Assembly: GCA_043753995.1 (NCBI GenBank)
Contig: JAYUVP010000093.1
Location: forward strand, 1-40,181
Origin: Fibrobacterota bacterium
Lineage (GTDB): Bacteria; Fibrobacterota; Fibrobacteria; UBA11236
Length of the DNA stretch: 40,181 nt
Reading direction: 5' to 3'
In this document: positions 1-40,181 of the stretch, piece after piece
Layout of the letters: the number at the start of each line of letters is the position of its first letter
Position numbering within the stretch: position 1 is the first letter of the stretch
Notes under the pieces: model-generated
What the model was told of the DNA's origin: nothing
The model's database searches: none
The model's input: the letters and a program-made list of their open reading frames with translations, nothing else
Program-made: the position numbers and the translations under genes

Positions 1-1
1 C

Positions 2-1021
2 ATGGCTCCCATTGCTATCGGTGAAGCCCGCATTATTTGCTCGATAGAAAATTCGAAGGTGGCCGATACCTTGGTGGTCGCGATCAAGAACGTTTCCAAT
101 CCTACAACGCCCCTCGACAGCATCAGGTTGGCCTTGGATTCGGTGACGCTATACACTGACAAACCCGGAACGCAATTAGAATTCTTCACCTTTCCGGCGA
201 CTCAGCAGTTGGAGGTGATGTGGAGTGTTTATCCTGCAATTGCCAAGGTCAGCGCGGTAGGATTGATTGAGCCACTGGTGCCGGGTAACGGATGGGTGAC
301 GGTCATCGGCATCGGTTCGCGCTTGGTGAAAGATTCGATTCTGGTACGGGTTGTCGATACCACAAGCAAGCCTATTCAATGGATGAAGGACACATTGTTG
401 GTCAAAATTCAAGAAGGTCAGAGCGCTCAAATGAGGCTTGCTGATTCCCTCGTGAATCCATCGGGGCAAGCAATCGAGTTCATTCAATCTGGCACCAACC
501 CAAAGTTTGTCTTGCAAGCTGGAGTCTTGACATTTGCTGCTGGAGTTAAAGATTCTGGCGATCATTATCAAAGCGTTAGCGCTCGCCAAGGCGGAAAGGT
601 TTCGTCGGTTGTCATTCATGTGCGAGTTGCGCCCACCTATGTGAAATTGAAACTCACGGCAACCAATGGGTCGATAACGGCCATACCCGACCAAGCCGCT
701 TATCGCTATGGCGAAAAAGTCACGTTGATACCGGCTCCAAAGCAGGGATACATTTTTAGCCAATGGTCTGAAGACGCTTCAGGTACTGCGAATCCCTTGG
801 AGCTGACCTTTATTGCCGACAAAGCAGTGACGGCGGTGTTTACACCAGGTTCGGTTGGGTCATGCACCGAAGTGCTAAATGGTGCCTCGCTCAATCAGGC
901 CATAGTCAAGGCTTATCAACCGGGTCAGAATGTGGTAACTCTCTGTCCAGCCCCGGGTGGCCTCTTCGATGGCAAAACCCTTCAGGTGCTCGGCAAAGTT
1001 CAAATTCTCATCAGCAAGTGA
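2..1021 (+). CDS. Surface protein with Ig-like (Big_2/cadherin-like) and divergent InlB B-repeat domains; 5'-truncated at the window edge
   Basis: Beta-rich Ig-like segments (AKVSAVGLIEPLVPGNGWVTV) and a typical B-repeat: YVKLKLTATNGSITAIPDQAAYRYGEKVTLIPAPKQGYIFSQWSEDASGTANPLELTFIADKAVTAVF. The ORF is open at the window start. Confidence 0.75.
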   Translation: MAPIAIGEARIICSIENSKVADTLVVAIKNVSNPTTPLDSIRLALDSVTLYTDKPGTQLEFFTFPATQQLEVMWSVYPAIAKVSAVGLIEPLVPGNGWVTVIGIGSRLVKDSILVRVVDTTSKPIQWMKDTLLVKIQEGQSAQMRLADSLVNPSGQAIEFIQSGTNPKFVLQAGVLTFAAGVKDSGDHYQSVSARQGGKVSSVVIHVRVAPTYVKLKLTATNGSITAIPDQAAYRYGEKVTLIPAPKQGYIFSQWSEDASGTANPLELTFIADKAVTAVFTPGSVGSCTEVLNGASLNQAIVKAYQPGQNVVTLCPAPGGLFDGKTLQVLGKVQILISK

Positions 1022-1041
1022 TTTTTATGGAGACGCTCAGT

Positions 1042-2301
1042 ATGTTTAATCGTTTCAATTCAAAGAGCCCGCGTCCGGTTATGTTCCGGGCCGTTTTCGT
1101 ATCTATGTCAGCGATTTTGTTGGTGCTTGGAATTGTGCCTTCCATGGCCCAGACTTCAACTGTACCCGCATCGGCCATTCAATTCTTTGATACCACCGGG
1201 GTAGTACCGACTTCGAAATTCGGTTGGCAAGGCAATGCAACCACGGGAAAGTTTTTCATTGAAACGCCGAATGATGGCGCTGGTATGTCCCTGCAAAACG
1301 GCACCATGACCTTGGATGGCACGGTCAAGGCAACCACCTTTGTGGGCAATGGCAGTGGTTTAACGGGCATTGTGGCCACAGGGGCAACGGCGGCTGAAGT
1401 TTCCACGAGGCTTAAGGGCGACACCTCCTTTCTTTCCACAGTGCGCGGTGACCGTGGGTTGCAGGGTTTGCAGGGAAGCCAAGGTTTGCAAGGGTCGCAG
1501 GGTATTCCTGGGGTAAAAGGCGACTCTGGTGCGCGAGGTGCGCAAGGGATACAAGGCCAGCAGGGATTGCAAGGAACTCAAGGGCTTACTGGAGCAAAGG
1601 GCGACAAGGGAGATCCAGGCTCACAGGGATTACAAGGGCTTCAAGGCGTGAAAGGCGACCCAGGTTCGCAGGGCATACAGGGATTGCAAGGTTTGCGCGG
1701 AGTGGGGCTGGATGGGAATCCGGTGACGGCGCCTGTAAGGCTAAATCAGGGCGCAACTACGGGTTATTTAACCAGTGGGGGACTAAATGTGGAGACGACG
1801 AATATTCATGGTATTCTGAGTACGGTTTATGGTACAACAGGCGGCACCTCCGCCGCATACTTCACACGAAATAGCGTTAATAATCAAATTCAACAAATCG
1901 CCGCTTTTGCAACAAGGTATGCAGATGGATCTGAATACGCGGCGCAATTTGTTGGAAACGTTAACATTAGTGGAGGCACTTGCACGGGATGTGCTTCGAC
2001 TGGTTCCGATCGGAATTTGAAAACGGACATTCAATCAATCGAGACACCAAAGGATAAAATCTCCCAAATTAATGGGGTTTCATTTAATTGGAGAAAACCC
2101 GCTCCGGGTCAAGAGCGAAAACAGTTTGGGGTTATAGCTCAGGATGTGCAAAAAGTGCTCCCCGAGGCCGTTTTTAAGCGGGATGATGGGTATTTTGCCG
2201 TTGATTATAATGCCATCATCGCCTTGTTAGTCGAAACAGTGAAGGACCAGCAAAGGCAAATTGATGAATTGAAAGTATTGGTGGGCGGAGGGAAGAAATA
2301 G
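1042..2301 (+). CDS. Secreted collagen-like trimeric fibre protein with C-terminal peptidase S74 (intramolecular chaperone) domain
   Basis: GGAG at 1029-1032 before ATG 1042 (alternative starts 1027, 1081). Signal peptide ending VPSMA|Q; 28 Gly-X-Y triplets; S74 motifs SDRNLKTDI...INGVSFNW...FGVIAQDVQKVLPEAV...AVDY; terminal coiled coil. Confidence 0.85.
   Translation: MFNRFNSKSPRPVMFRAVFVSMSAILLVLGIVPSMAQTSTVPASAIQFFDTTGVVPTSKFGWQGNATTGKFFIETPNDGAGMSLQNGTMTLDGTVKATTFVGNGSGLTGIVATGATAAEVSTRLKGDTSFLSTVRGDRGLQGLQGSQGLQGSQGIPGVKGDSGARGAQGIQGQQGLQGTQGLTGAKGDKGDPGSQGLQGLQGVKGDPGSQGIQGLQGLRGVGLDGNPVTAPVRLNQGATTGYLTSGGLNVETTNIHGILSTVYGTTGGTSAAYFTRNSVNNQIQQIAAFATRYADGSEYAAQFVGNVNISGGTCTGCASTGSDRNLKTDIQSIETPKDKISQINGVSFNWRKPAPGQERKQFGVIAQDVQKVLPEAVFKRDDGYFAVDYNAIIALLVETVKDQQRQIDELKVLVGGGKK
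1447..1698 (+). repeat. Collagen Gly-X-Y repeat tract (28 consecutive triplets, GLQ/GSQ/GIQ/GDP rich)
   Basis: Translation GDR GLQ GLQ GSQ ... GIQ GLQ GLR, counted from the sequence. Confidence 0.9.
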
Positions 2302-2525
2302 GAGTTTTATGATTAACTGTGGGGTTTTTAACAAGCTGGTCATCCTGCAAAATATTGCCGACATAAAAAGCTTGGCAAAGCGGCTCTACGCGACATCGTG
2401 TGAGTGCAGCAATTCGCAAGGCGAATTAGGATTGAATTCAAAAAACTCGTTCCGGCTTAAAGTCAATAGGCAATGATGCATACAAATAAGATGAATCTAC
2501 AAGCATTTATAGACAAGCTAGCACC

Positions 2526-3155
2526 CTAGTCTTTCCCATAAAAACACCCATAGATTTTTTTGAGTACCTCAGTAGCGCTTTCCCTAAGTGCTGCTTGAGC
2601 GCTTTCTGAAATTTTGTCGATGGATGGATCCCAAGAAAAACTACAATCTGATTCCTCATCAAATCCATTGGGAATCTCCCCCCGCATAACATATTTGACA
2701 TTTTTAATGTGCGCCATATACTTGTATGCCCTAGGTTCATCTCCATTTGACAGTTCATACAAGAAGCGAGAGTCGGCGATTGAGTCATTATCAAAATCAA
2801 AAACACCTATTGAAGAATTGTTGAATGCTAAACCGGAAGAGTCCGAGTTTGAGAAATCCCGAATTTTCCACTCGATTTTTGGAGAACCTGAAGATTTAGT
2901 AATAAGCTGCTTTACTTCTATTTCATATTTTAAAGGTGTTCGCCCGTTGTACTTTTCTACTAGGGAGCATCCCAGCAAGAAATGCTTTCCTGATTTATCC
3001 ATCCAAGTGAATTGAAACAAGGGTGCGCCACTTGCACAACCTATGCTTCTAGGCAGGTCATTTACTGGGACTTCTTTGAAATTAAAATCTATGGACTTGG
3101 AATCGCAATTCGCGACCGATAGCGCCAATAAAACGAAACCATGAATCCTTTTCAT
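2526..3155 (-). CDS. Predicted lipoprotein (M949_RS01915-like family); candidate immunity protein for the upstream amidase
   Basis: MKRIHGFVLLALSVAN-C lipoprotein-type signal (non-canonical N at -1). Motifs WMDKSG, WKIRDF, DFDNDSIAD..FLY, KYVMRG. Starts 2 nt after the upstream stop; AT-rich. Confidence 0.6.
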   Translation of the reverse strand: MKRIHGFVLLALSVANCDSKSIDFNFKEVPVNDLPRSIGCASGAPLFQFTWMDKSGKHFLLGCSLVEKYNGRTPLKYEIEVKQLITKSSGSPKIEWKIRDFSNSDSSGLAFNNSSIGVFDFDNDSIADSRFLYELSNGDEPRAYKYMAHIKNVKYVMRGEIPNGFDEESDCSFSWDPSIDKISESAQAALRESATEVLKKIYGCFYGKD

Positions 3156-3157
3156 AA

Positions 3158-5110
3158 TTACCTCGTAGAAGCGAAATCGCCTTTTTCAAAGTCTCTAGTT
3201 GTATCGGTACCTAGTGGTTTTTGGGAGCCAGAGTGACCTGTGGGTAGCCGATAAGCAACAAAGTCACTTTTTGGAAACCAGGATTCACACACTTTTCCTT
3301 TGCCTGATTTACCTTGGTTGCCGCCAAGCAGAATATATCCAGGACGATTCTCACCATATGATTTTTGTCCTACAATCAAACCTACATGGCCCCCACCTGA
3401 GGCGTATTTAATAACCCCAACACATCCCCGCACAGGCGATTCAATTTTTTCACCCCAAATCTGCCATGACAAAGCCTTTGCCTCACCTGTTCCTGGAATA
3501 CCTGCTTGGAGCATCACCCAATTCATGAAGGCAGAGCACCACGCTGTCTCGTCGTTTGTCGCCTTTAACGATGTGGCTGAGTGGTATTCAATAATTCTTG
3601 GATTGTTGTCGTTACCCAGTATTTCTTGGGTACCAACTTCCTTTTCGGCGATGGCTAACCACTGGGGATCGTCAGAATTCTCAACCGGCTCGTTTTGGCT
3701 TTGTGGTGATGGCGCTTCTTTCACCCCATCCGTCTCCTTCTTCATCAAATCATCATAGAACTTGCACCCAAAACCCTTGACCGTCCGCTCACCCGGCTTC
3801 TTGCATTCCATATCACATGGCCCGGTGCTGGTACCGCAGGGGAAATCCACCGGATAGTTAAAGCTTTCCGTAAGTATCAAAAAGGTTGCCCGCCGATTTT
3901 CGGCGCGTAATTCGTTGCCTGCTACGTAGCGATTGAAGGAGCGGCAGCCCACATAGGGATTTCCTGCTACCGAGCGAATATGTCGATCGTGAATTTCAAC
4001 TTTTCGCTTTTCGCCTGTGATATAAAGTCGATAGAGTTCATTCAGGTTATTGTCTTGGGTAAACTCTAAATTCGGGTTTAAGCTTTTACCTTCTTTCTCG
4101 TTGACATAAACAATGAAATCCCGAATAGCCTTGCTTGTCTTCTCCCCGGAAACTCCGTCGACCTTGCCATTGAAAAACCCCATGCCTTGAAGCATGCTTT
4201 GTTGTTCCCAAACTCCCCAGCGCTCTGCATCGGCGATGCGACCCCACATACAATAGTCGCCTATCAAAAAGGCAAAGGCTGCTTGTGCGCGCCGAGCGCT
4301 CAGCTTGCCGGGATCTTCTTCATCCCGTTCGACATGCCCGAAAATCACAAAATGCGCCGAATCATTCTCCTTCCACCAAGTCTTGAGCGTGCTCTCAAAT
4401 TCGCGAAAAACCTTGAGGTATTGCGGGGCAATAAAACTTTTGTTTTGGGCAAAGTGAATCCCTGAAACCAAGGTATGCTTGAATTGGATTTCAGCGGTCT
4501 CGGTCACTTCGCGTTCGGTGCCATCGCCATTTGACCAATCGGCGGAGCAATGTTTGGCCTTAATAGCAAAAACGGCTTTGATTGGGTCACCGGATGGCAC
4601 AACCTCACTGGCTTTGGGTATGCACACCTTAGCCACGGCCCGCCCAGAGGCGTCGGCATTCGTATTGGTTATTGAATGGGCCACGGGTTTGAACCGGCCT
4701 TTTTCTCTAACCAGTAGTTCAAATTCGACGCGGGTTCGGAATTTTTCGGATTCAGGCACTTCGAATTCCGCAAAGACTTCCGGGTTGCTCTGAAATTGGG
4801 TTTTGTCGGCGACCCAACCAACCTTTTTAAGTCTGGCCTTGGGCTTATTCTCTACGGGGTCGGCAACCGGCTCCGGATTGTGCTCACCTAAACCAGCGGT
4901 AGCTTCGTCCCAGTCTTTGTCAGCGGCTTTTTGTTTGGCTTGTGCCGCGCTGCGTGAAGTGCCAGATCCTGACCGACCCCCACCGCCACCCAGGCCTGGT
5001 CCTGGTTTCGGCTGCGGTGTCGAAGTGGCATCGCTTGGGGCTTGAGGCTGGCCGAATTGGGCAGCTTGCCTTAGTAATTCCATGCCAGGTAAATTGAAAA
5101 GCTCGCTCAT
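3158..5110 (-). CDS. Multidomain peptidoglycan-targeting protein: Pro/Gly-rich N-terminus, OmpA-like domain with inserted PG-binding domain, Cys-rich linker, C-terminal TIGR02594 (NlpC/P60/CHAP-like) amidase
   Basis: OmpA-like motifs GIHFAQNKSF, IFGHVE, LSARRAQA, NRRATF. PG_binding_1-like QSMLQGMGFFNGKVDGVSGEKTSKAIRDF. TIGR02594-like PQWLAIAEKEVG..NPRIIEYH..DETAWCSAFMNW..GHVGL..LLGGNQ. No signal peptide. ATG 5110 (alternative TTG 5119). Confidence 0.8.
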   Translation of the reverse strand: MSELFNLPGMELLRQAAQFGQPQAPSDATSTPQPKPGPGLGGGGGRSGSGTSRSAAQAKQKAADKDWDEATAGLGEHNPEPVADPVENKPKARLKKVGWVADKTQFQSNPEVFAEFEVPESEKFRTRVEFELLVREKGRFKPVAHSITNTNADASGRAVAKVCIPKASEVVPSGDPIKAVFAIKAKHCSADWSNGDGTEREVTETAEIQFKHTLVSGIHFAQNKSFIAPQYLKVFREFESTLKTWWKENDSAHFVIFGHVERDEEDPGKLSARRAQAAFAFLIGDYCMWGRIADAERWGVWEQQSMLQGMGFFNGKVDGVSGEKTSKAIRDFIVYVNEKEGKSLNPNLEFTQDNNLNELYRLYITGEKRKVEIHDRHIRSVAGNPYVGCRSFNRYVAGNELRAENRRATFLILTESFNYPVDFPCGTSTGPCDMECKKPGERTVKGFGCKFYDDLMKKETDGVKEAPSPQSQNEPVENSDDPQWLAIAEKEVGTQEILGNDNNPRIIEYHSATSLKATNDETAWCSAFMNWVMLQAGIPGTGEAKALSWQIWGEKIESPVRGCVGVIKYASGGGHVGLIVGQKSYGENRPGYILLGGNQGKSGKGKVCESWFPKSDFVAYRLPTGHSGSQKPLGTDTTRDFEKGDFASTR

Positions 5111-5240
5111 GTTTCTCAACGCGGGTTTGAGAGGAATCGTTATGGGTCAAAACATAATCTTTTCCTGGGGCAGAAGGTTGAGTTTAGAAGGCGCAGACCA
5201 TGCTGAATCGTGCCTATGTGATCTTCATCACCCTTTCTAT

Positions 5241-6074
5241 TCAGCTTTCTATCAAGCGGAGCAATTCGCGGTTGAGTGCGCTGGCATGCGTCCAATTCAG
5301 GCCATGCGGCGCATCGGGAATCACGACATAGCGGCTGCCTTTCACCCGTTCATGGGTCAATTCGCCGGTGATGGCGATGGGGAGTATCCGGTCGGCATCG
5401 CCATGGACAACGAGAGTGGGCACGGTGATGGAGGCAAGGTCATGACGGAAATCTTCTTGCCAAGCGGAGACACAATCGTGCGTGGCTTTAGGTGAGGCGC
5501 CTACGGCGACCATCCAGCTCGCTTGCACGGCCTCTTTGCTGATGAGGGTGTCGCCGAGAACATCGACGTTGTAGAATTTTTTAAAAAAACCAGTGAGGAA
5601 GGCGGGACGGTCGGCAAGTATCGCCTTCTGGGTGTCTTCAAAATGGCTCGCGCTTTCGCCTGACGGATTGCCGGCGGCTTTAAGCAGGTAAGGTGGAATG
5701 GCGCTGATGAATGCGGCTTTGGCGACGCGTTCCGCTCCGAATTTTCCAAAATAACGGGCGACCTCGCCGCCCCCCATGGAAAAGCCAACGAGGGTGGCAT
5801 CGCGCAATTCGAGGCTGACTAGGAGCTTGTGTAAATCGGTCGTGAGCGTGTCGTAGTCATAGCCAAACGAGGGTTGACTGGACAGGCCGAAGCCACGGCG
5901 GTCATAGGTGATGACACGGTGACCCGCGGCGAGCAAGGCGGTCACTTGTTTCTCCCACGATTGCCCACTCAATGGCCAACCATGAATCAGAACGACGGGT
6001 TTGCCTGAGCCATGGTCTTCGTAGTGAAGATCGATGTCGCCGGAGTTTTCCTTATCAACCGTGAGGTAAGGCAT
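5241..6074 (-). CDS. cpo: Alpha/beta hydrolase, non-heme chloro/bromoperoxidase (perhydrolase) family
   Basis: YEDHGSGKPVVLIHGWPL, YDRRGFG, nucleophile GFSMGG, HGDADRILP, APHG. Confidence 0.9.
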   Translation of the reverse strand: MPYLTVDKENSGDIDLHYEDHGSGKPVVLIHGWPLSGQSWEKQVTALLAAGHRVITYDRRGFGLSSQPSFGYDYDTLTTDLHKLLVSLELRDATLVGFSMGGGEVARYFGKFGAERVAKAAFISAIPPYLLKAAGNPSGESASHFEDTQKAILADRPAFLTGFFKKFYNVDVLGDTLISKEAVQASWMVAVGASPKATHDCVSAWQEDFRHDLASITVPTLVVHGDADRILPIAITGELTHERVKGSRYVVIPDAPHGLNWTHASALNRELLRLIES

Positions 6075-6201
6075 GGGTCATCCGTGGGGAGTAGGAGTTT
6101 CTAAACGCATTCTGTAATGGGTTTTAAAACTGGCTCCTGCCGCGCGCAAGGACATTGGGGTGATGACCCCATGCGATCGAATGTGCCCAACCTATTGGGC
6201 C

Positions 6202-7758
6202 TTAATCCCCTTTTTCGATAGGCTTGTAGAAAACCAAAGACCTAGCCTCCCGCCACACGGCGCGAGTAAAAATCCATTGCAGCAAGGCTTCGAGGGCGAG
6301 GCCAGCCAAGAGGCCGAGCCCGAGGCTCCAGGCAGCATGGCGTGGCGTGATTTCGGCGAAAGGCAAGGCATCCCAGGGGGAGAGCGTCTTTCCGCCGGAT
6401 CCAGGTATCAGGCGAGATACCGTTACAGCCACGAGACCTGAAGCTGAACTGATGGCCAAGGCAGGGAGAATGGCGCGCGCCCAGGCGAATAGTCCCAGTC
6501 CCGTGGCCTGCCGCCGCAAATAGGCGTCATAGGGCACCAGTACCAGAGTTACCCCAAAAACCATGCCCCAGGCAATGCCCGCAGGCCCGAAAAACGAGCC
6601 GGCATAGGCCACCAGGGCATAGGTCAGCACGGCGGCGACATTGAGCTTAAGGCTGGAGTCGGCGCGGCCCACGGCGGGCAAAAGCGATCCGGCGGGCTGT
6701 CCTGCGGTGGTGATAAAGCCCCACAAGCAAAGGGCCTGGAAAATGGGCACCACACCTTCCCATTGCGGGCCCAGCATGAGGCGCAGAAGCGGAGTCGCGA
6801 GAGCGGCTCCCAGCAAATGCACGGGCGCGGCGATTGCCGCCATGAGGCGGGTCGAAAGCAGGAGGGCCGCATGTAACCGCAAGGTTTCCCCTTGCAGGCG
6901 ACTGAAAATGGGCGATGCGGTGCGTTGGACCAAGGGCGCGAAAAGGCTCAATGGGCGTAAGGCGAGTTGGTAGGCCACAGTATAAAGCCCCAGGGCAAGG
7001 CCGCCAAGAAGTCGGCCCAAGACCAGTTTGTCGAGATGGCCGACGAAAAAGCCCAGCATGCGTTCGGCGAGTTGGTAAGCCCCGAAGGGATAAAGCGGAC
7101 GCAAGGCAGAAGCCCGCAAGGAAAGGCCGAAACGCCAAGGGGACCGTAACGCATAGAGTACGGTTCTCGTCGCCGTATTGCTTACTTGAGCCAAAACCAA
7201 GGCACGCGCATCGCCAAAAAAGTGTAAGCCTAAAGCCGCTCCTGAAAATCCGGCGAGGGCAGCGGCAGCCTCGGCCAAACCCAGAACCTTGAATCGCAAT
7301 TCACGCTGCAATCCCGCTTGCGCCACCGCGCTTATAGCCATCAGGGGAAAGCAAGGCAAAAGGCCGAGCACCAAGGCAGGCCATTGCGGGCTGGCAAAGA
7401 AATCCGAACCCAAGGCAGTGGATAGGCTATACATCCCTAACGCTATGAAAAGGGAGGCGGCGAGGGTGAGGCCGTAGGCCGCTAATTGCATGTCGCGCGT
7501 GACTTGCTTTGCTTGCAGCAAGGCCAAACCGAGACCTAAATCACATAACCCTTGTCCGAACCAGAGAAAAAGCGAAGCCGCGCCCATGGCTCCAAAGCTC
7601 TCGGGAGGTAAGGCGCGCGCCAGCCAGGCCAATTGCACTAGCTGCACCGAGAGCCCGACCATGGCCGCCATGCCCTGCCAGCGCAAGGCCGAACGCGCGG
7701 CCGGGCGCAGAGAGCCGATCGCCGCTTCCGGAGGGGGTAACTCCGAAGCTAAGGTCAC
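6202..7758 (-). CDS. wzx: Wzx/PST-family polysaccharide flippase (WzxC-like)
   Basis: Many hydrophobic helices; LARALPPESFG, DLGLGLALLQ, LQRELRFK, DKLVLGRLLG..ALGLYTVAY. Probable GTG start at 7758 overlaps the upstream TGA (GTGA). Confidence 0.85.
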   Translation of the reverse strand: MTLASELPPPEAAIGSLRPAARSALRWQGMAAMVGLSVQLVQLAWLARALPPESFGAMGAASLFLWFGQGLCDLGLGLALLQAKQVTRDMQLAAYGLTLAASLFIALGMYSLSTALGSDFFASPQWPALVLGLLPCFPLMAISAVAQAGLQRELRFKVLGLAEAAAALAGFSGAALGLHFFGDARALVLAQVSNTATRTVLYALRSPWRFGLSLRASALRPLYPFGAYQLAERMLGFFVGHLDKLVLGRLLGGLALGLYTVAYQLALRPLSLFAPLVQRTASPIFSRLQGETLRLHAALLLSTRLMAAIAAPVHLLGAALATPLLRLMLGPQWEGVVPIFQALCLWGFITTAGQPAGSLLPAVGRADSSLKLNVAAVLTYALVAYAGSFFGPAGIAWGMVFGVTLVLVPYDAYLRRQATGLGLFAWARAILPALAISSASGLVAVTVSRLIPGSGGKTLSPWDALPFAEITPRHAAWSLGLGLLAGLALEALLQWIFTRAVWREARSLVFYKPIEKGD

Positions 7759-8873
7759 TTGGGCGATACTCCCGTGAGGAAGGCCGGCAACTTTTCGGCG
7801 AATGCCTGCCAATGCCAGGATTCGCGCGCCCGCAAACAGGCTTGGTGATGGATCTTCCAGTTCGCAGCCAAACTTTGTAGGCCTTTGGCAATGGCCTCGG
7901 GAGAAAAGCTGTCCACCGCCACGCCCACCGGGAATTCGGCGAGAAAGGCGCGATGCGATTCATTGTCGGAAAGCAAAACGGGCAGGCCCGCATGCAAATA
8001 ATCGAAAAGCTTATTGGCCAAAGTCAGAGCGAAGCTTTCGCAAACCGGCTGCATGAGATGCACGCCGATATGTGCCTCGGCCATGGGCGCACGCAAAGCT
8101 TCGAAGGGTACTTGGCCGTGAAAGGTCACGAGTTTGTCCACGCCCGCTTGCTTGGCCGAGGCTTCCAGGGCATGGCGCTCGGGGCCGTCGCCATAAACTT
8201 CCAGGCTCCAGCCCGGAAGGGAGCGCATGGCCGTGAAGGTTTCACTTAGCCCCGAAGCCACGCGTAAACCGCCCTGGAAAAACAAGCGAGGCGTTTCGCC
8301 CTTCGCTGGAGGCGCAGCCACCGGAGCATCGTTTTTCAGAGGCGGAGCATTGGGCAAAAGCAAAAGCTTGTGCTTGGGATAGCGGCGCGCAAACCATTTC
8401 AGGCAGGCTGGCGAAACCGCGATGACATGCGACACCAAGCTCACACCGGTATTGTGCCAGAAAGTCCAGAAGCGACGGCGCGAAGGGCGCGAAAGCACCA
8501 TGGGCGTTTCCGTAAAAAGTTCGTGCGCGTCATAGATCACGGTTGCGCCGCGAAGCTTTCCCATCAGGGCCAAGGTCAATAAGGGAGGGCAATCGAGGCT
8601 AATCCAAATGCGGCTACGCGTGGTCAGTAGCGCGAGAATAAGCCGTAGATGAAAAATCAAAAAGGCAGGCCCGAAGCGTTCGAGATGGGAAATCGAAGAG
8701 ATCTGGCGAATGTCAAAGCCGTCCCAAGCACGACCCAGCGGGTGCCGGGGCTTATCGCAAAGTATCACGGGTCGAAAACCCGCCGCGCGCAAGGCGGAGG
8801 CCTCTTTGAAACAGCGATGATCCATGCTGAGGTCGGTAAGTATGGCGAGCAGGACTTCGGGGGAGGGCTTCAC
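7755..8873 (-). CDS. Glycosyltransferase family 4 (GT-B)
   Basis: DHRCFKEA, IYDAHELF, VYGDGPER, VTFHGQVP, NKLFDYLHAGLPVLLSD. Confidence 0.9.
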   Translation of the reverse strand: MKPSPEVLLAILTDLSMDHRCFKEASALRAAGFRPVILCDKPRHPLGRAWDGFDIRQISSISHLERFGPAFLIFHLRLILALLTTRSRIWISLDCPPLLTLALMGKLRGATVIYDAHELFTETPMVLSRPSRRRFWTFWHNTGVSLVSHVIAVSPACLKWFARRYPKHKLLLLPNAPPLKNDAPVAAPPAKGETPRLFFQGGLRVASGLSETFTAMRSLPGWSLEVYGDGPERHALEASAKQAGVDKLVTFHGQVPFEALRAPMAEAHIGVHLMQPVCESFALTLANKLFDYLHAGLPVLLSDNESHRAFLAEFPVGVAVDSFSPEAIAKGLQSLAANWKIHHQACLRARESWHWQAFAEKLPAFLTGVSPK

Positions 8874-8924
8874 AGAGGCCTTAAATTACGAAAAGGGTTG
8901 AATTTCTGAATGGTTCGGCTCATC

Positions 8925-9224
8925 CTATTCCCCGAGAAAATCTTCCATCGGCAAAATTTGTTTGAAGTGGCGCACCGTCAAGAGAAAAAGGCTTTCGCCG
9001 CTGAGGCGATAGATGATTCGATAATTGTCGTGTATCAACTCACGAATGACGGGCGAATTTAATTCGGGAACCTTGCGTCCCAGCTTGGGGGTGCCCTTTA
9101 GCGGCTCAACCTTTACCAGCAATTTTCCAAGCCACTTCTGGGCATTTTGGGGGCTATCGATTTCGATATAGGCGAATATTTCCTCAAGTCGACGATAAGC
9201 CGTTTGAGTCCACAGTATTTTCAT
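8925..9224 (-). CDS. Type II toxin, RelE/ParE family
   Basis: MKILWTQTAYRRLEEIFAYI..DSP..A, PKLGRKVPE, IRELIHDNYRIIYR; 4-nt overlap with the antitoxin. Confidence 0.9.
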   Translation of the reverse strand: MKILWTQTAYRRLEEIFAYIEIDSPQNAQKWLGKLLVKVEPLKGTPKLGRKVPELNSPVIRELIHDNYRIIYRLSGESLFLLTVRHFKQILPMEDFLGE

Positions 9225-9499
9225 CGCGACTTTCTTTTAAGCAAGGATTCTTTCACCTTTTCCGTGCTGAGCAATCGCTTTTGCTTGATGTCTTCCTCTG
9301 CCAGGGATAGGTCGGTCAATAAATCCAGTTTGTCCAAGAGGATTTCATATTCTCTCACATCCAGCAAAACCGCCGAACTTTTGCCATGCTGGGTGATCAC
9401 CAGGGGGCGCTTGGTTTTGTTGACTTGTTCGATCAGGCTTGTTGCATTGGCCCGGAATTCACTGATGGGCTTGATATCTTTGTCTAGCTCTATCCGCAT
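9221..9499 (-). CDS. Type II antitoxin, Phd/YefM family
   Basis: DIKPISEFRANATSLIEQV..KRPLVITQHGKSSAVLLDVREYE; GAGG RBS before ATG 9499. Confidence 0.9.
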   Translation of the reverse strand: MRIELDKDIKPISEFRANATSLIEQVNKTKRPLVITQHGKSSAVLLDVREYEILLDKLDLLTDLSLAEEDIKQKRLLSTEKVKESLLKRKSR

Positions 9500-9512
9500 G
9501 GGCGACCTCATT

Positions 9513-9551
9513 TGTACTAAATATCGTACATAATTTAGACTTGAGTCTCAA
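9513..9551 (-). promoter_or_regulatory. Sigma70-type promoter of the TA operon with overlapping inverted-repeat operator
   Basis: Minus strand TTGAGA (9551-9546), 17 nt, TACGAT (9528-9523). Inverted repeat TGTAC-N8-GTACA (9513-9530) covers the -10. Palindrome CTTGAG-T-CTCAAG (9540-9552) covers the -35. Confidence 0.7.
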
Positions 9552-9611
9552 GAAGAAATCCTTATCGGAAATCTTAGGATTTAGCCCATACTTGGGTACT
9601 TTGTGACCTCC

Positions 9612-10841
9612 ATGTCCGCCGAGCATTCCACTTTGCCGCCGAAGCAAAATCAACCGGCCTTCGCTGCGTCGCCGCATTTGCGGAGGCGTTTGGGCGGTGC
9701 CTTTGCCATGCAATTGGCGGCTCCGTTTTTGGAATTGGTTTTGGCCTTTTTCCGGTGGCGGTCTGCGATTGGGGAAAGCCCGGAAAATCAGGGAAAGATC
9801 ACGGTATTTCAGGCTTATATGGTGGGCGATCTTTTCCTGGCCTTGCCCGCCTTACGTCGCTTGCAAGCCGCTTATGCTCCGGGGCAGGTGCAGGTTCTGT
9901 GTCGTCCCGACTGCGTGGCCTTGCTACGCGAGCGCGGCTTTGAGGCCTTGCCCTTGGCTCATCCCTGGTTCATGGCTAATACGCCGCGCGCTTTTTGGGC
10001 GAGCTTTCGCGCGGCCTTGGCTTATCGGGGTCACCTGGGAGTTACGGCCCTCGACACCGATGCCGATCCGCGCACGGGTTTTTTACTCCAGCTCATGGGC
10101 GTACGCGAAGTGCTGAGCTATCGGCGACCGCAAGCTCGGTTTTTCCATCGCTTATTCGAATTGCCGGGGGCACCGCAGCATCAGAGCGAAAAGAATGAAG
10201 CCGTCGTCGAAGGTTTTTTGCGGGAGAAAAAGATTCTGGAGCGCAGGCCGCTGGAGAACAAGTCCCGCATCGAACAGCAAGACGGGAAAAAGGTTTTACC
10301 TCGCCTATGGATTTCAGCTTGGACGCGCAAGTCGACTAAGAATTGGCCTCTCGAAAAATGGGAGAAGGTCTTGGAGCTTTTGTCGGCGCAGGGCGTGGCG
10401 TTTTCATTGCTGGATCCACCCGATGGAGACGCCGCTTGGCAGGCCTTTGCCTCGCGATGGCCTGAGCGACTTTTGCGACTTCCCCTGACGCAATTGGATC
10501 GGGCTTTGCGCGGGGCGGATGGGGTGACGGCGGTCATGACCTTGGACAATTTCCTGGGGCATATGGCGGCTGACGCGGGACAGCCGGTTTTGTGGATCAA
10601 TGGATCGTCTTCGCCGGAGCAGGTGGCGCCGCGAGGCCCGGCAGGTCAAGCGACCCAAATCGTCCAAATCGAAGTCATGCCCTGTCGTCCCTGCGGGCAT
10701 CGCTGCACGGAGAAGCGCGAGGCGCATTGCCTCACCGATTTGGAAGTCGCCGTGGTTTGGCCTAAAATCGAAGCTTGGCTGAAAGGCTTGGGTTTTTCGA
10801 TACCGCCTGCGCCGAGTTCTTTGCAGGTTATGCCAACTTAG
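9612..10841 (+). CDS. Glycosyltransferase family 9 (ADP-heptose:LPS heptosyltransferase-like)
   Basis: MVGDLFLALPALRRL, KNWPLEKW, TLDNFLGHMAA, C-terminal CRPC..C....C motif. Start uncertain (9603/9612/9708). Confidence 0.8.
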   Translation: MSAEHSTLPPKQNQPAFAASPHLRRRLGGAFAMQLAAPFLELVLAFFRWRSAIGESPENQGKITVFQAYMVGDLFLALPALRRLQAAYAPGQVQVLCRPDCVALLRERGFEALPLAHPWFMANTPRAFWASFRAALAYRGHLGVTALDTDADPRTGFLLQLMGVREVLSYRRPQARFFHRLFELPGAPQHQSEKNEAVVEGFLREKKILERRPLENKSRIEQQDGKKVLPRLWISAWTRKSTKNWPLEKWEKVLELLSAQGVAFSLLDPPDGDAAWQAFASRWPERLLRLPLTQLDRALRGADGVTAVMTLDNFLGHMAADAGQPVLWINGSSSPEQVAPRGPAGQATQIVQIEVMPCRPCGHRCTEKREAHCLTDLEVAVVWPKIEAWLKGLGFSIPPAPSSLQVMPT

Positions 10842-10896
10842 TGGCCGCTGAATCCCTATTTTAATGGGGTAGAGGTTGCCAGGGGAAATTCGATTC

Positions 10897-11604
10897 ATGG
10901 TTTTTGCGTTCAAGGGAAAAACCCAAATTGCCGCAGGGATGGTTTTCGCCATGCTGGGCGCGGGCTGCGTTTTTCAAACCGACGGTAACAGGCAGGGGAC
11001 TCTCCTGTTTCTCGGAAATTCCATCACGCGGCATGACAGCCTACCCGAAATCGGTTGGACCCAGGTGAATGGCATGGCCGCCACCGAGCCCGCTAAGGAC
11101 TATGTGCATCAAACCATGGCTTTTCTTGCTGCCCAAGGCTTCGGCGCGGAGGCGACCGTAGGTGCACGCGATTGTGATCTTTGTGATGGACCCATAGACG
11201 AGCATATTCACAATGCTGCCCGCGAAGTGCGGCTCTTGCAGCCTTTGGCCGTCGTGGTGCAATTGGGGGAGAATAGCAGTGAAGTCGAAATTGCAGCCGG
11301 TAAATTGACCGCGCAATACCGGCGGCTCCTGCAAGTACTTGAGGAGGCCGGGGCGAAGCGCATCCTGGCCTTAAGCGTGTGGGGCGATACCAGCTTGACG
11401 GGGCCGCGCAATAAAGCGGTGCAGTTGGCCTTGGCCGATTTCCCCAAGGTGCGCTTTCTTGATCTTACGGCCCTTTCTAAAGACCCTACGAATTATGGCG
11501 ACACCGCGAAGTACCGCAATGATGCGGTGAGTTGGCATCCCGGGGATCGAGGCATGCGCCTTATTGGCGAGCAAGTGGCCAAGGCCATTTTGGAGGCGAT
11601 GTGA
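10897..11604 (+). CDS. SGNH/GDSL hydrolase lipoprotein
   Basis: Lipobox LGAGC; block I FLGNSIT, block III QLGEN, block V WHPGDRGM. Confidence 0.8.
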   Translation: MVFAFKGKTQIAAGMVFAMLGAGCVFQTDGNRQGTLLFLGNSITRHDSLPEIGWTQVNGMAATEPAKDYVHQTMAFLAAQGFGAEATVGARDCDLCDGPIDEHIHNAAREVRLLQPLAVVVQLGENSSEVEIAAGKLTAQYRRLLQVLEEAGAKRILALSVWGDTSLTGPRNKAVQLALADFPKVRFLDLTALSKDPTNYGDTAKYRNDAVSWHPGDRGMRLIGEQVAKAILEAM

Positions 11605-14363
11605 ATTTCGTGAGTAGGCAATGGGGAAAATGGCTGGCGGCCTTGGTCTTGTCCCTAGCCGTGCCGGCATTGGCTAAAATCAAAGTGACTGCGGAGCAGG
11701 CGCGTGCCTTTCTCGGTGGGCGCACAGGCAAGGTCCTCTATACCAAGACCTTTGATCGCAAATTGTATTTCGTCGATTTCAGCGATAGTCTCTTGGTCGA
11801 GCATAAGGTGTCCGATGATCAGTATGTGTTGAATCCGAAAATATCGCCCGATGGCAGCCGGGTAGTCTATGAAAGCTATGGCGTCATTTATATACGCGAA
11901 TTAGTCGCCAATAGTTCGCAACGCTTCGCCGTGATGACGGCGCCCTTTCAGACGGGCCGATTTTACGAACCGCATTGGTGGGTACATCCCGTCACGGGTG
12001 CCGAATACATCAGCTATTCGACCGGAGATCCGGCCGAGGAGGCCTGGCCGCCCATCACCGGCGTCACCACCATGCAGCGCATCTCGAAAAATAAGCCCGA
12101 CACGTTGGCTGTGCAGCTTCTGCCTTATACCATGGGCACGGCGCGATCGCGCAATGGCAAGTGGGGCGGCTCTTCGAATCATTCCACCGGCCTTTTCAAG
12201 CTCGACTCGACACGGATAGATAGCGCCTTTCTCGACTCCAAGAATTGGCTCGATTCGGGATTGACTTATTCCAATTGCAATCCCAGCATCAATCCCAGCG
12301 CCAATCCCGCCCATCAAAGCCGTATGCTGCATTTGGGCGGCGGCCAATACACGCTTTTCGGTGAGATTCACGACAATCACAAAGCAGTCATCATGCGCTC
12401 TTGGGATGACGTCGACATCGATCATCCGGTTTGGTTTATGGGTGCCTTGGGCGATCGCGTCGACAACGACAGTTCCGGAAATATTTATTGGCACCATTGT
12501 GAATGGTCGAATAACGAGGATTATTTCGCGCTCAATGGATCCACCATCATCGAAAGTTGGGATTCGGCCGACGTGTATTTGGTGAAAATCAATTTCACTG
12601 GCAATAGCAAGCCTCTGCGCGTCATCCAGGGTGGCGGCGTCAATATCACTCCTGACCTTTGGGTCAAGGATGGCGTACAGCCCGCACGCATACGCCTCGA
12701 CAAAGGCGAATTGCATCGTGTGAGTTTGCGCGCTGACACCACGACCCTATTGCCCGACACCTTGCGCATCAGCAATGCGGGCGATGGCACCTTGCCCGGA
12801 CTTCAGGTCAGCGCTACACCCAAATGGCTCAAAGTCACTCTGGTGGACAATGGCACCAATCATCCCCTGCTGGTGAATCGGATTTTGCGCGATAGCGTTC
12901 CTCTGGGAGAATATCGCGACACGGTGGCGGTGACCTATGGCGGTGGCGTCGATAGCGCTATCTATGTAGTGACCTTTAGCTATCGCGATCCCGTATTGAC
13001 CACCTTAGATCCCAAGCCGCATACCGCCATCGTATTGCCGAAGGGTCAAACTTCCTTGTCAGCCCTGGCCTTGGATCAAATCGGCGATACCCTGGCGAAT
13101 CCACCCACGGTGACTTGGTCTGCCCCGATGGGCATATCGGGATTCACGGCAGCGGGGAAATACACGGCGGACACCCTGCCGCCTGCACCTCATGGTTTTC
13201 TCGCCATTGGCCAAAGCATGGGGCCCTCGGGCACGGTGGCGTGCACCACCCAGGTGCGTGTGGCGCGCATTTGGCAGCGCGCGGATATTGGGGTATCGGA
13301 GGCGTTACGATCGGGATCGGTCGCGGCAGGGTCGGCATGGGACAATGCCCCGAGGTTTTCAGTTTTAGGCGACTCTGTGAAGCTGGGTCGGGTACCTGAC
13401 TCGTTACGTCTGGATTTGGATGGTACCGTCGATCCCGCTCCTGACAGTGTGCTGCGAAGCTATGCTGACTTCACGGGATTTCGTTTTGCCAGCTTGCCGA
13501 AGGGCCGCTACCGCTTGCGCATGGGCCTTGTCACCGGGGGGCGACTGGACACTTCCCTGACGTCCTCCTGGATTTTGAAACTCGAAGGCAAAACGGCTTT
13601 TGAGGGTCGCCATTCCAAGCTGATTCTCAGCCGAGCCTGGAGCGTCATCACGGCGGAAGCTGTCGTCACGGTTTCCGACACGGATGGTCTGGTGGGCGAA
13701 TTCCTCGGCCTCAGCGAGGCGGGATTGCATGTGGCCAGCCTGGAGATTTTCGACTTCGCTTTACCCCCCGTCACGGTTTTGTCTCCCAATGGCGGAGAAA
13801 ATTTGCGCACCAAGGACACCTTGCACATTCGTTGGAATACCGATGGCAATGTGGTTTCGGTGGGTATTCAAATTTCTGTGGACTCGGGCAAGAAGTGGAT
13901 CCCAGTGACACGCAATTCCAGCGTGGGCAATCGCGATCCGGCCTGGGGAAATTATGCCTGGGTTTTGCCGGATTCGCTGGATGGCCAAGACTTCGTCACG
14001 GGCAAGGCCATGATTCAGGTCTACGACTATTTCGGAAGCGATCGCGATCGCTCCGACGCAATTTTTTCGCTGGTCAAAGGCCCGGCGGCTTTGCGCCCCG
14101 AAGGGGCGACCTTGGCGCGTGCGACGCGCTTTTCGGCCCGCTGGCAAAGCGGCGCGGGACTACGCTTGCGGGGTTTGACGCCGGGGCAAAATGTCGATGT
14201 GGCCTTGCTCGACAGCCGCGGCCGCTGGGCGGCGGCGCAGCGTCATGTGCCCGTCAATGCCCAGGGGGATGCGACCTGGACGACGCAAGCACCGAGAGGC
14301 GTTTATCGCCTCTGGGTGCGACAGGGCAAGGCCAAACATATTGCGGCGATTGCAGTGTATTAG
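11601..14363 (+). CDS. Large secreted multidomain protein: TolB-like beta-propeller, Ig/BACON-like, malectin-like, Ig (SPNGGE) and basic T9SS-like C-terminal domain
   Basis: GGAGG RBS, GTG overlapping the upstream stop. Signal peptide ..AVPALA|K; PKISPDGSRVVY; ISNAGDGTL..W; DPAPDSVLRS..GRYRLRM; VTVLSPNGGE; C-terminus LLDSRGR...RGVYRLWVRQG. Confidence 0.65.
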   Translation: MNFVSRQWGKWLAALVLSLAVPALAKIKVTAEQARAFLGGRTGKVLYTKTFDRKLYFVDFSDSLLVEHKVSDDQYVLNPKISPDGSRVVYESYGVIYIRELVANSSQRFAVMTAPFQTGRFYEPHWWVHPVTGAEYISYSTGDPAEEAWPPITGVTTMQRISKNKPDTLAVQLLPYTMGTARSRNGKWGGSSNHSTGLFKLDSTRIDSAFLDSKNWLDSGLTYSNCNPSINPSANPAHQSRMLHLGGGQYTLFGEIHDNHKAVIMRSWDDVDIDHPVWFMGALGDRVDNDSSGNIYWHHCEWSNNEDYFALNGSTIIESWDSADVYLVKINFTGNSKPLRVIQGGGVNITPDLWVKDGVQPARIRLDKGELHRVSLRADTTTLLPDTLRISNAGDGTLPGLQVSATPKWLKVTLVDNGTNHPLLVNRILRDSVPLGEYRDTVAVTYGGGVDSAIYVVTFSYRDPVLTTLDPKPHTAIVLPKGQTSLSALALDQIGDTLANPPTVTWSAPMGISGFTAAGKYTADTLPPAPHGFLAIGQSMGPSGTVACTTQVRVARIWQRADIGVSEALRSGSVAAGSAWDNAPRFSVLGDSVKLGRVPDSLRLDLDGTVDPAPDSVLRSYADFTGFRFASLPKGRYRLRMGLVTGGRLDTSLTSSWILKLEGKTAFEGRHSKLILSRAWSVITAEAVVTVSDTDGLVGEFLGLSEAGLHVASLEIFDFALPPVTVLSPNGGENLRTKDTLHIRWNTDGNVVSVGIQISVDSGKKWIPVTRNSSVGNRDPAWGNYAWVLPDSLDGQDFVTGKAMIQVYDYFGSDRDRSDAIFSLVKGPAALRPEGATLARATRFSARWQSGAGLRLRGLTPGQNVDVALLDSRGRWAAAQRHVPVNAQGDATWTTQAPRGVYRLWVRQGKAKHIAAIAVY

Positions 14364-15487
14364 CATCCGCTGATTTTTCGAATCCAATTCCTGTCCATGC
14401 AGGGCCTTTCGATGAGCAGGAAAAAAACAGCCGAGATGGCTAATAGGATGGCCACCAGGGTCGCGGCACAAAGCGAGATAGAGATCCATCCATGTTCGGA
14501 AAAGGAATGCTTGACCAAGGCATTCCCGAATAGGCTGATGAGGGGATAGTGTAAGAGATAGATGGAATAACACATGCCTCCGATGCCGGTAAAAAACGGC
14601 AAGGAAAGCCAGCGAAAAATTCCCTGAAAGATCACGTAATAGCAAAACGCGAACATGCTCAAGCATTGCCCTGCTTCAAGCAGGAAGTCCCAGGCCTTAA
14701 TCTGGGAGTTGTGTTCATTGCAAAGCGCCATGGCTCCCAAGAAAAAAAGACCGATAAGCCCATCAACCATTGTTTTGGGCAAAGGCTTGGTTTGCGAGAT
14801 GCGTAAGTCGGCAAGTAGCCAGCCCGCCAAGAAAAAGTGGGCATAGTTGAGCAAGCTGCGAAATTCGAAAATCGAGAATTGATTCCAGGCGGCGAATCCC
14901 AGGGCCAAGCCGGCCATGAGACCACGGCGTAGCCGCGGTGACGATAGGGCAAAGACATAGGCCAGTGCCGGCGCAAGCACATAGAATTGCACTTCGACTT
15001 CCAGGCTCCAGGCCACGCCGAGTATCGGGGAAAATTCGCCGGGATAGAAAAAGCCATGGGAATAAATCAGCGAAGCCAAGTAGCTGAGTAAACCGGATTC
15101 CCAGGGTACGGTCTTAGCGACAAGGGTCGAGCCCAAAAACAAGGCGGTCAGGACTAGGATATAGGGCGGTTCAAGCCTCGTTAAACGCCGCAAATAATAG
15201 GCCTTCAGGCTTAGGCGCTTTTCGCCTCCGAGAAAGTGTTTCGCGAAAGGCAAGCCCAAGACAAAACCGCTGATGACAAAAAACAGGGGAACGCCCAGGT
15301 TACCCTGGTTCAAACACCGATGGAGAAATGAAAAATCGACGAGCGAGGGGGAGGTAGGGTTGACCTTGGTGGTCAAAAACTCAGTGAGATGGTAGGCGAC
15401 TACGCTGGCGATGGCCAAAAAGCGAAGCCCATCGATTTCGGGAATAAAGGCCTGGGAGGAAGTGATCCTGCGAAAGGAAATGGCCAA
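14360..15487 (-). CDS. Acyltransferase family 3 (OafA/YrhL-like membrane O-acyltransferase, no fused SGNH)
   Basis: EIDGLRFLAI, GVPLFFVISGFV, YYLRRLTRLEPPY, WSLEVEVQFY, GGMCYSIYLLHYP. Confidence 0.9.
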   Translation of the reverse strand: MAISFRRITSSQAFIPEIDGLRFLAIASVVAYHLTEFLTTKVNPTSPSLVDFSFLHRCLNQGNLGVPLFFVISGFVLGLPFAKHFLGGEKRLSLKAYYLRRLTRLEPPYILVLTALFLGSTLVAKTVPWESGLLSYLASLIYSHGFFYPGEFSPILGVAWSLEVEVQFYVLAPALAYVFALSSPRLRRGLMAGLALGFAAWNQFSIFEFRSLLNYAHFFLAGWLLADLRISQTKPLPKTMVDGLIGLFFLGAMALCNEHNSQIKAWDFLLEAGQCLSMFAFCYYVIFQGIFRWLSLPFFTGIGGMCYSIYLLHYPLISLFGNALVKHSFSEHGWISISLCAATLVAILLAISAVFFLLIERPCMDRNWIRKISGC

Positions 15488-15563
15488 AATTATTTGAAAC
15501 TGCGATTGGCGCGCAATTTAAACCTCCGTACACATCATTTAACATTTTTTGTGTAAGGACGAA

Positions 15564-16013
15564 TCAACCCCGACCGAGCAGGGAAGTCCATGAGGGATTG
15601 GTGCCAGCATGCTCGATGGCGGCATTCCAGCTGTCCCCGAGGAATTCGCGGGCAATGGAACAATAGGCGAGTTGAAAGCAAGTCTCGCAGGCGCTGTCGC
15701 AACCGTCGACATGCAAGGTCTCCAGGGCATTGCGGGGGCGCGGCAGGGGCGAGTCGAGCAATTGCAATAGGCCGCGATAAGCGGCGCGAGCCGGCATTTT
15801 ATCGACGAAATCCAAATGCACTTGCTTTTCGAGTAAATCGAGTTCTATACTGCACATTAGTGCAGGTAGCTCTATTTCATGCACCTGCTCGGCATCGGGA
15901 AGGCTGCGGGGGAACAGCAATTCGCGCAAGGTGAGAAAACCTGAAGCCGGCTGGGATTCGCCATGGCTCCAGTCTGAACTGGAGAAATTCGAGTTGGTAT
16001 TCGATGCGTGCAT
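15564..16013 (-). CDS. Hypothetical protein with C-terminal CxxxCxxCx5C motif
   Basis: Fills the gap between co-oriented genes; GGAGG upstream; motif GCDSACETCFQLAYC. Confidence 0.55.
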   Translation of the reverse strand: MHASNTNSNFSSSDWSHGESQPASGFLTLRELLFPRSLPDAEQVHEIELPALMCSIELDLLEKQVHLDFVDKMPARAAYRGLLQLLDSPLPRPRNALETLHVDGCDSACETCFQLAYCSIAREFLGDSWNAAIEHAGTNPSWTSLLGRG

Positions 16014-16112
16014 GAGGTCCTGACTGGGGAAATCCTCCGCCAGTATACCGCACGCAAATTTTGTGAATCCACTTTAAAATCAATGACTTAGCTCACAAAA
16101 AACCCAAGCCTT

Positions 16113-16154
16113 TCAAACCTCAGCGCACTTCAAAATAACTTGACTGAGGTTTGA
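16113..16154. repeat. 11-bp perfect inverted repeat downstream of ydcH
   Basis: TCAAACCTCAG (16113-16123), 20-nt loop, CTGAGGTTTGA (16144-16154). Confidence 0.6.
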
Positions 16155-16175
16155 CCGGCTGGGTCGTGGGGGGTC

Positions 16176-16412
16176 TCAGCCTTTCAACATACCATTCAGG
16201 CTGTCCTTCAAATGCAGGCGCTTTAGCTTCAGCTCTTCCATATGCTGATCGGAGGTGGGAGAGTCGGCTTCTTCCAGGCGGCGTACTTCCTTATTCACCT
16301 CATGATATTCTTCGAATAGGCGCGCGAAGTGATGATTGCTGACTTTCAGCTCATGAATTCGATCATTAAATTCGGGAAATTCGTGATGCAAATCATGCGG
16401 ATCAATTCTCAT
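16176..16412 (-). CDS. ydcH: DUF465 / YdcH family small coiled-coil protein
   Basis: HDLHHEFPEF..RIHELK..HHFARLFEEYH...LKLKRLHLKD; AAGGAG RBS. Confidence 0.85.
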   Translation of the reverse strand: MRIDPHDLHHEFPEFNDRIHELKVSNHHFARLFEEYHEVNKEVRRLEEADSPTSDQHMEELKLKRLHLKDSLNGMLKG

Positions 16413-16450
16413 GGTAGGTCTCCTTATGAGTTAAAAGGTTAACCTGCGAT

Positions 16451-18802
16451 TCACCGTATTGAGGTTTTTCTTTTTGCGACAGAGTGACAATATCCTGTCA
16501 ATAAGGCGAAACCCGCCGCACAAAGAGCACATAGCTTGAAAAACGCGATCGGGAAAAAACGCATTTCGATTTTGCTGTTCACCTGGTCAATCACCCCATA
16601 TTGGAAACCATTCACGTCACGAAGCATGGGCTGCCACCTTCCATCGCCCGTGCGCATTTGCCATCCCGGCCAATAGTGCTCGCGAAAAACCAAGGTGTCG
16701 CCGGCTTTAAAGGACCCGCGTATTTCGAGTTGTCCATCGCGAGGTTCCAGGGCGCAGAGGTCGGCGTGGCGGGCGAAGGCTTCAGGGCAGGGTGGCGGGC
16801 TGTCCTGGAGGGAGTCGAGTGCCTGCGGATTCGCATCGCTTCGCGAGGGTTTGCGCTCCAGGCGAGGGGCATAGCTTGGCATTTCGTAAACCGCGACGCT
16901 ACCGTAACGCCCGAGTTTCTCCAGGGCTTGGCCGTGAAAGGACGTGAAGTCATGATCGGTGAGGAGATAGCGTGCTGACAAGTCGGTGGGTGCCATGACG
17001 CGGCCCCAATTCCAGAGCAGGGGCAAATGCGCCGAAGCGTGCCGTATGCCGTATACCGCGTGGATGCCATAGCTCAAGGCAGATTTTTCGCGCTCATACA
17101 AGTCGAGGCGGCGTAGGGGTTGATGATGCATGAGCCACAGGCTATCGCCGGGATATTCGAGATAATGCGTTATGCGCCAAAACGGCTTGTTTTTCAGGTC
17201 GAGGACGGGAAGGGTTGTTGGCGGCCGCGTATAATAGTCGGACGGGAATTTGTGAAAATGCACCCAATGCAAGCGGAGGCTTCCCGCACCGAGCAGCAAG
17301 AACAAAAGAGGAAGGAAGACCCGCCTATCACTTCGACTAGGACTTCGACGCCAAACCCAGGAGCAAAGAAAAAGGGCCAAGGCCATCCAGATAAAATCGT
17401 GACCGAGATCGCGACAAAGCACCATGAGCTTGGGACCGTAGTTTTTGCCGTGGACCTGGGTGGAGATCAGGCTCCAGGGCCAAGCGCTGAGGCCCAGGTA
17501 AAGCAATGCTCCGGCGCCCAAGGCATGCAGCGCAGCGCCAATAGGCAAAAGCTTGTGCAGGGCAATGCGATGTCGGCCCGCGAGAAAACCACGTAGGCCA
17601 TGGCCGCAGAATGCGGCGAGGGCGAGGAGGAAGAGGATGTCATAGCGGCCGGGCCGTCGCATTTCGCCGAAGCCGGGCAAGTGAAAAGTGATGTGACTGG
17701 CGAAAAGCAGAGGACCCAAGGCCAGCCAAAGTCCGGCAAGTCCAATCCCGCCCAGCACGAGCAAGCGAGGCGAGAGGCTGCGCCTACGGGCGAAGAAAAG
17801 CATGAGCAGGCCCAGGCCTCCTAGACCCACATAGACCTCGGTCCAGGGTTCATGGCCCCACCAGGTCGCATGTGCCGGAGTCCCCAGGGCATAAGGGTAA
17901 AGCAAGGCCAGCAAATGCTTGGGCCGCAAAGCGCCAGCGGTGAATTCCGTAAAGCCGAAGGCGCTGACTCCCGAGGTATCACGCAAGTGACTATCCGGGC
18001 TGTCGTTTTGCGAATGGCCGTTTTGTAGGCTGCCGCTTTCCCACGTCACACCGCCGTAACGTCCCGTCTCGGAGACGAGTTGCAGGAAGGGAAGGAAAAG
18101 CGGGAGGCATAGGCAAAGCGCCAGGGCATGCGCTCGAAACCCGGACATCAAGCGCGGCCAAGGCCAAAGAGTGAAGGGCAAAAGCAAAAGCCCTTGGGTG
18201 AAGGTCGCCTGCGGATGTCCGCCATAGGCTTGCAAAGCGAAGACCGCGGCATAGGCGCATAGACGGCCCGAGGTGGGCTTTTCCCGGGCGCGCAAAAAGA
18301 GCCCCAGCACCCAAGGCATATAGGCCCAACCCGCCATAAAGGTGGGATGCTCATAACGCGCCAGTAACGGTCCCGACAGAGCGAAAACCACGCCCGCCCA
18401 TAGCGAGGGCGCACGGCCGAGGCGCAATTGCGGGCCTAAGACCGTGAAGCCAAAGGCGGCTACAGCGAAATGCAAGGCATAAAAAGCATAGAGGCCGATT
18501 TGCGGCGACAGCGGGCCGAAGCAAAGCCAGGTGATGGGATAAAGCCAGCCGCTTTGCCAATAAGCATACATGGGCATGCCCGTCTGATAGCTACTGCTCC
18601 ACAAAGGCAAATGCGTGAGGGAAAAATCGCGATGGAAGTCAGCGAAATAACAGTAATAGGCCACCAGCATGTCTTGAATGAGCACGGTATGGCGGCCGAG
18701 AGCCAAGGGTAACAGGGCCGCTACCCCCAGTAACAGGCAAAAGACGGGGGTGAAGCCCGGTTTGCGCAGCCAGCGGTCTAAAAAAAAGGATGTTGGGAGC
18801 AT
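16451..18802 (-). CDS. YfhO-like GT-C integral membrane glycosyltransferase
   Basis: LPLWSS..TGMP.YA..Q.GWLYP, GGHPQ, YVGLGGL, MRRPGRY; C-terminal periplasmic domain with YWPGW and a terminal TM helix. Confidence 0.75.
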   Translation of the reverse strand: MLPTSFFLDRWLRKPGFTPVFCLLLGVAALLPLALGRHTVLIQDMLVAYYCYFADFHRDFSLTHLPLWSSSYQTGMPMYAYWQSGWLYPITWLCFGPLSPQIGLYAFYALHFAVAAFGFTVLGPQLRLGRAPSLWAGVVFALSGPLLARYEHPTFMAGWAYMPWVLGLFLRAREKPTSGRLCAYAAVFALQAYGGHPQATFTQGLLLLPFTLWPWPRLMSGFRAHALALCLCLPLFLPFLQLVSETGRYGGVTWESGSLQNGHSQNDSPDSHLRDTSGVSAFGFTEFTAGALRPKHLLALLYPYALGTPAHATWWGHEPWTEVYVGLGGLGLLMLFFARRRSLSPRLLVLGGIGLAGLWLALGPLLFASHITFHLPGFGEMRRPGRYDILFLLALAAFCGHGLRGFLAGRHRIALHKLLPIGAALHALGAGALLYLGLSAWPWSLISTQVHGKNYGPKLMVLCRDLGHDFIWMALALFLCSWVWRRSPSRSDRRVFLPLLFLLLGAGSLRLHWVHFHKFPSDYYTRPPTTLPVLDLKNKPFWRITHYLEYPGDSLWLMHHQPLRRLDLYEREKSALSYGIHAVYGIRHASAHLPLLWNWGRVMAPTDLSARYLLTDHDFTSFHGQALEKLGRYGSVAVYEMPSYAPRLERKPSRSDANPQALDSLQDSPPPCPEAFARHADLCALEPRDGQLEIRGSFKAGDTLVFREHYWPGWQMRTGDGRWQPMLRDVNGFQYGVIDQVNSKIEMRFFPIAFFKLCALCAAGFALLTGYCHSVAKRKTSIR

Positions 18803-18804
18803 CG

Positions 18805-19539
18805 CTAGGGTCCGGGCAGGCGAATACGCAAATGCACGCGGCCCACGCTCACCGTGAGCGGATCGTCGAGCAATTGGACTTCAGCATTCCAGCGGCGAGC
18901 GACATCGGCCGCGAGAGCCTCTAATTCGCCGCGATCCCAAAGCAAAAGGCCAGCTTGTTTGCGCGTTTCTCGATAGCCTGAACAAGCGCAGCGCATTAGA
19001 AACAAGGTTTGGCGTCCAAGCGAGCCTTGCAGGGTTGCGCGCTTCAAGGTGCGGCCGATTTCACCCAGGGCGCCGCCACTCTCGTGCACAGGCAAGTCAG
19101 CGATCAAAATGAAGGCGCCGGGCGCGGCCAAGGATCGCAAGGCATCGAGGAGGCGACGCAATTCCGAGGCCTCGCGATAATATTGCACCACGCTGAGCGC
19201 CAAAAGCCTTGTGAATGGCCCCGGAGCTGCTTGCGACAAATCCAGATAATCCGGACCCAGAGTGGCGAAGCGATAAGCATTCGCACCGTGCAGGCGATCG
19301 CGAGCTTCGCTGATAAAGGCCGCACTCACGTCGAGACCGAAATATTGGCGCGGAGGTGCGGCGTGGTCGCGCAAGGCCACGGCCAAAGATCCGGGACCGC
19401 AGCCAATGTCGAGCAGGGAATCGCTTGGGCCCACGGGGAAAAGGTTGGCGCTGGAGCGCAGGAAAAGACGAGCTTGCCAATCCCAGGTGGCGGTGGGAAA
19501 AGGGCTGGGGCCTTCCCAAAAGCTGCGCCAAACCGTCAT
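18805..19539 (-). CDS. Class I SAM-dependent methyltransferase
   Basis: LLDIGCGPG, FGLDVS, SVVQYY; translationally coupled on both sides. Confidence 0.85.
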   Translation of the reverse strand: MTVWRSFWEGPSPFPTATWDWQARLFLRSSANLFPVGPSDSLLDIGCGPGSLAVALRDHAAPPRQYFGLDVSAAFISEARDRLHGANAYRFATLGPDYLDLSQAAPGPFTRLLALSVVQYYREASELRRLLDALRSLAAPGAFILIADLPVHESGGALGEIGRTLKRATLQGSLGRQTLFLMRCACSGYRETRKQAGLLLWDRGELEALAADVARRWNAEVQLLDDPLTVSVGRVHLRIRLPGP

Positions 19540-20585
19540 GGGCCTTGCTTATACGGAGCGAAAGTCGAGGGGGATGCCTTCTCGGAAATCGGCTGCGCGG
19601 TGGGCATGGTTTTAGGCGAAGCCTCGGGCCGCAGCAAATATTCCGGGCGATTGCGCAAATGGTCGATGGCGATTTCGAGATAGCGTCCCAGCACGCCCAG
19701 ATAAAGCAAAATCAATCCGCCGAGGAAAAGCACCGAGGCTACGATATCGGTATAACCTGGCACATTGCCCGGCCCGAAAAATTTCATAGCCACATTGTAA
19801 ACGCCATAAACAAAGGCCAGCACGCTAATGGCGAGACCGACGCGACGCATGAGACGCAAGGGCAAGGTGGAAAAATTGAAAAGCGAATCGCTCATGAGAC
19901 GCCAACTGCGCGTGAAGCTATAGGCGCTTTGTCCATGTTCGCGCGGGCGCAAATCGTATTCCATCACCGTGATGCGAAAGCCCAAGGCCGGCAAAATCGC
20001 GCGTAGCACGAGATGGCGCTCGGGCAAGGCATTCAGGGTATCGCCTACGTAACGGCTGATCAGGCGAAAGTCGGAACCGGCAGGCGGCATGGGACTGTCG
20101 GCCATGACATTGAAGATGCGGTAAAAGGCGCGCGACAACAGGTTTTTCGTGAGGCCGCCTTGATCTCCTCGCCTCACCATTTGCACCACTTCGGCCCCTT
20201 CGCGGGCCTTGGCTAGCATGGCGGGCAGGCATTCCGGAGGATGCTGCCCGTCGGCATCCAGGGACGCGATGAAGCGTCCCCTCGCGGCGCGATAGCCAGC
20301 GCGTAAGGCGCTTTGGTGTCCGGCATTGGCGACAAAACACAAGAGCTTGACGCGTGCATCGACGCGGCGCAAGGCTTCGACGGCAGAAGCGGTGCCGTCT
20401 TGGCTACCGTCGTCGATGAAGATTATTTCCAGGGAAATGCCAGGTAACGCTTGCGTTACAGCCGCATGCATGGCGGACACATTGCCCGCTTCATTGTGGC
20501 AGGGCAAAAGCAGGCTGAGTTCCGGGGCTTGGCCCGAGACGTCCTTGGGCAAGGGGCCGGGCAGCCAATCGCTGGGTTGAGGCAA
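19536..20585 (-). CDS. GT2 polyprenyl-phosphate glycosyltransferase (GtrB/CsbB/YkoT-like)
   Basis: LSLLLPCHNE, IDDGSQD, NAGHQSALRAG, LDADGQHPP, SDFRLISR, two C-terminal TM helices then NRPEYL. TTG 20585 chosen for its GGAGG RBS; upstream TG-c-TACAAT extended -10-like element (20610-20602). Confidence 0.85.
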   Translation of the reverse strand: MPQPSDWLPGPLPKDVSGQAPELSLLLPCHNEAGNVSAMHAAVTQALPGISLEIIFIDDGSQDGTASAVEALRRVDARVKLLCFVANAGHQSALRAGYRAARGRFIASLDADGQHPPECLPAMLAKAREGAEVVQMVRRGDQGGLTKNLLSRAFYRIFNVMADSPMPPAGSDFRLISRYVGDTLNALPERHLVLRAILPALGFRITVMEYDLRPREHGQSAYSFTRSWRLMSDSLFNFSTLPLRLMRRVGLAISVLAFVYGVYNVAMKFFGPGNVPGYTDIVASVLFLGGLILLYLGVLGRYLEIAIDHLRNRPEYLLRPEASPKTMPTAQPISEKASPSTFAPYKQGP

Positions 20586-20739
20586 AGCAACCTCCCCGAG
20601 GATTGTAGCATAGCCGTGGTTTCGGAGGGCAGGGGGTCGAAAAAGCGTCCTCCCCGGTTGCTGGGGTGAAGTGCTCATTGAGGACAAGAGAGAGGGAGCC
20701 TAGTTATGACGAGACGGGTAAAAAACAGGCGGGTAATAG

Positions 20740-21420
20740 ATGATTCTGCATGTCCGCCAAGGCGGCTTTTTTCGAAACAACGGTCTTTCCGTCGTCTTCT
20801 TCGCCCTATTCCTCGGAACCCTCGCAGCTCAGAGCCTCGCGGGATGGCTCACCTACAATGAGGATCAAATAATCCATTCAGCGCCTGAGGTGGACTTTTC
20901 CTCCTACCTAATGCGACCGCATTTCTGGCAAGCCATGGGCGAAAATTGGGAAAGCGAATTCCTGCAAATGGTCGCCTACGTGCTCCTCACGGCTTTCCTT
21001 TTTCAGCGCGGGTCTTCCGAGTCGAAGGACCCGGACAAGGAAGAAGAGGTGGATCAGGAACCCAAAAGGAGTCGAATACTTAAAGATGCCCCTTGGCCCG
21101 TGCATGCCGGCGGGTGGGTGCTCGGACTTTACCGCTATTCCCTGACATGGGCATTTCTCTTGCTTTTCCTGCTTTCCTTTGGATTGCACGCTTGCGCGGG
21201 GGTTCGGAAATTCAATGAAGAGGCGGCCCAGCAAGGGCAGGCCCTCCAAACCTTATCTCAATTCCTCTTATCCCCTGATTTCTGGTTCGAGTCCATGCAG
21301 AATTGGCAAAGCGAATTCCTGGCGATTTTCGCCATGATCACGCTTTCCATTTTCTTACGCCACAAGGGGTCTCCCGAATCGAAACCCTTAATGGCGCCCC
21401 ATTCCCACACGGGGAGATGA
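20740..21420 (+). CDS. DUF6766-like membrane protein
   Basis: Duplicated motif ENWESEFL...RGSSESK / QNWQSEFL...KGSPESK; several TM helices. Confidence 0.75.
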   Translation: MILHVRQGGFFRNNGLSVVFFALFLGTLAAQSLAGWLTYNEDQIIHSAPEVDFSSYLMRPHFWQAMGENWESEFLQMVAYVLLTAFLFQRGSSESKDPDKEEEVDQEPKRSRILKDAPWPVHAGGWVLGLYRYSLTWAFLLLFLLSFGLHACAGVRKFNEEAAQQGQALQTLSQFLLSPDFWFESMQNWQSEFLAIFAMITLSIFLRHKGSPESKPLMAPHSHTGR

Positions 21421-21428
21421 ATTGCTCA

Positions 21429-22046
21429 TTACCATCCGGCAACCGTCGTATCGGCGAAGGTCGCGAAAATGAAATCGCGTTGACTCATATTCAGGTGACA
21501 TGAGGCGCACATGGATTTGACCGCTGGATTTCGGCTATCGCCTTTCACCACCCAAGCGCCGGTTGTGGTCCATGCCAAATATTCCCAGTCGCCTCCTGCG
21601 GAATCATAACCCGCACCATGCTTGAGCATGGCGGCAAGAAAAAGCGGTGAACCGGGCTGGCCGGAGGAATCGGTATAGTGCTCTTTGAGAAATATTGTAC
21701 CGGGGGTATAGGTGACATAGCTGGAGGAATCCATGGCCTCATCCGCCTCGATGTCCAATTCACGCAACTGCCCGCGGTGATTGATAAAATAATCCTGGGG
21801 CCTTTGGTTGACAAAAATACGGACCCGCTGATTCCAATGCAGACCTGATTTTTCGAAAACCGTGACTCTCGTAAAAAGGTTTCGATATTCAGCGGCGAAA
21901 TGGGGTGAGTCGACGGGGGGCGGCCAGGGAGACGGCCTTTCCGCGGACCGAGCCGAATGCGTGACATCCGGCACGTCGGAATGGCGCTGACCGCATCCCA
22001 CGACGAAGGCGATACAAATAATTATTAGTGTGACAAAAGGAATCAT
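21429..22046 (-). CDS. Cytochrome P460-family lipoprotein
   Basis: Lipobox VVGC; YTPGTIFLKE; MLK..GYD..GGDWEY; C-terminal CASCH...DFIF. Confidence 0.75.
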   Translation of the reverse strand: MIPFVTLIIICIAFVVGCGQRHSDVPDVTHSARSAERPSPWPPPVDSPHFAAEYRNLFTRVTVFEKSGLHWNQRVRIFVNQRPQDYFINHRGQLRELDIEADEAMDSSSYVTYTPGTIFLKEHYTDSSGQPGSPLFLAAMLKHGAGYDSAGGDWEYLAWTTTGAWVVKGDSRNPAVKSMCASCHLNMSQRDFIFATFADTTVAGW

Positions 22047-22681
22047 TCTAATGTCGCAGCGACGGTGCCTTCAGCCTTGCCTTTCGACAGTATCTCGCCT
22101 TTTTGCTCGGCTCCCTTGGTAAGCTTTACGGTTAGAGGTTCGTGCTTTGGTGACCAGAAATGCATTTCGGTGGCTTGATCAGGAACACCCTCGATGGTGA
22201 AGGCGATCGATTTTTCTCCAGGCTTGGGTTCTAGAATGGAATGCGCTTGGCTGGGCACATTGGCGATCCAGCTTTGCATTTTCGGATGGATTTTACAGCC
22301 AATGCGTACGACTTGGCCTTCGGTCCATGTCACCTTGAGTTTGGCGTCTTGACCCGGAGGCACTAGTCCCGCGTCGAAATTGATTCCGGTGCCGGCATCA
22401 TTCGCAAAGACATTGTGATCGACATTATCTGCATTCTTGAAGGTGATTTCAGACCCCGATTTGCCGACCGTCATTTTTTCCGAGAATTGTTTGTCTTTTT
22501 GATTGATGGCGACTGATGACGGCGAAGGTTTTCCGCCGGCCACCCAGACTAAGGCGACCTGAGGAGGGAGCTTCGCAAAGGTAAGGGTGCCCTTCACCTT
22601 AGCGGCATGCGAGGCTGCGAAGCAAAGGAATAGGGTTGCGAAAACCAAGGTGTTCAAGGGTGGGATAGGCCGGGGATTCAT
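22043..22681 (-). CDS. Periplasmic cupredoxin-domain protein (MauL-like, type 1 Cu site)
   Basis: Signal peptide ..ASHA|A; INQKDKQF; FKNADNVDHNVF; CKIHPKM; AGGA RBS before ATG 22681. Confidence 0.8.
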   Translation of the reverse strand: MNPRPIPPLNTLVFATLFLCFAASHAAKVKGTLTFAKLPPQVALVWVAGGKPSPSSVAINQKDKQFSEKMTVGKSGSEITFKNADNVDHNVFANDAGTGINFDAGLVPPGQDAKLKVTWTEGQVVRIGCKIHPKMQSWIANVPSQAHSILEPKPGEKSIAFTIEGVPDQATEMHFWSPKHEPLTVKLTKGAEQKGEILSKGKAEGTVAATLE

Positions 22682-22708
22682 AAAGTATTCCTGGGTTGAC
22701 AATCGGAA

Positions 22709-23749
22709 TCAGCGGACCGAACCATGACCCTTTGCATCGTCGGGCGGAATGCGAGGTGAATCGACCAAAAGTGGCTCGTTGATGGCCCCCATAAAGGCCA
22801 CCAAATCCTGAATCTCTGGTTCGCTCAAGTTTAATGGAAGAATGAGATTGCTGATACCTGCTTTATTGTTGCCACCGCGGTTATAGAAACGCACCACGTC
22901 TTCGACAGATTTTTCTGAACCATTATGCATGTAGGGGGCGCTATACAGGACATTGCGCAATCCCGGAGTCTTGAAGGCGCCCAACATGCCGGGACCCTTC
23001 ATGATTTTCACGCGCCCCGAATCCTCGCCGGTGACCCCGATATTGTGGAAGCTGTCATCCGTCATATTGGGACCACTATGGCATTGCGTGCAGCGTCCCT
23101 TGCCTTCAAAAAGAGCCAGACCGCGAACCGCATGCGGACTCATGGCAAGCTTGTCCCCGCGTAGGTAGCGATCGTATGGCGTATTGGTTACGATGAGGCT
23201 GCGTTCAAAGGAGGCGAGTGCCTTGGCGACATTTTCCACTTGGAGGCCATTCTTACCGTAGACGACTTCAAATTCTCGGCGATAATACGATGCTTTTTTT
23301 AGCCTGGGGGCAATAGAGTCGATGGGCAAATTCATCTCGCCTCCAGCGGCAATTGGCCCCAAGGCCTGTTGTTCGAGAGTGGCGGCGCGCCCATCCCAAA
23401 AGAAAATCGAACCCCAGGCGAGGTTGACCAAATGCGGGGCATTGCGGCCCACCCTGCCGCCCTTGGCGCCAATCCCGGCGGCCATACCGTCGCTGAAGCC
23501 TAAGGTGGGGTTGTGGCATGTCGCGCAGCTTTGCGTTTGGTTGAAGGAAAGTCGAGTGTCGAAAAACAAGGTTTTGCCGAGCTCGATTTCTTGCTTCGAA
23601 GGTGGAGCCCCGTCAGGGTATTCGATGGCTTCCGCATTAGGTGTGCCAATTTTGGTTGCCGGTGAGGCGGTGGAGGCCGCAAGCGGGGCTTGGGCCAAAG
23701 CGATGCCAAGAAAGACAAGGGTGTGCCGGGTAATGGTTTTCTTGTTCAT
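22709..23749 (-). CDS. Di-heme cytochrome c peroxidase superfamily protein, MauG-like
   Basis: Signal peptide; LGKTLFFDTRLS, CATCH, RNAP, FWDGRA, EM, CTQCH, FKTPGLRNV..APYMHNG...VVRFY; GGAG RBS before ATG 23749. Confidence 0.88.
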   Translation of the reverse strand: MNKKTITRHTLVFLGIALAQAPLAASTASPATKIGTPNAEAIEYPDGAPPSKQEIELGKTLFFDTRLSFNQTQSCATCHNPTLGFSDGMAAGIGAKGGRVGRNAPHLVNLAWGSIFFWDGRAATLEQQALGPIAAGGEMNLPIDSIAPRLKKASYYRREFEVVYGKNGLQVENVAKALASFERSLIVTNTPYDRYLRGDKLAMSPHAVRGLALFEGKGRCTQCHSGPNMTDDSFHNIGVTGEDSGRVKIMKGPGMLGAFKTPGLRNVLYSAPYMHNGSEKSVEDVVRFYNRGGNNKAGISNLILPLNLSEPEIQDLVAFMGAINEPLLVDSPRIPPDDAKGHGSVR

Positions 23750-23763
23750 AGGCAAACTCCTCG

Positions 23764-25437
23764 CTAAGTCAATAGATCGGTCGGTTGTGATGGATTTAAT
23801 AACCTGAAATTTCCGACTAAATCGCGCAGGCTATTCGCGACCTTGGATAATTCTTCGGCGAATTCACGAGTTTGACCCGCGACTTCACGCGTTTCGACCG
23901 CCGCTTCGGTCACGTGATGAATGGTTTCGCTGATGGAATGATTGCGTTCGGCGAGTTCGGCCGCATGCGCTCCAATCGCGCTGGTGGTGGTCGCCTGTTG
24001 GCTCATGGCATTGGCAGCAAAGGTTTGAATGTCGCGCATGTGTCCGATGGTTTTGACGATATGGGTAATGCTTCCAGCCGCCGTATCGGAGTCGTCGCTG
24101 ATGGCCTTGGCGCGGTTGGCGATATCATCGGTGGCTTTTCTGGTTTGCCGCGCGAGATCTTTGACTTCGATGGCAACCACGGCGAATCCTTTGCCCATTT
24201 CTCCGGCGCGTGAGGCCTCGATGGTGGCATTGAGCGCGAGCATATTGGTTTTATCGGCGATGCTTTGAATCGCCGAAGTCACGCTGGTGATGGTTGTTCC
24301 GGTTTGCAGCAATTGGGTCATGGCGGTTTTTGCGGCTGCGGCCTGGTCGACGCCCAATTGCGCGGCCTGGACGGCTTCTCTTGTGCCCGAGACAACGCCA
24401 TCGATACCTTGCGACAACTCTTGGGTGGCTTTGGCGACCTCTTCGACCCGGCGCGACATTACATTGGAGTGCTCCAAAGCAGTAGCGGCTTTGACAGCCG
24501 TATCGCCCGCGGAGCGATTCAACAAGCCGCTGCAATGGAGCAATGCTCCCGAGCGTTGCTGCAATTGGGTCGACGCCGTTTCGATCGAGAGCAAGGTCGC
24601 GCTCAAGTTTTGTATGGCTTGGTTCAAGGCGGATCCCATTTGACCCACTTCATCTCGGGTGGGATTATCAATGCGCCGGGTGAGATCCCCGGATGCGAGA
24701 GCCTGGGCTAGGCCTCTCACCTCGGCGACGGGATTCGTGATATTTCGCGAAATAAATTGGAAGAAAAACGCGGCAAGACCGATCGAGATCAGGGCAACCG
24801 ACCATGTGATATAGGTGCTATGGCGAATGCGTAGTGTGGCGAGGGCGGAGGCCTTCACCGCATCGGAACCAATGGCATCCGCTAAGGTTTCGATTATAGG
24901 CTGCATCTTTTTGTAATCCACTTCCAAGGTGGCGGTAGATTGGTATACGCTCTTGTCGTCGCTTGATAATACGGTCTCCAGGTCATTACGGTAGAGATCA
25001 ACGTCCGTTCTCAACTCGACCAGGCCTGCCATCACTTCCCGACTCAATTTGAGCGATTCTAGATTGCTGATATAACTTTCCAAGCCTGCGCCTCCGGCTT
25101 CAAAATCTTCAATGCTGGATTGCAGGACATCGCCGTCATTGCGCTCAATCGCATCGGCGCCGCGTATCGCCACACCGCGCAAAGTTTCAATGGATTTGTC
25201 GATCAGCAGGATATTGCGCACCCCGGCGAGTTGGTCGGTGGCCAAAGCGTGTATATCCTTGCCCGATCGGTTGAGGTTGAATTGCCCAACCAGGGAAAGC
25301 AAAAGCGTCGCCATCGAAAGTAAAAGGAAAAGCGATCCCAGTTTCGCGCGCAATGGCCAATCGACAAACCGGCCCTGGGGTAGGGGATGCGAGAGGCGGT
25401 ATATTACTGCGAGAAAACGCGACGACTTTGTGCCCAT
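23764..25437 (-). CDS. Methyl-accepting chemotaxis protein (four-helix-bundle sensor, HAMP, signalling domain)
   Basis: Two TM helices, HAMP ([23 protein letters not shown]), [37 protein letters not shown]. Confidence 0.93.
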
Positions 25438-25665
25438 TCTGGAAAGTATAAGGCGTGGCTAAATCAAGAACCATATTAAAATTTGACCGATTTAGCGATC
25501 ACATGAGGGTTTGCTAAAAGGGCGGGTTGTTTAACGAGGGTACGATTTTTAGCCTAGTTTCTGCGGATCCTCCCGAAAAAGGGTCAAGTTGCTCCCAAAA
25601 AAGCTTTCCATTGGGGTAACTAAAACAGACAATTCTTTGTCCTATCCTTTTTCAGGAGTTTACCC

Positions 25666-26985
25666 ATGTTTCGAAATGTGAACTTTTCCCTTGCGGCCTG
25701 GATGGCCTTTGTTTTTCTTGTCACAGGTTGCGGCAAAAGCAAAAACACGGCAGTTGAAGAAAAATGTGGTAGCGATACGACGACTCTAGTCATCACCATC
25801 ACCGCTCCTTCCGGCGTCAGCCCTGACATCACCGTGAGTGGACCCCAAGGTTTTTCCCAGCAAGTCAGCGCCACGACCAAGCTTTCTGGAGTCAAAGCGG
25901 GACTCTATACGTTCGCGGGCCGCCGTCACAAGGTCGCGGGATCCCCGATTGGAAAAGCCTTCTATGCCCTCATCGACGCCAATATCGCTTCAGAGCAGTT
26001 GACCTTGAAGAGTTGCCAGCCCGAAACCGTGACGGTAGATTACAAACAAGAACCGGGTAGCGAAAAACTTTGGGTGCTGGAAGACGGAATCAAGTCCTTT
26101 ACCTTGGCGGCCATCGCGGCCAGCGGTTCGCCCACGGCCTCGGCGCGTTTCGCCACTCCCGCTGGAGCCCGTAGTTTGGCATTCGATGCGGATGGAAATT
26201 TGTGGTTTACCCATGCTCAGGGAATTAGCATGCTGGCCATGCGCGACCTGGGAACTTCGGGGGCACCGACTTCGGTGGCCTTGACCGGAGCCGGTGCCGC
26301 AGGAACGGGCATACCGGGTGCCAAGGGTTTGGCTTTCGACGCCGAGGGTAACTTGTGGGTTGCCTATGGCGCTGACGATAAAGTGGCTTGTTTCCTGAAA
26401 AGCCAATTGGCTGACAGTGGCAGCCCCACACCGAGCCGGCAAATTTCTGGCCCCGATTTGCTGTCTCCCGACGCCATTGCCTTCGATGCCGAGGGTAACT
26501 TGTGGGTGACGAGTGCCGAGGGCCCGGCCATTCTGAAGTATTCCGCGTCCAGGCTCGCCGCCACCTATGCCGGAACTGCCGACCTATCCATTCAAACTAT
26601 CAGTGCTCCACCCGTGATAGTCCCCTATCCTGATCCCCAGGCCTTGGCCTTCGATGCAGACAAAAACCTGTGGGTGAGTTACGGCGGTAGCACTCTGGTG
26701 CGCTTAACGCCTGCTCAACGAGCGGTCTCCGATTCCGCCTTGACGCCCTCCGTAGTCATCGATGTCGGCGTCTTGGCCTTAGCCGAGGGATTGGCTTTTG
26801 ACGGGGATGGAAAATTGTGGATGCCGGGCAAGGTTGGAAAAATCGTTTCGGGGGCGGCAAGTTCGCTTGCCGCTTCGGGAGCTCTTCTTGCAGCCATCAC
26901 ATTAAGCCCGACGGGTTTTGGCTATGCCGCCGCCTTGGCCGTGAATCCGGCGCCCAGCATGTTGCCGCTTCGGGATCACGAATAG
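25666..26985 (+). CDS. Lipoprotein with NHL/Vgb-like beta-propeller repeats
   Basis: AGGAG RBS; lipobox VTGC; five (L/I)AFDxxG/KxLW repeats. Confidence 0.8.
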   Translation: MFRNVNFSLAAWMAFVFLVTGCGKSKNTAVEEKCGSDTTTLVITITAPSGVSPDITVSGPQGFSQQVSATTKLSGVKAGLYTFAGRRHKVAGSPIGKAFYALIDANIASEQLTLKSCQPETVTVDYKQEPGSEKLWVLEDGIKSFTLAAIAASGSPTASARFATPAGARSLAFDADGNLWFTHAQGISMLAMRDLGTSGAPTSVALTGAGAAGTGIPGAKGLAFDAEGNLWVAYGADDKVACFLKSQLADSGSPTPSRQISGPDLLSPDAIAFDAEGNLWVTSAEGPAILKYSASRLAATYAGTADLSIQTISAPPVIVPYPDPQALAFDADKNLWVSYGGSTLVRLTPAQRAVSDSALTPSVVIDVGVLALAEGLAFDGDGKLWMPGKVGKIVSGAASSLAASGALLAAITLSPTGFGYAAALAVNPAPSMLPLRDHE

Positions 26986-27007
26986 AGTTTCTCGAAGTCC
27001 TCAAAAC

Positions 27008-27033
27008 AAAAAAGGGCCGCAAACGCGGCCCTT
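27008..27033 (-). terminator. Intrinsic terminator between convergent genes (U-tract on the minus strand, after fkpA)
   Basis: AAGGGCCGC-AAAC-GCGGCCCTT (27012-27033) preceded by an A-run on the plus strand. Confidence 0.8.
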
Positions 27034-27059
27034 AATTACGAATTCTTAAAAGAACGCTC

Positions 27060-27824
27060 TTAGTGAGCGTGTCCCGCATGCGGGTCATGTGCATCGGGCT
27101 TAGTGGGTTCGGCAATGGAAATGAGTTCCACGTCGAAAATCAAAGCCGCATTGGGGCCGATTTGGCCGCCAGCGCCGCGAGGGCCATAGCCCAAGCTCGA
27201 GGGAATGAAGAGCTTCCATTTGGATCCAACGGGCATGAGCTGCAAGGCCTCCGTCCATCCCTTGATCACGCCAGTGACGGGGAAGGTGACGGGCTGACCG
27301 CGCTTGATGGAGCTGTCGAATTCGGTGCCATCGAGTAAGGTGCCGGCATAATGAACCGTGACCGTATTGGTGGAATCGGGCTTTTTGCCAGTGCCTTCGG
27401 TGATGATCTTGTATTGCAATCCGCTGGCTGTGGTGATAATGCCGGCTTCTTTGCCGTTCTTGGCAAAGAAGGAATCGCTAGCCTTTTGATTGGCGTCGGC
27501 CTTGACCTTATTCAGCGAATCTTGCTTAGCCATCATGGATTTTTGAAATGCCATCATGGTTTCATTGAGTTGCGAATCAGACAGGACCGACTTGGTACCG
27601 GTCAGGGCATCGAGAATGCCAACGCGCATTTTCTTCAAATCCACATCGTCAGCGCCCAAGTTTTGCTGCTTTAGGCTTTTGCCAATATCTAAGCCGATGG
27701 CATAGCTGACCTTGTCTTTTTCGCTGGACAAGGTACGAGCCTCGGCCTCATTTTCGGCTTTTTGGCAGCCGATGAATGCCATACCAACCAAGGCCGTTAT
27801 CGCCCACTGTTTCCCAATCGTCAT
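27060..27824 (-). CDS. fkpA: FKBP-type peptidyl-prolyl isomerase (FkpA/Mip-like lipoprotein)
   Basis: KVSYAIGLDIG, TASGLQY, VTVHYAGTLLDGTEFDSS, VIKGWTEALQLM, LIFDVEL; GAGGAG RBS; lipobox FIGC. Confidence 0.92.
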   Translation of the reverse strand: MTIGKQWAITALVGMAFIGCQKAENEAEARTLSSEKDKVSYAIGLDIGKSLKQQNLGADDVDLKKMRVGILDALTGTKSVLSDSQLNETMMAFQKSMMAKQDSLNKVKADANQKASDSFFAKNGKEAGIITTASGLQYKIITEGTGKKPDSTNTVTVHYAGTLLDGTEFDSSIKRGQPVTFPVTGVIKGWTEALQLMPVGSKWKLFIPSSLGYGPRGAGGQIGPNAALIFDVELISIAEPTKPDAHDPHAGHAH

Positions 27825-27927
27825 TCCCTACTCCTCGTGATGTAAAACCGCTATTCAAGTGCGGGCGTAAGGTAGCAAAAGCATAAATGTCAAAAAAAGG
27901 TCATAATATCCTAATTATTGCATACCC

Positions 27928-30591
27928 ATGACATATATGACTGAAAATACAGCCGGTTTCAGCGGTGGATCCGATCGCCTTTTCCGTGAATTGGTGGAAT
28001 CTTCCCAAGAGCTTTTTTTTCAAATCGACACCGAGGGACGCTATCTCTATTTGAACCCGGCCTGGGAGAAAAATTTTGGTTATCCGCTCGCCGAAATGAT
28101 TGGCCATTTCTTTTTCGACTTTCAGCCATTTGAGACGAGACAGCGTGATTTATCGCGCATGGCTGAAATCATGAATCAGCCGTCCTTCCATCAATATGAA
28201 ACCATTCTCTTACACAAGGATGGCACTCCGCGTCACATTCTCTTCAGCGGCAAACGGGTTTTTACCGATTCGGGTCGACTGCTTGGCACGCAGGGATTTG
28301 GCTATGACATCACCGAAAGAAAAAAGGCCGAAGAAGAGGTGCGCATCAGCGCCGCCCAATTGCGCGTTTTCATTACCAATGCGCCCACGGCTATTGCCAT
28401 GTTCGATTCGGGCTTGCGCTATCTGGCCTATAGCGATCGATGGCTTGAAGATTATGGCTTGGGAAAACAAAATCTGATTGGGCGTCACCATTACGATGTT
28501 TTTCCCTCGATTCGGGAAAATGAATTTTGGAAAAGCATCCATTCGCGCTGCCTGGCTGGGGAGTCCCTTAAAAAAGAGGAAGACACCTTTGTCGGCGCTG
28601 GCGGCAACCAGGAATGGCTGCGCTGGGACGTGAGGCCTTGGTTTTTGCCCTCGGGCGAAATCGGGGGTATTCTCATGCTGACGGAATCTATAACAGCGAG
28701 GCGGCAGGTTGAGCTCGAATTGCGGGCCAGCGAGGAGCGTTATCGAAACCTCGCCGACATGGGTTTTGAGTCCATCTTTATTCACGAAAATGACGTCATT
28801 GTCGATCTCAATCGCACCTTGCTTGAACTGCTCCGCTATGATTCCAAAGAGGAAATCATCGGAAAAAAAGGCCTGGAGCTCGTGGTTGCGCCGCAATCGA
28901 GAGAACTCATTCGCGAGCGCTTGAGGGCACGCACCACAGGGCCGTCCGAAGTCTGGTGCATTCGCAAAGACGGGTCCCAATTCCTGGCGGAAACCCAGGC
29001 ACGTGAAATCACCTACCAGGGCCGTCCCATGCGCCTGGTGAACATTCGAAATATTACCGCGCGAAAGCAGGCCGAGGAGGCTATTGCCGCCGAAAAAGAA
29101 AGACTAGCAGTGACCTTGCAGAGCATCGGCGACGGCGTCATCGCCACGGACACCGCTGGGTGTGTGATGATTATGAATACGGTCGCGGAAAATTTGACTG
29201 GCTGGCCGCAGCATGAGGCCATGGGCCTCCCCTTGAATCAGGTTTTTCAAATCGTGCATGAAATTTCACGCCTGCCTTGCGAAAACCCCGTCGATAAGGT
29301 TTTCGCTACCGGCGATACCATCGAGTTGGCGAATCACACCTTGCTTATTTCCCGTGACGGCACGGAGCGTGTCATTGCCGACAGCGGCGCGCCCATTCGC
29401 AGCGCCGAAGGCAAAACCCTGGGCGTCGTCCTGGTGTTTCGCGATATGACCGAAAAGCAAAAGCTCATCGTAGCGGCGCAGCGCACTCAGAAGCTGGAAT
29501 CCCTGGGGATTTTGGCGGGCGGCATTGCCCATGATTTCAATAATTTACTGAGCGGCATTTTCGGCTACATCGATATCGCCCATGCAAAATGCAAGGAGGA
29601 AACCCTTTCGGCCTATTTGGCCAAGGCCATGGCGACCATCGAACGTGCTCGTGGGTTAACCCATCAATTGCTGACCTTTGCCAAGGGTGGCGTGCCCATC
29701 CGGCAAACCCAGGCTTTGTTTCCCTTCGTCGAGGAGACGGTGAATTTCGTGCTCAGCGGATCTTCCGTCACCAGCCGATTCGAGGTGGCTCCCAATCTGA
29801 GACCCTGTGATTTCGATCGCAATCAAATCGGCCAAGTCTTCGACAATCTCGCCATCAATGCCCAGCAAGCCATGCCGAATGGAGGCGTCTTATTAGTGAG
29901 GGCGGAAAATATGCGCTTGAAGACGAATCAGGTGGACGGCTTGCCTGAAGGCGAGTACGTTCGAATTTCTTTTAGTGATACGGGTATCGGTATTCCTCCA
30001 GAGATTATTTCTCGGATTTTCGATCCCTTCTTCACCACCAAGCAAAAGGGTAGCGGCCTGGGCTTGGCGACCTGTTATTCGATTTTGAATCAGCATGACG
30101 GCAATATCGAAGTCGAATCGGAGTCTGGGAAGGGCACGGTTTTTCACGTTTACTTGCCAACGTCTCCCAATGTCCCGGCCACCGAGTCCAAGCCTGCTCT
30201 TCGGGAAGTGAAAGGCAGGGGCCGCTTCCTTCTTATGGACGACGAAGCGGTGATTCGCGAAACCCTTGGTGAAATGCTGCGCATGGTCGGCTTCGAAGTC
30301 ATAACCTTCGCCGAAGGCAAGGCGGTGATCGATTATTTGAAGCAAACACCCCAAGGTTTACAGGGAATATCTGCCATTATGCTTGATCTGACCGTGCCCG
30401 GTGGCATGGGCGGGCGCGAGGCCATGGTGGAAATACGCAAAATCAGTTCCGATATCCCCATTTTCGTCTCCAGCGGTTATGGCGACGATCCCGTGATGGC
30501 CGAGCCGGAAAAATTCGGTATCGCAGGCAGCATAGGCAAGCCCTTCCGAAGGGCCGCCCTGCTGGAGTTATTGCAAAAGCACCTAGGCTAG
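27928..30591 (+). CDS. Cytoplasmic hybrid sensor histidine kinase (4 PAS/PAC, HisKA, HATPase, REC)
   Basis: Four PAS/PAC repeats ending DITERK/SITARR/NITARK/DMTEK; LAGGIAHDFNNLL; DTGIGI, FDPFFTTK, GSGLGL; LLMDDE..LDLTVPG..GKP. Confidence 0.93.
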   Translation: MTYMTENTAGFSGGSDRLFRELVESSQELFFQIDTEGRYLYLNPAWEKNFGYPLAEMIGHFFFDFQPFETRQRDLSRMAEIMNQPSFHQYETILLHKDGTPRHILFSGKRVFTDSGRLLGTQGFGYDITERKKAEEEVRISAAQLRVFITNAPTAIAMFDSGLRYLAYSDRWLEDYGLGKQNLIGRHHYDVFPSIRENEFWKSIHSRCLAGESLKKEEDTFVGAGGNQEWLRWDVRPWFLPSGEIGGILMLTESITARRQVELELRASEERYRNLADMGFESIFIHENDVIVDLNRTLLELLRYDSKEEIIGKKGLELVVAPQSRELIRERLRARTTGPSEVWCIRKDGSQFLAETQAREITYQGRPMRLVNIRNITARKQAEEAIAAEKERLAVTLQSIGDGVIATDTAGCVMIMNTVAENLTGWPQHEAMGLPLNQVFQIVHEISRLPCENPVDKVFATGDTIELANHTLLISRDGTERVIADSGAPIRSAEGKTLGVVLVFRDMTEKQKLIVAAQRTQKLESLGILAGGIAHDFNNLLSGIFGYIDIAHAKCKEETLSAYLAKAMATIERARGLTHQLLTFAKGGVPIRQTQALFPFVEETVNFVLSGSSVTSRFEVAPNLRPCDFDRNQIGQVFDNLAINAQQAMPNGGVLLVRAENMRLKTNQVDGLPEGEYVRISFSDTGIGIPPEIISRIFDPFFTTKQKGSGLGLATCYSILNQHDGNIEVESESGKGTVFHVYLPTSPNVPATESKPALREVKGRGRFLLMDDEAVIRETLGEMLRMVGFEVITFAEGKAVIDYLKQTPQGLQGISAIMLDLTVPGGMGGREAMVEIRKISSDIPIFVSSGYGDDPVMAEPEKFGIAGSIGKPFRRAALLELLQKHLG

Positions 30592-32033
30592 CTCTTAATT
30601 TTTTTCGAACGATTGCGACGATGAGCTACCAAAAGCAGCAAGCCCACATTGAGGCCGATGAGGCCCAGCGTCGAAGGCTCGGGGACGGCATGGAAGTTTT
30701 GAGCGACATAGGCCAAGGACGCCGCATTTAAATCGGAGTCGCTGAAGCCGAAGACATAAAACTTGTTTTCGCCTGCGATGCCCGACACGAAATCATTGTC
30801 ATTCGAAATGTATAGGGTGTGATAGAGGGTGCCATTATCGGTGATGTCCTGACCGAAGGCCAGACCTTCGATCTTGGCAGGAATCTGGATATCGGGTATG
30901 CCGAAGGTTTTCAAGGCCGAGGCAATGTCGAGAAAGAGAGACTTGCTGGGTGCCTGCGCTAAAAGCGCTGCTTGACCCGACAAACCGCTGACGTCTTGAG
31001 CGCCGGCGATGTCGACGGCGAAAATCTGTTTGACCACAGCCTTGCTGCCATCTCCGAGTCCCTTGCCGTCGCGCTCCAGCACCATGAATTGATGGTCGTT
31101 CAAAGCGATGATTTCGCTGCTATTATAAGCCTTGGTCCCAATCAAATTGTCATAAGCGTATTCCTTGGTTTGGCCAGTAGCGATGTCGATGGTGACAATG
31201 CGATTCGCGCGACCCCCATCCCCGCCATCTTGAATCAAGGGGCTTTGCATAAAGCCGACCAAGGTCTTCCCATCGGGGGTGATGGCCAGGCCTTCCATGC
31301 CTTTATTGGCGACCCGCCCAGTCGTATTGCCGGAAATCTCCGCCGCGCCAAGCGAGCTCAAATGATCGACGGCGAAGTGATCCGGCAAGGTGAAAGTCTT
31401 GATGCGTTTGCCGGTGGCGCGGTCGAATTGATAAACATAAGGACCATATTCATCGCTGATGAAAACGCTTAGGCCGTCATTCGAGACGCGAATGGCTTCG
31501 GGATCGAGGCGGGCATTGTCGGAGTTGTCCGATTGGCCTGCTGCAAAGCCATCGGAACGGCCGGTGAAATAGTTCACTCCGGCGCTATTGTTTGACGGCC
31601 CACCCTCGGCTAGGCCGGCGGTGCTGCCGTAGTTCAATTCTGTATTGCTATAGAGCAAGGTGGTGCCCGTGAGCGAAGCCCCGAGGCTATAAGGCAGGCC
31701 TCCGGAGGTGCTGGCAACCAGGTTCAAGTCAAGAGTGTGAAAGCGCGAGATATAGGAGGTGGTATTGTCCACCACGCTCCCGCCGGTATATGCCGTGGCA
31801 TTGGGGCCGCGGTCGGGCACAGCTAAGAAAGTATTGCCACCTGCCCAAGCCAAACCCGAGCCGATGCCGCCTAAAATATTGGCGGCGGAGCCATTTTCCA
31901 ACGTGCCCGTCAATCCAGATAAATCGGAACTACCGCTAATGGTTCCAATGGCAAGCAGGGTCGGGGCCGCTTGGGCTGCGCCCAAGGCGAATAGGCATGC
32001 CGGAAAAAATCCGGGGGAGTATTTGCAAAGCAT
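30588..32033 (-). CDS. Esterase-like activity of phytase family protein with PEP-CTERM sorting signal
   Basis: DRGPN, LDPEAI, ISDEYGPY, NKGMEGLA, VLERDG, KIEGLAFG, NDNDF; C-terminus VPEPSTLGL-TM-RRNRSKK; GGAG RBS before ATG 32033. Confidence 0.88.
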   Translation of the reverse strand: MLCKYSPGFFPACLFALGAAQAAPTLLAIGTISGSSDLSGLTGTLENGSAANILGGIGSGLAWAGGNTFLAVPDRGPNATAYTGGSVVDNTTSYISRFHTLDLNLVASTSGGLPYSLGASLTGTTLLYSNTELNYGSTAGLAEGGPSNNSAGVNYFTGRSDGFAAGQSDNSDNARLDPEAIRVSNDGLSVFISDEYGPYVYQFDRATGKRIKTFTLPDHFAVDHLSSLGAAEISGNTTGRVANKGMEGLAITPDGKTLVGFMQSPLIQDGGDGGRANRIVTIDIATGQTKEYAYDNLIGTKAYNSSEIIALNDHQFMVLERDGKGLGDGSKAVVKQIFAVDIAGAQDVSGLSGQAALLAQAPSKSLFLDIASALKTFGIPDIQIPAKIEGLAFGQDITDNGTLYHTLYISNDNDFVSGIAGENKFYVFGFSDSDLNAASLAYVAQNFHAVPEPSTLGLIGLNVGLLLLVAHRRNRSKKIKS

Positions 32034-32210
32034 GGTTGTTTCTCCGAATCGAGCAACCCCGGGGCAGAAATGCCGATGAGAGGCCCATTTTTCGAGCAAC
32101 CTAGCCCCAGATTATTGCAATCCTATTGAGGCGGTATTTCAGATCCGATCTGCCCCAGGGTATTTCCTTTTCAGCCGGCCGAATGGGCTCCAAAACGCTA
32201 ATACCCTAAG

Positions 32211-32822
32211 CTATTCCGGTTGGAGCGGAGTCAATTCGGAAATACCTTCCAAAAATTCGGGTTTGAGATAGCGCACCTTGTCGCCCAATTCCAAAACCTC
32301 GGCTTGCAAACGTGGCCAAGCCAAAAGGCGTACGATTTCAGGCAAGGATTTTTTCAAAAGCCGATAAAGTGGCCTATGCATTTCGGCGACCAAATCGGCT
32401 TGAATTTCTGGCATGGAAACGAGATAGAGCGCGCCCTTCCACTTGGGAAAAAGCGCCAATAAATCGCCGAAGTTACGCGGACCGGATTGAAGACCATCGC
32501 CGGTTTCAATGGCGAAGGCGGCCACCGGCTCATGCCCATTCATCCAGACGACATCGCATTGGCGCAGGCAGGCAGCTAAGGCTTCATCGCCGAAATCGGC
32601 ATCGCTAGCGGAATTTCCGTCTTCTTCGGAAAGTCTGAGGGAAGTCATGCCCAGATTTTCACCCAAACCCCGAAGCAGAATGCGGGCGGCATGGCGATCG
32701 AGCTCGGGCTCCTGGCCTACTAGGGCTGGGTCAAGTCGAGCGGGTGCTGGCAAGGTGACGGCACCCAGCCGTGAAGAGCGAAGAAAGGCGGGCAGTTGGG
32801 TCTTGGGGGCCTGGGCAATCAT
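32211..32822 (-). CDS. Hypothetical protein with degenerate PD-(D/E)xK restriction-endonuclease-like domain
   Basis: CDVVW...AAFAIE....SG..NFGDLLALFP...LYLV...RP resembles the IDVLW..AAFEVE..SGLLR..DL.AL.P family; AGGA RBS before ATG 32822. Confidence 0.55.
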   Translation of the reverse strand: MIAQAPKTQLPAFLRSSRLGAVTLPAPARLDPALVGQEPELDRHAARILLRGLGENLGMTSLRLSEEDGNSASDADFGDEALAACLRQCDVVWMNGHEPVAAFAIETGDGLQSGPRNFGDLLALFPKWKGALYLVSMPEIQADLVAEMHRPLYRLLKKSLPEIVRLLAWPRLQAEVLELGDKVRYLKPEFLEGISELTPLQPE

Positions 32823-32854
32823 GGGCTTTCCTTTCAAGGAAGGAGGAAAGCCAT

Positions 32855-32883
32855 AATATACTGCACAAGTGAGCAGTATTCAA
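32855..32883 (-). promoter_or_regulatory. Sigma70 promoter with Fibrobacter-type LexA (SOS) box in the spacer
   Basis: Minus strand TTGAAT (32883-32878), 17 nt, TATATT (32860-32855). The spacer holds TGCTC-ACTT-GTGCA (32875-32862), matching TGCNC-N4-GTGCA, within a longer palindrome 32858-32879. Confidence 0.7.
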
Positions 32884-32904
32884 GAGCGAGGTGCTCCGGA
32901 ACTC

Positions 32905-34644
32905 TTAATCCATGGAACCATAGTCGCGGCGCCAATTCGCCACGGGTTTGCCTAAGCTGGGTTTCATCTTGATATTGGTGACAATGCGACTACTCGAATT
33001 CATCATTTGTCTTTCGCATTGGAAAAAATCAAAGTTATAAGTCTTACCGTATTCTAAAGTCAAATTATCGAGCACAAGTATGGAATTGGACGCGGGATGA
33101 ACTCCTCCCATATCGATGACGAGCTTGTTGTCGATATAGACCCAGGCATCGTCGTCACCGGTGAATTCAAAAATCAAACCACTTTGATGAGTGAAAGTCG
33201 TATGCATTTCCATACAGAAACCATAATTATGTGCTGAAAAAGCAGGATCCCTGCCGAAACCATCCAAGGGGAAAAATTCGGAAGTATCGCCACGAAAACT
33301 CGTCACGGCATTACCAGTATTGTAATTACCCATTTGGCTGAAGACATAGGCGTTCTTGCCTTGACTGGCATTGAGGGTAAAGGTTAGGGAATCGTAGCGC
33401 TTCACATTGAGCCATGAATTCCCCACCGCATTGAATGTGGTATTGCTGCAATTATCCCCAGGGCCATAGCGATAGACGTTTTTTGTCACCACCCAGTCCT
33501 TAAACCACATATTGAGGCCGCAGGACCGGTTATTGAAATAGGTGCCGGTGCGTGTTGGCTTACCGATATATTTCCGTCCAAAATAGCCGGCATCGGTGGT
33601 GGTGGAATCGGTAAGGGTTGGCTTCACCATGCCCTGGAAAACCCCGAGGTCCACGGGCCGATTGAATTCAGGATTGCTGCCGCCGGAGAGATAGTCATAA
33701 TAGATGACCCTCAAGCTCAACTGCTTGGGAGGGGCGGAAGCCTTGGCCATGAGAGAAATATTTTGATTCAAAGGAGTGCGAAACACCGTGTCCTTGCTAT
33801 TGCCAATCTTGGTGGTGATGGCCTCGACATTGATATTGAACATATCCGCCCCATTGCCCAGAACCCGATAGCGTACCGGCAGTCCGCCCACATTGAAAAC
33901 GCTGTCCCAATCCAGATCGCTGGTGTATTCGCTCAGATACCGTCCCGTGATGGGCCTTTCGCTGAATAGGTTTGGGCCATCCCAACCCATTTGGCCGGTC
34001 GCGAAACCATTGCCTTGCTTCTGGAAGAATTCGAAATAGTATCGCTTCCCTGCGACCAAGGCCTGTGGTGCCGAAACGCCCGATCCGCTGGTCGGCCAAT
34101 CGTAGACCCAGGTCGGCTGATAGCATACCAGCGTCAGGTTTTTGGACGTGGTATCCGAGCTTAAATGGAATTCTGAGGCATCGTCCGATCGTGCGAAAAA
34201 AGTGTAATTGCCTGTAAAGGGAGGTATGAGATAGCCGAACCACTTGGTGCCATAATTATCGGCAATCACCTGTTTGCCCAAATAGTTTGAGGTAACCTTG
34301 AGATCTGGATTGGGCTTTATTTTCATGATGTCCGTGATTTGCTTGACTTCATTACCGGCGAGTCCAATCCAAACATGTCCGTTAATCTTCCCATTGCGCG
34401 TCATATCGATGTATTTGGCGCCATTGCCATTGATGATTTCCTGGGTGAGCAAGGTGACCATGCCATCGGCGGCGAGAAAGTTCTGAAGCTTGTTCTTGTA
34501 ATTCGAAGCCGACATTTTTCCGGTTTTCGAGTTAAAAAGAATCCCCAGGGAAATGGCCGTCACCCCCATGATGAGGATAATGGTGAAGGCAAGCACATAG
34601 CCTTTTTGCTGTTTGAATGAAGCAGAGTAAAATGTTTTCATCAT
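32905..34644 (-). CDS. PilX-like minor pilin fused to PA14 and fibro-slime domains (cassette 2)
   Basis: QQKG|YVLAF hydrophobic helix lacking E5, NFLAADG; PA14 (WFGYLIPPFTGNYTFFARSDDASEF..GKRYYFEF); fibro-slime (FFPLD, NYGFCMEMH, GDDDAWVYIDNKLVIDMGGVH, FFQCER). Confidence 0.85.
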   Translation of the reverse strand: MMKTFYSASFKQQKGYVLAFTIILIMGVTAISLGILFNSKTGKMSASNYKNKLQNFLAADGMVTLLTQEIINGNGAKYIDMTRNGKINGHVWIGLAGNEVKQITDIMKIKPNPDLKVTSNYLGKQVIADNYGTKWFGYLIPPFTGNYTFFARSDDASEFHLSSDTTSKNLTLVCYQPTWVYDWPTSGSGVSAPQALVAGKRYYFEFFQKQGNGFATGQMGWDGPNLFSERPITGRYLSEYTSDLDWDSVFNVGGLPVRYRVLGNGADMFNINVEAITTKIGNSKDTVFRTPLNQNISLMAKASAPPKQLSLRVIYYDYLSGGSNPEFNRPVDLGVFQGMVKPTLTDSTTTDAGYFGRKYIGKPTRTGTYFNNRSCGLNMWFKDWVVTKNVYRYGPGDNCSNTTFNAVGNSWLNVKRYDSLTFTLNASQGKNAYVFSQMGNYNTGNAVTSFRGDTSEFFPLDGFGRDPAFSAHNYGFCMEMHTTFTHQSGLIFEFTGDDDAWVYIDNKLVIDMGGVHPASNSILVLDNLTLEYGKTYNFDFFQCERQMMNSSSRIVTNIKMKPSLGKPVANWRRDYGSMD

Positions 34645-34654
34645 GACCTCGAAT

Positions 34655-35476
34655 TCAAACTTTATTCCGTAATATCACATTCATCGGCAGGGTTATTTTG
34701 CGATATCCCGGCGGCTTAAGATGACGATCGATTTTTGAGGTTCTAGCGCGCACCGATACGCTCACCGAGCGCATGGTTTTCCAAATCGTGGTGGCGCTGC
34801 CGCTACTGTTTCTGAATGTGAAGCCGAGCGAGTCGATGTTCTCCGCCAGTACCATTTGGCTCGCCAAGCTGCCATTCGGACGAACCACCAGGCTGTCCCC
34901 TGTAAGGAGATAGTGGTCTTCGCGATAACCGTAAACCAAATCGCCGACGCCGAGATCGACATTGGCGGTGAGGCGCAGGCTATCATAGCCGGCGGCATTG
35001 TTCTTAAGGCCTTTGATAAAACTGGAATCGTTGAAATTCGTATCAATTTGGAATTTCAACGTCGTCGCGCCGCTCGCATATTTCACCAAGACATGGGTCG
35101 GCGTCAGCATGGGGCTTGTTGAGCTTTTAAATCGAGACGCATCATCGACTCGGATATATTTCATCGAAGCAGGATTATTTCCCACGAATTGTTCCACTCC
35201 CGTAGGATTGCTGCCTACCTTCAGTATGCCACTTGAGTAGGTCAAAGTCGTCCAGCCGGTATCGGGTAATCCTGCGCCGACCTGCTGCATGACTTCAACC
35301 AATTTGCTGACCGTGAAATTCGCGTTTTGATTTCTTTCTTCGATTTGTTCTTGCATGCTATAGGCATGAAAAGAATCCCGATAAAAGCGATGGGCGATGA
35401 GCCCCACGCCAAGGCTCAAGGCAATGGCGATGCTGACTTCAAGCAAGGTGAAGCCGGCTCTCCCCCTTTTATTCAT
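34655..35476 (-). CDS. PilW-like minor pilin (cassette 2)
   Basis: RAG|FTLLEV prepilin motif; LAENIDSLGF; C-terminus LRNKV. Alternative ATG 35500. Confidence 0.85.
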   Translation of the reverse strand: MNKRGRAGFTLLEVSIAIALSLGVGLIAHRFYRDSFHAYSMQEQIEERNQNANFTVSKLVEVMQQVGAGLPDTGWTTLTYSSGILKVGSNPTGVEQFVGNNPASMKYIRVDDASRFKSSTSPMLTPTHVLVKYASGATTLKFQIDTNFNDSSFIKGLKNNAAGYDSLRLTANVDLGVGDLVYGYREDHYLLTGDSLVVRPNGSLASQMVLAENIDSLGFTFRNSSGSATTIWKTMRSVSVSVRARTSKIDRHLKPPGYRKITLPMNVILRNKV

Positions 35477-35480
35477 TGGG

Positions 35481-35876
35481 TTAAAATCGTTTGGACACAT
35501 AGGTGGTGACCAACAAGGAGTCTTTGCGGGGAGTTGTCCATTTGGCTTTAATGTCTACCCGCTTGACATCGGCCACTATGGCGCCGTCCTGGGGAGAAAG
35601 AGCATTGGCAACCGTGACCACCAAGTCGATATTGTCGGGGGCGGGACCATAAATGGTTTGGCCAAGCGGCGGAAATTTTGCGGAGTCCTTGGCAATGGCG
35701 ATGCGTGTGTCTTCCAAGTATTTTTCAATCATTTTACCCGCAATGAGAATGCGCGAATTCGTGGCACTATTGCCTCTGGATCCGCCTTGAACCTTCATGA
35801 AGAGGGCAATACCCACGCCGACGATAATGATGGCTGCGGCGACCTCAATCAAGGTTCCGCCATTTTGCTTTTTCAT
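35481..35876 (-). CDS. PilV-like minor pilin (cassette 2)
   Basis: QNG|GTLIEV plus hydrophobic helix; VKRVDIKAKW; ends TYVSKRF. Confidence 0.82.
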   Translation of the reverse strand: MKKQNGGTLIEVAAAIIIVGVGIALFMKVQGGSRGNSATNSRILIAGKMIEKYLEDTRIAIAKDSAKFPPLGQTIYGPAPDNIDLVVTVANALSPQDGAIVADVKRVDIKAKWTTPRKDSLLVTTYVSKRF

Positions 35877-36412
35877 TTCATCACCACCTTTACTCTACCG
35901 GTGCTGGCCAATACATCGAGTGTCGATTGGATGCTTTTCAAAGTCAGAACCACTTGAAGGCTGGCATTGGCCGAACCGTCGCCACGAAAGACAATGACGC
36001 TGGGATAGGGAGAGAGTATCGCGGCCGACAGCTTCTCTTTTTTTTTGAGGACATAAGGCTTGGAATAAAGCGAGTCGACGCCTTTATCATAAACATTGTT
36101 ATTGGGGACTTTATCAAAAAAAGCGATCACCGAATCGTCGAGAGTTGAGCTCGCCGCATGCAGTTTAAAAACGACGCCACAATGCCGTGCCGGATTGGCA
36201 ATGGCGCGTGAACGCGCCATGAGCAAATAATGCTTGAGACCGTCACCCGCCTTTTTGGCGTTGAGTCGCTGCATCCATGCATTTAAGGGTTTGACCGTTA
36301 ATGCGGCGAGAAAGCCAATAATGACGACGGCAATGAAAATCTCTGCCGCGGTAAAGCCGCCTTCTCTTTGCCGTTTTGACCGGCCCTTTCGCTTTCCCAA
36401 AAGTCTCCACAC
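35873..36412 (-). CDS. FimT/FimU (GspH-like) minor pilin (cassette 2)
   Basis: REGG|FTAAEI; ARSRAI; IVFRGDGSA; STGRVKV. Confidence 0.82.
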   Translation of the reverse strand: MWRLLGKRKGRSKRQREGGFTAAEIFIAVVIIGFLAALTVKPLNAWMQRLNAKKAGDGLKHYLLMARSRAIANPARHCGVVFKLHAASSTLDDSVIAFFDKVPNNNVYDKGVDSLYSKPYVLKKKEKLSAAILSPYPSVIVFRGDGSANASLQVVLTLKSIQSTLDVLASTGRVKVVMK

Positions 36413-36533
36413 AAGCCTATTCTACTATCTGCCCTAGAGTTAGAGCCAGAAACAAAGGACTTAGCAAATAGGAAAAGCGCCCCTTTTTGCCCCTGAAAAG
36501 GTCGGGGCTTAGTGGAGTTTGGGGCGTTGCGCC

Positions 36534-37328
36534 CTAAAAACGGTTTCGTAGGCGCAATTTCAGGGAATGGGATGCTCGCCGGTACCCGCTATCAGGTAAA
36601 CCGGGTTGCGCCAAAGCAGTACGAGCCATGACCTGCAAGGTTACCGATCGAATGGCTGTCCAGGAGTTAGTCGACTTACCATCGCGGTCTAAAGTCCCAA
36701 TTTGGATGCTGTCAATGCCTTCGGCGAGGACTTCAGAGCCGAGGAGGAGATTGCCTTTATTTAGCCGATAGATTTCCTCGTCAAAGGAATAAATCATGTC
36801 TCCCATCGCAAAAGATTTAGCCTTAGTTAATAGCAAGGTGTCAGGACTATTCGGCATGTCTTTGAGACCCCTCTTATAGTCCTGCTCATTAAAGGTCGTA
36901 TCAATGGAGAGTATTTCCGGGGTTTTGGTTTTGTTCGCATAAACGAGCAATAATTTCGACGATCCCGAAAAAGCCTTGGATTCGTCGACAGGTAGGCGCG
37001 TGACAAGGGTGCGGGTCGTGTCGCATTGTTGAATGCCTCCGAGGGGATTAATCGAGAGCTTGATGACGGTATCCTTTTGGCCTAAAGAGCTGATGACGGT
37101 CCATGTGGAATCCGGCAAATAGGTCCCTGCTTCCATCAGTCGATCGCCGAGGCGCTTGGCAACATAAAGCAAGGTTTGGTTGCGGTCTGCCAATTGTTCT
37201 TGCAAGTCAAAAGAACGATGCGAATCGCGAAATAGGCGTACCAAGGAGCCCAGCAAAATGCCGGAAATCACCAAGCCAATGGTGACTTCAATGAGGGTTA
37301 GGCCGCGCTCAGAATTTCTTGGAGACAT
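36534..37328 (-). CDS. PilW-like minor pilin (cassette 1)
   Basis: ERG|LTLIEV; LAEGIDSIQI; ends LRNRF. ATG 37328 lies inside the pilV-like 3' end. Confidence 0.85.
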   Translation of the reverse strand: MSPRNSERGLTLIEVTIGLVISGILLGSLVRLFRDSHRSFDLQEQLADRNQTLLYVAKRLGDRLMEAGTYLPDSTWTVISSLGQKDTVIKLSINPLGGIQQCDTTRTLVTRLPVDESKAFSGSSKLLLVYANKTKTPEILSIDTTFNEQDYKRGLKDMPNSPDTLLLTKAKSFAMGDMIYSFDEEIYRLNKGNLLLGSEVLAEGIDSIQIGTLDRDGKSTNSWTAIRSVTLQVMARTALAQPGLPDSGYRRASHSLKLRLRNRF

Positions 37329-37701
37329 AGGTGGAGATGATGACGGAGTCGAGTGCCGTCTTGCCCCAGGACACCACGATGTCGACCTTGGCCACATTGT
37401 CCAAGGTTTTGCCGTCTTTGGGGGATGAGGCCTTTGAAATCTTTCGTGAGAATTTCAGATCACTGACGATATAGCTGGTGTCCTTAGGTGGCCATTTGCT
37501 GGAGGCCGTGTCTTGCCCGATGGCGACACGCATGGCTTCGATGTCGCTCTCGATGGCTTGTCCCGCCTTGAGCAGATTGGAATTGGTGCGGCTTTGGCCC
37601 CAGGACGCTCCCTGCATTCGGGACCAAACCATTAGACCCAAGCCGACCATGACCACGGCCAAAAGGGTTTCCAATAGGGACCAGCCGCGCTGAGAATTCA
37701 T
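37309..37701 (-). CDS. PilV-like minor pilin (cassette 1)
   Basis: QRG|WSLLET; VAKVDIVVSW; ends TYVSKKF. Confidence 0.85.
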   Translation of the reverse strand: MNSQRGWSLLETLLAVVMVGLGLMVWSRMQGASWGQSRTNSNLLKAGQAIESDIEAMRVAIGQDTASSKWPPKDTSYIVSDLKFSRKISKASSPKDGKTLDNVAKVDIVVSWGKTALDSVIISTYVSKKF

Positions 37702-38207
37702 TTCGACACCTTGATTCTCCCAGTCGAAGCCAAAATGCTCACCGTATCCTTCCGGCTACCGGTAGTCACCACGATTTTACTGCTATTCCAGGAGGAGCCG
37801 TCACCGCGGAAAATCACCACATTGGAGAAGCCCTGGGGAATAAAAATCTTTGCGCTACGGGGCAAAACCACAGGCTGGCCATAAGATTTGTCGACCGTAC
37901 TGTCATAGCTATAAGCCGTGGGATTGCCATGGTCCTCGAACCTGCGTGCCTGGCTGCTTAGGCTATCGACTTTGAAATAAACGCCGCAATGAATCGAGGG
38001 GTTGGCCATGCTCCGCATCCTGGCGGAGATCAAGGTCTGTTTCACATTCGAAACTGCCGCTCTTTGCTTATAAACGTCCGCTATCGCCTTGCTTGCGGGC
38101 TTAGCCAAGGCTCCCAGGATAGAGACCAAAAAAAGCGCAATAACAAGCTGCACCATGCTGAAGCCCGCTTGTTCCCGTCGTTTGACTTGGCGCATTTCCA
38201 TGGTCAT
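37698..38207 (-). CDS. FimT/FimU (GspH-like) minor pilin (cassette 1)
   Basis: QAG|FSMVQL; ARMRSM; VIFRGDGSS; STGRIKV. Confidence 0.82.
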   Translation of the reverse strand: MTMEMRQVKRREQAGFSMVQLVIALFLVSILGALAKPASKAIADVYKQRAAVSNVKQTLISARMRSMANPSIHCGVYFKVDSLSSQARRFEDHGNPTAYSYDSTVDKSYGQPVVLPRSAKIFIPQGFSNVVIFRGDGSSWNSSKIVVTTGSRKDTVSILASTGRIKVSK

Positions 38208-39953
38208 TCAGTTCAAAAAGCTTTCTCGCTTCCACGAGGCTTGCGGAGTAGACGATTGCTTTTGAATGGGCAAATTGGTCTCGATGCGTATGGTGGAGAG
38301 GTGGGTGTGCCGCTCGCAATAAAAAAGATCGAAGGAATATTTCTCGCCGTATTTGAGAGGGAGATCATCCAAGCGTATCGACGCTGATGCGGGCTGGTGC
38401 GTTGCGCCCAAATCCATCACCAACTGATTATTGATATAAACCCATAAATCGTCATCGCCATTAAAGCTGAAAGTCAAGCCGCTGGACATCACGAAGGTAC
38501 TGTGCATTTCCATGCAAAAGGAGAAGTTGCGCCAATAGCCTTCATTGCCGAAGCCACGTCCATCAAGAGGAAAAAATTGCGGCTCCGCCCCCCCCTGCCG
38601 TGAAAAGACATAGGTGTTTTGACCTAGGGAGGGGTCGCGAGTAAAAGTCAGCGAATCTTTGAACTTCATGTTTTCATAGCGGTTATTGGGGCTAAGGTCG
38701 ATGAGGGAGCAATCCGTGGGATCGTTACCGGAATAGCGAGGGACCTTGGTGATGGATGGATCATTATCCATGAACCAACGGTTGACGCCGCAATTGCCCC
38801 AAGGCGTGCTGGATGGCGTCGGTTTACCGATTTTCGCGAGGCCAAAGTAGGCGGCATCGGTGGCGGTATAATAGGTGAGGGTGGAATTCACCATGCCCGC
38901 CAAGGCTAAATTGCCGGGAGGTGTAAATCTCCCCCCACCGTTTTGAAATTCAGGATTTCGGCCGTCGGAATGAAAATCATAATAGATGACAGGCAGGCTG
39001 AGTTTTTCCGGTGGCGCAATATTGACGGACTTTAATGAAATTAACCGGCTCATGCGCTGACGATAGCTGGAGTCCTGTCCCAATACCCGGAAGGCCTCGG
39101 CTGAAACACCGTAAATTCTTTCGCCTGCGCGCGTGACCGAATATTTCACCGAGCGGCGCCCAAGATTCGCCGATCCTTCAAAGGCCGGCTTGCTGTCAAA
39201 TGCCGCAATATTGTCTTTAAGGATAGGCTTTTGCATGATCCAATCTGGGCCTTCCCAGCCCACATCGCCATGATCCCTTCCATTTTTCTGCGCGTGATAA
39301 AATTCGAAATAGTAGCGCTTGCCTGGCTCCAGGTATTGAGGCGTTGAAACTCCGCTACCCGATGTGGGCCAACTGTAGGTCCAAGTCGTCAATTGGCAAA
39401 TCGGTTCTTTCGAAAGATTTTCTGGTTTTTCGTCAGTGGACAAATACAGCGCAGCACAATCGTCGGCACGGATAAAGAATTTGAAATTTCCCGAAACCGG
39501 AGGCAAGACATAACCTCGCCATTGCACCAGATAATCATCTGTCTTCCAATTGCTGCCTAAGAAATCAGATGAATCGATAGTGCTCGGTGACGAATGAGCC
39601 TCGGCGTAGGACTTCATTCCCACGGCGTCATAAGGGCCGGCATAGGGCTTCCAGACCTTACCCGTGATTTTCCCGCCGAGATTGACCATGTAAAGCGAAT
39701 CCCGCCCGTCAAGAATTTCCTGCGAAATCAAGGTGACCATGCCGTCTGAAGCATAAAAGCTCTGCAACTGGTTCTTGTTATTCAATCCGCCCGACTTATT
39801 CATGCGCGCACTCACCAGCATGGCGGTGCCGATGGCGGTGATGGCGAGAACCATAAGCAAGGAGAAAATCAGAATGAAGCCGCTTTGATTGGCGGTACCC
39901 TGAGAATGCTCTTTACAAAATGTCACGGTTGACCACTTCTCGTTTTGGATCAA
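38208..39953 (-). CDS. PilX-like minor pilin fused to PA14 and fibro-slime domains (cassette 1)
   Basis: QSG|FILIF lacking E5, SFYASDG; PA14 (WRGYVLPPVSGNFKFFIRADDCAAL..GKRYYFEF); fibro-slime (FFPLDG, NFSFCMEMH, GDDDLWVYINNQLVMDLGATH, FYCERH). Start uncertain (TTG 39953 or GTG 39926). Confidence 0.85.
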   Translation of the reverse strand: MIQNEKWSTVTFCKEHSQGTANQSGFILIFSLLMVLAITAIGTAMLVSARMNKSGGLNNKNQLQSFYASDGMVTLISQEILDGRDSLYMVNLGGKITGKVWKPYAGPYDAVGMKSYAEAHSSPSTIDSSDFLGSNWKTDDYLVQWRGYVLPPVSGNFKFFIRADDCAALYLSTDEKPENLSKEPICQLTTWTYSWPTSGSGVSTPQYLEPGKRYYFEFYHAQKNGRDHGDVGWEGPDWIMQKPILKDNIAAFDSKPAFEGSANLGRRSVKYSVTRAGERIYGVSAEAFRVLGQDSSYRQRMSRLISLKSVNIAPPEKLSLPVIYYDFHSDGRNPEFQNGGGRFTPPGNLALAGMVNSTLTYYTATDAAYFGLAKIGKPTPSSTPWGNCGVNRWFMDNDPSITKVPRYSGNDPTDCSLIDLSPNNRYENMKFKDSLTFTRDPSLGQNTYVFSRQGGAEPQFFPLDGRGFGNEGYWRNFSFCMEMHSTFVMSSGLTFSFNGDDDLWVYINNQLVMDLGATHQPASASIRLDDLPLKYGEKYSFDLFYCERHTHLSTIRIETNLPIQKQSSTPQASWKRESFLN

Positions 39954-40132
39954 GGCCTTGGATTTCTTTCCAAAGCTCCTAGCCCATAGAAATCCTACTG
40001 GCTGGTCGAACCGCAGGCGGCAATCAAATAGCCATTAAAAAGTCAATTTCACGGCACTAAGCAGGCAAAAAACCAACAAAACAAAAAACTCTTCAAATAC
40101 TAAACGTCAAATCGTATCGGCTTTAATTGCAC

Positions 40133-40163
40133 AAAAAAAGGCCGGCCCCTGAGGAGCCGGCCT
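40133..40163 (-). terminator. Intrinsic terminator of an upstream gene lying outside the window
   Basis: Minus strand AGGCCGGC-TCC-TCA-GGG-GCCGGCCT followed by a T-run. Confidence 0.8.
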
Positions 40164-40181
40164 GATTTTACCATCCAAGAA

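Follow-up and report, generated by a model that had tools for sequence, protein, structure and literature searches.

A chemoreceptor operon encoding a MauG-like di-haem enzyme, a blue-copper protein and a P460-family cytochrome suggests a periplasmic redox module linked to signalling receptors

Bacterial di-haem peroxidases use cupredoxins as electron donors, and cupredoxins are also encoded in the mau cluster, namely amicyanin and MauL. In the MbnH-MbnP pair, a MauG-like enzyme modifies a copper-binding partner. Among cytochromes P460, a second-sphere Glu of the Nitrosomonas europaea protein is required for NH2OH oxidation. Receptors that sense via a separate partner are represented by chemoreceptors with periplasmic binding proteins and by kinases and cyclases with H-NOX or NosP haem sensors. 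The His/Tyr haem ligation of MauG is described in the available text of PMC6405878. According to the available part of a review (PMC11928373), formation of the P460 cross-links is peroxide-dependent and 'not well understood', and the cross-links arise in vitro without a helper enzyme.

We analysed a window of 40,181 nucleotides, which is the whole stretch of Fibrobacterota DNA under study. Four co-oriented and tightly linked genes lie on its minus strand (25437..21429), as the preliminary description of this DNA had reported, and encode in order a methyl-accepting chemotaxis protein (MCP), a di-haem CCP_MauG protein, a type-1 cupredoxin and a cytochrome P460 protein. With ATG starts, the spacing given there is exact: gaps of 14 nt and 27 nt are followed by an ATGA overlap, and no terminator-like sites are seen in the intergenic gaps. 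The di-haem and cupredoxin reading frames have alternative upstream TTG starts at 23755 (ATG at 23749) and 22702 (ATG at 22681), respectively. The operon is flanked by genes for a DUF6766 protein and an NHL-propeller lipoprotein (Pfam), and the wider window around it contains envelope genes. Export of all three redox proteins, also claimed earlier, agrees with N-terminal signals recognised by eye in the translations; both these signals and the lipobox of the P460 protein are visual readings. The reported lack of a mauA/mauB-, MbnP- or LodA-like gene near the operon is borne out, and no copper-handling genes were found near it in the window. In the operon's own genome (97% complete), neither the methylamine dehydrogenase light chain (PF02975) nor MbnP (TIGR04052) was found, the PF02975 blank being weak because the control gave a match in 0/14 control genomes. 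The chemotaxis machinery is represented in this genome by 9 CheW-domain matches.

The MCP (557 aa; 23764..25437, minus strand) matches Pfam 4HB_MCP_1, HAMP and MCPsignal. Pfam and hydrophobic segments place TM1 at residues ~33-51, a periplasmic helical domain at ~52-208, TM2 at ~210-229 and then the HAMP and MCP signalling domains, so that two TM segments, a periplasmic sensor domain, a HAMP domain and an MCP signalling domain are all present, as in its class. The sensor domain (24814..25284, minus strand), where the complex model described below predicts the cupredoxin to dock, has only 15 relatives at E<=1e-3 among 1.84 billion representatives.

The product of the second gene (22709..23749, minus strand), 346 aa long when counted from the ATG, is an exported di-haem enzyme that belongs to the CCP_MauG superfamily (Pfam CCP_MauG PF03150, 183.8 bits) and has predicted MauG-type haem ligands; both CxxCH motifs are invariant in 35 relatives. 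Alignment with the peroxidase of PDB 2c1u places Tyr289 at the position of the Met ligand (VKIM) and Ala95 at that of the distal His. Tyr occupies the Met-ligand position in 35/35 relatives and the distal His is found in 0/35, the position being held by A, T, S, N or Q, while Trp118, the Trp between the haems, is kept in 34/35. Judged from these residues, the six-coordinate haem probably has His and Tyr instead of His and Met as ligands, as in MauG, and the replacement of Met by Tyr together with the missing distal His sets the protein apart from canonical bacterial cytochrome c peroxidases. The earlier label 'MauG-like' thus holds for the haem ligands but not for the equivalog models, since the protein scores 271.4 bits with the MauG model (TIGR03791; cut-off 443.85) and 213.5 bits with the MbnH model (TIGR04039; cut-off 362.85). 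We assign it neither to MauG proper, whose PF02975 substrate was found neither in the window nor, with the weak blank noted above, in the genome, nor to MbnH proper, whose TIGR04052 partner was not found in the genome. Among solved structures, a plain sequence search ranks peroxidases closest (2c1u, 162 bits; MauG, 92 bits), and PDB 6e1c ('Di-heme enzyme'), which we take to be MbnH, gives 136 bits.

The third gene (22043..22681, minus strand) encodes an exported two-domain blue-copper protein of 212 aa with the sequence motifs HNVF and CKIHPKM. It has no Pfam or NCBIfam family match at E<=0.01. Its AlphaFold2 model (pLDDT 92.9) has a cupredoxin fold and consists of an amicyanin-like type-1 Cu domain followed by a C-terminal beta-sandwich, and the best Foldseek matches are Cupredoxin_1 (4hcf) and amicyanins (TM ~0.70 on target). 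The type-1 Cu ligands H89, C129, H132 and M135 are invariant in 51/51 relatives, and the last three lie within a C-x2-H-x2-M copper loop of amicyanin length. Distant relatives match Pfam Copper-bind and CarboxypepD_reg (the one at locus L080 matches PF00127) and are found in respiratory clusters with a Rieske protein, cytochrome b and multi-haem cytochromes. The Atlas clusters nearest to this cupredoxin bear the automatic name 'methylamine utilization protein', which is the sole pointer to MauL.

The last gene (21429..22046, minus strand) encodes a cytochrome P460-family haem protein of 205 aa, a putative lipoprotein with the lipobox VVGC. It matches Pfam Cytochrome_P460 (PF16694) at 34.1 bits (cut-off 27), and the top 21 Foldseek matches to its model (pLDDT 84.9) are all cytochromes P460 or c'-beta. 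The CxxCH haem motif (C180, C183 and H184) is invariant. In the family profile, K121 aligns with Lys106 of Nitrosomonas sp. AL212 P460 (PDB 6amg), a numbering confirmed by the title of PDB 6w6n and the available part of PMC11928373, and is kept in 39/39 relatives; as a residue, K121 is the putative haem cross-link Lys, the trait that divides P460 from c'-beta. A second-sphere carboxylate is missing from these 39 relatives, in which the column has T (28), A and S (4 each) or V (3) and never E, D or Q; A138 of the window protein aligns with A131 of AL212 P460 at this position. An N-terminal region bearing an invariant SGLHW motif is peculiar to the family, which occurs in non-nitrifying lineages.

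The gene neighbourhood was analysed as the preliminary description had proposed. A genome scan anchored on the cupredoxin covered the best 80 of 446 matching stretches, and the genome counts given here refer to its 57 closest loci (L006-L062), which are not independent because 15 of the 57 are from Pseudoalteromonas. The full trio is present in 50/57 of these loci, nearly always in the order di-haem, cupredoxin, P460; three of the remaining seven are ended by a contig edge and four are truly partial. The linkage is thus not confined to this genome, an outcome that the preliminary description had listed as counting against its reading; the loci span eight phyla. A membrane signalling gene directly adjoins at 52/57 loci from the best 80 of 446: 34 encode MCPs, 10 GGDEF proteins, 6 histidine kinases and 2 other proteins, namely a dCache protein at a contig end and a HAMP-GAF protein. 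Among the 52 neighbours, 38 were Pfam-checked and 14 were assigned by tblastn and ORF size. Within the same best 80 of 446, the signalling gene stands upstream of, downstream of or divergent from the trio, with three kinds of output, and at most loci the P460 and sensor genes touch or overlap. The five loci without a directly adjoining sensor are L019, L025, L027, L052 and L056. L025 and L052 carry the trio without one, L019 has an MCP two genes off, and the contigs of L027 and L056 are short or cut.

Metagenome loci anchored on P460 agree with this arrangement: the cupredoxin adjoins in 19/19, the di-haem gene is present in 14/14 with a contig long enough, and a signalling gene adjoins at 15/19 (tblastn). 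Relatives lacking the module are under-sampled in both scans because both were anchored on trio members. In a sister genus (G001), the same MCP-first four-gene operon is found, and its first gene encodes an MCP 33% identical to that of the window over the full length. G011 differs in having a CHASE4-like kinase in the place of the MCP, and the di-haem proteins of the window, G001 and G011 form one supported group (95/89). The cupredoxin also occurs beside sensors without other trio parts (G013, L060, L038, L057 and L061); L057 and L061 keep the di-haem enzyme, cupredoxin and sensor and miss P460, and L038 keeps the cupredoxin, P460 and a kinase and misses the di-haem gene.

Modelling of the MCP sensor domain with its partners, likewise proposed earlier, was run for the cupredoxin, with two copies of MCP residues 50-210 and cupredoxin residues 27-212 as input and no haem or copper. 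The complex reaches an ipSAE of 0.66, against 0.00 for the best of 3 controls, and passes the mark reached by 116/157 solved complexes and 2/215 mismatched pairs, counts that apply only roughly here because the run took our own alignments and included two copies of one chain. Contact agreement between runs is at least 87%, and the pLDDT of the partner is 88. The predicted interface comprises MCP residues 67, 70-71, 74-75, 78, 109-130, 151 and 154 of one copy and 187-198 of the other, and cupredoxin residues 87-95, 103-106 and 126-136, the last being the invariant GCKIHPKM copper loop. This is the copper-site face of the cupredoxin, including the exposed ligand His132, and the model supports docking of that face on the periplasmic bundle of the MCP. 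The copper loop at the interface is no independent support, because it is invariant for copper binding. The conserved motifs at the predicted interface are not specific to a cupredoxin partner, because the wider family of the window sensor domain, which is made up of Bdellovibrionota MCPs, has a trio gene within ~1.5 kb at 0/20 loci. A Met-Met-His motif, one helical turn past the predicted contact residues, is present in relatives of the sensor domain and absent from the window and G001 sensors. The periplasmic domains (~285 aa) of the gammaproteobacterial MCPs and GGDEF proteins are mutually homologous (E mostly ~1e-24 to 1e-48). Across all the sensors adjoining the trio, the periplasmic domains fall into three or more classes between which no similarity is detected, and therefore no case is made for a single conserved docking mode.

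We propose that the operon combines a chemoreceptor with a three-protein periplasmic redox module that serves as an accessory sensor, the receptor reading the copper protein; in our judgement the chances that this is correct are about even. The blue-copper protein would bind the receptor in the cell by docking its copper-site face onto the periplasmic helical bundle, and the receptor would read its state, whether that is its redox state or its copper loading. The MauG-like enzyme, with one five-coordinate peroxide-binding haem and one His/Tyr haem, may withdraw electrons from the copper protein at the expense of H2O2, and the P460 protein, with a putative Lys cross-link and without a distal carboxylate, may bind NO or NH2OH and swap electrons with the copper protein. 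The receptor would thereby signal to the chemotaxis machinery how periplasmic oxidants and reactive nitrogen species are balanced, and elsewhere the same module would plug into diguanylate cyclases or histidine kinases. The possibly undescribed redox module signalling through the MCP, as put forward in the preliminary description, stands at the level of genomic linkage (52/57 loci from the best 80 of 446, 15/19 metagenome loci and the sister-genus operon) and of one complex model, whereas its stimulus, like the state that is read and the direction of electron flow, is what we infer. More tentatively, and with less than even confidence, we suggest a dedicated blue-copper signalling intermediate across many phyla, whose state is written by the MauG-like enzyme (H2O2) and P460 (NO/NH2OH) and read at the copper-site face by chemoreceptors, diguanylate cyclases and kinases; in this P460 family, the MauG-like enzyme may also be the catalyst that has been missing for the Lys-haem cross-link.

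The di-haem enzyme could instead be a peroxide-driven maturase, either for the Lys-haem cross-link of P460 or for a modification of the cupredoxin, in which case mature P460 would be the true NO/NH2OH sensor talking to the receptor and the cupredoxin would only supply or remove electrons. A His/Tyr haem, which helps MauG to oxidise a partner protein at long range (available text of PMC6405878), fits such a role, as do the Tyr in 35/35 relatives, the invariant cross-link Lys, the abutment of the P460 and sensor genes at most loci, and the failure to find the classic MauG and MbnH substrates in the genome (the PF02975 blank being weak). The peroxide dependence of cross-link formation and its 'not well understood' course also agree with a maturase, but the same review (PMC11928373, available part) has the cross-links forming helper-free in vitro. 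The gene content is likewise at odds with it: a di-haem enzyme, a cupredoxin and a sensor persist without P460 (L057 and L061), P460 persists with a cupredoxin and a kinase without the di-haem gene (L038), and many genomes in the phylum of G041 have a di-haem gene (44-47% identical) beside a single-domain cupredoxin with no P460 match within +/-1.5 kb. The sole complex model, moreover, took the cupredoxin and not P460 as partner, and we consider the maturation reading unlikely.

It is distinctly unlikely, in our view, that the trio is a stand-alone detoxification or electron-transfer chain that reduces H2O2 and/or oxidises NH2OH or NO, like a bacterial peroxidase with a cupredoxin donor, with the receptors sensing something else and being merely co-inherited or co-expressed. 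The peroxidases among the nearest solved structures, the respiratory clusters of distant cupredoxin relatives and the two trio loci without an adjoining sensor (L025 and L052) argue for it; a signalling gene at 52/57 loci (best 80 of 446), in three arrangements and with three kinds of output, argues against it, as does the complex model that passes its controls. MCPs and diguanylate cyclases do not control transcription, and the Met ligand and distal His of the peroxidases are replaced in all 35 relatives. The receptor might also read the copper loading of the cupredoxin, so that the module would report periplasmic copper supply and not redox stress. Docking through the copper-site face with its exposed His132 would suit this, and so would the Met-Met-His motif near the predicted contacts, were it not missing from the window and G001 sensors; since such a module would leave the di-haem enzyme and P460 without a role and the operon has no copper-handling genes near it in the window, we rate copper sensing as very improbable.

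The linkage pattern points to an undescribed form of extracellular or periplasmic sensing of oxidants or nitrogen oxides. If the proposed accessory sensor is real, it would provide a first physiological context for three sets of orphan proteins, namely cytochromes P460 outside nitrifiers, the many MauG-like di-haem enzymes without a known substrate, and cupredoxins named 'methylamine utilization protein' in databases. Chemotaxis, c-di-GMP and two-component signalling would also gain a new route of input, through receptors that read a redox metalloprotein's state and not a small ligand. The idea is directly testable because culturable marine bacteria carry the module, among them Shewanella, Pseudoalteromonas, Thalassomonas, Litorivivens and Spongiibacter. 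Among these carriers, the output is a GGDEF protein in Shewanella and an MCP in Thalassomonas and Pseudoalteromonas.

Compared with described systems, the locus resembles MauG and the mau-cluster cupredoxins in that a predicted His/Tyr di-haem CCP_MauG enzyme is encoded beside a small C-x2-H-x2-M cupredoxin. However, the enzyme scores 271 bits, below the 443 cut-off, and the search of the genome for a methylamine dehydrogenase light chain gave none (a weak blank). The cupredoxin is also extended by a C-terminal beta-sandwich, and the locus further encodes a P460 haem protein and a signalling receptor. MbnH-MbnP is likewise a pair of a MauG-like di-haem enzyme and an exported copper protein outside a mau cluster, but here the partner is a classical type-1 cupredoxin without the MbnP fold, the score is 213 against a cut-off of 362, and the genome gave no MbnP-like match. 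Bacterial di-haem cytochrome c peroxidases (Paracoccus, PDB 2c1u) share the two CxxCH motifs, the inter-haem Trp (34/35) and a cupredoxin partner, whereas the window family has Tyr for Met and lacks the distal His (35/35 each). The P460 protein shares its fold, CxxCH motif, cross-link Lys and non-acidic second-sphere residue with Nitrosomonas sp. AL212 P460 (PDB 6amg); it differs in its very low sequence similarity (profile E 5e-6), its SGLHW N-terminal region, its constant association with a cupredoxin (19/19 loci) and its occurrence in non-nitrifying lineages. Like receptors that work through partner proteins, the system has a separate candidate signal-binding protein encoded beside receptors with interchangeable outputs (MCP, GGDEF or kinase) and predicted to dock on the sensor domain. 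No published description of such a redox set or module was found in the literature searched. Unlike the partners of those receptors, the partner here would be a periplasmic three-protein redox set centred on a blue-copper protein.

The operon occupies the minus strand and opens with a chemoreceptor (MCP; 25437..23764) of 557 aa, which carries the Pfam domains 4HB_MCP_1, HAMP and MCPsignal. It is followed by a di-haem protein (23749..22709; CCP_MauG, 183.8 bits), a cupredoxin (22681..22043), an open reading frame for which the Pfam search matched no family, and a P460-like protein (22046..21429; Cytochrome_P460, 34.1 bits against a cut-off of 27). The last three genes are referred to as the trio. 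The spacing given in the preliminary description, with gaps of 14 nt and 27 nt and then an ATGA overlap, is borne out by the open reading frames. The export signals and the P460 lipobox were called by eye on the translations and are putative. A scan of the operon for promoters and terminators returned sites not above the number found in shuffled sequence. A DUF6766 membrane protein gene (20740..21420, plus strand) is convergent to the operon, with its end 8 nt away from the stop codon of P460. Of 85 loci searched with tblastn, only the window's own contains it. An NHL-propeller lipoprotein gene (25666..26985; Pfam) also flanks the operon, and the wider window encodes glycosyltransferases, a methyltransferase, an FKBP isomerase, a PAS hybrid kinase and PA14 proteins. 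Neither the flanking nor the wider-window genes include a known MauG or MbnH substrate, in agreement with the earlier statement that no substrate gene lies nearby. Two long open reading frames, a strongly hydrophobic one of 783 aa (16451..18802, minus strand) and one of 943 aa (11532..14363, plus strand), match no Pfam family at E<=1e-5 and are surrounded by glycosyltransferase, methyltransferase and acyltransferase genes. The window's own genome contains one P460 gene, six CCP_MauG matches (four above the family cut-off) at five distinct places, and nine CheW-domain matches.

A word search with the window cupredoxin returned 21 relatives, and a cupredoxin pattern scan of species genomes returned 446 matching stretches. 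The 57 loci closest to the window cupredoxin, all within the best 80 of these 446 stretches, were read by tblastn with the window proteins, a simple open reading frame call and Pfam on the neighbours. The full trio is present at 50 of the 57 loci, nearly always in the order di-haem, cupredoxin, P460 (L027 is the exception). Contig ends truncate three loci (L039, L056 and L059). The other four are genuinely incomplete: the di-haem gene is missing from L038, the P460 gene from L057 and L061, and everything but the cupredoxin from L060. By record and tree labels, the loci belong to eight phyla (Pseudomonadota, Acidobacteriota, Verrucomicrobiota, Planctomycetota, Fibrobacterota, Cloacimonadota, Bdellovibrionota and SAR324). 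The preliminary description had suggested a check of whether the trio is conserved beside MCP, histidine kinase or GGDEF sensors, and the outcome is positive: a membrane signalling gene directly adjoins the module at 52/57 loci. These comprise 34 MCPs, 10 GGDEF proteins, 6 histidine kinases, one contig-cut dCache protein and one HAMP-GAF protein; 38 of the 52 were checked by Pfam, and the other 14 (L014 and 13 from Pseudoalteromonas) were assigned by tblastn and open reading frame size only. Pseudoalteromonas contributes 15 of the 34 MCPs, and these 15 are divergent from the trio. Five loci lack an adjacent sensor: L025 and L052; L027 and L056, which lie on a 3.7-kb contig and at a contig end, respectively; and L019, with an MCP two genes off.

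Since anchoring on the cupredoxin biases the sample, metagenome contigs were also scanned with a P460 alignment. The cupredoxin gene is adjacent at 19/19 P460-anchored loci (L101 and L012 probably represent one contig), and the di-haem gene is present at 14/14 loci with a contig long enough to include it. At 15 of the 19, a sensor of the MCP or GGDEF type, identified by tblastn only, is adjacent, and three of the other four loci stop just after P460. Several local arrangements were also seen among the genome loci. The trio-linked MCP of Pseudoalteromonas (805-806 aa) has a C-terminal c-di-GMP-binding PilZ domain, Pfam-confirmed in L018 and L022 only. L020 (8379-12502) and L040 (6886-10951) carry a tandem MCP pair after the trio, with periplasmic domains that are homologous yet diverged. 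At the Alteromonadales-type loci L019 (2688-3914), L037 (8358-9560) and L046 (8219-9418), a convergent Methyltransf_32 gene lies just downstream of P460.

Most trio-linked sensors have transmembrane segments near residues 15-30 and 317-335, which enclose a periplasmic domain of ~285 aa. The periplasmic domains of the gammaproteobacterial MCPs and GGDEF proteins are homologous (E mostly ~1e-24 to 1e-48, ~23-32% identity), and thus represent one sensor domain whose outputs have been exchanged. A second class, which is CHASE4/dCache_3-like, includes a Fibrobacteria kinase (L006), a Planctomycetota MCP (L017), an Opitutales MCP (L024) and the kinase of L061. The third set, with short helical domains (~150-190 aa), includes the MCPs of the window, of its sister genus (G001) and of Acidobacteriota, together with the kinases of G013, L008 and L047. 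A single sensor domain common to all trio loci was rejected, as the short helical groups have no BLAST similarity between them. Within the window's own family, G001 has the same MCP-first four-gene operon, and its MCP is 33% identical to that of the window over the full length. In G011, which belongs to the same family and carries L006, the trio is paired with the CHASE4-like kinase. When 35 di-haem proteins were placed in a maximum-likelihood tree, those of the window, G001 and L006 formed one group (95/89); together with the different sensors of G001 and G011, this grouping indicates that the trio was kept and the receptor exchanged. The GGDEF-linked modules and two contig-cut loci form a clade (100/98), and the remainder of the tree is poorly resolved. 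The di-haem protein of L039, labelled as a Phenylobacterium MAG, groups tightly with Alteromonadaceae and Algicola loci (100/100); possible causes are gene transfer and incorrect binning of the MAG. A further member of the window's own family, G013 (L087, 2617-6462), has a lone cupredoxin (41% identity), flanked on one side by a REC-HD-GYP protein and on the other by a membrane histidine kinase whose periplasmic domain is helical and ~150 aa long.

A word-index search with MCP residues 28-232 matched the protein itself only, and an exhaustive representative search gave 15 weak relatives, all of them MCPs from Bdellovibrio and related bacteria. A sensor family linked to cupredoxins in general was rejected, with a trio gene within ~1.5 kb at 0/20 Bdellovibrionota loci. 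The Bdellovibrionota MCPs (P0024-P0036) share the conserved motif QLPAVRNMxLxDMMHDGLRA, in which Met-Met-His looks like a metal site. Met-Met-His is lost in the window (DKSIETLRG, 25197..25205) and in G001 (TDAQDGLRA).

The four residues H89, C129, H132 and M135 of the cupredoxin are all kept in 51/51 aligned relatives, and the copper loop is C-x2-H-x2-M, the spacing of amicyanin. The AlphaFold2 model (pLDDT 92.9) resembles Cupredoxin_1 proteins and amicyanins (Foldseek, TM ~0.70 on the target) and has an additional C-terminal beta-sandwich. The nearest Atlas clusters bear the automatic name 'methylamine utilization protein'. Distant relatives (~30% identity), from Acidobacteriota and others, are Copper-bind plus CarboxypepD_reg proteins by Pfam, and most of those with Pfam-examined loci are located within Rieske, cytochrome b and multi-haem clusters; two adjoin a dCache kinase and a dCache_3 Ser/Thr kinase. 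At the Acidobacteriota locus L080 (5326-13672; also L069, L071 and L078), a cupredoxin with CarboxypepD_reg lies between a ~550-aa protein and a Pyr_redox_2/Fer4 protein; the further downstream genes of L080 encode Rieske, cytochrome b and multi-haem cytochrome c proteins, and this cluster type looks like an uncharted respiratory cluster. In many genomes of the phylum that includes G041 (L114-L131), a di-haem gene 44-47% identical to that of the window is directly beside a single-domain cupredoxin of ~100-140 aa, with no P460 match within the +/-1.5 kb examined.

In NCBIfam, the di-haem protein scores best against the MauG and MbnH models, with 271 bits (cut-off 443) and 213 bits (cut-off 362), respectively; both scores fall under the cut-off, thus the protein is an equivalog of neither. 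A plain sequence search places peroxidases (2c1u, 162 bits) nearest among solved structures, followed by PDB 6e1c ('Di-heme enzyme', which we take to be MbnH; 136 bits) and MauG (92 bits). In the alignment to 2c1u, Tyr289 (VRFYNRGG) matches the Met of the peroxidase motif VKIM, the axial ligand of the high-potential haem, and Ala95 matches the distal His of SIGHGW. Among 35 di-haem relatives from trio loci, the ligand position is Tyr in all 35, the distal position is His in none, and 34 retain the inter-haem Trp. PMC6405878 describes Tyr-His ligation of the six-coordinate haem of MauG and many uncharted clusters in the CCP_MauG superfamily. Taken together, the alignment at the Tyr and His positions, the equivalog scores and this ligation indicate an enzyme that is MauG-like in its haem ligands, yet outside the MauG and MbnH families.

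The P460 model (pLDDT 84.9) has cytochromes P460 and c'-beta only among its top 21 Foldseek matches. In a profile of 39 relatives, K121 and A138 align with K106 and A131 of Nitrosomonas sp. AL212 P460, a numbering confirmed by the PDB title 'K106L/A131E' and by the review PMC11928373. K121 is kept in 39/39 relatives, whereas the residue aligned with A131 is A, T, V or S and in no case a carboxylate. By these residues, the window protein is predicted to be a P460 of the cross-link type that binds NH2OH without turnover, a kind to which, according to PMC11928373, no function has been assigned.

Because the cupredoxin is the sole trio part found alone beside sensors, it was chosen for complex modelling, with two copies of MCP residues 50-210 and cupredoxin residues 27-212. 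Complex models had been suggested in the preliminary description; for the cupredoxin-MCP pair, the score is 0.66 and the best of three controls is 0.00, and the model supports, but does not show, binding. The score mark is reached by 116/157 solved complexes and 2/215 mismatched pairs, a benchmark that is only roughly applicable to custom alignments and one chain in two copies. We know of no solved cupredoxin-chemoreceptor complex, so that memory is an unlikely source of the model's pass. The runs share at least 87% of contacts, with a partner pLDDT of 88. The predicted interface is formed by cupredoxin residues 87-95, 103-106 and 126-136, which contain the copper loop GCKIHPKM, where the ligand His132 is exposed, and by residues 67-78 and 109-130 of one MCP copy and 187-198 of the other. 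When amicyanin is reduced, the corresponding His flips off the copper; by analogy, such a flip could provide a ready-made state-dependent change on the predicted interface face. The MCP motifs at this interface are conserved in the wider Bdellovibrionota sensor family, and since a trio gene lies within ~1.5 kb at 0/20 loci of that family, this conservation is not specific to a cupredoxin partner. Conservation of the copper loop is explained by copper binding in any case.

We give an even chance to a reading in which the trio is an accessory sensor: the receptor would read the cupredoxin, the MauG-like enzyme would couple H2O2 to cupredoxin oxidation, and P460 would couple NO or NH2OH to the cupredoxin. 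Against a receptor that reads the cupredoxin, the sensor domains adjacent to the trio are, judged from their sequences, of several unrelated kinds. Another reading takes P460 as the sensor, with its cross-link matured by the MauG-like enzyme; formation of the cross-link is described as peroxide-dependent and 'not well understood' in PMC11928373, and we regard this reading as unlikely. The trio could also be a stand-alone detoxifying chain, which, set beside the signalling genes that adjoin it, we hold to be quite unlikely. Copper sensing is very unlikely in our estimate. A text search of the review PMC11928373 for 'operon', 'chemota-' and 'gene neighbo-' gave no match, and a full-text literature search, judged on listings and abstracts, found no paper on the module. 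Sensing through an accessory protein, as in the accessory-sensor reading, is already known as a kind of mechanism, and a copper/haem redox trio as the accessory part makes a new form of it.
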